A DNA stretch of 64,000 bases from Octopus bimaculoides (taxonomy: Eukaryota), in the NCBI RefSeq assembly GCF_001194135.2, contig NC_068994.1, positions 21,431,628-21,495,627 of the forward strand, given 5' to 3'. Shown piece by piece: positions 1 to 64,000 of this stretch; position 1 is the stretch's first letter; every line of letters begins with the position of its first letter. The notes below the pieces were generated by a model. That model ran no database searches. It saw nothing but the letters and a program-made list of their open reading frames with translations, and had not been told where the DNA came from. A program made the translations under genes and the position numbers.

Positions 1-235
1 CTTGCAGACAATGTATTCTGTTGATTAATTTGTTTATTTTATAACTAAAATGACAAAAACCACAATATACAGATACTTATGACATACCATGTCATATTAA
101 CAATTAAGGTTACAAATATAAAGGACATTTAATATAGATATATATCTTCTCTCGTACTCCCCCCTCTCTCACTCTTACTCTCTTCTCTCTTTCCCTCTCT
201 CTCACTCTTACTCTCTACACTCTTACTCTCTTACT

Positions 236-530
236 CTCCACAAAGCAGACTGGAATCGACAGGACTGGCTGCTGAAATGTCTCCCCACAACAGATATTGG
301 CACGATACTAGAATATTTCATGTCTGTTGTGCAAGCCATATGCCAGAAATATGTCCCAGAGAACAAGGCCAACACAAAAAAGGAACAAGATTCCAAAGGA
401 GAGGAAGATCCTCGAGACAACAGATGAAGGTTGCAAATTGCCTCAACCAACATCCCAATTGTAGCGAAAGGTCCCGCCTGAAATCAACACTGATGGAGAT
501 TGAAAAAAGCCTGCAACATCAGATATCCAA
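236..530 (+). mobile_element. CR1/L2-group LINE ORF2 fragment (same family as 1640-4414)
   Basis: Translates to ...VQAICQKYVPENK... and LKSTLMEIEKSL, paralleling VQAICTKYVPERK and LTRTLLEIESKI in the larger copy. Confidence 0.7.
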
Positions 531-949
531 AAACAGCATTTTTGGATATCTGATGTTCGATGACACTTGGTCGAATGCATATCTTTATTAGCATTTTCGG
601 ATTTATAATTTGGAATACTGTACTGAAGATGGAAGTAAGTTGAGTAATTTAATTTACATCAGTTAATCAAAGCCGGGTGGATTCGTTATTTTTTCTTTTT
701 GCCCGTGTGAGTTGCGAGTGCTGCTATCTAGGAGATATATTATGGTAGTGGAATAGTATTTAACTGCTATTTCTAAATTTCTGTATGTGGTGAAGCAATT
801 TTTGCTGAACTTCTAATTATAATTATGTTTATAATTATAAAAATTTTGTGTAAGTTTTACCGATAATGGTTTTTTAACATACCGAACTACTTGGTAAAAT
901 TATTAATTAGTAATTAATTATTAATTTTTACAATATATCTGTAATGATT

Positions 950-1320
950 CATCATCGTCATCATCATCGTTTAACATCTGCTTTCCATGCTAGCATGGGT
1001 TGGATGATTTGACTGAGGACTGGCCAACCGGATGGCTGCACCAGGCTCCAATCTGATCTGGCAGAGTTTCTACAGCTGGATGCCCTTCCTAACGCCAACC
1101 ACTCTGAGAGTGTAGTGGGTGCTTTTACGTGCCACCGGCATGAGGGCCAGTCTGGTGGTACAAACAACGGCCATGCTCAAATGGTGTTTCTTACGTGCCA
1201 CCTGCACAGGAGTCAGTCCAGCAGCACTGGCAACGACCACGCTCAAATGTTTTGTTCACGTGCCACCGGCACAAGTGCCAGTAAGGCAATGCTAGTAACG
1301 ATCACGCTCAAATGGTGCTT
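950..1320 (-). mobile_element. RTE LINE 3' UTR/tail (or RTE-tailed SINE) with (GAT)n end and about 60-bp internal subrepeats
   Basis: Reverse complement contains GGCGTTAGGAAGGGCATCCAGCTGTAGAAAC and CAACCCATGCTAGCATGGAAAGC, the same sequence that follows RTE coding sequence at 38640-38897. Confidence 0.8.
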
Positions 1321-1639
1321 ATTTTTCCTTTCCCATTTTTCCAAACCATTCAGTTTGCATTTTGTCTTTCAGGATTGGAAAAACAGGAGGGGGGGTGTCA
1401 AAAGGACTGGCATGTGCAACCTGATCACTTCTGCCAGTCAAACTCCCAACTCATGCGTTCACGTTGCAACACTGATTCTGTGAAATTAAGTTGGGTGTGA
1501 GTAATCACTTTTTGAGAGACTGTATTATCCATTTGCATACCTGCCTTTTGACAATCAATTTTTTAATAAACTTTCCATTATTTTTAAAGACTTCATTTTT
1601 TTTTAAATGTGGCGGTTTGAGAATAGACCCGAATGAAAT

Positions 1640-4414
1640 CGGGTCAAAATGCTAGTAATACATATAAAGCAAGTTGATGTAGCTATATGCATAATATATT
1701 GTCTGCCAAACACCACAAAATATGATGGAAAATTTGAGGAAAGCCTCAAACACATCGATGAGGTATTAACAAACCTAGATCAGAACATCAACATACTCTT
1801 CCTGGATGATTTCAATTTCACACATATCAAATAGCCAGAAGGCCACATCCTCTCTGGGATGTCACTGCATGAACAAAAGCATGTACAGTCACTATTTGAA
1901 CTTACTAATAAATTGTTTATGGAGCAAGTGATACTCAGGCCAACCAGGGGGAAGATCATATTGGACCTATGCTTCACAAATAATGTGGACCTTATCCATA
2001 ATGTAGGTTACACCAACGGCACTCTCAGACCACGAAATTGTTGAACTAACTATGTATGGTCCTGTGCAAACTGTTGGTATCCACCCTATCAGGAGGACTC
2101 GAGCTTTATGCAATCTGAATTTCCATAAGGCAAAATGAGAATCGATCTGCAAAGAGATCCACAAACGAAACTGGTCCAACATTCTGAGTATGCAAGACAC
2201 TGATCTGAAACTCAGCCAGTTTATGTCAACAGTGCAAGCTATATGCACTAAATATGTCCCAGAAAGAAAGGCCAGCACACAGAAAAATCCTCATGCGACG
2301 TAGGTCAAAGATTTCAAAGCGGCTGAATAGGCAACTGAAGTATAAAGAGAAGTTTGTCTTAACACGGACGCTCCTAGAAATTGAAAGCAAGATCAAACTC
2401 TCTCATGAAAGGGAAAGAGCAGAGAGAGAGAGAGAGAGAGAGAAAGGCTGTGGAAAGCATAAAAACAAATCCCAAAGCTTTCTATAAATTTGCAAAGGAA
2501 ACAGCTACAATACAATATAAAATAGGACCATTGTTCCAAGGAAAAGACTCACTGACAGCAGACCAAGGAAGGATAAGTGAGATACTCAGTGAACAATTTA
2601 AAAGTGTCTTCACTTCCCCACCTTGGACACATGCAGATAAAAAATCCAGCTGAATTCTTTGATATTGCAGCTCTAAAAAAGGGGTAGCCAGCCATTGATT
2701 ACATCAACATTGAGGAAATAGATGTAACAGTAGCCATAGACGAAATGAGCTCATGCTCTGCTACTGGTCCTGATGGCTTCCCAGCTATTCTCCTAAAGTT
2801 GAGTAAGCAGGCTTTTGCGAAACCACTTCAGATACTTTTCCAAAGTTTCCTCGCAAATGGTATACTTCCTAAAAAGCTGAAAGACGGTATTATATGCGCT
2901 ATCCACAAAGGTGGAAGCAGAGCAGAAACCAAAAACTACAGGTCAATCTCTATGACTTCGTACATCAGTAAAGTCATGGAGCGAATCATCAGAACGAAGT
3001 CGATAATGTTCCTTGAAGAAAACAACCTACTGAACAATACTCAGCATGGCTTCCATCCAGGAAGAAGCTGCCTCATACAGATCCTTCAGCACTATGACTG
3101 GGTTTTGAAGCAGCTGCTTGATCATTCAGATGTCAGTGTGATATACCTTGACTTTGCAAAGGCATTTGATAAGGTAGAACATGGCATGATAAGTCATAAG
3201 CTATGAGACCTTGGCATCACTGGTAAACTAGGAAAATGGCTGCATGACTTCCTTAAAAACAGAAGTCAGGTAGTTGCAGCCAATGACGCTCTTTCTGAGG
3301 AAACTGAAATCGTAAGTTGTGTCCCCCAGGGAACTGTTCTGGGGCCATTACTGTTCATAATAACCCTCTTAGACATACCCACAGTCACTCGGACAGCCAC
3401 TGTCACTAGCTATGCTGATGATACAAAATTATCAGAGGCAATAAAAAATCAAGAGGATGTTACAAGCTTACAACAGGATCTAAACTCAATATACAAGTGG
3501 ACTGAAATAAACAACATGCAGTTTAATGCTGGAAAATTTCAAGCACTGCACTATAAACTCAGTACAAATACAGTACAATCTACATTTACAGGACCCAAAG
3601 GCACTACAATCCCAGAGTCACAGGCAGTGAAAAACTTGGGGAACAGCATGTACAATGGCGCATCATTTTATATGCACATAAGCAAGATGGCAGCAAAGTG
3701 CAGACAACTGGCAGTATATATATTGAGGTCCCACAAGACAAGAGACCAAGAAACTATGTTGACCCTGTAGAGAACATTTGTTCTCAGCCACCTGGACTAC
3801 TGTTCCCAGTTATGGTCACCACATAGTGCCAAACTAACAGTGGAGCTTGAAGCAGTCCAACGCCACTACACTAAAAGGATTGAAACAGTGCAGTGGATGA
3901 GTTACAGGGATAGGCTGAGAAAACGACAGCTCTGGAGCGAAGGCACGACAGATATGCAATAATATACATATAGAAATTCCTAAAAGGGCTAGTATCTAAC
4001 TTTGGCATTGAGTGTTATACAAATGCCAGAACTGGCCGCCATTGTATTGTACCAAAGGTACCATCCACTCCATCTAAACTCAGGACCAGGTATTGCAATA
4101 GTCTAGAGTTCAAAGGTCCACAGTTTTTCAATGCCCTGCCACAAAAACTAAGAAATTTGCACAAGGTGGAAGTAGATGTCTTCAAAAAGGAACAAGATAT
4201 CCTCCTCTCCAGAATACCAGAAGAACGAACAGCCTGAAATGAGGTACGGACGAGAGCAGCGGAATCAAACTCGATTATACACCAAATGTACCAAAAGCTG
4301 GGAAAAGGGCAAATACAGGAGTGGTCATGTGAAATACCCAGACTGAGGAAGTTAGAAAGACCATGGTGGTGCTCCAGCATGAGCACAACAATATGGCTGA
4401 AATGAGTAAAAGAG
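1640..4414 (+). mobile_element. 5'-truncated, decayed CR1/L2-group LINE (end of APE domain, RT domain, 3' UTR)
   Basis: LDLCFTNN, GPDGFPAILLK, NYRSISMTS, QHGFHPGRSC, VIYLDFAKAFDKV, VPQGTVLGPLLF and YADD (3411-3422). Multiple stops and frameshifts; an (AG)n tract at about 2420-2443. Confidence 0.92.
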
Positions 4415-4417
4415 TAT

Positions 4418-4448
<31 letters not shown>

Positions 4449-4654
4449 CATATAAATACATATATATATGTATATACATAGACATATATATATATACACA
4501 TGTGTATATCTAAACATATATGTATATACACATATATGTACATATACCAGAGTAATCATATAAATGCGAAATAAGGTGGAAAAAATAGTACTCAAATACC
4601 AGAGATAGAGTAATATATTTATAAACATATATATACATACATATATGTACATAA

Positions 4655-4697
<43 letters not shown>

Positions 4698-4808
4698 AAT
4701 ATATATATACATAAATATATATACATAAATATATATATACATATATATATACATATACATAAATATATATATACATATATATATACATATACATAAATAT
4801 ATATATAC

Positions 4809-4839
<31 letters not shown>

Positions 4840-5384
4840 CACATNNNNNNNNNNNNNNNNNNNNNNNNNNNNNNNNNNNNNNNNNNNNNNNNNNNNNNNN
4901 NNNNNNNNNNNNNNNNNNNNNNNNNNNNNNNNNNNNNTATATATATATAAACATATATACATATTTATATATAGATATACATACATATTTATATATACAT
5001 ACATATTTATATACACACACACACACATATATGTATAAATATATAAATTTAGTGAATGGAGTAGAACGCATATGTTAACTGCATACTTTTATTTCCAACA
5101 TATGTTTCGAAGATTACAAGTTATACCTTCCATAGGAATCGGTGATGTTGTTAAGAATGTAATCTTCTCTTCAGGGAAATGCATATATATATACATACAT
5201 ATACATATATATACATATACACATATATATTTATATACATACACATATATATATTTATATACATACATACATATATATTTATATACATACATATATATTT
5301 ATATACATACATGTACATACATATATACATACACAGGCACACATATATATACATATACAGACACACATATATATACATATACAG

Positions 5385-5433
<49 letters not shown>

Positions 5434-5735
5434 CACATATATATAAACATACAAAAATATACATATACATACATATATACACATATATATACATACACAT
5501 ATATATACATACACACACACATATATATATATACATACACACATATATATATACATATACACATATATTTATACATACACACACACATATATATACACAT
5601 ATATATACGTACACATACATACACATATACATACATATATATACATATACATATTTATATATACACATACACACACGAATATACATGTATAAATACATAC
5701 AGGCACATATATAGATACACACACACACACACATA
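4418..5735. repeat. Compound (TA)/(TACA)/(CA) microsatellite field with assembly gap
   Basis: Directly visible simple repeats; the source of the spurious YI/HT ORFs. Confidence 0.95.
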
Positions 5736-5769
5736 TTGATTAATTGACACCTCAGTTCATGTACATATC

Positions 5770-6360
5770 ACCAAGTCGTGGCAACAAGCAGGTAAATAGG
5801 CAGATAGATTCTGAGAACTTTCAGAACAAGAGACCAGGAAATATGCTGGTTCTATGGAGGACATTTTATTCTGCTGTCAGAGCTACTGCTCTCAACAGTG
5901 GTCACTCTACAGTGTTAAATTAATAGAGGAACTAATGACAGTTCTGTGGTGCTACACCAGTAAGATTGCATCAATGGTATAGTTGAAGTGCTGGGAGAGA
6001 CTGAAAGACAGAAGAGCTATGGAGTGACATACATATGGAAGATCCTAAAGAGAATGGCACCAAACTTTGCCATTGAGAGTTATACCAGTCAGTAAACTGG
6101 ATGTCACTACACTGCTCCAAAGGTCCTAACCATCTCATCTAGTATGAGGACTACATACAGCAATAGCTTGGGATTCAAATATTTCACAGCTATTTAATAT
6201 CTTGTCAAAACATCTGAGGGAACTACATTGACTGAGTCATAGATGTTAGCAAGGAATAACTTGACCTCCAACTGTCCAAGGTCCCAGATGAACCTACATC
6301 ACAGCAAGAAACTCAAAAGCATGCAACAACATCAAACTGTCTCCTTCACCAAAAGGCAAT
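5770..6360 (+). mobile_element. Older 3' fragment of CR1/L2-group LINE ORF2
   Basis: Colinear similarity to 3690-4280 (agaacaagagaccaggaaat vs acaagagaccaagaaact; actttgccattgagagttatac vs actttggcattgagtgttatac). Confidence 0.75.
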
Positions 6361-6454
6361 CACAAAAGTATAACAATTGGAAAAGTGGTAACAATTTGGC
6401 ACATGGCCACAACTTTTAGGCTAAAATACACGTGCGTGTACACACACACACACG

Positions 6455-6605
6455 ATGGAATTCTTTCAGTTTCTGTCTCAATATCTACTCACAAAGCCTG
6501 AGGCTATAATAGAAGACACCTGCTCAAAGTGCCATGCAGTGGGACTGATCCCGAAACTATGTGGTTGGAAGGAAACTTCTAACCACACAGCCACACTTGC
6601 ACCTG
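6455..6605 (-). mobile_element. tRNA-derived SINE, 5' half
   Basis: Reverse complement has A-box-like TGGCTGTGTGGTT and B-box-like GATCAGTCCC, then GGCACTTTGAGCAGGTGTCTTCTATTATAGCC, as in the copy at 24713. Confidence 0.8.
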
Positions 6606-6618
6606 TATATATGTGTGC

Positions 6619-6655
<37 letters not shown>

Positions 6656-7001
6656 AGAGGTTGGGAAGCCAACCAACTAAGGAATAGTACCTATCCAATA
6701 TACTGCTGGTAGTGTACCCAATTACTCATACCCAAATGCTGGTTATTGCATAGCAATCTCACAACTGAAAGTCATATATGGACGGGGGTAAAAATTGGTT
6801 TACTCTTAATTTATATGGTAAGGAACTGATCTTATACACTTTCCTGTAATATTGATTAATACATGTGTGTGTAACCCATAGTTACTACATGTGTATGTAC
6901 TCTTCTAATACTTTCTAATACTTTTGAATAAATAGACACACTGGAATGTCTACCAGCTGATGTATGTCATTTTGTTATCCTCTCCATTTTCTCTTATTTG
7001 C

Positions 7002-7035
<34 letters not shown>

Positions 7036-7161
7036 TATACATATATGTACACACACACATATATATAGAGAGAGAGAGATTCTACAATAGTTAACTAAGA
7101 CAAGACAAGCAAAGATAAATTATATCAAATATAAAAACAAATGTCAAAGAAATGTACTTAC

Positions 7162-9021
7162 GGAGTATGCAAGTAAAACATCCCGCTGGTCATCAACACT
7201 AGTAATTTCTACAGAGGGTTTTGCACCAACTGCTGCTTGCTGCTGCATCTGACCTGGGAACGATGTACTCCGTCGGAACTTGGAAGGAGAAATGAGAGAA
7301 GTCTGACCAAGCTGGGGATGAGACTGGCCTTGGTTAGGGTTCAAAGGCCCTTGGTGTCCAAGGGAGGCACCCTGGTGAGAATGAGTGCCATGTGGTCCTA
7401 CTGGATTACCACCACTCTGCTGTTGCTGTTGTTGTCCTGGCTGGCTTTGAAAAGTTGGTTTTTTAATTGGAGCCACAGGAGGGTTTATACTTGGGACAGA
7501 GCGACGCTGCTGATGATGTTGTTGTGCTGCTGGCTGCTGTTGAGGCATGCTAGCCCAAGGAGAGAGACCAGCAGCGGCTTGCTGTTGGTGATGTTGGTTT
7601 TGTTGAGAAGCTAATGACACACCCTGTGACTGTGACATAGTCACTCCAGGACTGACAATAGTACTTTGCCCTTGAACACCAGTGCCGCCACCTGGAGTTC
7701 TTGCACCGCCACTTTGACTATTCCCACTGTTATTGCCTCCCCCTGGCTGAGCTGTTGCAGTTGCTGTGGTCCACAGTGATGGCTGAGGTGCTGAACTCCA
7801 TGCAGGATATGTTTTAGAGGTGTTAAGTAAAATATTTGCTTGCTGCTGTTGTCGCTGTTGTTGCTGCTGCTGTTGAAAGTTATGATGGGCTGTTATCGCT
7901 CGTCTCTGAGGGGCTGTAGCTTGCTGCTGAGCAGCCATGTGTCCAAGGCTGCTCATATGCGCAGCAGCAGTTATCCCTGTGCCAAATAAGGTACTAGGGT
8001 TAGGGGGAAATTGCTGAAAGGCAACAGTTCCATTTAATGACTGGAAGCCCTGCAGGAAAGTATCTTCAGCTGATGCAGTTGACCAAAAATTTGGCACTAC
8101 TGATGCAGCAGAGGAAGATGAGGCTGGTGAAGATGATGATGATGTAATAGATGATGAATATGAAGATGAAGAGGAAGCAGCTACACCTGCAGCAGTCAAT
8201 GATGTCACTCCAACAGCTGGATTTGGAGCAACAGAATCTGTAGTCAAACCAAGGTGTAATGGAGATGAAACCACACCCCCGAGAAGCTGATCTGCTACTG
8301 TAGTGGGCTGCTGTGATGATACTGACCCAGAGCCAACTGGTGTCCCTGGTTGTTGTTGCTGCTGCTGTGGCATCTGAGCTTGCTTCTTTTTGTTGCTACT
8401 ATTATTAGGAATTGCAATATTGCTGCAGTTGTTACCAGCCCCACTGCTGTTGTTACTGGTGCTACTATTATTGTTGTTGCTGCTGCTGATATTGTTGCTG
8501 CACACTACTGCAGCTGTTGTTGCCACAGCAGCAGTTCCAGTCACACTGCTGCTTGTTTCACTACCGTTAACACCAGTCCCCACTGTACTGTTGCTGCTGT
8601 TGTCGCCCCCTGTTGTTCCGTTGTCTCCAACCACTACAACCCCACCAACACCATCCATAACTTTACCCAAACTCGCAGAATACAATGTGCCCAGTCCGCT
8701 ACTGCAGCTTTCTCCGTTACAGTTGTTGCTACTGGCAACTATATTCACTGTTGAATTATTATCTATTAAGTCACTTGAGTCAGTGCAGGCCGCCAGCGGC
8801 ACACCAAACTTCAATAAATTAGTAGTGGAACAGTGTTGAGGAATTTGATTACAAAGTCCTCCTAGTACACCAAGTTGGCTGGAGTGCTCAACTTGCTGGC
8901 TACTGTCACTATCAGACATCGTGGACACCTGCTGGACATGCAAATCACTGAAGCTGAGGGATGCTGGGTGATAAAGGTTTTCACAGAAAATGGATTGATC
9001 CAAAAGACTTCCATCTTGCAT
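7162..9021 (-). CDS. CPEB2/3/4: First large coding exon of a CPEB2/3/4 (Orb2-like) cytoplasmic polyadenylation element-binding protein; N-terminal low-complexity/prion-like region, 620 aa, phase-0 intron follows
   Basis: Uninterrupted ORF with first in-frame ATG at 9021 (MQDGSLLDQS, cf. CPEB3 MQDDLLMDKS). EDTFLQGFQSLNGTVAFQQFPPNPSTLFG matches the recalled vertebrate CPEB2-4 motif DSFFQGITPVNGTMLFQNFPHHVNPVFG. VAPIKKP...ISPSKFRRSTSF resembles ISPLKKP...PPKFPR. PolyQ, S and N tracts. Donor TCC|GTAAGT at 7162/7161; the ORF-track tail VSTFL* is intronic. Confidence 0.88.
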
Positions 9022-9759
9022 TTTATTGTAAACTGAAAATAGTATATTGGTTGATGTGCTTAACTTTACAAAATAAACTATTGACACTTCTAAACAGATA
9101 CAAAGTACTTCAGCACTTTTCTCAACCCTAATTAGTCTCTGTGTGTGTATGTGTCCTTTAACTTCTTTTCAGTTATCCAGCAGTCAGCTTTAAAATGAAA
9201 CAAACAAATATTTAATTGTCTTGTTTTGATTTTCTTTGTCATTGCCAAAAAAAAAAAAGAAAGCAACAATTACTTTGGAAAAAAAAAAAGCTAAGTCAGG
9301 ATAAGAAAAATCATTGCTGGTATCAGTTAAGGTTACTTAAAGAGCATCTAGAAAGACAGAAGCAGGAAAAAATTCTTGTCTCACCATGAGGTGGCTAAGT
9401 TTTTCAAATTTCTTCTGGTTGTATAGTTTATTTTGCAGCCAGCAGCATCTAATTTAAGAGAGAGAAAGAGAAAGATGAAAAGAATATTTCAAAATCATCT
9501 GGTATTATCAATTTGAATAAAACTTGAAATTAAATAATAAAATTTGAATGAAAGTGACTTGAATCATAAAATGAACAGTGACTGGTAAATTCTACCATGG
9601 AAAATTCCACCAGGTAAATTTCACCATAGGTAAATTCCACCACGGTATATTCCACCAAGGTAAATTTCACCATAGATGAAATTATCATTATTGTTATCAT
9701 CATCATCATTATTATATTATATGGGTTACGATATTATGGAAATAAAAAAAAGAATGCAT

Positions 9760-10440
9760 AAAAAATAATATCAATAATGTCAATGAATACAAAAAATACG
9801 AAGGAGAAAAAATAATTAAGGAACAACCACACAAAGAAATACACGGTGAATACTTTAAACACCTAAATGAGGAAGCAGTATCAAAAAGATACTCATTGAA
9901 ATTTATAAAACAAAGCAAATACTTAATGATAGATAAAAATATTATACAGTATTTACAAGGCAGAAACAACTATTATGGAAGAAAAAAAGACATGCAGATA
10001 TTGTAAAATACAACGGGAATATCGAACATATGGCAATACAATGTGGAAAAATAGCACACACGAAATATAAAGAGAGAGACGATAATATAACCAAGATAAT
10101 CAATGTGAACCTACTACAGCAATATAACATATCAAAAAACCAGAAAATCAGAAATGTACAAATAGAGGAGATAACAACTGAAAAGGTTAAGATTTTAGTA
10201 GATAGCCCAGTAATAACACCAAACAATATAGAAAACAATAAACTCGATATTACAATATTTGACCACAAAAGAAAAGAAACAATAATAATCAAAATGGAGT
10301 AACATCGACAAGAATCTGAACAAAGTCGAAATGACAAAAATACTAAAGTATAATAGACTTGCTAAAGAAATTAAACAGATAAATGGATATAAGGTTAAAA
10401 TAATACCATTTACAATGACTTGGGACGAAATGGTCTCAAA
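9760..10440 (+). mobile_element. RLE-type (R4-group-like) non-LTR retrotransposon 3' fragment: Zn knuckle plus restriction-like endonuclease
   Basis: EIHGEYF, CRYCK...IEHMAIQC, ERDDN (RH-motif position), NKLDITIFDHKRKE, KYNRLAKEI, KIIPFTMTWD; frameshifted. Confidence 0.8.
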
Positions 10441-10444
10441 GAGG

Positions 10445-10873
10445 AAAAAGAAAGACGAAATGTACATTTGGTGCAGTGTAGTCAACAGGGACAGTGCCTA
10501 AGATGGGAAGAATATGTTGGTCAGTTGCAAAATCACATGGAAAGAACTTTGGGTTTGGGAACAAGCAAGAACATCCTTCCTGATCAAGCCCACCTTCAAC
10601 ATTTTGCTGTCACCAGTCAACTTAGTCCGGTGGAACATACAAACGGCTGATGAATGTAAATGCGGAGAGAAAGCGATGATGAGACATATCCTGTCAAACT
10701 GCAGGCTAGCACTGGACAGATATACATGGCGTCACAACCAAATCCTCAGTGTTATAAGCACAGCACTCAAGGAGAAGATTGAGCAGTACAATAGGGGAGA
10801 GTACCCGAAAGTGGAAAAGTGCAGAAGCATATACTTCCAGAAGGAGGGAAAAGGACATAAGACCAAGTATTGA
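10445..10873 (+). mobile_element. HERO-clade non-LTR retrotransposon fragment (Zn knuckle region)
   Basis: SQQGQCLRWE, KITWKELW, SFLIK..FNILLSPVNLVRW, CKCGEKAMMRHILSNC..ALDRYTWRHNQIL. Confidence 0.8.
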
Positions 10874-12639
10874 TCCACGGTCTAGAGAAACTGACCACGG
10901 TGATTATTAGTGGGAGCGGCTTATATTGGAAGTCTGTCCATAGGTGGAATTTATCATGGTGGAATTTACCTATGGTGAAATTTACCTGGGGGTTTTCTGT
11001 AGTGGAATTTACCTAGAACCTAATGAACACTACTGAATAAAGACTGTATTGAGTAACTCAGCCACCTTTGCTTAAGTAACTTTATTATGACCAATCCACA
11101 AACTGATATACAAGATGTGTCATGTTTTCATCTAGTCTTCGACTACACCACATAGCATACAAGTTATGCAATATTTAATTGTGAGAACTACAGCAAAATA
11201 ATCAAGGAAGAAAGAGTGTTGGATGATTCGACAGGATCCAACAGGAGAGAGTAGCAGCCTTGTTCCAGTATCTCGGTTTTCACAAGGTTTCATCAGCTGA
11301 ATGCCCTTCTTAACATCAATCACTTTACAGAGTGTACTGGTCACATTGTTTTCATGGTACTAAGTGTTATAGAGGTTGTCTTGCCCTCAGCATGATTAAA
11401 GAGCTTTCTCACACTCTGCACTATGACAGCTCAATTTGAAGTATCAATCATAGAAGACAACCTAAATTTCTTTGTAACACAGAACAAGTATTGAATTAAC
11501 AATGTACATGTTCTTATCAAAATTACCTAAATTTATTATTGTGATAACCAAGAAAGAAAAGCTTATAACCATATAAAATGTAGCTTAAATTACTATCATG
11601 AACTATTCTGCATATGAGTACCAGTTCCAATTGGGATATCAAAGAATATTTGATGCTACAGAAAATGCTAGAAACTGAAAATATAATTTAGATGATGATT
11701 AAAATACATGAATATCTTAAAGAATAAATATTACACAGATTGGACAATTTCAAAAATATTCAAAATACTGTTCAGAATTTGCATACTTCTTTCATTATGT
11801 TACCAAGAAAATAAGTTTAATAAGAAAACCTAGTCAAATACATGTGCACTGTTACAATGAACTTGAGGCACAACCTGCATGTGTGTATGTATCAGTTAGT
11901 AGGGATCATAATGATTGTGGTCATAAGATAGGTAACTAATAAAATACTTCAAGGGAACACTATAAGATGAATTAATAGATTGACTGATTATAACAATATT
12001 CCATTCTTCTGTTACAAAATTGGAACAGTTCTGAACATAAAACAGGAACTTCACAACTCCAATTCTAGAAGTAACCTAAGTTAATTATCGCAAGCAATAA
12101 CTACAATAAAGTTAACAAGAAGGAAAGTGACAGTTCATTCCATGCTCCCCACATGTTTCTGAAGCAGAGTATTTTATGGATTACATGTGCAGTTATGTGT
12201 ATCACAAATGTGCATCACATCATCAGGCTATCAAACTGCACAGGTAACAAAATCAATTGTGCCAATATTCAATCCAGCAAAAATCAGAAGAGAAAACATC
12301 TTTAGTAAGAGTAGTAAAAAAAAAACCCAGCCAATCAAATGGCTTAGTTATAGTCCCATTCACCTGACAAGAAAAAAGGTGAGGTTATTATAATCACAAA
12401 CAGCTGAACAAAAGTTTACAGCTGCAATAACAGCTAACCTATGTCTGGCACACAAGATTATCAAATTGTGAAGTATAATCTCTCAAATTTAAGTAGAATA
12501 AAAACACTCACATACATAATGTAAAGTGTGTGTGTGTGTGCGTGCGTGCGTGCATGTGTGTGTGTGTGTGTGTAGATTTTTCTAAGTGTTTATTTAAAAA
12601 CTTTTTCGTGTATATTTACTCACACATTTTTCATCACCA

Positions 12640-14200
12640 AAGAGAACAAACACAAAAGACTTAAAAGTACAATCACCAAAATATACAACAAAACCAATAT
12701 CTCTACATACAACAGTATAAATGCTAAAGTGAAAGAGCTAGCCACTCTTCTAAATATAGAGGATCATGTCACCACCTCACCACGTTATCCCTATATCATA
12801 CTTAGGGACTTTAAACTTAACTTCCTTTCTGATCTTAAATGCAGGCTGATGAAGTCCTTTAGGAGCAAAGTAACATACTGTAAGCATATTCTTGATAAAA
12901 ACTAACATTATTAAAGATTACCTATATCCCATAGGGAATTATTAGCCATATTTTATTCTTATTATTATTACTATGAGGTTTTTTGTTCATATTACTACCT
13001 ATCTCAGGCTTTAGATGATTCTTAATGCTGTGTTTATTATAATAGAAGGTGTATTCATCATTTAAATTATCTTTTAAATTATAATTATATTTAGAATTGT
13101 TGAAAAATTTAATATTATTATTATATCCCGTCTTATGAAGCGCTTCATTATAATATGGTGCATGTTTATTGAATACCTCATAGTTGGAAGTAAGTACTGA
13201 AATTCTTTTCCCTATATTATTTACTAATGCTTTCTTAATAGAAGGTGGATGGTTACTCTTAGCATTAATATATTTCAGGTTTTCATTAATTTTATGGTAA
13301 GGTTGGGTTATACCTGTTATTAAGTTAAAATTTATATCTAAGTAGTTGACATTGCTATATTCGTTATAAATTGTAATCCTAAGCCCATTTCTTTTAAAGA
13401 AACTCTATATTTTCTTCTTATATATTTCTAATGTTCTATTCGTGCTATTTTTCGTCATTAGCAGGAGATCATCTCTGTATAATCCACCCTCTAATTGGAG
13501 TTCTGCTAATCAATAAATTCCTACTAGGTCTGTAACCTGAGCAGAATCTGGTGCTCCCATAGGGATATCAAAAAAATCCCTGGTATCTTTTCTAGCCCAC
13601 AATTTATTATTATACCTAATAAACGATTTTCTAGCCATTTTTACTACCTTAACTTCATCTTTAGTCATTCCCACCTTATTCATAGCATATATTAAGGCCT
13701 TATTAAGTACAATTTCATTAATAGATGAATAATAATCCTCTATGTCTATTTGGATAAATTTGTAACTACTACTGTCTTTAATATCTTTAAACCATTTTAA
13801 AGTATTATTTATGCTAGTCCAGAGTTTCAGGTAATTTAGATTTTAGTTTATCAATATATTTGTCTAAAATTAACTTAATTTCCCTAAATCTGATTTACTG
13901 GGAACATAAATCAAAAAGAATAGAATACAAGTTAAAATGGGAAATAGTTTGCAAGGCTAAATCATATACGATAGGGAATAAATTCTGCTTATTATGTACT
14001 AATGAATTTAAAGAGATATTATTAGCTAATAAAAAATTGATTAACTCCCACGATGAACGTAATATTATATGCAGACATAAATTAAATTATTTACATAATA
14101 AGTTTAGATAACTAATTTATTTATTTAAACCTAGGATAAGGTACCAATTTATAGTTATGATCAGTAGCGTTAAATACATCAAATTAACTTCAGAATACAC
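12640..14200. mobile_element. Rearranged Penelope-like element: RT N-part (+, 12640-12910), RT core (-, about 12911-13860), GIY-YIG C-terminus and 3' UTR (+, 13860-14200)
   Basis: Plus: LLNIEDH..PYIILRDFKLNF..KCRL. Minus: FIQIDIEDYYSSI, PMGAPDSAQVTDLVG, GGLYRDD, YINAKSNHPPSIKK. Plus: LKWEIVCKAKSY..FCLLC..E..CRHK. Confidence 0.85.
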
Positions 14201-14911
14201 TTTAATCATCACAATATTATACAAAATTAGAACATATAACTACCTTTGACTATAAAGCATTCAATGATAATATGAGCAGTCTTTTACAATGTCTCATAGC
14301 ATTATTTACGTAATATATAATTTTCGTATGTGGTATAGTTATTATTCTGCGTAAATCTGAGAGTTTTAACTCTTTTACTATTTTTAATACTCAATAAACT
14401 TTTTATTTTAGGTAGATTTTCTTTTACGATATCTTCGTTATTATTTTAGTAATTATAATACACATTTACCTCTGGGTAATAGACGCCATATTTATCACGT
14501 GACCTTTCAGTATAAATTCTATAGTACACTCATTTTGGTTTAATCTACAGTAACTCACCGGCAGATAAGTCATATTTTCTTATTTTAATTTTATAAACAA
14601 TATTGACATACGTCTTTTATTAACTTTATACACTAACACATTTTTTTACTATTATTTACTTCTTCCATAATGATTTAACCTTGTTCACTATAATACTCTT
14701 TTTCAATATTTTTAGATTGTAACTCTTAATAATTATATTAATACTGTTAACGTAGGGATTAGTTTACAGGCTTTGTCTCTTTATATATATTTTTATTTCT
14801 CATGTTTATGTTTATTCCTTGAATGATTTTAGGTATTTATTTTTAGGAATTTGACCTGAACAGTGACTGATTTTGGGAGTAAAATCATTTCCCCATTCTA
14901 ATGAACTTGAA
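14200..14911 (-). mobile_element. Probable Penelope-like element N-terminal ORF remnant; 14540-14911 nearly identical to 31022-31380
   Basis: About 370 bp of direct sequence similarity between the two loci, both next to Penelope RT remnants; residual frame SSLE(W/R)GNDFTPKISH. Confidence 0.55.
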
Positions 14912-15099
14912 NNNNNNNNNNNNNNNNNNNNNNNNNNNNNNNNNNNNNNNNNNNNNNNNNNNNNNNNNNNNNNNNNNNNNNNNNNNNNNNNNNNNNNNNN
15001 NNNNNNNNNNNTATATATATACATATATATATATACATATATATATACATATATATATAATGAGCGAGGGGGAGGTGATTGATTGACAGATAGATAGAT

Positions 15100-16372
15100 A
15101 GATATGAATGCTTTGGTTGAACCTTGTAAATTTACCAATCGTTTCTATGGCTTGATTGTTGAATAGGGGCATTACTGTGCTTCGTAGCTTTTCCACATAG
15201 AGAGGAGAGAGATGGGTGAAGAGAGAAGAATTGTGTCCATATACTCAATTTTTCTACCTGGAATGATGGAAGGTAATACTAACGTCGGTCCGATTTGAAC
15301 TCAGACTACATAGGTGACGAAATGTATATCGCACAGCGTAGGTTCCAACGCTCGGACGAATTTACGTATTGCTGTGTGTGTGTGTATGTACGTATATGAA
15401 AATGTACGTGTGTATATGTGTGCAAGCTTATAAATATGCACTATATGCGTGTATCTATATGTATTCGTATGTATATATAGAGACACAAGCACACATATAT
15501 GGCGAGACAGACAGATGCATACATACAATACATACACGCAGTTAGATACTAAGTTATAGCCATATACATATTTTATATACCTAAATATTTTTAATACAAC
15601 GTACACACATTTTTATCCGTATATCTGAGGTTTGATCGTTATGTTACGGATTATAGCTGTACATCCAAGACATTTACGTATGTTCATACAATACGAACTA
15701 GATACACACACTTACTCATCTATACGTACGTTTAATTCATAAATGTATCGTGTATACACAGATATATACATATATGTGTATATATATATGTGTGTGTGTG
15801 TGTGTATGTATCCCCCACACACATATATAGCTACATCTAATAAATTAATACATACATATACACACCCACTGATACATTTATACATGAACATTTTACATTA
15901 AATATATCTGAAAGTCTGTCTATCTTTCTCGCTGTTCTCTCCCTTACCATTAACAGAAATGATGGTAGTCGTAAGATTAGTAGTAATAATGTTGAACAAT
16001 CAATCAATCAATAAATAAATAAAGGTAACGATAGCAATAATTAGACTGAAATTTGTGTGGCTAGATGATCTGCAACGATATATTTATAATGGAAGCTAAA
16101 ATATAGAAAAGCAACATCATTAACAATTGATCATACGTTACACATAATATCATCCAACGGGTCACCATAAACGTCTTTTTTTTTTTCTTTCTTACTTCTC
16201 TTTTCTTTTACCGCAGTCACTTCATCACCACCTTAATTTTTATCGTTCTTTGAGATTAGATAGATAGATGGATGGATAGATAGATAGATGCATACATACA
16301 CACATACGTGACACTTGAACAAAAATATTGGATTTTCTTCAAAGATATATATATATAAATATATATATATAT

Positions 16373-16422
<50 letters not shown>

Positions 16423-18062
16423 GAATTTTACCGCACCTCTTGTTTCTTTCCTCCTTGCTTGGTTGTGTTGCGTAGAGAGCCTATGTCCTGCTGGTTTGTT
16501 CTAGTGATATTCCTGTTCTTTCTCTCAATGTCTTACTCTTTTCTTTCTCCCCCTCTTTCTTCCTGTGTCTCTTTTTTTTTATTTTTCCCCCTCGTTGTAT
16601 CTCTCTCTCTCTCTCTTTCTCTTTTCCACCTCCAGCAGTATTATGGCTTTATTACACGGCCTCCCTGACGATATTGAGACTATTCTCTATAGCCACCCCC
16701 CTGCTACTGATGATGCTGCTGATAAATTTTACACATATTGCAGTATTTGTGTTGCTGATGTTGCTACTGCTGCTGCAGATGCTGTTCTTACAATTTGCTA
16801 CTTTCACTGCTGCTACTACATCTACTCCGGCTACCAACAGCTAAGGGCTGATGGGTACTAACGTCTGAACGAGACTTATTCTGCAGTCATTAACATTTGT
16901 CATATGTATCTAGTTGTAGAATTGAGTGTTAATCTGTGTGTTAAATGTGCATAATAACTTGTCTGCCTGTATGTATACTTCTATTCCTCTGTGTATTTAT
17001 AAATGCTTATTCGGTGAGCAATTTTTACAAATTGAGATTCAACACACATATGTATGTGTGGTTGTATGCATGGATGTATGAATGATTTTGTTTGCAAATA
17101 TGTGACTAAAACTCATTATGTATGTGTGAATATACATGAGAATGTTTGTACATACACATATATATGTATGTGTGTTTGTGTGCGAATGTGATTACAAAAT
17201 ACACCAAATGTCACTGATTATCATTTGAACGAGATTTCACATGACACGTACAAAGATTTCAAATTGGTCTTCCTATGTGTTGTGGATGCGTGACGATAAT
17301 TTATGTATTTTCGTACGTTTGTCTACCTGTATGAGCATATGCATATTTTACGACTTTTTATATTCCCTGCTGTTGTATGTATATACCCATACATATGTAA
17401 TTTATAATTACGTAGAAGGACTAATATTTTTTTTTAATGTCTAAGTTATGATGAATATGTGTGTGGTGTTAAAGCAGCATTTACACGTATGTATCTTAAT
17501 TTCTAGGGTTGTTGCGTGGACGTGAATAAACTCAACTGTGTGTATGTGTTATATGTGAAAAATGTCTTCGTTTTCTTCCATCAGTGTGCATGAATGGTAT
17601 GTGCTATTGATTGCGTGCGAGTATTGATTCATGAATGTATGCGAGGTGTTAGTGACAGCGCAAAAAGTAGAGGCCCGGCCTAAAACCCATATGGGTGTTT
17701 AGTTATTTCCTTAGGTCGTCTAAGACTTTTATTACTCCCTTGTCTCTATTAACTACATCTTTCTTTTTCTCTCTAGTTAAAAGAAATCGTTAAACAAGAG
17801 AAATGTGAGCAATATTGTAAGGGTGATAAAAAGTCCGTGTGCGTAATACAGAGTGAATGTATATCGTATTATTATGTTGGAATTTTCAGTAGCATTACAT
17901 GATAGAATGATTGTAATTTATGCCTGTAGCTCTACATAACTGTCAGTATAATTTATGTGTAGGGGGATGTAGTAGTAGTATCAATAATTATTAGAGATAT
18001 TTATAATTATTTTAGTATCTATTATATTGTATATGAAAACATACACGCGCATATACACACTC

Positions 18063-18142
<80 letters not shown>

Positions 18143-18183
18143 AACATGTATGTATGTGATGTGTGTTTGTGTCTATCTATCTA

Positions 18184-18251
<68 letters not shown>

Positions 18252-18500
18252 TATGGGTTCACAATGGTTTGAATGGCATTTGAGTGAGAAAATGTACACT
18301 GTACTTTAGATAGAGTAGAATATTATTTAACGAACACTTTGGTGTGCTGCTACTCTGAGTTTCTCGCTTCGCTTGAGAACAGGACACGAGATTCTGAATA
18401 GCAACCAATGTAGACGGTGCATCGATAAAAAAAATATGTATGTGTGTATATGACTCAAGATTAGCTTAAATTAGTTTTCACTTCAGAAAAAGGAGACAAA
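15100..18500 (-). promoter_or_regulatory. TE-poor, CpG-retaining block; candidate CPEB promoter or non-coding exon(s)
   Basis: By eye, frequent CG dinucleotides and few transposon remnants; candidate minus-strand donors with the GT beginning at 16536, 16431 and 16195. Not verified by transcripts. Confidence 0.35.
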
Positions 18501-19852
18501 ACGAGAAAATAACAGATGAGATAGGAAAAGAGAAAGTGGTTAAAAAGTTCACTTCGCACCCATGTTTCAGGTTCGATCCGTCTGTAAATGATCAACAGGT
18601 GCTGGTGTAGCCTTATCTCTCCAGCTGTCACAGTCTCGATGTTCTGCTGGGTCAGTTGTGGGAGGCAAAGTATGTGTCTATATCTGCTTGAAACTACAGC
18701 CATCTAAAACAACGACAACGTGGTATAAGCTAATAAGTCAAACTTGCTTTCAAATGATAGCTATGTTTACATACACACTCATACACATTTTATGTCCACT
18801 TTTTATGAATAGATTGCATAGGTCGCCATGGTTGGTATCCGCATATATTTAGGTATACTGCTCGCCAAGATCAGAAGACCTCGTTTCACCCATGTTTAAT
18901 CTTTGACTTGGTTTCTGTGACCAGATACCCTTCCTAACACCAACTACTTTACAGTGTATGGAACCAGCACTACAAGTGTCATGTCCTTGACAAAACTAAA
19001 GTCTCTTAACCCACCTTGGAATTTGCATTGTGTACTAGGCAAAGTATTTGTTTTACCAGTCACATCCTTGACATGACTAAAGGTACCTCACAACCCCATA
19101 TCTCTACTTGCCAGCCTCTTTGTAGAATGAGAAACAAAAGATAGAGAGGGCTCTATGGTAGGGGTGAGTGGTGGGAGTACTCAGTATTCTGAGATAGGTA
19201 CATATAGTCAAGACAACATAACTTCTGTTCCTTTCATGCATCCATTCTGACCTTACTGCTGTCATCACACTCTCTTATTCTTTCCTTTGTCACATCATAT
19301 GAGCAAAAGTAAACATCTTAAGATACTGCATACTCTCTACCCTACTGTGCTGATGCAATAACAAAAGCTACCTTTCCTGATGCTCGCTCTTGAATGGTTG
19401 GTAAGGCAGAAGAAAATGTGGGTTGGGAGCTCTGTTTAGCTCTGTCTTACCAAGGACTTCACAATCTCTTTAATGTTGATGTCAAAAAAAAAATTGTCCA
19501 TAGAAAAGTAGCCAGAATGACATACAAATGTCAATGGCTTCCAATAAGAAGTGAAATGTCTGTGACAACCCACCCAACTCATGCTAGCAAAGAAATCAGA
19601 CATAAGAAGCTATTGATCATTGCACCCATTACCCCACTTCACATTGTACCCTACTACTGTCCCTTATCACCTCCTCTTCTCTGACTACTATTTCCAATAC
19701 ATCCTTCCCCCAAACTGATATGCACTGTGTTCACCTCAGTTCCCATCTCTAATCATCTGCCACACTTTTTTCATATTCAAGCACATTTATCTATCCACCC
19801 ACCCTTTCTGTTCCTCTCTTTATTCTCTCATATTTACCATGTACCTTGAGGG

Positions 19853-19883
<31 letters not shown>

Positions 19884-20226
19884 CCATCCTCCCCCTTTCT
19901 CCAGTTGAGGAAGCTGTATGCTCACTTCTTCAGGAAGACACCTGTTCCTTTCCCTCTATTCCATTACATTTTCAAGAAAAGAGATCTTTGATGCCAAGAC
20001 CTCATTCTACAATGAGACCATGGCTGTTTGCAGTTTCAAAGACAGGATAAGTTATATGCCTGGCCCTAGCACATCAAGAGAAAATGCCAACAAAGTTTAT
20101 ATTGTTCACTTGCCCATTTTCTCTTAATGATAAAATTTGTGTACATAGGATGTTAGTTTAGTGGATAAGCATTTTCCACAGGCACATAAGTATAGAAAAA
20201 TTTTTATAGGCATAATTTGAGTCTCT

Positions 20227-20374
20227 TTTAGTTGTGCACCTGGTATAAAAAAGAGTTTAGTTGTGCACCTGGTATAAAAAAGAGTTTAGTTGTGCACCTG
20301 GTATAAAAAAGAGTTTAGTTGTGCACCTGATATAAAAAAGAGTTTAGTTGTGCAGCTGGTATAAAAAAGAGTTT
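20227..20374 (+). repeat. Minisatellite, 5 copies of 29 bp (TTTAGTTGTGCACCTGGTATAAAAAAGAG)
   Basis: Five adjacent near-identical units with no spacers. Confidence 0.95.
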
Positions 20375-20399
20375 CAGTAGATAGGCTCAAACCTTCTAC

Positions 20400-20760
20400 A
20401 GATGCAAGTTGTTCATGCAGAGGAATCTCCACGTGCCCACTAAACAGTCAGTGCAATACAAAAAGTACCATGTATGAAGTGGAGGTAGTCTCAAAGAACT
20501 GCAATAGAGTAATGAATATATGGAAATATATTGGCACAACAGAAGGCATCATTAGATATCCAGGAGATGGATATTTAAATAAAACTTTGCACAATATAAT
20601 ATCAAGTGAAGATTGCTAGAAAAGTATTGACCTTGCTTCAACAGCAGTAGGAGGTGCAGATTCTGTTTAACAGTGAAAATGATCATATTGAAGAACACCG
20701 TCCATGCAGAACCTATCGGGACTTTAAAAGTTAAATTTTTTCCTCTTGCCCTCATGAACG
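20400..20760 (+). mobile_element. Penelope-like GIY-YIG fragment
   Basis: CSCRGISTCPLNSQC, KYIGTTEG, NSSRRCRFCL. Confidence 0.75.
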
Positions 20761-21274
20761 CAAATATATTTTAGCCAACTAGTTGCATATAAGGGCAGGC
20801 CCTTAATGCATTGCCACTTTCCTCACAATAAATGAGAAGTCAATATTTTCTCACAATACCCAACATTTATATATATGTGCTTATAACACAATCAAACACA
20901 TTTTAAAAATTATAAGCCATCTCTTTCCCATCCCGCACCCAAATCTCTCCCCCATGCCTCCATCCCTCTTTTTCTTTATCACCCACCTCCCCCGTAACAC
21001 CTCTCATCAATCAAGTATTAAATGTGTGTGTGTATATATATATATATATATCTAGAGAGAGAGAGAGATTTTTTTACTTAAGTCATTAGACTGCAGCCAT
21101 GCCGAGACACCATCTTGAAGAATTTTAATGAAGCAAATCGACTTCGGAACTATATGGTTTGGAAGCAAATTTCTTACTTCAAAGCCATGCCTGTGCCTCT
21201 GGATAAGTATCTTATTATAAATATAGTATATAAATATGTATATATATCTATCTATTTACATCAATATATATATA

Positions 21275-21587
21275 GTGAGGGCATGTAGCTTAGTGATTAG
21301 GGTATTTGGTTCATAGTCATAAGGTCATGAGTTTGATTCCCAGCAGTGCATTGTGTCCTTGGGTAAGACACTTTATTTCATGTTGCTCCAGTCTACACAG
21401 CTGGAAAAAAATGAGTAGGAGCTGTATTTCATAGGGCCAACCTTATCACATTCTGCATCACACTGAATCTATTTAGGATACATGTGTCTGAACTGTTCAA
21501 CCATTTGCATGTTAATTTCATGAGCAAACTAATCTGTTGATTGAATTAACTAGAACCCTCATCATCACAACCAATGGAGTGCCAGTT
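21275..21587 (+). mobile_element. tRNA-derived SINE, second family
   Basis: Degenerate A/B boxes (TAGCTTAGTGATT; AGTTTGATTCCC) followed by GTGTCCTTGGGTAAGACACTTTATT. Confidence 0.65.
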
Positions 21588-21603
21588 AAGTTATATATAT
21601 ATA

Positions 21604-22200
21604 CAGGGTGGGGCAGAGAGGAGAGATGTTTTTGAAAAATTCACAAAATCATTAATTTTAGCTACAAACAAATTCTATTGACATTAATGTGTTCATACTG
21701 AATTTGCATTTGTCAAGATCAAGTGTCGAAAACAACATTCATCATATGGTGTCCGTTTTCATTGATGCGCTTTTGAAGGCGTTCTTGGAAGTTGGCCTCC
21801 ACTCTCTCCAGCATTGCTCTGTGCATAGTCCCATGGTTTCAACTGTTGTCCAATGACCAATTTGTATGGGTGGAAATGCAGGTCTTCATTCAAAATACAC
21901 CTTACCGATCGATTACTGATGCCAAGTTTAGTGGAATGCCTATGAGCAGAGCAATTTGGACTACGTCTGATGCGTTCCACATTTTCCGGGGTCCGTACCA
22001 TTTGTGGCACCCCCCACTGGTCTCCTATTCATTAGTGTACATCGTGTATGAACTGCATTCACCCAACGTAAGATTGTGTTAAGGGTAAGAACAGCCTGAT
22101 TTCAATGAATATTGAAGTGGCGCTGAAACTCATGCTGAACTGCTGTGACAGACTTATCATTTTTCACATAACAGCCATAGTCAGACATGCAATACTGTAT
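21604..22200 (-). mobile_element. Internally deleted Tc1/mariner element (DUF4817-type N-terminus joined to extreme C-terminus)
   Basis: SVTAVQHEFQRHFNIH, RTPENVERIRRSP..S.RSVRCILNEDLHFHPYK, then FQERLQKRINENGHH; TA-CAGGGTG terminus at 21602-21610. Confidence 0.82.
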
Positions 22201-22329
22201 CATCCACAGCACCATGGCTTCACCTGAAAAGAGAAAAAAATGCTAAGACACCACAGACCAAATGGTACCTGTCGGATATATGTCCCTCCCCCTGGGGCTG
22301 AGTAATAGTCATTTCAAAAACGTCTGTCC

Positions 22330-23222
22330 ACTCTGTCACAGCCTGTACACCTAGAACCACACTAATAGATTGAGAGTGAAATTTAGAATTTCTCAGTTTT
22401 CTGTGAATCGATTTTGATAAAACTTTTCCCAGCTGGTTTGCACAATATAGCAATACCATCATTATGTTTTCATTATTCTGCGTAACATCCTTCTTTTTTA
22501 TTTCAGATTCTTTCAGTTTTTGAGTGAACCATGCTAATAGTGTCTCTCCTCTCTAAGCAATGGGATGTGGAAAAGGCCCTAATGATGAAGAAAAGCCTGT
22601 CATCATCAAGGAAAGTGCTAAAGGCACTTCTCTTCATGTCATTGCAGAGAAGTTAGGTTGTCATTTGCACATGGTTGGACAATTCCTGAAGGACCCTTTG
22701 CCAAGGAAGAAACGATCCAATTGTGGGACCTCCAAGACTGTGACTACGGATTTAAGGAATATTGGCTGCAACTTATGTGGGAAACCTGGACAAACAAGCA
22801 AAGCTATTTTCATTGCCTCCAGACTTCTTCATGTACTGAAAACCACCAGAAATCCTCAGGGCTATGGCTTCCATGTGAGAACCCCTGAAGCTACCTCCTT
22901 TAATGCCCTGTCATGGGAGTTTGAGGCTTCAATGGGCCCAAAAGTACATGATGTTAAACATGAGTTGTGTTCTGTTCACTGACAAAACCAGGGCGACTCT
23001 TCACGGACCTGACAGATGGGAAAATGGTTGAGTCTATTTTGGAGATAACCATCACCAATGTTTACGATGTCAACAACAGAGTGGAGGAGTTATGTTGTGG
23101 GCTGGTATCATTATGGAGAAAGCTGTTGGACCAGTCAGGGTACTTGAAGGGGTTAAAGTGACCGCAGCCACTTACTGCAATCTCCTGAAAGGGGTCTTGG
23201 ATCCCTGACTAGATGACTTACT
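22330..23222 (+). mobile_element. Decayed Tc1-like transposase (HTH and first catalytic Asp), 3'-truncated
   Basis: MGCGK..EEK..I...IAEKL, RKKRSNCG, PGQTSKAIF, VLFTD.TRATLHGPD, GGVMLWAGI. Confidence 0.85.
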
Positions 23223-23490
23223 GCAAGAGAGGTGCAAGAACATTTCTGGTATCAGGATGAACATTGGAGTGTCTCTGCAAAAGATGCTGCATAACAACAA
23301 CAACCTGATCAGAAGCTTCAAGACTGTACTTGAAAAAATTCCACCTGACTCCCTGAATTACAAAGTAGTTATCAGATCAGACAAGAAACCATCTGGTCAA
23401 CATGGAGGGAGGTTTAATGCGCCAACAAGAAATGAAATACCTGTACTTCTAGTTGGGCAAGAACATGACAAGCGTGACATTGTCCTCCAT
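23223..23490 (+). mobile_element. Helitron RepHel fragment
   Basis: LQKMLHNNN.LIRSFK, YKVVIRSDKKPSGQHGGRFNAPTRNEI..LLVGQ...KRDIVL. Confidence 0.8.
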
Positions 23491-24405
23491 CTCGTTTTAA
23501 GTTATCAGGATCAACAGATGCTAAACCCTAAACCAGTAGACCTCATAAAGCTTCACCAAGACAGAATTGTATCATGGTTAGAATGTCACTGAAGGATAGG
23601 TTTAAGAGTGCTTTTGAGATATCTTGCGAGTTTAGCTCCACTTACAATGTCATTGTATCATGCAAAACAGTTTTTCGAAAGTTACGAGGTTCTGGGTTGC
23701 TTGCTCGGGTGCCAGCAAAGAAACCTCTGTTCTCCAAGAAGAATCAAAGAGCCTGTCTTTGTTTCACTCATGAACATGTTGTTTGGACAGAAGAACACTG
23801 GTTGCAGGTTCATTTTAGCAATGAATCAAAGTTTAACATGGTTGGTTCTGATGGCAGGATGTATGTCCGACAAAAAAGTGATAAGTTATGTTGTGCATGT
23901 GTGAAGAAGACAGTGAAATATGGGGGAGGCAGTGTAATGGTATAGAGAGTGGTCTCTGTTGCTGGTCCTGGTCCATTTATTCGCCTAGAATGGACTGTCA
24001 ATGCTGAAATCTACAAGTGGATTCTTAGACTGCATGTCCATCCACATCTCCAATCCTCGTCAGTTCAACCTCCTATCTTTGTGCAGGATAATGCTCTCTG
24101 TCACATTGCAAAGAGAGTCAAAGATTTTTTGAGTGATGAAGGGGTGGATCTCATGGACTGGCCACCTCAAAGTTCTGATCTCAACCCTACAGAAAACGTT
24201 TAGAAGATGAACTTTAAAAATTATTGAAAAACGAATGGAACAATATTACTCTATCATTTTGCAAGAAATTAATTCAGACCTGTGGTAACAGATGTCCTTG
24301 ATAGTAAAAGGATGTTCACAAAATATTAATAGTAATATTTGTTCTTGATCAATTTTTCCTTGTTTTTCTAGTGACCCTTAACTTTAACTTTTGGCTGTTG
24401 CAGTT
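23491..24405 (+). mobile_element. Decayed Tc1-family transposase, 5'-truncated
   Basis: PAKKPL, WTEEHWLQVHFSNESKFN..GSDG, KKTVKYGGGSVMV, IFVQDNALCH, WPPQSSDLNPTEN. Confidence 0.9.
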
Positions 24406-24712
24406 TGGAAGATTATTTGTTTATTTCCTCATAACTTAGGAAATATTTATTCCATTCGCTTGAAAATTTCACGGAAGATATATATTAGACATATCTAGAT
24501 ATGTGTAAAATATCTAGTCTCAATGTTTTGTTAATCTTCTAAAACAAATATTTCAATACACTTGTTCTTACTGACCCTTATATTAATGCCGCTACTGCAC
24601 ATATACATAGACATAAATATATATATATGCATAGACATATATATATATATAGAGAGAGAGATATACACATGTGTATATATATAGATATTCACACACACAC
24701 ATATATATACCA

Positions 24713-24873
24713 TGCAGGAGTGGCTCTGTGGTAAGTAGCTTGCTTACCAACCACATGGTTCTGGGTTCAGTCCCACAACATGGCATCTCGGGCAAGTATC
24801 TTCTACTATAGCCTCGGGCCGCCCAAAGTTTTGTGAGTGTATTTGGTAGATGGAAACTGAAAGAAGCCCATTG
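24713..24873 (+). mobile_element. tRNA-derived SINE, 5' half
   Basis: A box TGGCTCTGTGGT, B box GGTTCAGTCCC, body ending GGAAACTGAAAGAAGCCC. Confidence 0.85.
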
Positions 24874-25399
24874 TATATGTGTGTGTATGTATGTCTGTGT
24901 GCCTATATTTGCCCCCCCCCCCCNNNNNNNNNNNNNNNNNNNNNNNNNNNNNNNNNNNNNNNNNNNNNNNNNNNNNNNNNNNNNNNNNNNNNNNNNNNNN
25001 NNNNNNNNNNNNNNNNNNNNNNNNNNNNNNNNNNNNNNNNNNNNNNNNNNNNNNNNNNNNNNNNNNNNNNNNNNNNNNNNNNNNNNNNNNNNNNNNNNNN
25101 NNNNNNNNNNNNNNNNNNNNNNNNNNNNNNNNNNNNNNNNNNNNNNNNNNNNNNNNNNNNNNNNNNNNNNNNNNNNNNNNNNNNNNNNNNNNNNNNNNNN
25201 NNNNNNNNNNNNNNNNNNNNNNNNNNTACATGGTGCAGTGGGTAAATTGTCACTATTCTATACTTTTGATTTTGCACATGCACATTGTTTGTTTTTGATT
25301 TTGTTGACTACATAGTATAGTAGGGTCAGTTGGGCACTGTATGTGAGGAAAACAGCACTATGATGCAATTCACTCTGCCAGAGGTTTGGAAACGATATG

Positions 25400-25820
25400 C
25401 TTTACTGCTTGGCATTCATGCCGGAAGCTCCAATATAAACATTTCAGAGTGTTTGGGTATCAATCTGGCCACCTAACTCCCCAGACTGCAACCCCCTTGA
25501 TTATTATGTGTGGGGTGCAGTTGAGCAAGAGTCTGACAAAACTCCTTGTAACACCAAAGATGAACTGAAGGCAAAGATTATGGCAGCATTCACCAACTTG
25601 ATCAAAGACGCCATACAGAAGAGTTGCAGGATATTCTGAAGTTGTCTGGAGGCTGTGGTTGAAGCCATATATATATGGTGATTTTATTAAATAAATTTAC
25701 TCTTTAGCATTTCAAGATATTTTTATGTAATTTTGGTAAATATATCTGTTAAAATGAGATGTCAGTGTTATTTTCATTTTTGTGTAATTTAGACAACAGT
25801 TTATTCACCACACCCTTATT
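25400..25820 (+). mobile_element. Tc1/mariner transposase C-terminal remnant
   Basis: WPPNSPDCNPLDYYVWGAVE...NTKDELKAKI. Confidence 0.8.
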
Positions 25821-26833
25821 ACAGAAAGATATGTGAAGTTTATAGAATTGATTGCTTAAAAGAATGCACGTGTCAGAAATGGTTTAAAACATTCCGTTCT
25901 GGAGATTTTGCGCTCAAAGATGACCAATGTTCTGGTCAACCTACTGAAGTTGATGATGATGACCAAATCAAAATCATAATTGAATCTGATTGTCATATAG
26001 CTGTGCGAAAGATTGCAGAGAGGTTAAATGTATCACACACAACAATTGAAAATCACTTAAAATGTCTTGGACTCATTGAGAAGCTAGATATTTGGGTTCC
26101 ACATAAATTGAAAGAAATTCACTTAACAAATCAATATTTGTGATATGCATTTCAAATGCATTGAAATCAACCTTCTTTTGAAACAAATTATCACTGGTGA
26201 TGAAAAATGAATTGTCTACAATAACATCAATCGGAAATGACCATGGTCCAAGCCTAATGAACCAGCATAAACCACTTCAAAAATTGCATCAAAAAATGGT
26301 GATGCTTTTTGGTGGAATTACAAAGGTGTTGTGTATTTTGAGCTGCTTCCAAGGAACCAAACAATCAATTCAGATGTTTACTGTCAACAACTAATGAAAC
26401 TGAAGGAAGCAATGAAAGAAAAACATCCAGAATTGGCAAATCACAAATGAATCATGTTCCACCATTACAACACTAGACTACACACATCTTTGCTAACTCA
26501 TGAAAAATTATTGGGGCTTGGTTGGGAAGTGATATCACATCCACCATGTAGCCCTGAACTTGCACCATAAGATTACCATTTATTTCAAAGGTTGCAAAAT
26601 TCTTTGAATGGTAAAACTTTCAATGATGATGACCTGAAATCGCACTTGCTTCAGTTTTTGGCTGATAAGGACCAGAAGTTCTAAGTGCAGAATCATGAAT
26701 TTGCCAGTAAGATGGCAAAAAGTCATCGAACAAAATGGAAAATATATAATTGATTAAAGTTCATTCTTTGTATGAAAAAAGATGACTTTTATTCCACACT
26801 GAAAAACCAAAATTATTTTCTTGCCAACCCAAT
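25820..26833 (+). mobile_element. Decayed mariner (DD34D-type) element, 5'-truncated
   Basis: CQKWFKTFRSGDF, WVPHKL, IITGDEK, YFELLP..QTINSDVYCQQL, HPPCSPELAP; right TIR reading TATTGGGTTGGCAAG on the minus strand ends at 26833. Confidence 0.9.
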
Positions 26834-26839
26834 ATATGT

Positions 26840-27016
26840 TTGTGTGTCTGTGTTTGTCACCCCACCCCCACCATTCCTTAACAACCAACCAATATTGGTA
26901 TGTTTATATGTCCATAACTTGGCATTTTGGAAAAAGAGACAGATAGAATAAGTACTAGGCTTACAAAGAATAAGTCCTGAGGCCCAACATGGCCACAGTC
27001 AAATGACTGAAGCAAA

Positions 27017-27050
<34 letters not shown>

Positions 27051-27210
27051 GGCTTCTTTCAGTTTCTGGTTACCAAATCCACTCAAGACTCTTGTCAGCC
27101 TGAGGCTATAGTAGAACACACTTGCACTAGATGCCATAAAGTGTGACTGAACCCACAACCATATGGTTGAGAAGCAAACTTCCTACCAGATATCCACACC
27201 TGCACCTATA
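26840..27210. mobile_element. SINE 3' half (+, 26840-27020) and SINE 5' half (-, 27050-27210)
   Basis: GATAGAATAAGTACTAGGCTTACAAAGAATAAG and CAGTCAAATGACTGAA; the second piece is the reverse complement of the 24713 head. Confidence 0.75.
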
Positions 27211-27789
27211 GTATATATATCTTTTTAATTTTATTTAGAGCAAATGCCTCTGAATGCGCTTGTAAAAGCTCCTATGCTTCTCTTTGTTGGCTACTGCCTG
27301 TTATTTGCATCTTCCAGAGTAATCCTATGGGATGGTTATATATGCAGAACTCCTTATAGCTTATAAATATAGTAATAAAAATGACTTGTGGGTGGAAATT
27401 TATTTGACATTTATGGTATTTTGCTAGTCTGATGTTTGCATTTAAAGACATTTAACATTTTACACCAATCAGGAAGCTCTGTTAAATTTTTGGGTGTTGC
27501 TTGTGAACTGTCTCAACTTATCAAAAACAGCATTGGGCATTGCTTGTGGTTTATCACAGCAGGCTTACGGGGAAAAAGAAAAAAGAAATATGAAAAGGCA
27601 CATTAGATTTAACCAAGGGATTCAGAACCCCTCTGCACCCAATTTAATAAAAAACAAAGGTTCATTTTGACATTATCAGTTTTAGAGCAATATATAAAGA
27701 CACCAGAGAGGATAAAGTTCACATTAAGAGCAGTGTAATTAACTATGTTGTATTATCTCCTGCTGTGCTGCTAGGCACTGTCTTCTTGA

Positions 27790-30450
27790 AGGGTTATGCT
27801 ATCTGTTCACAGTTATTGTATTCCATTTATTGAGAGGGCCTGTTTTCATTAATCTCATCAATTCACTTCTATTATTTTTGTGTTCTAGATATATTTCTGC
27901 CTGATAATATATTAGACTTACATTAGTATGCACATGAGTTATACTGGTATCCATGATAATTACTAACCACATGTCCATATATGTTTGTAATAACATTATT
28001 TTATATTGTAGATCTTTTTTGTTTGCTCATGTTCATAAGCCCATCCAAGTAGTTGGTTCGGATACTATCCAGGATTATTTGGTGTTTCTTTCAGAAGATT
28101 TTTTTCAAATTTCATGAAAGAATTCTTAAATAATAATTTTTAGTGTTTCTTCTAAGAATAAGTTGCAGACCCAGGAGAATCTGTTGTAGAGTTTAGCATT
28201 TTTCAGTATGGACCATTTTGATGTATATTCCTCTCCACTTTGTTTTAACCTGCAAATTAGATTTGCTAATGAGGTGCAGTGACTCTTATTTTTATCAGAA
28301 AAAGATGCAATATGGTTTCTCAGGTGATTTTTCAGCATGTCTGACATTGCACTGATATACACATATTTCTGTGCACCTGTTTGCACTTCACATTTATAAA
28401 TAACATTCCATCTCTTGCATTTGTTTTCAAACTTACATTTGCTCTTAAGTCTACAGTTAAGTCTACATTGAGTTGTTTCTTGTACTTTGGTACTTTTTCC
28501 ACACCTTTATTTTCACTGTTCAGTGTGCTGTTCGAATGCATTTTGGGTGCTACCAGAGTCATTTCTGCAGATTATTCCTCATCCCTCCCCAGTTCCTATT
28601 CTATTTCTACTTACCCCAGGTTCTGAATCTTCCATCAATGAAGTATTAGCATTTCCATTTTTTTTTTTTTTGTATTTATTATTCATCTTTCCTATTTATT
28701 TCTCCCTATTTACTTTATTTTCATCTTCTGAGCTTTCGTTTCTATATTCTACTTTTATTGCATTCTGTTTTTTGTTATTTAGTTTATGCATATAATTTTC
28801 CAGGTTGTGTGAAGTTGCATATGCTAATTTAACTTTGCATCTGTTAAAAATTTTGTACCTACTTGTCTCAGGAAAATGCCTAGTGTAGAGAAGAGTTTGC
28901 GTCCAATTTTGGATTTAATCTGCAATCCATATTTTGGATTAAACCAAATTATTTTATCATTGTCTATTTTTCTGTTCTGTTTATATTGTACTAATTTGGT
29001 TTATTCGTGTATGCTATTCTTGTATCTACTCTGTGTTTGGTATTTTCATCTATTCTTTCCTTCTACCCCTTTGCTTCTTTACAGTGGTGTCCATTAGTTT
29101 TCATGTCATCCTTATATCCCTTAATATTGTCATTACACTTTCCCATCTTAGTTCCTATCCCATTCATCATTTTGTTTTTATTTGCTTTTTCCTTTGACTA
29201 TTACTATTAGCTCTTCCTTTATTTTCACATTTATTCTCATAGTGACTAACTGTTACATTATCCTGTAAGTATTTTATTTTATCCTTATAATCTGCCCTGG
29301 CTGGTGCTGAGTCATAGTATTCTGTGTGCTCATTAAATATCATTTCATCGGCAAATAGTCTAGATATTCTATTGGACACACTTTTTGTAATACTCTTAGG
29401 TATTGATTCTAGTGATTTGATCCTTTACTAACATATTTCAGGTTTTCATTTTGTTTATGGAAAGCTTGAATTTTTCCATGTTCTGGTTGAGTTTCACATC
29501 TAAGAAGTTTACTACTCTATAATCTTTTTTGATTGTTATTGATAGATCTAAGTTTTTGAAGAATTTAAAAAGTTTTTTCTTGCATCTCTCCTTTTCAACA
29601 TTGCTACATTTTGCTAAAATAAACAATGCATCATCTCTATATAGAGCCCCACCTAATTTTGAGAAGCATGACTCCATCGGAGAGAATATGTATATCCCTG
29701 CGAGATCTTTTACCTGTGCTTAATCTCATCCATGTCAAAACATTCATTCCTATTGGATCTAGCTCATAGTTTTCCCCTATATTCAATTATCATGCTTCAT
29801 GCAGCTAATATTATGTCTGTTTCCTCTCTAGAAAGATCTGAGTTGCTTTTTACTATTGGGTTTATTGATGGTTATAGTTGGATATATCTAGCTGTATGAA
29901 TTTTCTCTGTTTTTATTCTTTAAATCATTAACCACCTAATTACATCTGTAGTATTGGACTAAAATTTGAACTTATATATTTTAATTTTGGTACTACTCTG
30001 TCTATTATTATTTTGCTAATTCTACCTATATCTGATTTCGATAGACATGTGAATCTTACTGTAGGGTTGTTCTGGAAATTTTCTTTGTGGTCCTTAAGGT
30101 TTATTCTAGGTGCCCTGAGTGTATATGGTCTAGTCCTATCCATATTCCTAAATTTTTAACTATTTTAGCCCTTGTTTATCTTATTTAATATTTCATTAGA
30201 TTCATGTTTGTAGTTGCTCTAATTGTTTAGTTATAAGTTGCTTGTATGTTTTAATATTAACATTATAAATGTTACCAGTTTTGTCCACTGGTACTAGTAC
30301 CCTCTCATGTTCTTGAAGGTCTTCATTATCTCATTGAGCTTCTTTTTGGTGTTTGCTGTATTTCTTTGTAGATTTTCTGAATTTAATATTCCTGATTATG
30401 TTATACAGTTTTTCAAACGGCGCTAAATTTAAATCCCTTAGGATTTCTAA
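27790..30450 (-). mobile_element. Long decayed Penelope-like element (RT and GIY-YIG)
   Basis: LKDHKENFQNNPTVR, SDIGRISKII, GALYRDDALF, VNFLDVKLN, SNRISRL..IFNEH..Y, CTSLANLICRLK..SKWSILK...CNL..EE. Confidence 0.88.
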
Positions 30451-30494
30451 GGGATTGAAATTCTCTCCTCAAACATATATATGTATATGTTTCT

Positions 30495-30700
30495 ATGCCT
30501 GTGTTTGTTCCCCCACCATTGCTTGACAACCAATGTTGGTGTATTTACGTCCCCGTAACTTAGCAGCTTGGCAAAAGAGACCAGTAGAATAAGTACTAGG
30601 CTTACAAAGAATAAATCTTGGGGTCGATTTGGTTGATTAAAAGCAGTGCTCCAGCATGGCTGCAGTCAAATGACGGAAACAAATAAAAGAGTAAAAGAAT
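30495..30700 (+). mobile_element. SINE 3' half
   Basis: CTTGACAACC..TTACGTCCCCGTAACTTAG..GCAGTGCTCCAGCATGGCTGCAGTCAAATGAC..GAGTAAAAGAAT. Confidence 0.85.
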
Positions 30701-30731
30701 ATATATATATATATAAATTTTATACACACAT

Positions 30732-30778
<47 letters not shown>

Positions 30779-30829
30779 GTATATATAAATTTTATATACA
30801 TATATATATATATATATATATACTTATTT

Positions 30830-30869
<40 letters not shown>

Positions 30870-30874
<5 letters not shown>

Positions 30875-31712
30875 CTAATTTAGAGACGAACCACCACTCT
30901 GCAACTCAGTCAATCCAGAACCCGTCCAAATCCATGCTGTGAGGCATATACCATCTTAATATATCTAAGATTTTAATCTAAAAATTTTAATTAAATAATA
31001 TATTACATAAATAAATGAATCAACAGTTACCAGCCGGCAGATAAGTCATGTTTCCTTATTTTAATTTTATAAACAATATTGACATCCGTCTTTTAGTAAC
31101 TTTATACACTAACACATTTTTTTACTATTATATACTTATTCCATAATGTTTTAACCTTGTTTACTATAATACTCTTTTTCAATATTTTTAGATTGTAACT
31201 CATAATAATTATATTCATACCGTTAATGTAGGGATTAGTTTACAGATTTTGTCTCTTTATATATATTTTTATTTCTCATGTTTATTCCTTGAATGATTTT
31301 AGATATTTTCTTAGGGATTTGACCTGAAGAGTGACTGATTTTGGGAGTAAAATCATTTCCCCGTTCTAATGAACTCGGATAGAATTAGTTTATGATTTTA
31401 TATAGTCCTATTTCAGCCATGAAACGTGCATAGTCTATGTACTAGCACTAACTTTTTACATTTATACTTCCATACTGTATATTATCGTATTAATTTTTGC
31501 TGTCCAATTTATAAATTTGACTTTTAAATTTTTTTAAATTAATATTTCTATGATTTATTTCTATGATTTATTTATGTAATGTATTATTTAATTAAAATTT
31601 TTAGATTAAAATCTTAGATATATTAAGATGGTATATGCCTCACAGCATGGATTTGGACGGGTTCTGAATTGACTGAGTTGTAGAGTGGTGGTTCATCTCT
31701 AAATTAGTTATA
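30870..31712. mobile_element. Fold-back unit: about 150-bp inverted repeats (30870-31021 and 31563-31712) around a Penelope-associated segment
   Basis: The arms are near-perfect reverse complements (e.g. CCATGCTGTGAGGCATATACCATCTTAATATATCTAAG); the interior matches 14540-14911. Confidence 0.8.
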
Positions 31713-32629
31713 TACATATATATTAGGAAACCCGGTATAATATTATACCAATTTTTGCCTGTAAGGTTGGAATAAATTTTTTATTCCCTAATATTATTAC
31801 TATANNNNNNNNNNNNNNNNNNNNNNNNNNNNNNNNNNNNNNNNNNNNNNNNNNNNNNNNNNNNNNNNNNNNNNNNNNNNNNNNNNNNNNNNNNNNNNNN
31901 NNNNNNNNNNNNNNNNNNNNNNNNNNNNNNNNNNNNNNNNNNNNNNNNNNNNNNNNNNNNNNNNNNNNNNNNNNNNNNNNNNNNNNNNNNNNNNNNNNNN
32001 NNNNNNNNNNNNNNNNNNNNNNNNNNNNNNNNNNNNNNNNNNNNNNNNNNNNNNNNNNNNNNNNNNNNNNNNNNNNNNNNNNNNNNNNNNNNNNNNNNNN
32101 NNNNNNNNNNNNNNNNNNNNNNNNNNNNNNNNNNNNNNNNNNNNNNNNNNNNNNNNNNNNNNNNNNNNNNNNNNNNNNNNNNNNNNNNNNNNNNNNNNNN
32201 NNNNNNNNNNNNNNNNNNNNNNNNNNNNNNNNNNNNNNNNNNNNNNNNNNNNNNNNNNNNNNNNNNNNNNNNNNNNNNNNNNNNNNNNNNNNNNNNNNNN
32301 NNNNNNNNNNNNNNNNNNNNNNNNNNNNNNNNNNNNNNNNNNNNNNNNNNNNNNNNNNNNNNNNNNNNNNNNNNNNNNNNNNNNNNNNNNNNNTACATAC
32401 ATATATACATACACACCTCATTCTAATTGGCGGGAATTGTAAGTTATTTCTAACTCGTCCTTCACCATGATAACAACAACAAAAAAAAATAGTCACACAT
32501 CTTTTTCAAATACGATCGACAAACATTTATTCCCTACAAACTTTGAGTTTTTTGCAAAATCTTTTCGTAAATCTTGAGATTAACACCCGCACGATTACCT
32601 ACCTAACCCTAAACCTGACCCTAAAACCC

Positions 32630-34063
32630 TAACTCTAACACTGTAGTGAAAATCGTGCGGGTGTTAATCCCAAAATTTAACAATCTTTTTTAAAACACTT
32701 TTACTTACTAACATTTTTTTATTTAGTGTGTGTGTATGTTGCCCATATATATAGATACACTTAAGACTTAGTTGTGGGTTGGGACTTTCATCGGCAGAGG
32801 TCATTATTATTATTATTATTTTTAATTTTTCCCACAAGGGCAGCTTCGGGCAGGTGGAGAATAGTCGATTATATCGACCCCTGTGTTCAACTGGTACTTA
32901 TTTTTTAGACCCCCGAAAGGATGAAAGGCAAAGTTGACTTCAGCGGAATTTGAACTCAGAATGCAAAGATGAGCACAAACCTCCCGTTGCTACACTGATT
33001 CTGCAGAACAGGGTTGAGTGTGAAAACCAACTTTAAAGTGTAAATATAGATGTTTTTGAATACACACTCATACATACATATGTACAAATACATACATACA
33101 AATAAACACATACATACAAATACCTGTCAGTCTCTTCCAAATACGATTGACAGTCAAACATTTATTCCTTACAAACTTTATTTTTTTTTAAATCTTTCTT
33201 AAAACGCATTTACTTACTACCATATATATATATATATATACACACACAGAATGCACATTAATACACACATACATACAAATACCTGTCATTTTTTATTTTA
33301 TTTAGTGTGTGCGTATGTGTGTTACCCATCTTAATATATAATGCTGAAGTTCTGTATCTGTGTGAAGCCTTTTTAAAAGTTTATAGAAATCCACATTTTC
33401 CACTTTTTCATCCTAACTCTAACCCTAACACTGTAGTGAAAATCGTGCTGGTGTTAATCCGAAATTTAACAATCTTTTTTAAAACACTTTTACTTACTAA
33501 CATTTTTTTATTTAGTGTGTGTGTTACCCATATATATATACACTTAAGACTTAGATGTGGGTTGGGAGTTTGATCAGCAGAGGTCATTATTATTATTATT
33601 ATTTTAAATTTTTCCCACAAGAGCAGCTTGGGGCAGGTGGAGAATAGTATAGTCGATTATATCGACCCCTGTGTCCAACTGGTACTTATTTTTTAGACCC
33701 CAAAAGGATGAAAGGCAAAGTCAACTTAGGCGGAACTTGAACTCAGAACGTAGAGATTGGTACAAACCTCCCATCGCTACACTGATTCTGCAGAACAGGG
33801 TTGAGTATGAAAACCAACTTTAAAGTGTAAATATGGATGTTTTTGAATACACACTCATACATACATACGTACAAATACACACGTACATACAAATAAACAC
33901 ATACATACAAATACCTGTCAGTCTCTTCCAAATACGATCAACAGTCAAACATTTATTCCCTACAAACTGAATTTTTTTAATCATCTTTCTTAAAACGCAT
34001 TTACTTACTACCATATATGTATAGAGAGAGAGACACAGAATACACATTAATGCACACATATAT
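32630..34063 (+). repeat. Local tandem duplication, period about 790 bp, containing a SINE remnant and hairpin arm
   Basis: About 32630-33290 aligns with about 33420-34063; a partial third overlap of caaatacgat..caaacatttattcc occurs near 32505, 33138 and 33929. Confidence 0.85.
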
Positions 34064-34829
34064 ANNNNNNNNNNNNNNNNNNNNNNNNNNNNNNNNNNNN
34101 NNNNNNNNNNNNNNNNNNNNNNNNNNNNNNNNNNNNNNNNNNNNNNNNNNNNNNNNNNNNNNNNNNNNNNNNNNNNNNNNNNNNNNNNNNNNNNNNNNNN
34201 NNNNNNNNNNNNNNNNNNNNNNNNNNNNNNNNNNNNNNNNNNNNNNNNNNNNNNNNNNNNNNNNNNNNNNNNNNNNNNNNNNNNNNNNNNNNNNNNNNNN
34301 NNNNNNNNNNNNNNNNNNNNNNNNNNNNNNNNNNNNNNNNNNNNNNNNNNNNNNNNNNNNNNNNNNNNNNNNNNNNNNNNNNNNNNNNNNNNNNNNNNNN
34401 NNNNNNNNNNNNNNNNNNNNNNNNNNNNNNNNNNNNNNNNNNNNNNNNNNNNNNNNNNNNNNNNNNNTGATTTAAGGGAGATTTGGCTGTTGTTTCTAGC
34501 AACTTTTATATTTCTTCCCTTCTACCTGTATCGGCATTCTTACACATCGAACACACGCTCAACATATAATATACAGAATAAGAATAAAAGAGGGAGAGAG
34601 AGAGAAAGTGATGCATACAAAGTCATAGATTAACTTGCTTTAAAACTATTCTTTCCTTCTACCTTTTCACTCTTACTTCGTTCTTCTTCCTCTCTCCCAG
34701 TTAATAGCTTTCTTCTATCCCTCTACCTCTAACATATTTTTCATAACATAGAAATGTAAAAACACACACAACCACACATACGTGATCTGTGACAACAACA
34801 TACACATAAACACATCAACGTTATAGATA

Positions 34830-35893
34830 TAAGATTTAGTTTGTGTGTGTTTCTTATATAAACATATGCACGCGTTGCTATTTTATAACTGTCTTCCGTT
34901 CTCCCTTCCTCTCTTTCTCTTTTTTCATTGCTCCCGTTCTCTATTCCTTTCTCCCCCTCTCTCTCTTTTCCTCTCTCCCTCTCTCAAACGCATACACGCG
35001 CACATACACACAAGCATTCACTACAAGATAACTCATGTTCGTCAATGTTTTGTAAATATACAAACTACGGAGCTTATGGACAACACATTGCAAATCAGTG
35101 AACTTCATTACAAATGTGGGTAATTTTTCAGATTAACACCCACACGATTTTCACTAGGGTGTTAGGGTTACAGTTTTTGGGTCAGGGTTAGAGTTTTAGG
35201 GTTACGGTTAGGGTTACGATGAGGGTTAGTGCTATGGTTACGGTTTTAGGGTCAGGGTTAGGGTTTTAGGGTTACGGTTACGTAATTGTGCGGGTGTTAA
35301 TCTGAAAAATTACTGAAATGTGAAAACTACCGACCCTGCCATCTGTTATAACTTTTGTTGTTCTCTTTAATATGTACATAGATTATGCCTCCAAAACAAG
35401 ACAGCTTGCTGGGGAAAGAAAGCAACCAGTTTAAAAAGACAGCAACAGACTGCAGTAATTCAACACATTCCTGAAGCTACTTTGAACATAATGCAAAATG
35501 GTGCATCAACATCTACTGCCCACTCTGATAGAATTCTGGCAGAACTGTGTACCAACAGATCACCAACTATTGCTTCATCAGAAATTACCGTCCTACCTCC
35601 TGCGAAAAGGAATTACCCTGCTATGTATAATCAAGGCAGCGCAAAAAGTTGTTTTGCACAAGCATTTCTATAGCCAATTAGACAGATAAAATTTACGTAC
35701 ACTTAATAATGTTACGCAAAACAGCCTTCAGACTTTCCCTATTAATTTCATCATCTTTTGAATTATGAACATATTTACATCATAAGGGTTTTTTCGTTGT
35801 AAGGCTTTTTTTTTTAGTTGATTTTCACCTAGCAAAACTTATTGCAGATGGCGTAATAAGTCACACCCGGACAACGTCGGGTTATACTGCTAG
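34830..35893 (+). mobile_element. Non-autonomous Helitron-like element (5' end uncertain)
   Basis: Canonical 3' end: hairpin CCCGGACAACGTCGGG (35866-35881), then CTAG (35890-35893) followed by T. Confidence 0.65.
35120..35313. repeat. 30-bp inverted repeat enclosing degenerate TTAGGG/TTACGG repeats; related copies at 32578-32669 and about 33410-33460
   Basis: GTAATTTTTCAGATTAACACCCACACGATT vs the reverse complement of 35284-35313, 28/30 identical; the loop is GGGTTAGGGTT-like. Confidence 0.85.
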
Positions 35894-35937
35894 TATATTA
35901 TAGATGTATCTATGCATACATGTATGTGTGTATGTAT

Positions 35938-35969
<32 letters not shown>

Positions 35970-36104
35970 GTATGTATGTATATATACATATATATATATA
36001 CATGTGTATGTATATGTATATATGTATATGTATATAGGTATATGTATATATATATATATATATGTATATATCTGTCTATGTATATATATATATGTATATA
36101 TCAT

Positions 36105-36365
36105 CATCGTCATCATCATCATCGTTTAATGTCCGCTTTCCGTGCTGGCATGGGTTGGACAGTTTAACTGAAGACTGGTGAGCCAGAGGCTGCACCAGGC
36201 TCAATCTGATCTTGCAAAGTTTCTACAGCTGGATGCTCTTCCTGATGCCAATCACTCCGAGAGTGTTGTGGATGCTTTTTATGTGCCACCAGCATGAGGG
36301 CCAGTCAGGTGGTTCTGGCAATGACCATGCTCATGTTCAAAAGGTGTTTTTACGTGCCACCTGCA
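36105..36365 (-). mobile_element. RTE 3' tail copy
   Basis: Same sequence as 950-1320. Confidence 0.8.
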
Positions 36366-36502
36366 AGTTATGGGAACGTAAACACAGCAACATCGGCTGT
36401 CAAGCAATGGTGGGTACAAACACACACACATGCACAAACAAATATACAAAGATATACAACAGTTGTCTTTCAGTTTCCATGTATGAAATCCACTCAAGGC
36501 TA

Positions 36503-36999
36503 TAGTGTCTAAGAATTGTGTATGGGCTAACCCACACAATTCGGTAAATTTCTATATTAACACCTACGTGATTTTCACTAAGAAAAAAAAAAATTCTGAC
36601 CTCCTAATATGCTGCAAATCCCTTATTTTGGTTCGGAAAAAAGGGTGGGCGAGCCACCCCTCTTTTTTCGTGCAGGTGAAAAGATCAATGGAGGTGGAGG
36701 TGAAATTTCCGAGGCTTCCAACTCTCCCCACCCCATTTTTCAGAGCCCCAAAAAGGGTTTTGTAGCATATTAGGAGGTCACAGGAATTCTTTCAACAGAA
36801 AAAAATTTCCAATGATTCCAGGAAGGTGGGGGGGGGGGGGGGGGGATCACCCCACTCGACCCCTTTTTTTTTAAACCAGAATAAGGGATTTGCAGCATAT
36901 TAAGAAGTCAGGGTACTTGATTCCATGCAAAAAATCCGATTTTTTTTATTTTTTGAAGTGAAAATTGTGCAGAAATTTACCCACAATTCTTAGACACCA
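36503..36999. mobile_element. MITE with TA target-site duplication and nested inverted repeats
   Basis: Ends TAGTGTCTAAGAATTGTG and (reverse complement) TGGTGTCTAAGAATTGTG, flanked by TA (36501-02 and 37000-01); inner IR at about 36596-36633 and 36873-36911. Confidence 0.75.
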
Positions 37000-37420
37000 T
37001 ACACATATGCACCTTACTTTATCCTATATCCACTCCTAAAAATCCCCCTACCTCACTCTATCTACCTCTCTTTCTATTTATTTTCTTTTTTACTTTTACC
37101 AATTAATAACCACCTCTGCTAACATTCTATTATTAACATTGATATGTTCGCATTTTTTCTTGGAATGTCTACTATATCAGGACTTTAACCATCATGGATA
37201 TACACAGGACTGCACATAAGGACTTACACTCATGGATCTACACAGGATTGCACCTAAGGACTCATGCTCTGGTGTCTATAACTTCGGAAAGTTGAACTAT
37301 GGACTTTTATGCTTCTTTTCCTTCTCTCTTACCATCTCCTTATTCTTTTACTCCCTTCCGCTATGTTATCATCTTATTAATATATACCATTCTGATTTTC
37401 CATATTTTTTCCCCCTATTT

Positions 37421-37477
37421 ATCTCTGATGACAGAATATCCCATACCTGGGGTATATCCCAGAAAGAGCTGCAAGAT
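37421..37477 (+). ncRNA. Degenerate type I hammerhead ribozyme (Penelope-LTR type), probably inactive
   Basis: ATCT-CTGATGA-[ATATCCCA TACC TGGGGTAT hairpin]-GAAA-GAGCTG-CA-AGAT; stem I ATCT/AGAT; cleavage triplet is GCA rather than NUH. Confidence 0.55.
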
Positions 37478-37689
37478 TTTGAATTTCTTCCTATAATATT
37501 ATTGTATATGAATTGAGATGTTTGCCTTGCCTTAATGTTTGATGTCTCATTTAACAATTATGTATCCGCTGCATCAAAAATCTGCAATGACTCCATAACT
37601 ACAGTCTCGGCAATAACCTTGGAGCCCCAGTAATCCGTTACAGCACTTAGCTAGCATACCTAATCACCTGTGAACTATTCCACCATACT

Positions 37690-37763
<74 letters not shown>

Positions 37764-38122
37764 TATATATATAAATTATATATATATATATATATACACA
37801 CACACTTTATAAATATATGTGCACACATTATATACACACATATTCATTAAATATATATATATGTATTGCTATGTCCACCACAATATTTGTACTATGCTAT
37901 ATTTCACTTGTATTCTTGTTTTTGCTCTTATTCTTACTCTACTCTATTTAAAATGATAAGCATACCTTATCTATTCTTAACTGACTTTTATATGTGTTAG
38001 CCCCCCAACTACTTGGACCCACTGAAGAAGCCTAGGGGTACATCCATTGTCCAAGCCTTGTCTGTTCATCCCTGCATAACATTGAAGAGATGGAGACAAC
38101 CTGGAAGATTTTGTTGCCTCTC

Positions 38123-38895
38123 AACAGTGTGTAAGTACCTTGAGAGAAAAGTTGGACCTAAGAAGCATCAGCTGTGGTGTGCATGAGAGACGATTGCGCT
38201 GGTATGTTCAATTGGCAAGAATGGATGAGCATAGCTGTGTGAAAAAGTGCCACAGCCTAGCAGTTGAGGAAACCTGTGGAAGAGGTCGACCCAGGAAGAG
38301 GTGGTGAAGCACGACCTTTGAACATTAGGCCTTACCGAGGCAATGAGTAGTGACCAAGACCTTTGGAAATATGCTGTGTGTGAGAAGACCTGGCAAGACA
38401 AGTGAGACCATAACATGTGGCTTTTACCAGGGGTGTAGCCAGCTCACTTATGCGTACCTTTCCTTCTTTAGGCACAAAATCCCGCTTGCAAAGACCTGTT
38501 GAGGCAAGTGAAATCGAAATTGAACCAAATTCGATTACTAGCACCTATGCCAACATTCCTTCATTGGACACTAAACTCAGCTTGCGAAGACCTGTTGGGG
38601 CAAGTGAGATCGAAACTGAACCAAATTCAATGACTGGCACCCGTGCCAGTGGAGTGCTAAAAGCACCATCCAAGCAGGATCACTGCCAGAGCAGCTGTCT
38701 TGCTTCTGTACCAGTGGCACGTAAAAAGCACCCACTACACTCTCGGGGTGGTTGGCGTTAGGAAGGGCATCCAGCTGTAGAAACTCTGCCAGATCAGATT
38801 GGAGTCTGGTGTAGCCATCTGGTTCACCAGTCCCCAGTCAAATCGTCCAACCCATGCTAGCATGGAAAGTGGATGTTAAATGATGATGATGATGA

Positions 38896-38897
<2 letters not shown>
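38123..38897 (+). mobile_element. 5'-truncated RTE LINE (ORF2 C-terminus, 3' UTR, (GAT)n tail)
   Basis: STLREKLDLRSI..ERRLRWY..RMDE.SCVKKC...GRGRPRK; continues into the GGAAGGGCATCCAGC tail. Confidence 0.9.
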
Positions 38898-38939
<42 letters not shown>

Positions 38940-38950
38940 ACATATATACA

Positions 38951-39280
38951 TACCTTCGGGAGAAGGGTTACATCTGTGAGCTGGTTGCATTTGAGGTCAG
39001 CTGCAGTGGTTTCCCAGCAGCTTCTCTCAAAAGGTTTGTGAAGTTGGCTGGTGTATCTGCTGTGAGGAAGACCATCAAGGTATGTGGGGAGAAAGCAGTT
39101 GAGGATAGTGCTTGGATTACCAGGAGGTTTATGAATGTGGATAATGCCATAGAGCTGTCATGAGTCTGGTTGCAATGCAATACATCCAGATGTTGCAGGC
39201 CCACCATGTGGAGAGATACTGAGCTTGATGGGCTGAAATCTTTTCAAAGCATGGTGCTCAGCTGATGATTGAAGCCAAAT
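38951..39280 (+). mobile_element. HERO-clade retrotransposon 3' end (RLE C-terminus and UTR)
   Basis: FEVSCSGFPAASLKRFVKLAG...GEKAVEDSAWI, matching the recalled HERO EVGCRGF...AE.AS.WLW motif. Confidence 0.65.
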
Positions 39281-39520
39281 GAGAAATGGAGCTCTCTGTG
39301 TTTTCTTCTACTGCGACCTCTGGTTTTCCAGTGACAACCATGAAAGGATGGTGACAACCGTGATAGGACAGTGATGACTGAGAGTGCGGTGACTGCAATG
39401 ATAGGACTGTGGGGCATGAGATGCCTACCTTGAGTTCTTGCAAGAAGCAGTGCTTGTGCAGGATCGGGTTATGCAACAGTTCTAAATGGCCGTTATGAAC
39501 TGGCTACCAGGTAGTCTACT

Positions 39521-39565
<45 letters not shown>

Positions 39566-40156
39566 NNNNNNNNNNNNNNNNNNNNNNNNNNNNNNNNNNN
39601 NNNNNNNNNNNNNNNNNNNNNNNNNNNNNNNNNNNNNNNNNNNNNNNNNNNNNNNNNNNNNNNNNNNNNNNNNNNNNNNNNNNNNNNNNNNNNNNNNNNN
39701 NNNNNNNNNNNNNNNNNNNNNNNNNNNNNNNNNNNNNNNNNNNNNNNNNNNNNNNNNNNNNNNNNNNNNNNNNNNNNNNNNNNNNNNNNNNNNNNNNNNN
39801 NNNNNNNNNNNNNNNNNNNNNNNNNNNNNNNNNNNNNNNNNNNNNNNNNNNNNNNNNNNNNNNNNNNNNNNNNNNNNNNNNNNNNNNNNNNNNNNNNNNN
39901 NNNNNNNNNNNNNNNNNNNNNNNNNNNNNNNNNNNNNNNNNNNNNNNNNNNNNNNNNNNNNNNNNNNNNNNNNNNNNNNNNNNNNNNNNNNNNNNNNNNN
40001 NNNNNNNNNNNNNNNNNNNNNNNNNNNNNNNNNNNNNNNNNNNNNNNNNNNNNNNNNNNNNNNNNNNNNNNNNNNNNNNNNNNNNNNNNNNNNNNNNNNN
40101 NNNNNNNNNNNNNNNNNNNNNNNNNNNNNNNNNNNNNNNNNNNNNNNNNNNNNNNA

Positions 40157-40816
40157 AAGGATGACTGATCCAAGAAAATAACATTCTTCCACTGCTCTAG
40201 GGACCAGTTCTGTAGGATTTTACTCCACTCTAAATGCTTTGCAAAGTTTGTTTTTGAAAGTAGTGATTTTCTTATTGCAGCCCTCCCATGAAATTTGGCT
40301 TTGTGCTGCTCCCGGCGAACAGTTTTTATAGAAACTGGGTTCTCGGAGTTGTCATTAAACTCTGCAGTAATTTTGGGAGCTGTACTTTTGTGATCCTTTC
40401 TAACAATTCATGTAAAGAGTCCGACGGTCCCTATCTGAAAGTTTTGGTTTTCTTCTGGAGTTTTGTTTCGACGAGGAGGTTTTCCCCTCTTTCTCAAAGG
40501 CTGTCATTACTTTTGTTACAGTATTTCTTGATACATCAAACATTTCGGCTGTTTTCATTACACTAGTGCCTGCCATACAAGCACCAACAATTTGACCTCT
40601 TTAAAAGTCTGATAGATCTGTCATTTTAATGAATTTAAATTACCTTTTTCTGATGATATCTGGAAAGAAACAGCAACTTTAGCAAAATATATAAAGCAAC
40701 ACTAATAATAATAAATCAAAAAACATAAAAATAAACAAGCTTTTGACGGTTTTATAGATATTTCAAAATTATGATGCTATGATGCTAGATGTTTCCATCA
40801 TTTTGTCCAACCCCTG
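40157..40816 (-). mobile_element. Tc1-like element 5' half (truncated by gap)
   Basis: MTDLSDF*RGQIVGA, KLSDRDRRTL, PVSIKTVRRE, HGRAAIRKSL, WKNVIF; terminus TA-CAGGGGTTGGACAAAAT on the minus strand. Confidence 0.88.
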
Positions 40817-41086
40817 TATATGTGTGTATGTATTTGTGTGTGAGCAATGTTGAGGGAAATTGGAGAGGTTAAGGAAGAATGAGAGGGCATAGAGAGTGTA
40901 CATAGTCACAGGACATCACCAGAAGTCTCGATCACTTGTCATCTCTGTTAAGCTCAACATCTGAAGATAATTTCTCACCACTTTGTCTTGTGTCTTCCAG
41001 AGATGTTAATATATACAAATACTTCTGTTCTTTGAATACTTTCCTTATTGCATATTTTTCTTTTCTTTTTTTAGTCAAAACACATA

Positions 41087-41293
41087 CAGGGTGGGCTAAA
41101 AGTCACGCATCAAATCATTTGGCATTTCATTTATATTACATTATTATCATTATCGATTTTGTTTATCATGTACAAATGCATGTATATTCATCGTTATTTT
41201 GTTCATTTTATTCAATTTTACAAAAATTGAAGCATCTTTGACCGCTCTGAAGTATATTAAAGTTATTTTGGGAGTGACTTTCGGCACATCCAG
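41087..41293. mobile_element. Tc1/mariner-type MITE
   Basis: TA-CAGGGTGGGCTAAAAGTCAC vs (reverse complement) TA-CTGGATGTGCCGAAAGTCAC. Confidence 0.6.
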
Positions 41294-41976
41294 TATACTG
41301 AAGTGTTAATTGCTTATATCCATCTTATATTGATGAATATATTTGATATTAAATTGTCAAAGTAATCTATATGGCAAACAACAAAAACATTTAAACAAAA
41401 TAGTATTTATAAAAAAGAAATAAAGACATGTTTTTAAAAATAAAGAACCATGAAATGCATTATTTTATTTTAAATGGAATATTTTTTTTCTGAAGTGTTT
41501 GATTCTAGATGATATCATGTACACAAATGTAGTACTTAAAGGTGCTATTTCAGAACATCTTTGTTATATACTTGTCCCCTTTTCAACCTTGTTAGTTGTT
41601 ATATATTATTTCTACCTGTACATCAACAAAATGTAAACAATCTTAACAATGGAACTAAATGGAAGACATAGTCTCTCAATAATATCATTCTGCTGCACTA
41701 TCATCACTTAAGATTAAATACATCTTCATAAACTGTATTGCATATATATATTTTCATCTCAGAAAATGTGCATGTGGCTGGGCTTGAACCCACAGTCCCT
41801 GTGAAGATACTGATTCTCAAAGAATTATGTCAATCATCACAGTACCTGTAGTCTTGGGCTTAGTCCCACCATGCAACACTTTGGAGAACCGTTTTTTACA
41901 ATAACCCTATGCTGACCAAAGTCTAGTGAAAGGATTTGATAAATGGAAACTGGAACAAGTTTTGAGTGTGTGGGGG

Positions 41977-42020
<44 letters not shown>

Positions 42021-42559
42021 CCTTGCTTGACATTATGTGATAGTTGTAAATGAGGACTACCATTATACAACTGGTGTTGTTCGTTTACAGTCTTCTGTGA
42101 GAAACACATCTGGCTGTGGGCAAATATTACCTTGCTTGAAAACGGGTGAAGGTTGGTAACACATAGAGAAACATGTAAGCTCTTAAGTATGCTGAGATTG
42201 TGAAATGGTTTTAATTTTTGATCAGTGTAAATTCATTTAAGTTTCCAACATCCTTTGGGAAAGAACGAATGTTCCAATATTTCAAATATTTTTTAAAAAC
42301 AAACAGTGCATATGTGGGTGTTTATTTCATATGTGCCTGTGCAGATGCATACATATACACATGTGCACACTCCACATATATACACAGAATTATATATTCA
42401 TGTATACATATACACATATAAACACACACAGACATGCACCCAAACATATTAACATATATCAATAAAACCTGTTAATTAAACATTTCAAAGCCAATGTTCT
42501 TTTTACCTCTGAACCAGAATGAAATTCAAGGAGGCTTGTATTTGCATGAAGGATACTTA

Positions 42560-42990
42560 GCTGTATGCTAGAGAATTTCTTAATTTAATAGTTCACCAAT
42601 TTCCACAGGGCATATATATGAACTGTGTTAAGTTTACTTTTTCAGCTAGCAAGAATTTTGAGTGTTATTTCAGAGGTTATAATGCTGTGAAACTGAATAG
42701 AAGAGAGTTACAAATAGCTAAGCAACAAAGATCATGCATCCATAGAATTCATGAAAATTGTCCACTAGATGGCAAAGTCGATAGTATACAGTGCCATGGT
42801 TGAATCAAACAGCAGTGATGAACCTAAAACATGTATTGGAGCAACAGAACTCGCATTCAAAAACTGTTATTATAAGCACACATATTCATTTGTGAGTCCC
42901 AATAAAAAATGTGCTACAAATTTGTTGCAGTTTATATGGTTCTTGCATGAGACAAGTCCTCCCAAATTCAAAATTACCTAGTCTATTGTA
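42560..42990 (+). mobile_element. Penelope-like GIY-YIG fragment
   Basis: CPLDG, SIVYSAMV, CIGATELAFKNCYYKHTYSF, NLLQFIWFL. Confidence 0.8.
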
Positions 42991-43339
42991 GGTTAGTGTG
43001 TAACCATATAGGAACGGGAGTTCCAAATCAAAATATGAAGTGACCTCTGAGTGAAAAATTGACAATTTTGACTCAAAGCAGTTATAACTTAAACAAAAGA
43101 ACTGAGCCTTGTATGATCATGGCTAAGGAATTTCATTCTGGTTCAGAAAAAAAAAAATAAAACAATGGTTTCGAAATGTTTAATAGGTTGATATATGGCG
43201 GGAATTATTTTGTTTTTGGTGAGAAATCAAAAATGGGGTTTGTGGTTGGTGACAGTGGTAAATTTTTGTCCAAACGGGTATGGGTGAAACTACCTAACAC
43301 AATTAACAATGGGCATTTCTCTTTCAGTCTAAGCATAGT

Positions 43340-43700
43340 TTCATTCAGTCACAATATCCAGATGTAAGGATGTAACCGCTCCCATTCCAGAGGGAGAAGC
43401 ATCACATGAAAACAAAAGAGGTCTAATTGTATCATAATGGACAGGAAATTCTAGGGAACACTGTGCTTATTTTGTCTTATCAAATGTAGTATTTTCATCT
43501 ACTCTCCACTGCCATAGTACATGCTTTCTCAACAATTACTGCAATAATTTACAGAGAGCACAAACTGTGATCAAGTCTTGGCCAGAATATTGCAAGGACA
43601 CATTGACCACTTGAAAATATTAAGGTGATTCCACAGTGTGACTATTATTTCTGTTTCCACCTTTCCTATGATTAAAAGTAATCCACAAGCTTATTGTTGC
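43340..43700 (-). mobile_element. Ty3/Gypsy RT-RNase H remnant
   Basis: WQW...FDKTK, HYDTIRPLLFSCDASPSGMGAV (about 43374-43440). Confidence 0.7.
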
Positions 43701-43799
43701 AACTACCTCTCCTGATCATTGTTATTTGAAACGTCATCCAACACTGCTTTATTGCTGAAAAGCTTCGTAAAAGAATATCTGCACAAGCTGAGCACTTGA

Positions 43800-46700
43800 T
43801 AGCTGATATTCTTTTCACAACAGGCAAAAAACCACTATTAAATAATGCAAGGAAAAAGAGATATCACCGATAGTTTGGAGAAAAAGACGTCAGCAAATTC
43901 AAAGAAAATGATGCTTCTTGACAATATTCAAAAGCGCGTTTTCCAGTTAAATTTAGTGAATATGTAATAAAAAAAAATACTATAGAAAATTTGAAATGAG
44001 CGATTTAACATTATGATTTTCCATTTCCCAGAACTTCATACATCTTTCAACTGGCCCAGATGGTGAAACAAGATGCATAGATAAAATTAGCTGGTTCCTA
44101 TAAAAGAAATAAGGTGTAAAATCCAATGAAACAGAATAATGCACGTATTTCTTCACTTCAGAGATAATGTAATTCAGTATGTCATTGTATAAGCCACTCG
44201 AACTGAAAACTGGTATGTAAGGGTGAATGGCATACTGGTATCAGGTCTCATTTTAAGTTTCGGTACAATTGTTTTCCATTACGTTCACATTCTGTAACAA
44301 GGTCGCCTTCATTCAGGTATTCATATAAAAAGGGTTACTGGAATTCTTGTTCAATTGCAAATATCATTGATCTTATTTAAGTTTCGCAAAAGCATTTCAA
44401 CGCATCGCCTTCTCAGTTAATTGCATTCGCAGTTTTATTTTGCAATATTGCTTTTGTCTTCTTCCTTTCCTAATTTTCTTTCGAATAGTCGTTTCTTTAA
44501 AACCCATTCTACGTATGTATAGAAAACGATAGTTGTCGAGATTTAATGGTTAATTATATTAGTTAACGGTGTATTGTTGGTGAAAAATTATCTATCCTAT
44601 TCTGTTGTGATACAGATAAAAGTTCAATATAAAAAAATGTTTACTTAATGAGAAAAAAAATTTACCCAAAAGAAATCTTCAGAGAAAATAGAAAGTGATT
44701 TTTCAGTATTCATCCTGTGTACAAATTTAAGCAAAACAAGAAGAAAGGGAAAAAATGAAACGTATATCATAACATACTGAGGAAAGACCTAATCTCCCCA
44801 TCACAGGTTATGTAGGGCGAATAAATATGTAAGTATCATTCTAGTGAAGGAAGTATTAAAGTGAATCATTTGATTTCCAAGAAACCTCTCCCCTCCACAT
44901 CCATACACACATTTTTCACGAAAAGATTCCTGGGATGATTTGAAATCAAATCCTTATTGAAGATCGAAACGTGAGCAACAGATACACACATACACCCACA
45001 AGTGCACTCCCACAACAAGCTATTGTCGCAATATAAATATGTACTTGCGTAATATTGAAAATGTGATTACATCAGTTTTAAACTTGTTATTTGTCTTACG
45101 ATTGAGCTTACTGGCATCAGGTTAAAGTAGCAACTACAAAAATAAGAAACATTTTAATGTTTTGTGTATCTCGAGAGGGTCATTGTGCCAATAATAAACA
45201 CTACAGGATTAAAAATCTGAATCAATTTAATGAATATGGTCGACGTTCTAATATCAATAATAATCTGATTCGGTCAACCGTTCGTATTTGTGAGCAAAAT
45301 AATAAAGCACAATCATTGTATGACGAGTTTACTGCCGCCAGAAATTAAGTCTATTTACTGTTGCCATTCAATCTGTTATTGCAATTTGTTTAAATTGTAT
45401 AAGATCTCAGAAATACTCTGAGATCTGCCTTAAACACTCAGTTGTTTATAAACGTTGAAGGCAATATAAAGTAATACAGTAGAATTATTGGGTCGGAATT
45501 GACAGCTTGCACGCATTCAGAGGGGAACCTTTGAAAATGTGGGGGTCCACTGCATTTGTTACTACGTTAATCCGCCTCTGCACATACCTACATATTCCTG
45601 TAGTCAGTTATAATCTAGAGTGCAGTGAACTTCTCCAGGTTGATTTATCGTCAGTATATTATACAAAATCAAAACTTTTAATCATAACTAACCAACATAT
45701 CAAGAGTTAGGAAACGTTAATTTTTTTTAAATGATAAATAGCATGAACACCTAATATTGTAAAAGAAAGAAGAAAAAAAACGTTCGCAGTGTAAGTAAAT
45801 TGGTATCGAAACTGGTTCGTGAATTATACAACCCGTATTATATTTGTTATTTTATTTATCTATTATTTATTTTGTGAGCTGCATTTTAGGTGAAAGTATT
45901 TGGAATATTGGAATATTTCCCAAAGGACGTTGGCGACTTAAATGAATTTGCAGTGATCAAAAATTCCACCACTTGGCGATCTCAGCGCACTGGAGAGCTT
46001 ACATGTTTGCAACATTCAGCGCACTGCTATTATATCTAATTTTACTCCCGGAGGAATAAAAGAAAAACAAATGAACTGTTGCGTGATTTGAGTCTAAATA
46101 ACAGCAGTTCAGCACTCTACAGCTGATCCCATAACAACGCCTTATCAGTTATTTATTGAAAAAAAAAATGAAAGCTCGAAGTATAAGGACAGCTGTTTAG
46201 AATGTGGAAATGTTGGCTTTGGTTCACACCCTTTCGCAAGGATATTCAGAATCGTAAATGAAAGCAAATAATTTTAATAGTTTTCAGAATCAATACGACG
46301 TTACTGGCCTATCTATCTATCTATCTATCTACCCACCCCCAAATGTTCCGTTACAATAACAATGGCGATATCTAAGACAGTGAAGTCGTGTTGGTAATGT
46401 TGGGGGTGGATAGTAACACAGTATGTAGGCAGTAGTAGTGGTAATAGTTCAAGCAGAGTAGCAATGTTGGGATTGGTTGTGGTGGCAATAAAGATGCGTG
46501 ATGGTGGTGTTCGATACGCAGAAACAGTTTTATTCCAAATTTAAGTGGAATGGATGTAATTAATTGGTTGGGGGGGGGGGCACTGTGGTGTAGTGCTGGA
46601 GGTATGTGGGGGAATAAAGTGGTGGTTGTGTATCAATTGTTGACAGTTGTGAGGAGGTAGTAGTTGTTTAGCCCTTATGTTACCCTCATTAAGTAGACTT

Positions 46701-48400
46701 ATAATTATAATTAAAAGCATTCCAGTCGTGATCATCCCGTATTTTAATTTTTCCTATGTATAGCTTAGAATATATATTTCTAGTGGCGACCACGTGGAGG
46801 CCCCCTCGTCAGTGGAGGTTGTGGCATATGGTGGTGGCCAAAATGCTTGAGTAGTAATGGTGCGTGACGGTGATCATGATACATAGTGTGATGGTTATAA
46901 TGATATATGGTTGGCATAAATGACTGTCTGTGTGTTTTGTGAATGACAATGATAGTCACAAGTGGAGAATGCGAGAGTATTGATGTATGCCGTATGCATG
47001 CACCTGTATTACTTCGGTGGTGATGTATAAGCGCAAGTGTATGCTACTACTTGTATGTAATATAGTGTTTCCCAAAATGGGTTCTGTGAGATTTAATAAA
47101 AACATGTTATTATAACAGTATTCACTATTTGAAAAAATAAGTAATGTTTTTTCATGTGAATAAATTTTCTGTCTGAAAATCTTTTGCATCATCTAATATC
47201 TTACTGAAATAAGAATGGACAGATTGTATAGGTATGGATTTCCTGATTTTCGGAAACTCACATAAGCTGTTCCATGTTGAAATAAGTTTGGGAAGCGCTA
47301 CTGGAGTGAATGTGTGTTGTTAATGCAGCTCTGGTCGATTATATTGATGGTACGTATAGTGGTGTGATATTCTATTGCATAAAGTATACATGTGGATACA
47401 TTAATGAAGGCGGAAAATCACAGCTAACACATATTTTGAATGAATGTTAACGGTGAATTTACTTAGGTAGCAGTATCAGTCATATTCAAGGTTTGTATAT
47501 TTTATGTAATCTGTTTCGGAGCAGAAACGATTTTGTGCGTTCGTATGGCGTCGCGATTGATTGTTGGTTTGCGTGTGACAACATGTTGATATATGTTTGT
47601 GTGAGTGGAGTGATTCTGTTTGCGTTGGCGTGTGTGGGTGTATGGATGTTGATGGCTCCATATAGGTGATGTTTGTGATGCCTGTTAACTGTGTGTAAAT
47701 ATAGATATGTGTTAACATAAAATCCTGTGTATATGCACGTAATTTACTGCGTTACGTTTCACTATGTATACAGTAATTTTCGAATTTAAACGTCCACTAC
47801 TATGAGATTTCCAGCAGAGATTATGGAGGAACATGAATTTTAGCACACTTGATATGGCTCAATATAACAAAACAGAGTTCAATTTCATACAGAAAAGTAA
47901 TTTCTATCGCGTGTACTGAACATTTTTGGCGAAACTACATTTTGCGTTCGCTATAACACGAATTATACTAACTACACAGCCTTATTTTCGTATTGGAAGC
48001 GCACCAAAATTCGTGAAAGATGTGGATTCATTTAAAAATAAACAAGTGCACAATCTTGTACATTTGCTAAGAAACTCATCCATCCTTACTTCAGTACATA
48101 CGGCGAAGGCAATGTTATTCTGGTGAGGTTAGAATAAAGCTCAAATATGTCCAGAGTTCTCTTATATGCTTGCCAGAAAAATTGTCCAGAAGTGATTCTT
48201 TTTCCTCACTGCATATATATTTTGTTCGTTACAACTATTAACACACACAGAGGACAGCTAAGGATTCATTAGAATCTAGGTATATCAACGTCAGGAATGA
48301 CAGGTACTCAGTATCGAGCTCAGTACGTTAAAGCAACTCTCAGCTGTCGTTTTTGGTAGTATACACACAAACATCGATCTATGTATGAATATACACAGAC
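43800..48400 (-). promoter_or_regulatory. Second TE-poor, CpG-retaining block; candidate distal promoter or first-intron region
   Basis: About 4.5 kb with no recognisable transposon and frequent CG by eye; candidate minus-strand donors GAA|GTAAGG (48090/48089) and CAT|GTAAGC (46003/46002). Confidence 0.35.
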
Positions 48401-48582
48401 ATATAAATATATACATGGGTACCAAATCAAATATAAACCATAGATCCAACCCAGAGTTGGTTCTAAGTGTGACGTAATGTATAAAAGAACTCAGATGGTG
48501 TTCAAGTTAATCCCACTTGTGTTCTTCATTTTCTACATATATATTAATCGAAGCGCACAGTATTATATATCCATTATGGCCG

Positions 48583-48665
48583 AGCTTACCAATCAGTTTC
48601 GCACTAGAGGTTTAATGTGATGTTAGATAGCAGCCTGATTATATAACCCTGCACTCTTCAGAGGT
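48583..48665 (-). ncRNA. Type I hammerhead ribozyme motif with intact catalytic core, in the 3' flank of a Penelope-like element
   Basis: Minus strand: CCT-CTGAAGA(48661-48655)-GTGCAGGGTT...AACCTCTAGTGC-GAAA(48600-48597)-CT GATT GG-TA-AG; GUA triplet, predicted cut at 48587/48586. Confidence 0.62.
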
Positions 48666-49149
48666 AGCAGTTATGGAATGAAATATGGTGACTACTCTCT
48701 ATTGTTGGAGGGGAAAAGACATTGTTTTATGGTTACTATGAAAAAGACGACAAAACGGACTAAACAAAGGTAAAATTAAGAGTTATGTCCCACGGTACCA
48801 AACGACCACCTCAGGAGGTGTTGCAAGGTGATGAGTTTTCTGGAAATGTGTGTAAATTTTGGGGTTGGTGTTCTTGTAGTTTGAATGTGTCCAGTGGCAC
48901 TATATGTATAGCGTTTTATGGTGGGCAGGGTGGTACCCAAAGGCTGCATAAGTAACTATGTATTTGTGTGTGTTTTGTTTATGTTTTGGTTAAATTCTTT
49001 AGAGTATTTGTGTGGGTATAGAGTGTGTGTAGGGGTACTGTATGTGTAAGGGCTTATATCGGGTGAGGCTGAAAAGAAACTATTGGGTGAATGTCTGCCG
49101 TGTTAGGCACATATGTGTCTGTGAGTGCATTTGTGTTTGTTCTGGTCAA

Positions 49150-50130
49150 ACTCATCGCTGATTCCCAGGTGTGGATGATGGAAGAGCCAAATTTGGAAAG
49201 CTGGTGATTATAGTCACAATGAGACATATAGGTATGTTAGAATGTATTTCTTTACATGTGGGCCGAGGATTAAAAATTTCACTTCTGCTATTCAGATAGA
49301 TACCTGGGTGCTGAACATTCTTTAATTTGGCTCTTTTCTCAGCTAGGCATAATCTGCACCTCCTGCTGCTATAGAAGTAAGCTTTGCATTTCTTCAATAT
49401 CTTCCACTTTGTGTTGCATTCCATGGTGGTTTCTTTCAATGACCATATGTACTTGGTCAGGGTTGTGGAATTTCGTCTCTCTGGGATGTTGAAGGAGGCA
49501 TTGTGGTTGTTGTATTGGGTTCTGAAGGGGCCTTCAGGTGCTCATACATACTTTTGCATGTTTAGTTGCGCATTTGGTTCAGTTGTTGTGACCTCTGCTT
49601 CACACACGATAGTTTCTACCCCTAAATAGGCATCCTGCTTCTGTTTCAGGTGTGGACCTACCTACTAATATCTTTTTTACATTAGGTGCACGGTTAAAAG
49701 AAACCCTCGGAGTGTGCCTCTATATATATTACTGAATCTATTTGTACAAGAGTAGCATTTGCTTACTAAGCTAAGTATATCTTACCTACATGCGTTTTAA
49801 TGCTTAAAGTGAAGGGAGGTGTAAACCACAACACTTTCCTGTGGCGTTTTCTCTTGGAGGGGTTAGGGTCTGGTGTATAAAAACTCCTTTCTTTAAAACC
49901 ACCAAATATTTTAAGAAGAAAAGATCAAAGGGTGCAAAAGTCGCAGCACATACAATTCTTACCACCGCAATCCTTTCCTCTGCAGGCAATGACACTAAGA
50001 GCACTGTTAGCTTAGGTGCACCTTTTATCCTGCTTAAAATAGCAGTCACATCTACCTGTCAACATCTTGGAAACTTTTTTTTTATCTCTTGAATGTAATT
50101 CTGGAGTGAAGTCGATCATGAACTTCTCAA
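49150..50130 (-). mobile_element. Penelope-like element 3' part (linker and GIY-YIG)
   Basis: KRKRHRKVLWFTPPFTLSIKTHVGKIYL; KWKILKKCKAY..SSRRCRLCLAEK...LNSRSEIF. Confidence 0.88.
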
Positions 50131-50871
50131 AGTTTGTGAAATGGCCAATATTCAATCTTTTTATAGCCTTTCATTTGTGTAGTGACTTCATCTCTCTCTC
50201 TCATCTTTTACTTCTGAAAATAGTAATAGTTTAGCTATTCAAGCTGCCTTGTCCTTTGTTTCACCTCCATATACCATTTGGTTTTCTCAGCTTGAAACCA
50301 GTTTTGCAGTGAATAAAATTTCTTCAGATACGTGCCAATTTTACCATTTTAGTCAATGTTTTGCTTCCTGCCTTAAACAGTGAAGTCAAAGATTTGATTA
50401 CCAACCATAACCTACACATTATATTCCAACACATATACTAGACAGCAAAACTCAGTAAACACCTTGATTATATTTCACAGTTTACTGTAGGTATACAATA
50501 TATCAAGTGCATTGGAAAATTCCTTCAACAGAAATAGCAGCTAACATGGCCCAGCAGAAGCTGGCAACACAATAATGAATAGCAACTATATTGCACACAT
50601 GACTTTGCAAAAGAGACTCTTTTAACTTTTTCTGTACAGATTTTTACGTTTACTTTCATTTCATTTCTATTTAGGGGGGAAAAAAAACTGTTCTGTTCTG
50701 CAAACATCATTTGTTCACAAACACACATCTTTGCAGCAGACATGTCCAAAGTCAACAAATTTTTCTGCTGACTTCAGTGGCAGCCAGTTGCACATAAACA
50801 TCCTTATTACAATGTGTTCCATATTACTGGTTAATTATACACCATCCATTTATTCATACTATTTACTATTC

Positions 50872-50904
50872 TAATACTACTACTACTACCATTACTACTA
50901 CCAT

Positions 50905-50956
<52 letters not shown>

Positions 50957-51645
50957 GCTACTGCTGCTGCAGCTACCACCATGCTGCCACTACTGCCGTC
51001 ACCACCACCACCNNNNNNNNNNNNNNNNNNNNNNNNNNNNNNNNNNNNNNNNNNNNNNNNNNNNNNNNNNNNNNNNNNNNNNNNNNNNNNNNNNNNNNNN
51101 NNNNNNNNNNNNNNNNNNNNNNNNNNNNNNNNNNNNNNNNNNNNNNNNNNNNNNNNNNNNNNNNNNNNNNNNNNNNNNNNNNNNNNNNNNNNNNNNNNNN
51201 NNNNNNNNNNNNNNNNNNNNNNNNNNNNNNNNNNNNNNNNNNNNNNNNNNNNNNNNNNNNNNNNNNNNNNNNNNNNNNNNNNNNNNNNNNNNNNNNNNNN
51301 NNNNNNNNNNNNNNNNNNNNNNNNNNNNNNNNNNNNNNNNNNNNNNNNNNNNNNNNNNNNNNNNNNNNNNNNNNNNNNNNNNNNNNNNNNNNNNNNNNNN
51401 NNNNNNNNNNNNNNNNNNNNNNNNNNNNNNNNNNNNNNNNNNNNNNNNNNNNNNNNNNNNNNNNNNNNNNNNNNNNNNNNNNNNNNNNNNNNNNNNNNNN
51501 NNNNNNNNNNNNNNNNNNNNNNNNNNNNNNNNNNNNNNNNNNNNNNNNNNNNNNNNNNNNNNNNNNNNNNNNNNNNNNNNNNNNNNNNNNNNNNNNNNNN
51601 NNNNNNNNNNNNNNNNNNNNNNNNNNNNNNNNNNNNNNNNNNNNN

Positions 51646-51710
<65 letters not shown>
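50872..51710. repeat. (CTA)n/(CCA)n and (CA)n microsatellites flanking a gap
   Basis: Directly visible. Confidence 0.95.
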
Positions 51711-51713
<3 letters not shown>

Positions 51714-51749
51714 TGTATGAAGTTCTGAAATATTGTTTATATATTTAAC

Positions 51750-52250
51750 TGTTACCCTGAATGTAACAAAGTTGACTTCCTGGATGTTGCCCTAGACTTC
51801 AAGGTAGGAAAGTACTACTCTTACAGAAATCCTAATGAACAAACTGTTTATATCCAGAGATACTCCATTCAATCCTCACCTGTAATTAGAAACCTGGTTA
51901 CAGACATTAGCAGAAGAATTTCCAATCTATAATTAGACAGAAAGATCTTCAACAGGCACACACCCTATTGTAGTAAGGTGCTAGCAAAGAGTGTATCTAC
52001 TGATAAGTTAATGCTTATAGAGAATCCTCACTCCAACACCCAAACCTGAAAAGTGTTAGAAAGGGAAAGTTCATGTGGTTTAATCCTCCATGCATTCTAG
52101 GTGTTTTCACTCATGCAGCTAAGAGCTTTTTGACTATAGTAGACTGCATTTTCAAAGAATCCATATGTAATATAAACTCTTTAATGCTTGTAATGCCAAG
52201 GTTAGCTATTCATGCTTAGATAATATCACTTCCAACTTGGCATGTTACAA
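51750..52250 (+). mobile_element. Penelope-like RT C-terminal fragment
   Basis: VDFLDVALD, YRNPNE..VYI, DISRRISNL, KFMWFNPP. Confidence 0.8.
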
Positions 52251-53139
52251 TAGAGACAAACGCCCTATTTTATAATAAAGGGAGAAAATATTGGAAGTTT
52301 CATATATAATTTTCTTCATAGGGGAAGTTACACGCTAAAGGAAAGCAGGGGAAACTATGCTTCTTGCATTTGAATGAAACTGAAAACTTTTATTTCAATC
52401 TTCACTTCAACTTTAATATTTTTAAGCTTCCACTTCTTGTCCTATACTTTTCCGGGCTCAAATTAATAGTATATATATATGCGCACGCACACACACATGC
52501 ATGCATGCACAGCAAGTATCCTGTTAGGTATAAAATGTCCATTCAAATTTCTTCTGAGACAAACCTTTCGACATAATTTCATTTACAAAAGAATCTTTAT
52601 ATAAAACAAAATCACATGGGTTAAACAAACTTTAGTTAATATCAGATGCTGAAACATTTTAGTAAACCAAGGTGTAGAACTGTTTCAAGTGGTGGATCTC
52701 AACACTCTAGATAATAGGGTATTCATGAGGAATACTAATGCTAATCCACTCCACAAATTACAACACTCAGTAAAACACACAAATGACACCTATTATATAC
52801 CAATAAAGGCACTCAAGTATTAGAACGGATAAATATGAAATTTTTAAAACCACTTACAAGAGAACACAAGTAAAATACCAAACTACACACTGGCAGTCAG
52901 AATATCTTGCAAAAACACTAGAATTAAAGCCTCATCAATATGATATTACAAATCCCAAAGCTTCAGAATGCATCTGTACTTCAGACAACTATTGTTTTAT
53001 ACAGATTTCAACGTAAGCATGAAACTAGTAAACTACATGTTTCATTAGGCATGCAAGTATAATGCTTCCTTGTTGGTTGACCCATGCATATTCAATGACA
53101 AAGTATTGGTTTCAAATTTTAACACATGACCAGCAGTGT

Positions 53140-53850
53140 CAGGTGAGAGGTTTGTTGATTACATCGATCCCAGTGTTCAACTGGTACTTATTTTATTGAC
53201 TCTGATAGAACGAATTGCATAGTTGACCTCAGCAGCATTTGAACTCAAAATGTAAAGTTGGGAGAAATGCTGCTCAGCATTTTTCCCAGCACAGTAACAA
53301 TTCTGCAAGCTCACTGCCTTCAATTCAATAACAAAATATTCTTTTCTACTCTAGGCACAAGGCCCGAAATTGTTGTGGAGGTNNNNNNNNNNNNNNNNNN
53401 NNNNNNNNNNNNNNNNNNNNNNNNNNNNNNNNNNNNNNNNNNNNNNNNNNGGGGGGGGGGGGTCAGTCACTTAGATTGACCCCAGTACACAACTGATACT
53501 TAATTTATCGACCCCAAAAGGATGAAAGGCAAAGTTGACCTTGGCGGAATTTGAACTCAGAACATAAAGGCAGACGAAATACAACTAAGCATTTCACTTG
53601 GCATGCTAACGTTTCTTATTTCTTTATTGCCCACAAGGGGCTAAACACAGAAGGGACAAACAAGGACAGACAAAGGGATTAAGTCGATTACATCGACCCC
53701 AGTATGTAACTGGTACTTAATTTATCGACTTCGAAAGGATGAAAGGCAAAGTCGGCCTTAGTGGAATTTGAACTCAGAATGTAACGGCAGACGAAATACC
53801 TCTAAGCATTTCGCCTGGTGCACTAGTGTTTCTGCCAGCTCCCTGCCTTA
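53140..53850 (-). mobile_element. Three same-orientation copies of a tRNA-SINE with a Nin/Deu-like core
   Basis: Repeated CTGGTACTT..ATCGACCCC..GGATGAAAGGCAAAGT.GACCT..GCGGAATTTGAACTCAG; also at about 32860-32980 and 33650-33760. The domain name is from recall. Confidence 0.7.
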
Positions 53851-55434
53851 ATTCAATGACAAACTATAAAATATTGTAACAGAGAGCACAAAACAAGGCA
53901 AGATGGAAAAAAAAAAATAACATCTTATACAGAATTTCACAATAAGTACTTTAACTATGGAAGTTCTAGTAGTAACAAGAGAGATGAAATAAAAACGAAC
54001 AATAACCAAGAGTTGGACATTAAGCAATTTTAAATCTGGTGATAATGATTTAGTAATAAAGATTGTTTGCCAACATAACATGGCAGTCCTGGTTTAGGAC
54101 GAATGTTGCTGTAATTTAGCGCCAGGAGACATCATCTCCAGCTGGCTATACGACACGATCTTTGTCCTTATATTTTTGAACAAGGGAATCTAGCACCCCC
54201 ACTCAGCTCAAAACAATATCTGTGTATCGCGATTTACGGATTATTTCCCTTCATCAACACAAAATAATCGTTTGGCTAGAGGTGGCACTGCCAAATTCCC
54301 ATTCAAAATATAGTTTTCAAAGTGACAACTAGTCACTAATCTATAAATTAGGGTATTCATGATGAATACTAATGATATTCTTGGTCTCTCAACCACCAAC
54401 ACAATGTGCAGTACCATTTTAGCTAATAAATTGATAATAGGTACTCTAAATCCAACATATGTAGCCTACACTAAGCCTCATAAATACTTGTGGAAGTGTC
54501 AATGATAAGGGCTTTAATAATAATCATGGAAAGACATACTACAGAGACACTGATAATATAAATTTTGAGAGTAATAGCAACTATAATGATGATAGTTATG
54601 ATGCAGGCAAAGCCAATAGTTACATTAGTAATATTAATAACAATAAGACTCAAATTACAGTTAATGATTATAACAATATTACACCTATAGAAATAGTATG
54701 TGTAATTGTAGATGTCCTCACAGCTGCCCATTGGATTATAAACCCGTCATTAAGACTATAGTATATAAATGTATTTTAGTTACACCTAAGTTAGTTTATA
54801 CACATATTGGTGCTATTTCAGTGACTTTGAAGGCCTGATTGCATAACCATCTACACAGTTTTTAATCAGAAGGTAAAACTAACTCTCAGGAAAGTTTGGA
54901 GAACTGAAATATTGCAGGATTGCTTATTAAATCTCATGGTCTGTTGTAAAGTGTCAGGCCATACAGAGGTGGAGGAGATGCTTATAGATTATGCTGTATT
55001 GAAGTACTAGAAATTATTAACTATAAAGAGCATATAGTAAGTTTGATGAAATAATAATGTGTCCAGTTAAACTGAAAAAAACTTTCTTATGCTTGAAATA
55101 AATTAACTAATAAATAATAGATATATTTAATCTAAATTAATCTCTTTTTAATGGATGTTCCTTACAGCTACACTAAGATGCTAGTCACCTATATTGTGAA
55201 TCCTATTGACATTATTCCATTTTAATGTATCACTTAAGGAATTGTTGTTATCACACTCTTCCATTACATTATTATCTCCTGAATTGCAAGTCAAAATGTT
55301 ATACTCTACTGAAGTTACACAAGAGATATTCAAATTTTCCATGTTATTAACCCCCACCCCACTTTAGGTAAGATAAGATTACTTATTTGGGGTTTAGATT
55401 TAGAGCTTGGGATGTTATAGCTATTATTATTATT

Positions 55435-56210
55435 ATTGAGTGAGAGAGTAGTGCATGCCATCAAAGTGACACTGGGGTAAAATATACGAAGCCCAGTATA
55501 CCCATCATGACTACCTGTCTGATAAGGGCACACCAGGCGCATGCATCAAAACCATATGTGCACGACATGGTGATCTCATATCACGATAAACAGTGCATGA
55601 CCTTGCAGGTGGGGCCCAGTTAGAATTTTCTTCAGGTCAAGCCCATCCTGTTCAAATGGTCCTTGAATAAGGGTCGTTTAAGGATGTTGAAGGAAACATT
55701 CATATTTCCAGAGGTGAATTATTCAAACCCCAAAGAATTCCTCTCAACACATGGCTATGATGCTCCCCCACTACTTCTGCTCGTGAAGCCCATCTTTTAT
55801 ACCAAGGCAAAACAGTGCACATGATAACACTACCAATCAGTTAAGATCAGAAGCCATGAGAGCCAGTGCCTTTATTTTTATTATTATTATTATCATCATC
55901 ATCATCATCATCATCATCAGTAGTAGTAGTAGTAGTAGTATTGAGTGAGAGAGCAGTGCATGCCATCAAAGTGACACAGGAGTAAAATATACAAAGCTCA
56001 ATATACCCATCATGACTTCCTGTCTGATAAGGGTACACCAGGCACATGCATCACAGCCATATGTGCATGACATGGTGATCTCATATCAAGATAAACAGTG
56101 CATGACCTTGTAGGTGAGGCCCAGTTAGAATTTTCTTCAGGTCAAGTAGCCCATTCCACTTAAAAGGTCTCTGAATTAGGGTTGTTTAAGGATGTTGAAT
56201 GAATCACCCA
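55435..56210 (-). mobile_element. Two tandem copies (55435-55870, 55940-56210) of a non-coding interspersed repeat ending in (AAT)n
   Basis: Both begin on the plus strand with a triplet microsatellite and TTGAGTGAGAGAG.AGTGCATGCCATCAAAGTGACAC and align for about 270 bp. Confidence 0.8.
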
Positions 56211-56439
56211 TTGTAATCTCCCCTTAGTGGTATTTCATCTGTCACTACATTCTTAGTTCAAATTCTGCCATGGGTGACTTTGCTTTCATTCTTTTGGGGT
56301 TTATGAATTAAGTACCAGTTATGAATTAAGTACAGGTTACGGTCAAACAACTGACAAGCAAATCTGGTATTGAGCAGAATACTTGCTGTAGCCCATCTTT
56401 TATAGAAAGACTTATTATTATTATTATTTTCTTTTTATT

Positions 56440-57540
56440 TGTATGCTTGATGCAATCACTTGCTGAGACACACGCGGCACCCTTGGGTAAATGAAGGTTA
56501 AGAGATGTTGAAATATAACTGAAAACTTGGGGAGGGGAAGTGGTGAGAGTGGTACTAAAATAGCTCCAAATAATATAATACAAGCATTTAAATTGATAGT
56601 GTTTTTCTAAGGATGTGAGCAGTACTTCTCGGCACAATCTTTTGAATTTCTTTGAGCCATGGTTCTCCTGGGATGTTGTCTAAATGTTTCTGACATCTCT
56701 TTTTTTTTTTTATTATACCTTGGGTACCTACAGTAACAGCTTTTGCTTTAAGACGCCACATCTTTTGTATTTCAATTTCCAGGCCCTTAATTCTACTAAG
56801 TTTGTCAAATTCCTTTACAACTATATTTTTATCAGTGGGAACACATCTATTAGTCTACTAGTATTTTCTTCCCTGTCTTTAATAATTATGTCAGGTTGAT
56901 CAGCTTGGATCATTCCATCAGTGTTGACTGGAAAATCCTAGAGGTTGGTGTCATTTTTACCTTCAATGATTGGCTCGGGATGATGTTCATACCAGTTAGC
57001 TGGATTGCTGATTATGTCGTATTTATATGTTTTCCAATGTAAATACTGTCCTATTCTATCACATCAATTTTTGTATTTGTTTGGTGTCAGCATAGGACAT
57101 CCTAAAAATAAATTGTCTATTGTTTCATTAAGTGTGTTGCAGAATCTGCATTGAAGAATGTTAGTCTGGTAATATTAGGTAAACAAGCTTTAATCTTGTG
57201 CCACCAATATGAATCTTTCAGTCTCTGCTTTCAATCCTGAACTCTCCAACTTCTGATGGGTTGTTGCTTGGTTTACATCAACGTTTTGACTTTGAAGAAT
57301 ATATTGTCCATGCAAGGGCTTCTGGCTCAACTGCTCCTCAATTTGTTTCCACGCATTCTTTTTTGCAGTCTGCTTGATTCATTTTACTTGCTTGGTAGCA
57401 GTGGTTTCAGCTTCTTCATCTAATTCAGGGTTCATACTAAGTTTACTTTCAAATTTATAAGCTTCTTTGAATATAAAATATGACTTTTTACTGTTCTCAC
57501 GTTCACATATACAAGCTGCAACATCCAGTCCTCAGTACTA
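56440..57540 (-). mobile_element. R4/Dong-like RLE LINE, 3' half
   Basis: KPLHGQY, SGLKAETERFILVAQD, CRFC..ETID....CP, WYEHHPEPIIEG, QPDIIIKD, IEIQKMWRL, TAHILRKTLSI*. Confidence 0.88.
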
Positions 57541-57569
57541 GATTTTTCTTTTCAAGAAATAAATGTGTT

Positions 57570-57700
57570 TTCAGAAAAGTGTAGTCTCATCAGCATTGTA
57601 TGCTTGCTCTGGTGTATAGCCCAATCATTTTTTTCAACCGCTCAGGATTAGTTTCAGCCTCTGTATCAGTACTTGCAGGTCCATCAATCATTTTTATAAC
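57570..57700 (-). mobile_element. Tigger/pogo transposase remnant
   Basis: ASTDTEA...LKKMI / GYTPEQAYNADETTLF*K. Confidence 0.7.
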
Positions 57701-57936
57701 AGGGGTCAACTTTGTCTTTCCTCCTTTCAGAGTCAATCAGTTGAGCATGGATCGATGTAATCTCCCCTTAGTGGTATTTCATCTGTCACTACATTCTTAG
57801 TTCAAATTCTGCCATGGGTGACTTTGCTTTCATTCTTTTGGGGTTTATGAATTAAGTACCAGTTAAGTACTGGGATCACTGTGATCAACTGTCCCCTTCC
57901 CCACAAAATCCAGGCCCTGTGCCTATAGTAGAAAGG

Positions 57937-57981
<45 letters not shown>

Positions 57982-58125
57982 ATAGAAAGGATTGAGGTAA
58001 CTCCTCCTGAAGATATAGAGTCAAAATTAAAAGAAGAGTGCCATTTGCTATCTTGTGAACAATATTTCGACATCTTGTGTGTCTTCCACTGGTTCAAAAA
58101 ATAAATTTGTCAATCTACTTCATTG

Positions 58126-58177
<52 letters not shown>

Positions 58178-58479
58178 ATAATTTAAAACATGTTCCTAAG
58201 ATTAATATTTTTGATTGATGCAATATTATCTACTAAATTTGAAATAGTTGAATAGGGAAGCTTAAAAGCATGACTATTAAAGATTTTTCTGTATCTACTA
58301 GGAGGGAAATTTTTCTAATGTGTTGAAAGATAATCTTGGAATATTTTATATACATATATAATGTACTGTTCTGTGACAGAAAATTCAACAAAAAAAGTTT
58401 TCCATCTGGTATCTGGTGAGAGATAAATATTATTTATCTAAAGGGTACAATACATGTATTAGTAGTGCTTAAATACATG

Positions 58480-60198
58480 TATTGTGCCCTGTAGATAGTT
58501 TCTGTTACCTAGGTGACCAAATTAGCAATGGGGGAGGATGTTCTGAAAGTATCATTTCTAGAATAAGAATTGGGTGGAGGAAATTCAGAGAGCTATTACC
58601 TCCATTGGCAACAAAAGGCCTCTCTCTCAGAATGAAAGGTAGACTATATGATGCTGTTGTAAGAATGGCTATACTCCATAGTAGTGAGACATGGGCTCTG
58701 AATGCTGAAGACATGCATTGACTGGAGAGAAACGAAGGCAGTGAGCTCCATTGGATGTGCAACATCAGTGCAAATGTACTGAGAGAAAAGTTGGGCTTAA
58801 GAGGAATCAAATGTAGCATGGAAGAGAGAAGACTACATTGGTTTGGACATGTGATGTGTATGAATGAGGACAGCTGCATAAAGAAGTGCTGATCACTAAA
58901 AGTGGATGTTGTATGTGGAAGAGAGAGATCCAGGAGGACATGGGATGAAGTGGTAAGGACTGATCTCAGGAAGTTGGACCTCACGGAGGAAATGACAATA
59001 AACCAAGATATCTGGCAATATGAAGTTCTTGAGAAGACCCACCCACATCAGTAAAACTGAGTTCTAGAAGTGCTGAGCCAAACTATGTCTCTACATCCCT
59101 TCTCTTCCTCCCATTTTCACTTCATGTACTATGATTACCTCTCACTCCCCAATCTTGTCCTCTTGGCCCAATGCCACTGTATCATTGCGCTCTCCTTGCC
59201 CCCAATCTATGTGTTCTACTCACATGCCTTGTCTCACTCTATTATTGCCATCTGCTAGCTCCCGACCTGGATGTTCTACCCACATGTAACAAGAAAACTT
59301 TTCCCTCACCGTACCCCAACAAACCAGTTTATATCTCTTCTCTTTCTTGCATTTCCTCTTTCATTCACTATGCCTAGCTCTCACTCCTTGCCTAGTTCTC
59401 ACTTCCCAATCCTTTCCTCACACCCCTGTTACCTCTGTATCATTGCTATCCAGTAGCCCCTCCAACTCTTTCGCCACTTACTTGCACTCTTTAATCGCAC
59501 TCCCTTCGCAATATCCTGTCACTTATATAATGGCATTTGAACCTCAAGGGTATGCTCTGGCACTTGCCACTATCTATATCTTTCTCTTCCTTTACTCAAC
59601 CATCTCATTTATACTCTGATCCCCATTCCTTGTGAGTACGCCCAGCATTTTGCCACCAGCTCCATCCTGCAGTCACCCATTCTCTCTCTCTCTCTTCTTC
59701 TCCTGCTCTTCCCTCAGGTTGGGCAACCATGTATTTTCTTTGTGGTAGAACACCTGTTTCTGTCTTCATTCCTGATCTTTCTCTCTCCGGCCAGTTAACC
59801 TTGTACATCCTCTTCAAGCAAGACACCTGTATCTGTCTCACTATAACCTTTTCATCATCACCTCCTCCAATGCCTCCTTCCCTCTTAAAAGTTTTTGTCT
59901 TGGTAACCCTGTCAGTGCAGGTGCCACTTAAAAGCACCCAGTCTACATTGTAAAGAGGCTGGTGTTCGGAAGGGCATCCAGCTGTAAAAACCTTGCCTGT
60001 GTTTGTGCTACGTAAAAAGCATTACTCACCTTGCCTGTGCTTGTGCCACATAAAAAGTACTAAGTCCACTCTGCTGAGTGGTTGGTGTTAGGAAGGGCAT
60101 ATCCTGCTGTAAAAATCCTGCCAAAACAGTCACAGAAGCTGGTGCAGGCTTCGGCCTGGCCAGCTCTTGTGGTACTGTCCCACCCATGCTAGCATGGA
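58480..60198 (+). mobile_element. 5'-truncated RTE LINE with long pyrimidine-rich 3' UTR
   Basis: VDSFCYLGDQIS..GGCSE..RIRIGWRKFRELLP..KGRLYDA...SETW, ERRLHWFGHV; tail motif GGAAGGGCAT at about 59970 and 60092. Confidence 0.9.
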
Positions 60199-60253
60199 AC
60201 ACCCCCATTGAGTTGAGGGGTCTTGTCTTGCAAGTTACTTGGTGACCTTGCTT

Positions 60254-60850
60254 ATATCATCATCATTATTTAATGGCTGTTTTCCATGCTGGCATGGGTT
60301 GGATAGTTTGACAGGAATCAACAAGACAGAGGATTGTGCCAAGCTCCAATATCAGCTTTGGCACACTTTCTACAATTGGATGCCACTTCACAGAGTGTAT
60401 TGAGTGCTTTTCACATGACACTGGCACAAGCAAGGTCACCAAGTAACTTGCAAGACAAGACCCCTCAACTCAATGGGGGTGTGGGTAATTGAGAAAAGTC
60501 GCTTTATTCCAGGTTATGACAGAGAAATGGAAACAGGTGTCTTGCAGTAGCGAAGATACATAGCTAAGCCAGGCGGAAAAAGAGAAAAGATGGTGAAGAC
60601 CCGCAAGTTACAAGAAGGTGAATGTTAGAGAAGTGGACAGGACGAATGGGTAAGTTCATGAGTGTGTGAAAGGAGAGTGGCAGATGGATAGAGATGGGGA
60701 TAGAGGTGAATTCAGTAAATGATGAACATGAGTAGTACTAGTCAATGGAGAATACCATTTCAGAGGAAGAAAGGGGATGAGGAATGAGAGGTGATGTGGA
60801 GTGAGGTCAGTGTGCAAGAGATACTGTGCTGGGGACAAGGGCCAAAGTAC
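60254..60850 (-). mobile_element. Oppositely oriented RTE-type 3' UTR/tail
   Basis: (CAT)n, then TTTCCATGCTGGCATGGGTTGG; purine-rich plus strand mirrors the pyrimidine-rich UTR at 59050-59900. Confidence 0.6.
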
Positions 60851-60865
60851 AAATGTTTGTATGCA

Positions 60866-61754
60866 TGAGGTGGTATCAAAGACTTCTCAAACTAGTTATG
60901 TTTAATAAAAAATAAATTATTTAATTAACTTTTACCATCATCTCTTTCTAAATAGTCATCTTGTGAAGCAATATACTAGTCCCAGCATCCACACCACTTT
61001 TGGAATCTGAACTGGGGGTCGTTTTCTATAAGTGAGTTGAGGACCTTCAGCGATTCACTCTTGATCTCGACAACAGTGTTAAAACGGTGACCTTTGAACT
61101 GCATTTTCATCTTGGGGAAGAGATGAAAATCAGTAGGTGTTAAATCTGGTGAATAGGGTTGGTGTGGAAGTGATACCATGTTGTTTTTGGTGAGAAACTC
61201 ATGAATGAGGAGAGCTTGGTGAAAGGGTGCATTGTCGTTGTGAAGAATCCAGACATTAGGATTGCCTGCACAGATCCATATGTCAGACCAACATCAGCAA
61301 TGTCATTGATTGTCTTCCAACGATCCTCATGCACAAGCTGATGAATTTTTTTCCACATTTCCAGTGGGTGACGCTCATGACAGGTCTTCAGATTGCTCAT
61401 CATCTTCCAGGGATGTTCTTCTGCTTTTGAAGTCCCTGTACCACTTGAAACATTGTGTATGATCCATTGCTTCATTGCTGTAAACTTGCAGAAGCATGCT
61501 CAATGTCTCAAGTTTAACGCAAGATTTCATGTTGGCTCTTTGTTCCAGCTTCCTTTGCATAACAAAAATTGGAGACTACAGCATACACGTGATCACAAAA
61601 ACACAAATTTCACAACTTGCAAAGTAAACACAGCAATGTCACTCAGCACACTGCCTCATGAAGGTCACTGGTAGCTCTCACTGTGCATGCAACCATGTGC
61701 TACCATCTGTTGGTGCGCTACAGGACTAGTCCAGGAACTTTTGATACCACCTCG
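60866..61754 (-). mobile_element. Internally deleted mariner element with both TIRs
   Basis: TIRs (T/C)GAGGTGGTATCAAA...ACTAGT at both ends; EQRANMKSCVKL, QCFKWYRDFK, IHQLVHEDR, PYSPDLTPTDFHLFPKMK. Confidence 0.92.
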
Positions 61755-61757
61755 TAC

Positions 61758-61791
<34 letters not shown>

Positions 61792-62109
61792 CTTATGTTA
61801 TTTTGCTTCCTTTTATGTCTGTTTTTCCATGCTAACATTGGTTAGATGAATATATTGTTGAGCCATTGTTTTACGCCAGGACACCCTTCCTGTGACAAGC
61901 CCTTACCTCTTTTCCAAGTAAGGGATCTCTTTCTTCACATGTCTTCAAACGTTCAAATCAGTGAGAGATTTATTGATAAGTGAAATAATAATAATGCCAC
62001 TGCTTGTAGCAAAGAAATTTTTGGAGAAGCTATAATATATAAACCAACACTCACACACACACACACTAAATCTATAAAAATATATATAACAGATATGTAT
62101 GTGTGTATG

Positions 62110-62584
62110 AAGGGCTTCTTTCAGTGTCTGTCTATTAAATCCACTCACAAAGCTGTGGTTGGCCAAGAAACAAGCTATGCAGTGAAATTGAACCTAAAAT
62201 TCTATGGTTGGGAAGCAAACTTCTTAACCATACAGCTATGCTTGCACTGAGAATCTGCATACCATCATCATCATCATCATTTAACATCTGCTTTCCATGC
62301 TGGCATGGGTTGGACGGTTTGACTGAGGACTGGTGAGCCAGAAAGCTCCACCAGGCTCGATCTGATCTGGCAAAGTTTCTACAGCTGGATGCCCTTCCTA
62401 ACATCGACCACTCCAAGAGTGTAGTGGGTGCTTTTATGTGCCACTGGCATGAGGGCCAGTCAGGCGGTTCTGGCAATGACCATGCTCAAAAGGTGTTTTT
62501 TACGTGCTACCTGCACAGGAGCCAGTAAGGTAAAGCTGGCAATGATCACGCTTGAATGGTGCTTTTTACGTGCGACCGGCATAT
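62110..62584 (-). mobile_element. SINE 5' half (62110-62250) and RTE 3' tail (62265-62584)
   Basis: Matches the 24713 head and the 950-1320 tail respectively. Confidence 0.8.
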
Positions 62585-63644
62585 NNNNNNNNNNNNNNNN
62601 NNNNNNNNNNNNNNNNNNNNNNNNNNNNNNNNNNNNNNNNNNNNNNNNNNNNNNNNNNNNNNNNNNNNNNNNNNNNNNNNNNNNNNNNNNNNNNNNNNNN
62701 NNNNNNNNNNNNNNNNNNNNNNNNNNNNNNNNNNNNNNNNNNNNNNNNNNNNNNNNNNNNNNNNNNNNNNNNNNNNNNNNNNNNNNNNNNNNNNNNNNNN
62801 NNNNNNNNNNNNNNNNNNNNNNNNNNNNNNNNNNNNNNNNNNNNNNNNNNNNNNNNNNNNNNNNNNNNNNNNNNNNNNNNNNNNNNNNNNNNNNNNNNNN
62901 NNNNNNNNNNNNNNNNNNNNNNNNNNNNNNNNNNNNNNNNNNNNNNNNNNNNNNNNNNNNNNNNNNNNNNNNNNNNNNNNNNNNNNNNNNNNNNNNNNNN
63001 NNNNNNNNNNNNNNNNNNNNNNNNNNNNNNNNNNNNNNNNNNNNNNNNNNNNNNNNNNNNNNNNNNNNNNNNNNNNNNNNNNNNNNNNNNNNNNNNNNNN
63101 NNNNNNNNNNNNNNNNNNNNNNNNNNNNNNNNNNNNNNNNNNNNNNNNNNNNNNNNNNNNNNNNNNNNNNNNNNNNNACATACACACACACACACACACA
63201 TATACATACCCTCTCTCTCTCTCACTCTTCCTCCTTGACCCTTGTCATTGACACATGACGAAAGGGGGATCTTTCTTTCTGTCCACTTCCTTCCTAAAGA
63301 AAAGACGTGCCTTTCCTGTCTTCTCTCATGGCTCATCTACCTAGCGTTCATAGTAATTTTTTTTATCGTCTTGGCTCAACAAGCCTTCGAAATGCGAAGT
63401 AGATGAAACAGGGACAACTGACGAAGGGGTATACTCATTATGTTGCATGTCACGTTTCTCTGTTTGTGTTTTTCGTTGTTCGAAAAAAAGTTCGTTTTCT
63501 ATGTTTTTGTTTCTCACTGTGTTCAACGTTTTTTTTTATGTACTGTACCCATATATGCATGTATATATACATATATATGTAGGTATGTACATATATATAT
63601 GGATATATGCATATATTTATATATTGTTTATATTTTTATATATA

Positions 63645-64000
63645 CTCTTTTACTCTTTTACTTGTTTCAGTCATTTGACTGTGGCCATGCTGGACCACCG
63701 CCTTTTAGTCAAGCTAATCGACCCCAGGACTTATTCTTAGTAAGCCTAGTACTTATTCTATCGGTCTCTTTTGCCAAACTGCTAAGTGACGGGGACATAA
63801 ACACACCAGCATCGGTTGTCAAGCAATGCTAGGGGGACAAACACAGACACACAAACACACATATATATACATATATACGACGGGCTTCTTTCAGTTTCCG
63901 TCTACCAAATCCACTCACAAGGCTTTGGTTGGCCCGAGGCTATAGTAGAAGACACTTGCCCAAGATGCCATGCAGTGGGACTGAACCCGGTACCATGTGG
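63645..64000 (-). mobile_element. Near-complete tRNA-derived SINE (3' half, central microsatellite, 5' half cut by window end)
   Basis: Both halves seen separately elsewhere are contiguous here, separated by (TA/CA)n at about 63840-63877. Confidence 0.9.

What the first reader, a model, noticed from the sequence alone, without database searches (positions are those of the whole stretch)
7162..9021. Cephalopod-type CPEB2/3/4 (Orb2) with a 620-aa single-exon prion-like N-terminus
Seen: one exon holding several polyQ runs (QQQQQQQRQQQQ, PQQQQQQP, GQQQQQQS), N/S tracts and Q/H patches, around a few islands that match vertebrate CPEB2-4 motifs. Established: Aplysia CPEB, Drosophila Orb2 and mouse CPEB3 use Q/N-rich N-termini to form functional aggregates linked to memory persistence. 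Inference: this is a very long, multi-module candidate functional prion domain in a large-brained invertebrate.
Basis: partly seen in the sequence, partly recalled or inferred. Interest (0 to 1): 0.75.

Follow-up and report, generated by a model that had tools for sequence, protein, structure and literature searches.

The report
Octopus CPEB2-4 gene, disordered first exon
This is the already-annotated first coding exon of the Octopus bimaculoides CPEB2/3/4 (Orb2-type) translation regulator; it encodes a conserved, disordered tail nearly twice as long as in other invertebrates, but its composition falls just short of standard prion-like cut-offs.

Summary
Window 7162-9021 on the minus strand is one 1860-nt exon, from ATG to a GT donor. 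It encodes 620 aa containing the quoted polyQ runs, N/S tracts and Q/H patches.

It is 100% identical to residues 1-620 of RefSeq XP_052828706.1, 'CPEB3 isoform X1' of Octopus bimaculoides. That protein's RRM and ZZ exons lie 32-71 kb further on, left of the window. The gene is therefore already annotated.

What is new in detail:
- Bilaterian short motifs are separated by low-complexity insertions seen only in Octopus and one unidentified cephalopod-like transcriptome. These motifs include the homologue of the human CPEB3 amyloid core and the ApCPEB4 PKA site.
- The N-terminal domain is 734 aa, against 369-446 aa in 17 other invertebrate orthologues.
- The exon is predicted fully disordered and is under purifying selection (dN/dS 0.12, no indels between Octopus species).

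The prion inference is only weakly supported:
- Q/N density (26 per 80 aa) and a PrionScan-type score (44.7 bits) both fall below the usual cut-offs of 30 and 50.
- Overall Q/N content matches the 'non-prion' Aplysia ApCPEB4.
- The annelid and nemertean orthologues score higher.

It is best read as a regulated self-association and condensation domain. Amyloid behaviour remains untested.

The parts
7162..9021 (-). First coding exon (620 codons) of the O. bimaculoides CPEB2/3/4-family gene; encodes aa 1-620 of XP_052828706.1 and XP_052828707.1
   Evidence: ORF and sequence. 100% identity over all 620 aa to P0001. Corresponds to L001 10001-11860.
9019..9021 (-). Start codon (context AATAAAATGC). 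It corresponds to the internal MQD(E) methionine of other invertebrate orthologues and to M1 of human CPEB3
   Evidence: The orthologous cephalopod-like transcripts carry an in-frame TGA two codons upstream of their ATG. Human CPEB3 starts M1QDDLLMDKSKT (PMC9166367).
7156..7161 (-). 5' splice site GTAAGT of intron 1 (about 32 kb; the next exon is at L001 43870-43944, outside the window)
8992..9021 (-). aa 1-10, MQDGSLLDQS: conserved N-terminal motif (MQDETLLEK in other invertebrates, MQDDLLMDKS in human CPEB3, where it forms a partly populated helix)
   Evidence: Alignment A1; PMC9166367.
8377..8991 (-). aa 11-215: segment shared only with the cephalopod-like P0002 (core MDGVGGVVVVGDNGT). Nothing else among 1.84 billion representative proteins matches it
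8308..8487 (-). aa 179-238: N/S tract plus KKK plus Q6. This is the most yeast-prion-like 60-aa window (44.7 bits, below the 50-bit cut-off)
8092..8307 (-). aa 239-310: aliphatic segment conserved between the two cephalopod-type sequences (DQLLGGVVSSPLHLGLT...), followed by a polyS tract
7981..8085 (-). aa 313-347, WSTASAEDTFLQGFQSLNGTVAFQQFPPNPSTLFG: homologue of the human CPEB3 amyloid core (W111-G148 of the L103-F151 core). It is the most conserved N-terminal island
   Evidence: PDB 8spa_A, E=0.0011, 17 of 35 aligned residues identical, E120/D121 conserved. W313, D320, F335, Q336, F338 and P340 are invariant in A1. bioRxiv 10.1101/2022.12.07.519389; PMC9166367.
7891..7905 (-). aa 373-377, RRAIT: invariant RRAI motif with an RRxS/T-type basophilic kinase consensus (the kinase assignment is an inference)
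   Evidence: R373, R374, A375 and I376 are invariant.
7840..7875 (-). aa 383-394, Q7RQ4 run, at an ancestrally Q-rich position (NFPQ..QQ in other orthologues)
7771..7815 (-). aa 403-417, KTYPAWSSAPQPSLW: conserved Trp-containing island (K403 and W408 invariant, W417 nearly so)
   Evidence: A conserved Trp cluster (W242/W252/W259) is reported for vertebrate CPEB3 (PMC9166367); the positional equivalence is inferred.
7612..7770 (-). aa 418-470: G/N/S/Q/T-rich insertion, absent from non-cephalopod orthologues
7492..7611 (-). aa 471-510: Q/H patches flanking the invariant W489, ending in the conserved RRSVP motif
7318..7452 (-). aa 524-568: Q6 plus a G/H/Q-rich insertion (5 His between aa 541 and 555), found only in the two cephalopod-type sequences
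7252..7296 (-). aa 576-590, LISPSKFRRSTSFPG. T586 is the positional equivalent of ApCPEB4 T294, an experimentally shown PKA site required for long-term facilitation in Aplysia
   Evidence: An identical KFRRSTSFPGQ is present in Aplysia P0043 with T at 294; PMC5075418.

Best explanation
**What it is**
The exon is the first coding exon of the annotated Octopus bimaculoides CPEB2/3/4-family (Orb2-type) gene. It encodes 620 of the 734 residues of the intrinsically disordered N-terminal regulatory domain. That domain sits in front of the RRM1-RRM2-ZZ RNA-binding module, which is encoded 32-71 kb downstream, outside the window.

**Anatomy**
- The domain is a string of ancient short linear motifs:
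  - the MQD-LL N-terminal motif;
  - the hydrophobic segment homologous to the human CPEB3 amyloid core;
  - RRAIT;
  - a Trp island;
  - RRSVP;
  - the KFRRSTSFPG PKA site.
- These motifs are spaced by low-complexity insertions seen only in Octopus and one cephalopod-like transcriptome: an N/S tract, polyS, three Q runs, and G/N/S/Q and Q/H/G stretches.
- The insertions nearly double the domain's length without changing its overall Q/N content.

**Proposed mechanism (inferred from the family, not shown here)**
- The domain drives multivalent, reversible self-association of the protein into translation-repressing assemblies.
- Basophilic-kinase (PKA-type) phosphorylation and the alternatively spliced Arg-rich 24-nt microexon tune the switch to translational activation.
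- The added low-complexity modules raise valency.
- Whether assembly proceeds to a self-templating amyloid, as in CPEB3 or Orb2, is open.
For: **Identity**
- 100% match to XP_052828706.1.
- The full protein has RRM_7, RRM_1 and CEBP_ZZ domains.
- Its RNA-binding domain matches human CPEB4 RRM1-2 at 4.5e-122, against 1.8e-51 for CPEB1.
- Exon map on L001.
- Intronless 3.1-3.5 kb transcript contigs from five SRA runs of a second cephalopod-like species join the long N-terminus to the RRM and ZZ domains.

**Disorder**
- AlphaFold2 gives mean pLDDT 43.4 and no secondary structure.
- Pfam finds no domain in the exon.

**Motifs and insertions**
- Alignment A1.
- PDB 8spa hit.
- T586 equals ApCPEB4 T294 (PMC5075418).
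- N-terminal domain 734 aa against 369-446 aa, with similar Q% and N%.
- Nothing in 1.84 billion representative proteins matches aa 1-210.

**Selection**
- dN/dS is 0.12 over the whole exon and 0-0.03 for aa 311-620.
- There are 4-5 substitutions and no indels in 620 aa between three named Octopus species.
- The flanking 2-kb non-coding stretches carry 17 and 21 gap openings.
- Q runs use mixed codons.

**Microexon**
- Isoforms X1 and X2 differ by ARAYGRRR.
- It is a 24-nt exon with AG/GT splice sites at L001 about 55.8 kb.
- Its mammalian counterpart controls the reversibility of CPEB4 condensates (PMC11711090).
Against: - No direct octopus RNA-seq or protein evidence was examined. The exon 1 to exon 2 junction rests on the RefSeq model and on transcripts of another species.
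- Condensation, phosphorylation and aggregation are all inferred from homologues.
- The Octopus species compared are close (dS 0.035-0.09), so the selection estimates rest on 15-37 synonymous changes.
- The species behind the second transcript set could not be identified.
Confidence: 0.85

Rival explanations
1. The exon encodes a true functional prion domain: a self-templating, SDS-resistant amyloid switch like Aplysia CPEB, Orb2 or CPEB3, with several Q/N modules, that sustains synaptic translation and memory in octopus.
For: - The CPEB3 amyloid-core segment is conserved, including the E/D pair and most hydrophobic pocket positions (bioRxiv 10.1101/2022.12.07.519389).
- Three clustered Q runs are more than chance gives.
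- The N/S plus Q window at aa 179-238 scores 44.7 bits, about twice the gastropod orthologues.
- A simplified PAPA-type score peaks at 0.082 near aa 173. The usual 0.05 threshold is recalled from memory, and no disorder filter was applied.
- The domain is disordered and under purifying selection.
Against: - It falls below both compositional cut-offs tested: 26 of 80 Q/N against 30, and 44.7 bits against 50 without the proline penalty.
- Overall Q/N content equals that of ApCPEB4, which is described as having no prion-like domain and acts in initiation, not maintenance, of facilitation (PMC5075418).
- The amyloid-core homologue is conserved in all orthologues, including ApCPEB4, so it does not single out octopus.
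- AlphaFold2 shows no helix or coiled-coil tendency.
- The Q runs are short (6-7) and flanked by P, G or R.
Confidence: 0.22
2. The low-complexity insertions are functionally neutral products of replication slippage in a tolerant disordered linker. Only the short conserved motifs matter.
For: - The insertions differ in length and sequence between Octopus and the second cephalopod-like species (for example aa 418-470 and aa 1-120).
- Lineage-specific growth of low-complexity regions in CPEB N-terminal regions is common in vertebrates (PMC11965684).
Against: - There are no indels and only 4-5 substitutions across 620 aa between three named Octopus species. The flanks carry 17-21 gap openings per 2 kb.
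- dN/dS is 0-0.03 in aa 311-620, which contains three of the insertions.
- Homopeptide runs use mixed codons rather than pure repeats.
- The insertions sit at the same positions in both cephalopod-type lineages.
Confidence: 0.1
3. The ORF is not a real exon. It is a chance open frame in repetitive DNA, or a pseudogene fragment.
For: Low-complexity DNA keeps several frames open; antisense ORFs lie at 7237-7614 and 8350-8839.
Against: - At 647 aa it is the longest ORF in the window by far.
- It has an exact ATG and a GTAAGT boundary.
- Orthologous first exons in many invertebrates end at the same position.
- dN/dS is 0.12.
- Transcripts in a related species carry the same architecture.
Confidence: 0.02

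Closest known systems
Aplysia ApCPEB4 (CPEB2-4 orthologue; P0043, 664 aa; PMC5075418)
   Same: - It is the closest experimentally studied orthologue in another mollusc.
- It shares all the N-terminal islands, including an identical KFRRSTSFPGQ with the PKA-site threonine (T294 in Aplysia, T586 in octopus).
- N-terminal Q% and N% are similar, and the RRM-RRM-ZZ module is the same.
   Different: - The octopus domain is 734 aa against 407 aa.
- Octopus has homopolymer Q, S and N runs and four large insertions.
- Octopus lacks the MGE/MGDYG leader that precedes the MQD methionine.
- ApCPEB4 is described as non-prion.
Human/mouse CPEB3
   Same: - It starts at the same MQD-LL motif.
- It has a homologous hydrophobic amyloid-core segment (8spa; 17 of 35 aligned residues identical).
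- It has a QnRQ4-type run, polyS and polyA tracts, a disordered N-terminal region, and the same RNA-binding-domain family.
   Different: - The human Q4RQ4 run lies at residues 16-24, directly after the N-terminal helix. The octopus Q7RQ4 run lies after the core segment.
- Human CPEB3 is P/A-rich; octopus is S/G/N-rich.
- The human disordered region is 426 aa.
- Prion-like behaviour is shown for CPEB3 and untested for octopus.
Mammalian neuronal CPEB4 (me4 microexon plus His cluster; PMC11711090)
   Same: - Octopus isoforms X1 and X2 differ by a 24-nt Arg-rich microexon (ARAYGRRR).
- The N-terminal domain is disordered.
- His-containing Q/H and G/H patches lie in the distal part of the domain.
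- The RNA-binding domain is most similar to CPEB4 (2mki).
   Different: - The octopus His patches are sparse (18 His in 620 aa), and their equivalence to HClust is not established.
- The microexon lies outside this window.
- pH-dependent condensation is untested.
Drosophila Orb2
   Same: It is the CPEB2-4 orthologue of flies. Its Q/H-rich N-terminal region forms the functional amyloid core.
   Different: The octopus Q/H patches are shorter and interrupted by A, P and G.
Aplysia neuronal CPEB (ApCPEB, CPEB1-type)
   Same: It is a molluscan CPEB with a Q-rich N-terminus linked to memory persistence.
   Different: - It belongs to a different subfamily: the octopus RNA-binding domain matches CPEB4 far better than CPEB1.
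- The literature describes the ApCPEB prion-like domain (residues 1-160) as very glutamine-rich (PMC9166367), whereas the octopus exon has 12.6% Q.
Vertebrate CPEB2 and the lineage-specific low-complexity expansion in vertebrate CPEB N-terminal regions (PMC11965684)
   Same: A long low-complexity N-terminal region has grown by lineage-specific homopolymer and low-complexity insertions. Predicted prion-like stretches in human CPEB2 reach aa 566.
   Different: The vertebrate expansions are P/G/A-rich; the octopus ones are S/N/Q/G-rich. The expansions are independent (parallel) events.

Membership tests
CPEB2/3/4 (Orb2-type) subfamily of CPE-binding proteins | C-terminal RRM1-RRM2 plus a ZZ-type zinc finger in the same polypeptide | tested here: met
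   P0001 has RRM_7 (1.4e-37), RRM_1 and CEBP_ZZ (4.4e-21) at aa 733-977. These exons lie outside the window.
CPEB2/3/4 (Orb2-type) subfamily of CPE-binding proteins | RNA-binding domain closer to CPEB2-4 than to CPEB1 | tested here: met
   Human CPEB4 RRM1-2 (2mki) scores 411.9 bits at 4.5e-122. CPEB1 (2mkh) scores 178 bits at 1.8e-51.
CPEB2/3/4 (Orb2-type) subfamily of CPE-binding proteins | N-terminal islands shared with subfamily members | tested here: met
   Hits to 30 orthologues, the invariant columns of A1, and CPEB3 8spa at E=0.0011.
CPEB2/3/4 (Orb2-type) subfamily of CPE-binding proteins | This exon is spliced to the RRM and ZZ exons in mRNA | tested here: inconclusive
   The RefSeq models X1 and X2 say so. 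Intronless transcripts of a related species join the homologous N-terminus to the RRM and ZZ domains. No octopus RNA-seq read or transcript was examined here.
Functional prion-like CPEBs (ApCPEB, Orb2, CPEB3) | Yeast-prion-like Q/N-rich composition (at least 30 Q/N per 80 aa) | tested here: not met
   The maximum is 26 per 80 aa, at aa 460-539. The criterion is as quoted in PMC8409284.
Functional prion-like CPEBs (ApCPEB, Orb2, CPEB3) | Compositional prion-domain score above cut-off (PrionScan, 60-aa window, 50 bits) | tested here: not met
   44.7 bits at aa 179-238 in my re-implementation from the published table, without the proline correction. The genuine PLAAC and PAPA programs were not available.
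Functional prion-like CPEBs (ApCPEB, Orb2, CPEB3) | Presence of the segment that forms the CPEB3 amyloid core | tested here: met
   aa 313-347 aligns to CPEB3 W111-G148. The segment is also present in the 'non-prion' ApCPEB4, so it does not discriminate.
Functional prion-like CPEBs (ApCPEB, Orb2, CPEB3) | Self-templating, SDS-resistant aggregation; activity-dependent oligomerisation; a role in memory persistence | not testable with these tools
   Needs SDD-AGE, ThT and electron microscopy, yeast Sup35C assays, and in vivo work in octopus.
CPEB4-type condensate-forming N-terminal domain with a neuronal microexon | Intrinsically disordered N-terminal domain | tested here: met
   AlphaFold2 mean pLDDT 43.4, no residue at 70 or above, no secondary structure. 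No Pfam domain.
CPEB4-type condensate-forming N-terminal domain with a neuronal microexon | Alternatively included 24-nt Arg-rich microexon | tested here: met
   X1 and X2 differ by ARAYGRRR. A 24-nt exon in phase 1 with AG and GT splice sites lies at L001 about 55805-55829. Tissue specificity was not tested.
CPEB4-type condensate-forming N-terminal domain with a neuronal microexon | Histidine cluster that interacts with the microexon | tested here: inconclusive
   Q/H patches lie at aa 471-505 and a G/H patch at aa 541-568. His is only 2.9% overall, and no alignment to the CPEB4 HClust (residues 229-252) was possible.

The most novel reading that the evidence does not exclude
Coleoid cephalopods independently almost doubled the disordered domain of their CPEB2-4 orthologue by inserting N/S, Q and Q/H/G modules that are now under strong purifying selection. 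This would run parallel to the growth of low-complexity regions in vertebrate CPEB2 and CPEB3. Together with the conserved CPEB3-type amyloid core, these modules would make the octopus protein a true activity-dependent functional amyloid or prion in a second, independently evolved large brain.
Probability: 0.2. Interest if true: 0.75.

Novelty: new member of a known kind. Interest (0 to 1): 0.35.

Why it matters
- CPEB2-4/Orb2 proteins are the best-supported candidates for protein-conformation-based persistence of synaptic change.
- The only mollusc orthologue studied, ApCPEB4, is short and called non-prion.
- Octopus carries a conserved version of the regulatory domain that is about 330 aa longer and richer in homopolymer runs. 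It also has the Arg-rich microexon that in mammals keeps CPEB4 condensates reversible.
- That gives a concrete, clonable construct for asking whether large-brained cephalopods use CPEB condensation or amyloid switching.
- It also gives a natural comparison set for what the added low-complexity modules do: octopus, gastropod, and the more Q/N-rich annelid and nemertean orthologues.
- As a genome feature it is ordinary, because the gene is already annotated.

Tried and rejected
1. **Other CPEB exons in the window.** tblastn with six orthologues and regex scans for MGDYG, RALSP and ARAYGRRR found nothing. All other exons lie outside the window.
2. **Unmasked homology search.** It was swamped by low-complexity word matches and gave only 6 hits. 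Masking the runs gave 30.
3. **Retrieving vertebrate CPEB3.** I used the last protein search on the 8spa peptide. It returned only a 56-aa fragment, so no vertebrate or Orb2 full-length sequence was available as a positive control.
4. **PLAAC and PAPA parameters.**
   - Toombs 2010 and 2012 and Alberti 2009 are not held.
   - I used the PrionScan table, without its proline term.
5. **Species behind the second transcript set.** I searched for SRR27666065/68/70/87, SRR24189495 and SRR11869390 and found no paper.
6. **RNA genes and other features.** Rfam and tRNA scans of the window were empty. The multi-frame 'ORFs' at 31.7, 39.5, 50.9 and 62.4 kb are runs of N.
7. **Antisense ORFs.** The ORFs over the exon were rejected as mirror artefacts of codon repeats, since they are poly-L and poly-V.
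8. **Literature.** Searches for octopus or cephalopod CPEB found only a 2008 retina western-blot paper and citations of reviews.
Full report
**1. What is there**

On the minus strand, an ORF spans window 7144-9087.
- Its first ATG is at 9021.
- The frame runs 620 codons to 7162, where a consensus donor GTAAGT follows in phase 0.
- The coordinates, the 620-aa length and every quoted string are correct:
  - PQQQQQQP at aa 218-225, QQQQQQQRQQQQ at aa 383-394 and GQQQQQQS at aa 529-536;
  - an N/S tract at aa 176-210 and polyS at aa 283-310;
  - Q/H patches at aa 471-505 and aa 541-568.
- Composition is S 16.8%, Q 12.6%, G 9.8%, A 8.9%, T 7.6% and N 6.8%.
- The Q residues cluster more than the composition explains: 0 of 20000 shuffles gave three runs of at least 6 Q.
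- The runs are encoded by mixed CAG/CAA codons, not pure repeats.

**2. Identity**

- Isoform X2 is XP_052828707.1.
- Orthologues more than 99% identical exist in O. sinensis and O. vulgaris.
- The window comes from chromosome CM046614.1 of GCA_001194135.2.
- The full protein has RRM_7, RRM_1 and CEBP_ZZ domains at aa 733-977.
- Its RNA-binding domain matches human CPEB4 RRM1-2 (2mki, 4.5e-122) far better than CPEB1 (1.8e-51). It therefore belongs to the CPEB2-4/Orb2 subfamily.

On the 91.5-kb locus L001, exon 1 is at 10001-11860.
- The remaining coding exons lie at 43.9, 47.0, 55.8 (a 24-nt microexon), 71.7, 72.9, 74.0, 74.8, 77.1 and 81.3 kb.
None is inside it.

Direct octopus transcript evidence was not obtained.
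- Five Logan contigs of 3.1-3.5 kb (SRR27666065, SRR27666068, SRR27666070, SRR27666087 and SRR24189495) carry an intronless 992 or 994-aa ORF.
- That ORF has the same architecture and the same insertions. They are therefore mRNAs of a second cephalopod-like species joining the long N-terminus to the RRM and ZZ domains.
- The source species could not be identified.

**3. Anatomy**

Alignment with 13 orthologues or fragments from molluscs, nemerteans, annelids and arthropods (A1) shows short conserved islands:

| Island | Residues | Note |
|---|---|---|
| MQDGSLLDQS | aa 1-10 | MQDETLLEK elsewhere; M1QDDLLMDKSKT in human CPEB3, where it is a partly populated helix (PMC9166367) |
| WSTASAEDTFLQGFQSLNGTVAFQQFPP... 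| aa 313-347 | homologue of the CPEB3 amyloid core |
| RRAIT | aa 373-377 | RRAI invariant |
| KTYPAWSSAPQ..W | aa 403-417 | Trp island |
| W489 and RRSVP | aa 489 and 506-510 | |
| SKFRRSTSFPG | aa 580-590 | PKA site |

- The second island is the only part of the exon that hits the PDB. It aligns to chain 8spa_A at E=0.0011, with 17 of 35 aligned residues identical.
- 8spa is the cryo-EM amyloid core of human CPEB3 (L103-F151). Deleting that core abolishes translational regulation (bioRxiv 10.1101/2022.12.07.519389).
- The acidic pair E120/D121 and most pocket hydrophobics are conserved in octopus.
- The last island is identical in Aplysia ApCPEB4, where T294 (octopus T586) is a demonstrated PKA site needed for long-term facilitation (PMC5075418).

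Between the islands, the octopus and the cephalopod-like P0002 carry insertions that the other orthologues lack:
- aa 11-215, including the N/S tract;
- aa 239-310, an aliphatic segment plus polyS;
- aa 418-470, G/N/S/Q-rich;
- aa 524-568, Q6 plus a G/H/Q-rich stretch.

An exhaustive HMMER search of 1.84 billion representative proteins gave only 25 hits.
- All but the weakest matched through aa 210-455; the weakest (E=4.4e-4) matched through aa 553-611.
- None matched aa 1-210.

The distance from the start to RRM1 is 734-737 aa in the cephalopod-type proteins, against 369-446 aa in 17 other orthologues. Q% (10.9) and N% (6.8) lie within the range of the others (7.5-15.5 and 4.8-10.8).

A single large first coding exon ending at this same position is the norm for the family. 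Read-through ORFs from many invertebrate genomes stop just after the homologous ...Q/S boundary. Only the length is special.

**4. Disorder and selection**

- AlphaFold2 with a 19-sequence alignment gives mean pLDDT 43.4, no residue at 70 or above, and no secondary structure. Pfam finds nothing.
- O. bimaculoides differs from O. sinensis and O. vulgaris at 4-5 of 620 residues, with no indel.
- A fourth octopod contig (L008) differs at 12 residues and has one Q deleted.
- Nei-Gojobori estimates:

| Comparison | Region | dS | dN | dN/dS |
|---|---|---|---|---|
| O. bimaculoides vs O. vulgaris | whole exon | 0.035 | 0.0042 | 0.12 |
| O. bimaculoides vs L008 | whole exon | 0.072 | 0.0092 | 0.13 |
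| both pairs | aa 311-620 | | | 0-0.03 |
| both pairs | aa 1-310 | | | 0.18-0.28 |

- The flanking 2 kb upstream is 92.6% identical with 17 gap openings. The first 2 kb of intron 1 is 86% identical with 21 gap openings.
- The low-complexity insertions are therefore maintained by selection, not drifting.

**5. Is it prion-like?**

- The best 80-aa window holds 26 Q/N, below the classical cut-off of 30 per 80 (quoted in PMC8409284).
- I re-implemented the PrionScan composition score from its published log-odds table (60-aa window, 50-bit cut-off; PMC3654983). The proline correction could not be reproduced and was left out. Results:

| Protein | Best 60-aa window (bits) |
|---|---|
| Octopus exon (aa 179-238, N/S tract plus Q6) | 44.7 |
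| P0002 | 41.5 |
| Haliotis | 22.8 |
| ApCPEB4 | 19.4 |
| Lineus | 51.2 |
| Owenia | 61.2 |

- A simplified PAPA-type average peaks at 0.082 near aa 173. It had no disorder filter, and the threshold is recalled from memory.
- The domain is therefore borderline. It is clearly more prion-like in local composition than the gastropod orthologues, but it is below the standard cut-offs and below two non-cephalopod orthologues.
- The conserved amyloid-core homologue is shared by all orthologues, including ApCPEB4, so it does not argue specifically for octopus.

**6. Most likely mechanism**

Shown:
- a disordered, selectively constrained, motif-plus-spacer domain attached to a CPEB2-4 RNA-binding module;
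- a conserved PKA-site motif;
- a conserved amyloid-core-type hydrophobic segment;
- an alternatively included Arg-rich 24-nt microexon (isoforms X1 and X2, ARAYGRRR).

Inferred from mammalian CPEB4 and CPEB3 and from ApCPEB4 (PMC11711090, PMC9166367, PMC5075418):
- The domain mediates multivalent, reversible self-association into translation-repressing assemblies.
- Phosphorylation and the microexon control dissolution and activation.
- The added low-complexity modules increase valency.
- Progression to self-templating amyloid is possible but unsupported (I put it at about 0.2).

**7. Comparison and novelty**

- The gene is already annotated.
- Lineage-specific growth of low-complexity regions in CPEB N-terminal regions is documented for vertebrates (PMC11965684), where predicted prion-like stretches of human CPEB2 reach aa 566.
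- I found no paper on cephalopod CPEB2-4 N-termini.
- This is a new member of a known kind, with one point of interest. The expansion is conserved, seen only in the cephalopod-type sequences, and parallel to the vertebrate expansions.

**8. Limits**

- No vertebrate or Orb2 full-length sequences were available as positive controls.
- The genuine PLAAC and PAPA programs were not run.
- No octopus RNA-seq was examined.
- The selection estimates rest on few substitutions.

Noticed in passing
window 9022-9087 and alignment A1; L002-L005 5' ends: Other invertebrate orthologues begin MGDYGF...RALSPVDF...NNQSLF about 40 aa before the MQDE methionine, within the same exon. In octopus the frame upstream of MQDG is closed. 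No MGDYG-type exon exists in the 55 kb upstream that the window covers. The cephalopod-like transcripts have an in-frame TGA two codons before their ATG. Cephalopods therefore seem to have lost this conserved leader and start like vertebrate CPEB3.
   Followed up: partly
L001 10001-81565 vs L007 (O. vulgaris); window 7162-9021: Synonymous divergence between O. bimaculoides and O. vulgaris is far below the non-coding divergence. dS is 0.035 in exon 1, and only 1 synonymous difference was found in 204 sites (dS 0.005) in the RRM and ZZ exons. Mismatch is about 10% in the first 2 kb of intron 1 and about 5% upstream. Possible causes are constraint from RNA editing or RNA structure, or exonic ultraconservation. 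Not resolved.
   Followed up: partly
L001 about 55805-55829 (outside the window): A 24-nt, phase-1, AG/GT-flanked microexon encodes ARAYGRRR and distinguishes isoforms X1 and X2. It looks like the counterpart of the mammalian neuronal CPEB4 microexon me4 (Arg-rich, 24 nt) (PMC11711090).
   Followed up: partly
L001 43870-43944 (outside the window): Exon 2 (NIPREMVSDNVVLWTDASHVEYLPV) is shared with the cephalopod-like P0002. Most other lophotrochozoan orthologues in A1 have a gap there.
   Followed up: no
proteins P0006 (Owenia fusiformis) and P0021 (Lineus longissimus): These annelid and nemertean CPEB2-4 orthologues exceed the prion-composition cut-offs that octopus misses. Owenia has 43 Q/N per 80 aa and scores 61 bits; Lineus scores 51 bits. 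They are better compositional prion candidates than the octopus protein.
   Followed up: no
window about 24.9 kb, 31.8-32.4 kb, 34.1-34.5 kb, 39.6-40.2 kb, 51.0-51.7 kb, 62.5-63.2 kb: These are assembly gaps (runs of N). They produce spurious ORFs open in several frames at once in the ORF list.
   Followed up: yes
window 2745-3206 (+): A reverse-transcriptase fragment (Pfam RVT_1, 1.7e-09) lies inside intron 1 of the CPEB gene. It is probably a decayed non-LTR retrotransposon.
   Followed up: partly
window 4432-4844, 5182-5735, 18085-18248, 20227-20374: Long TA/CA-type microsatellites lie in intron 1, and a (TA)n array lies upstream. There is also a 29-bp tandem repeat of 5.1 copies, 97% matching.
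   Followed up: no
window 7237-7614 (+), 8350-8839 (+): Antisense ORFs over the exon translate to poly-L, poly-V and poly-C strings. They are mirror images of the CAG/AGC codon repeats, not genes.
   Followed up: yes
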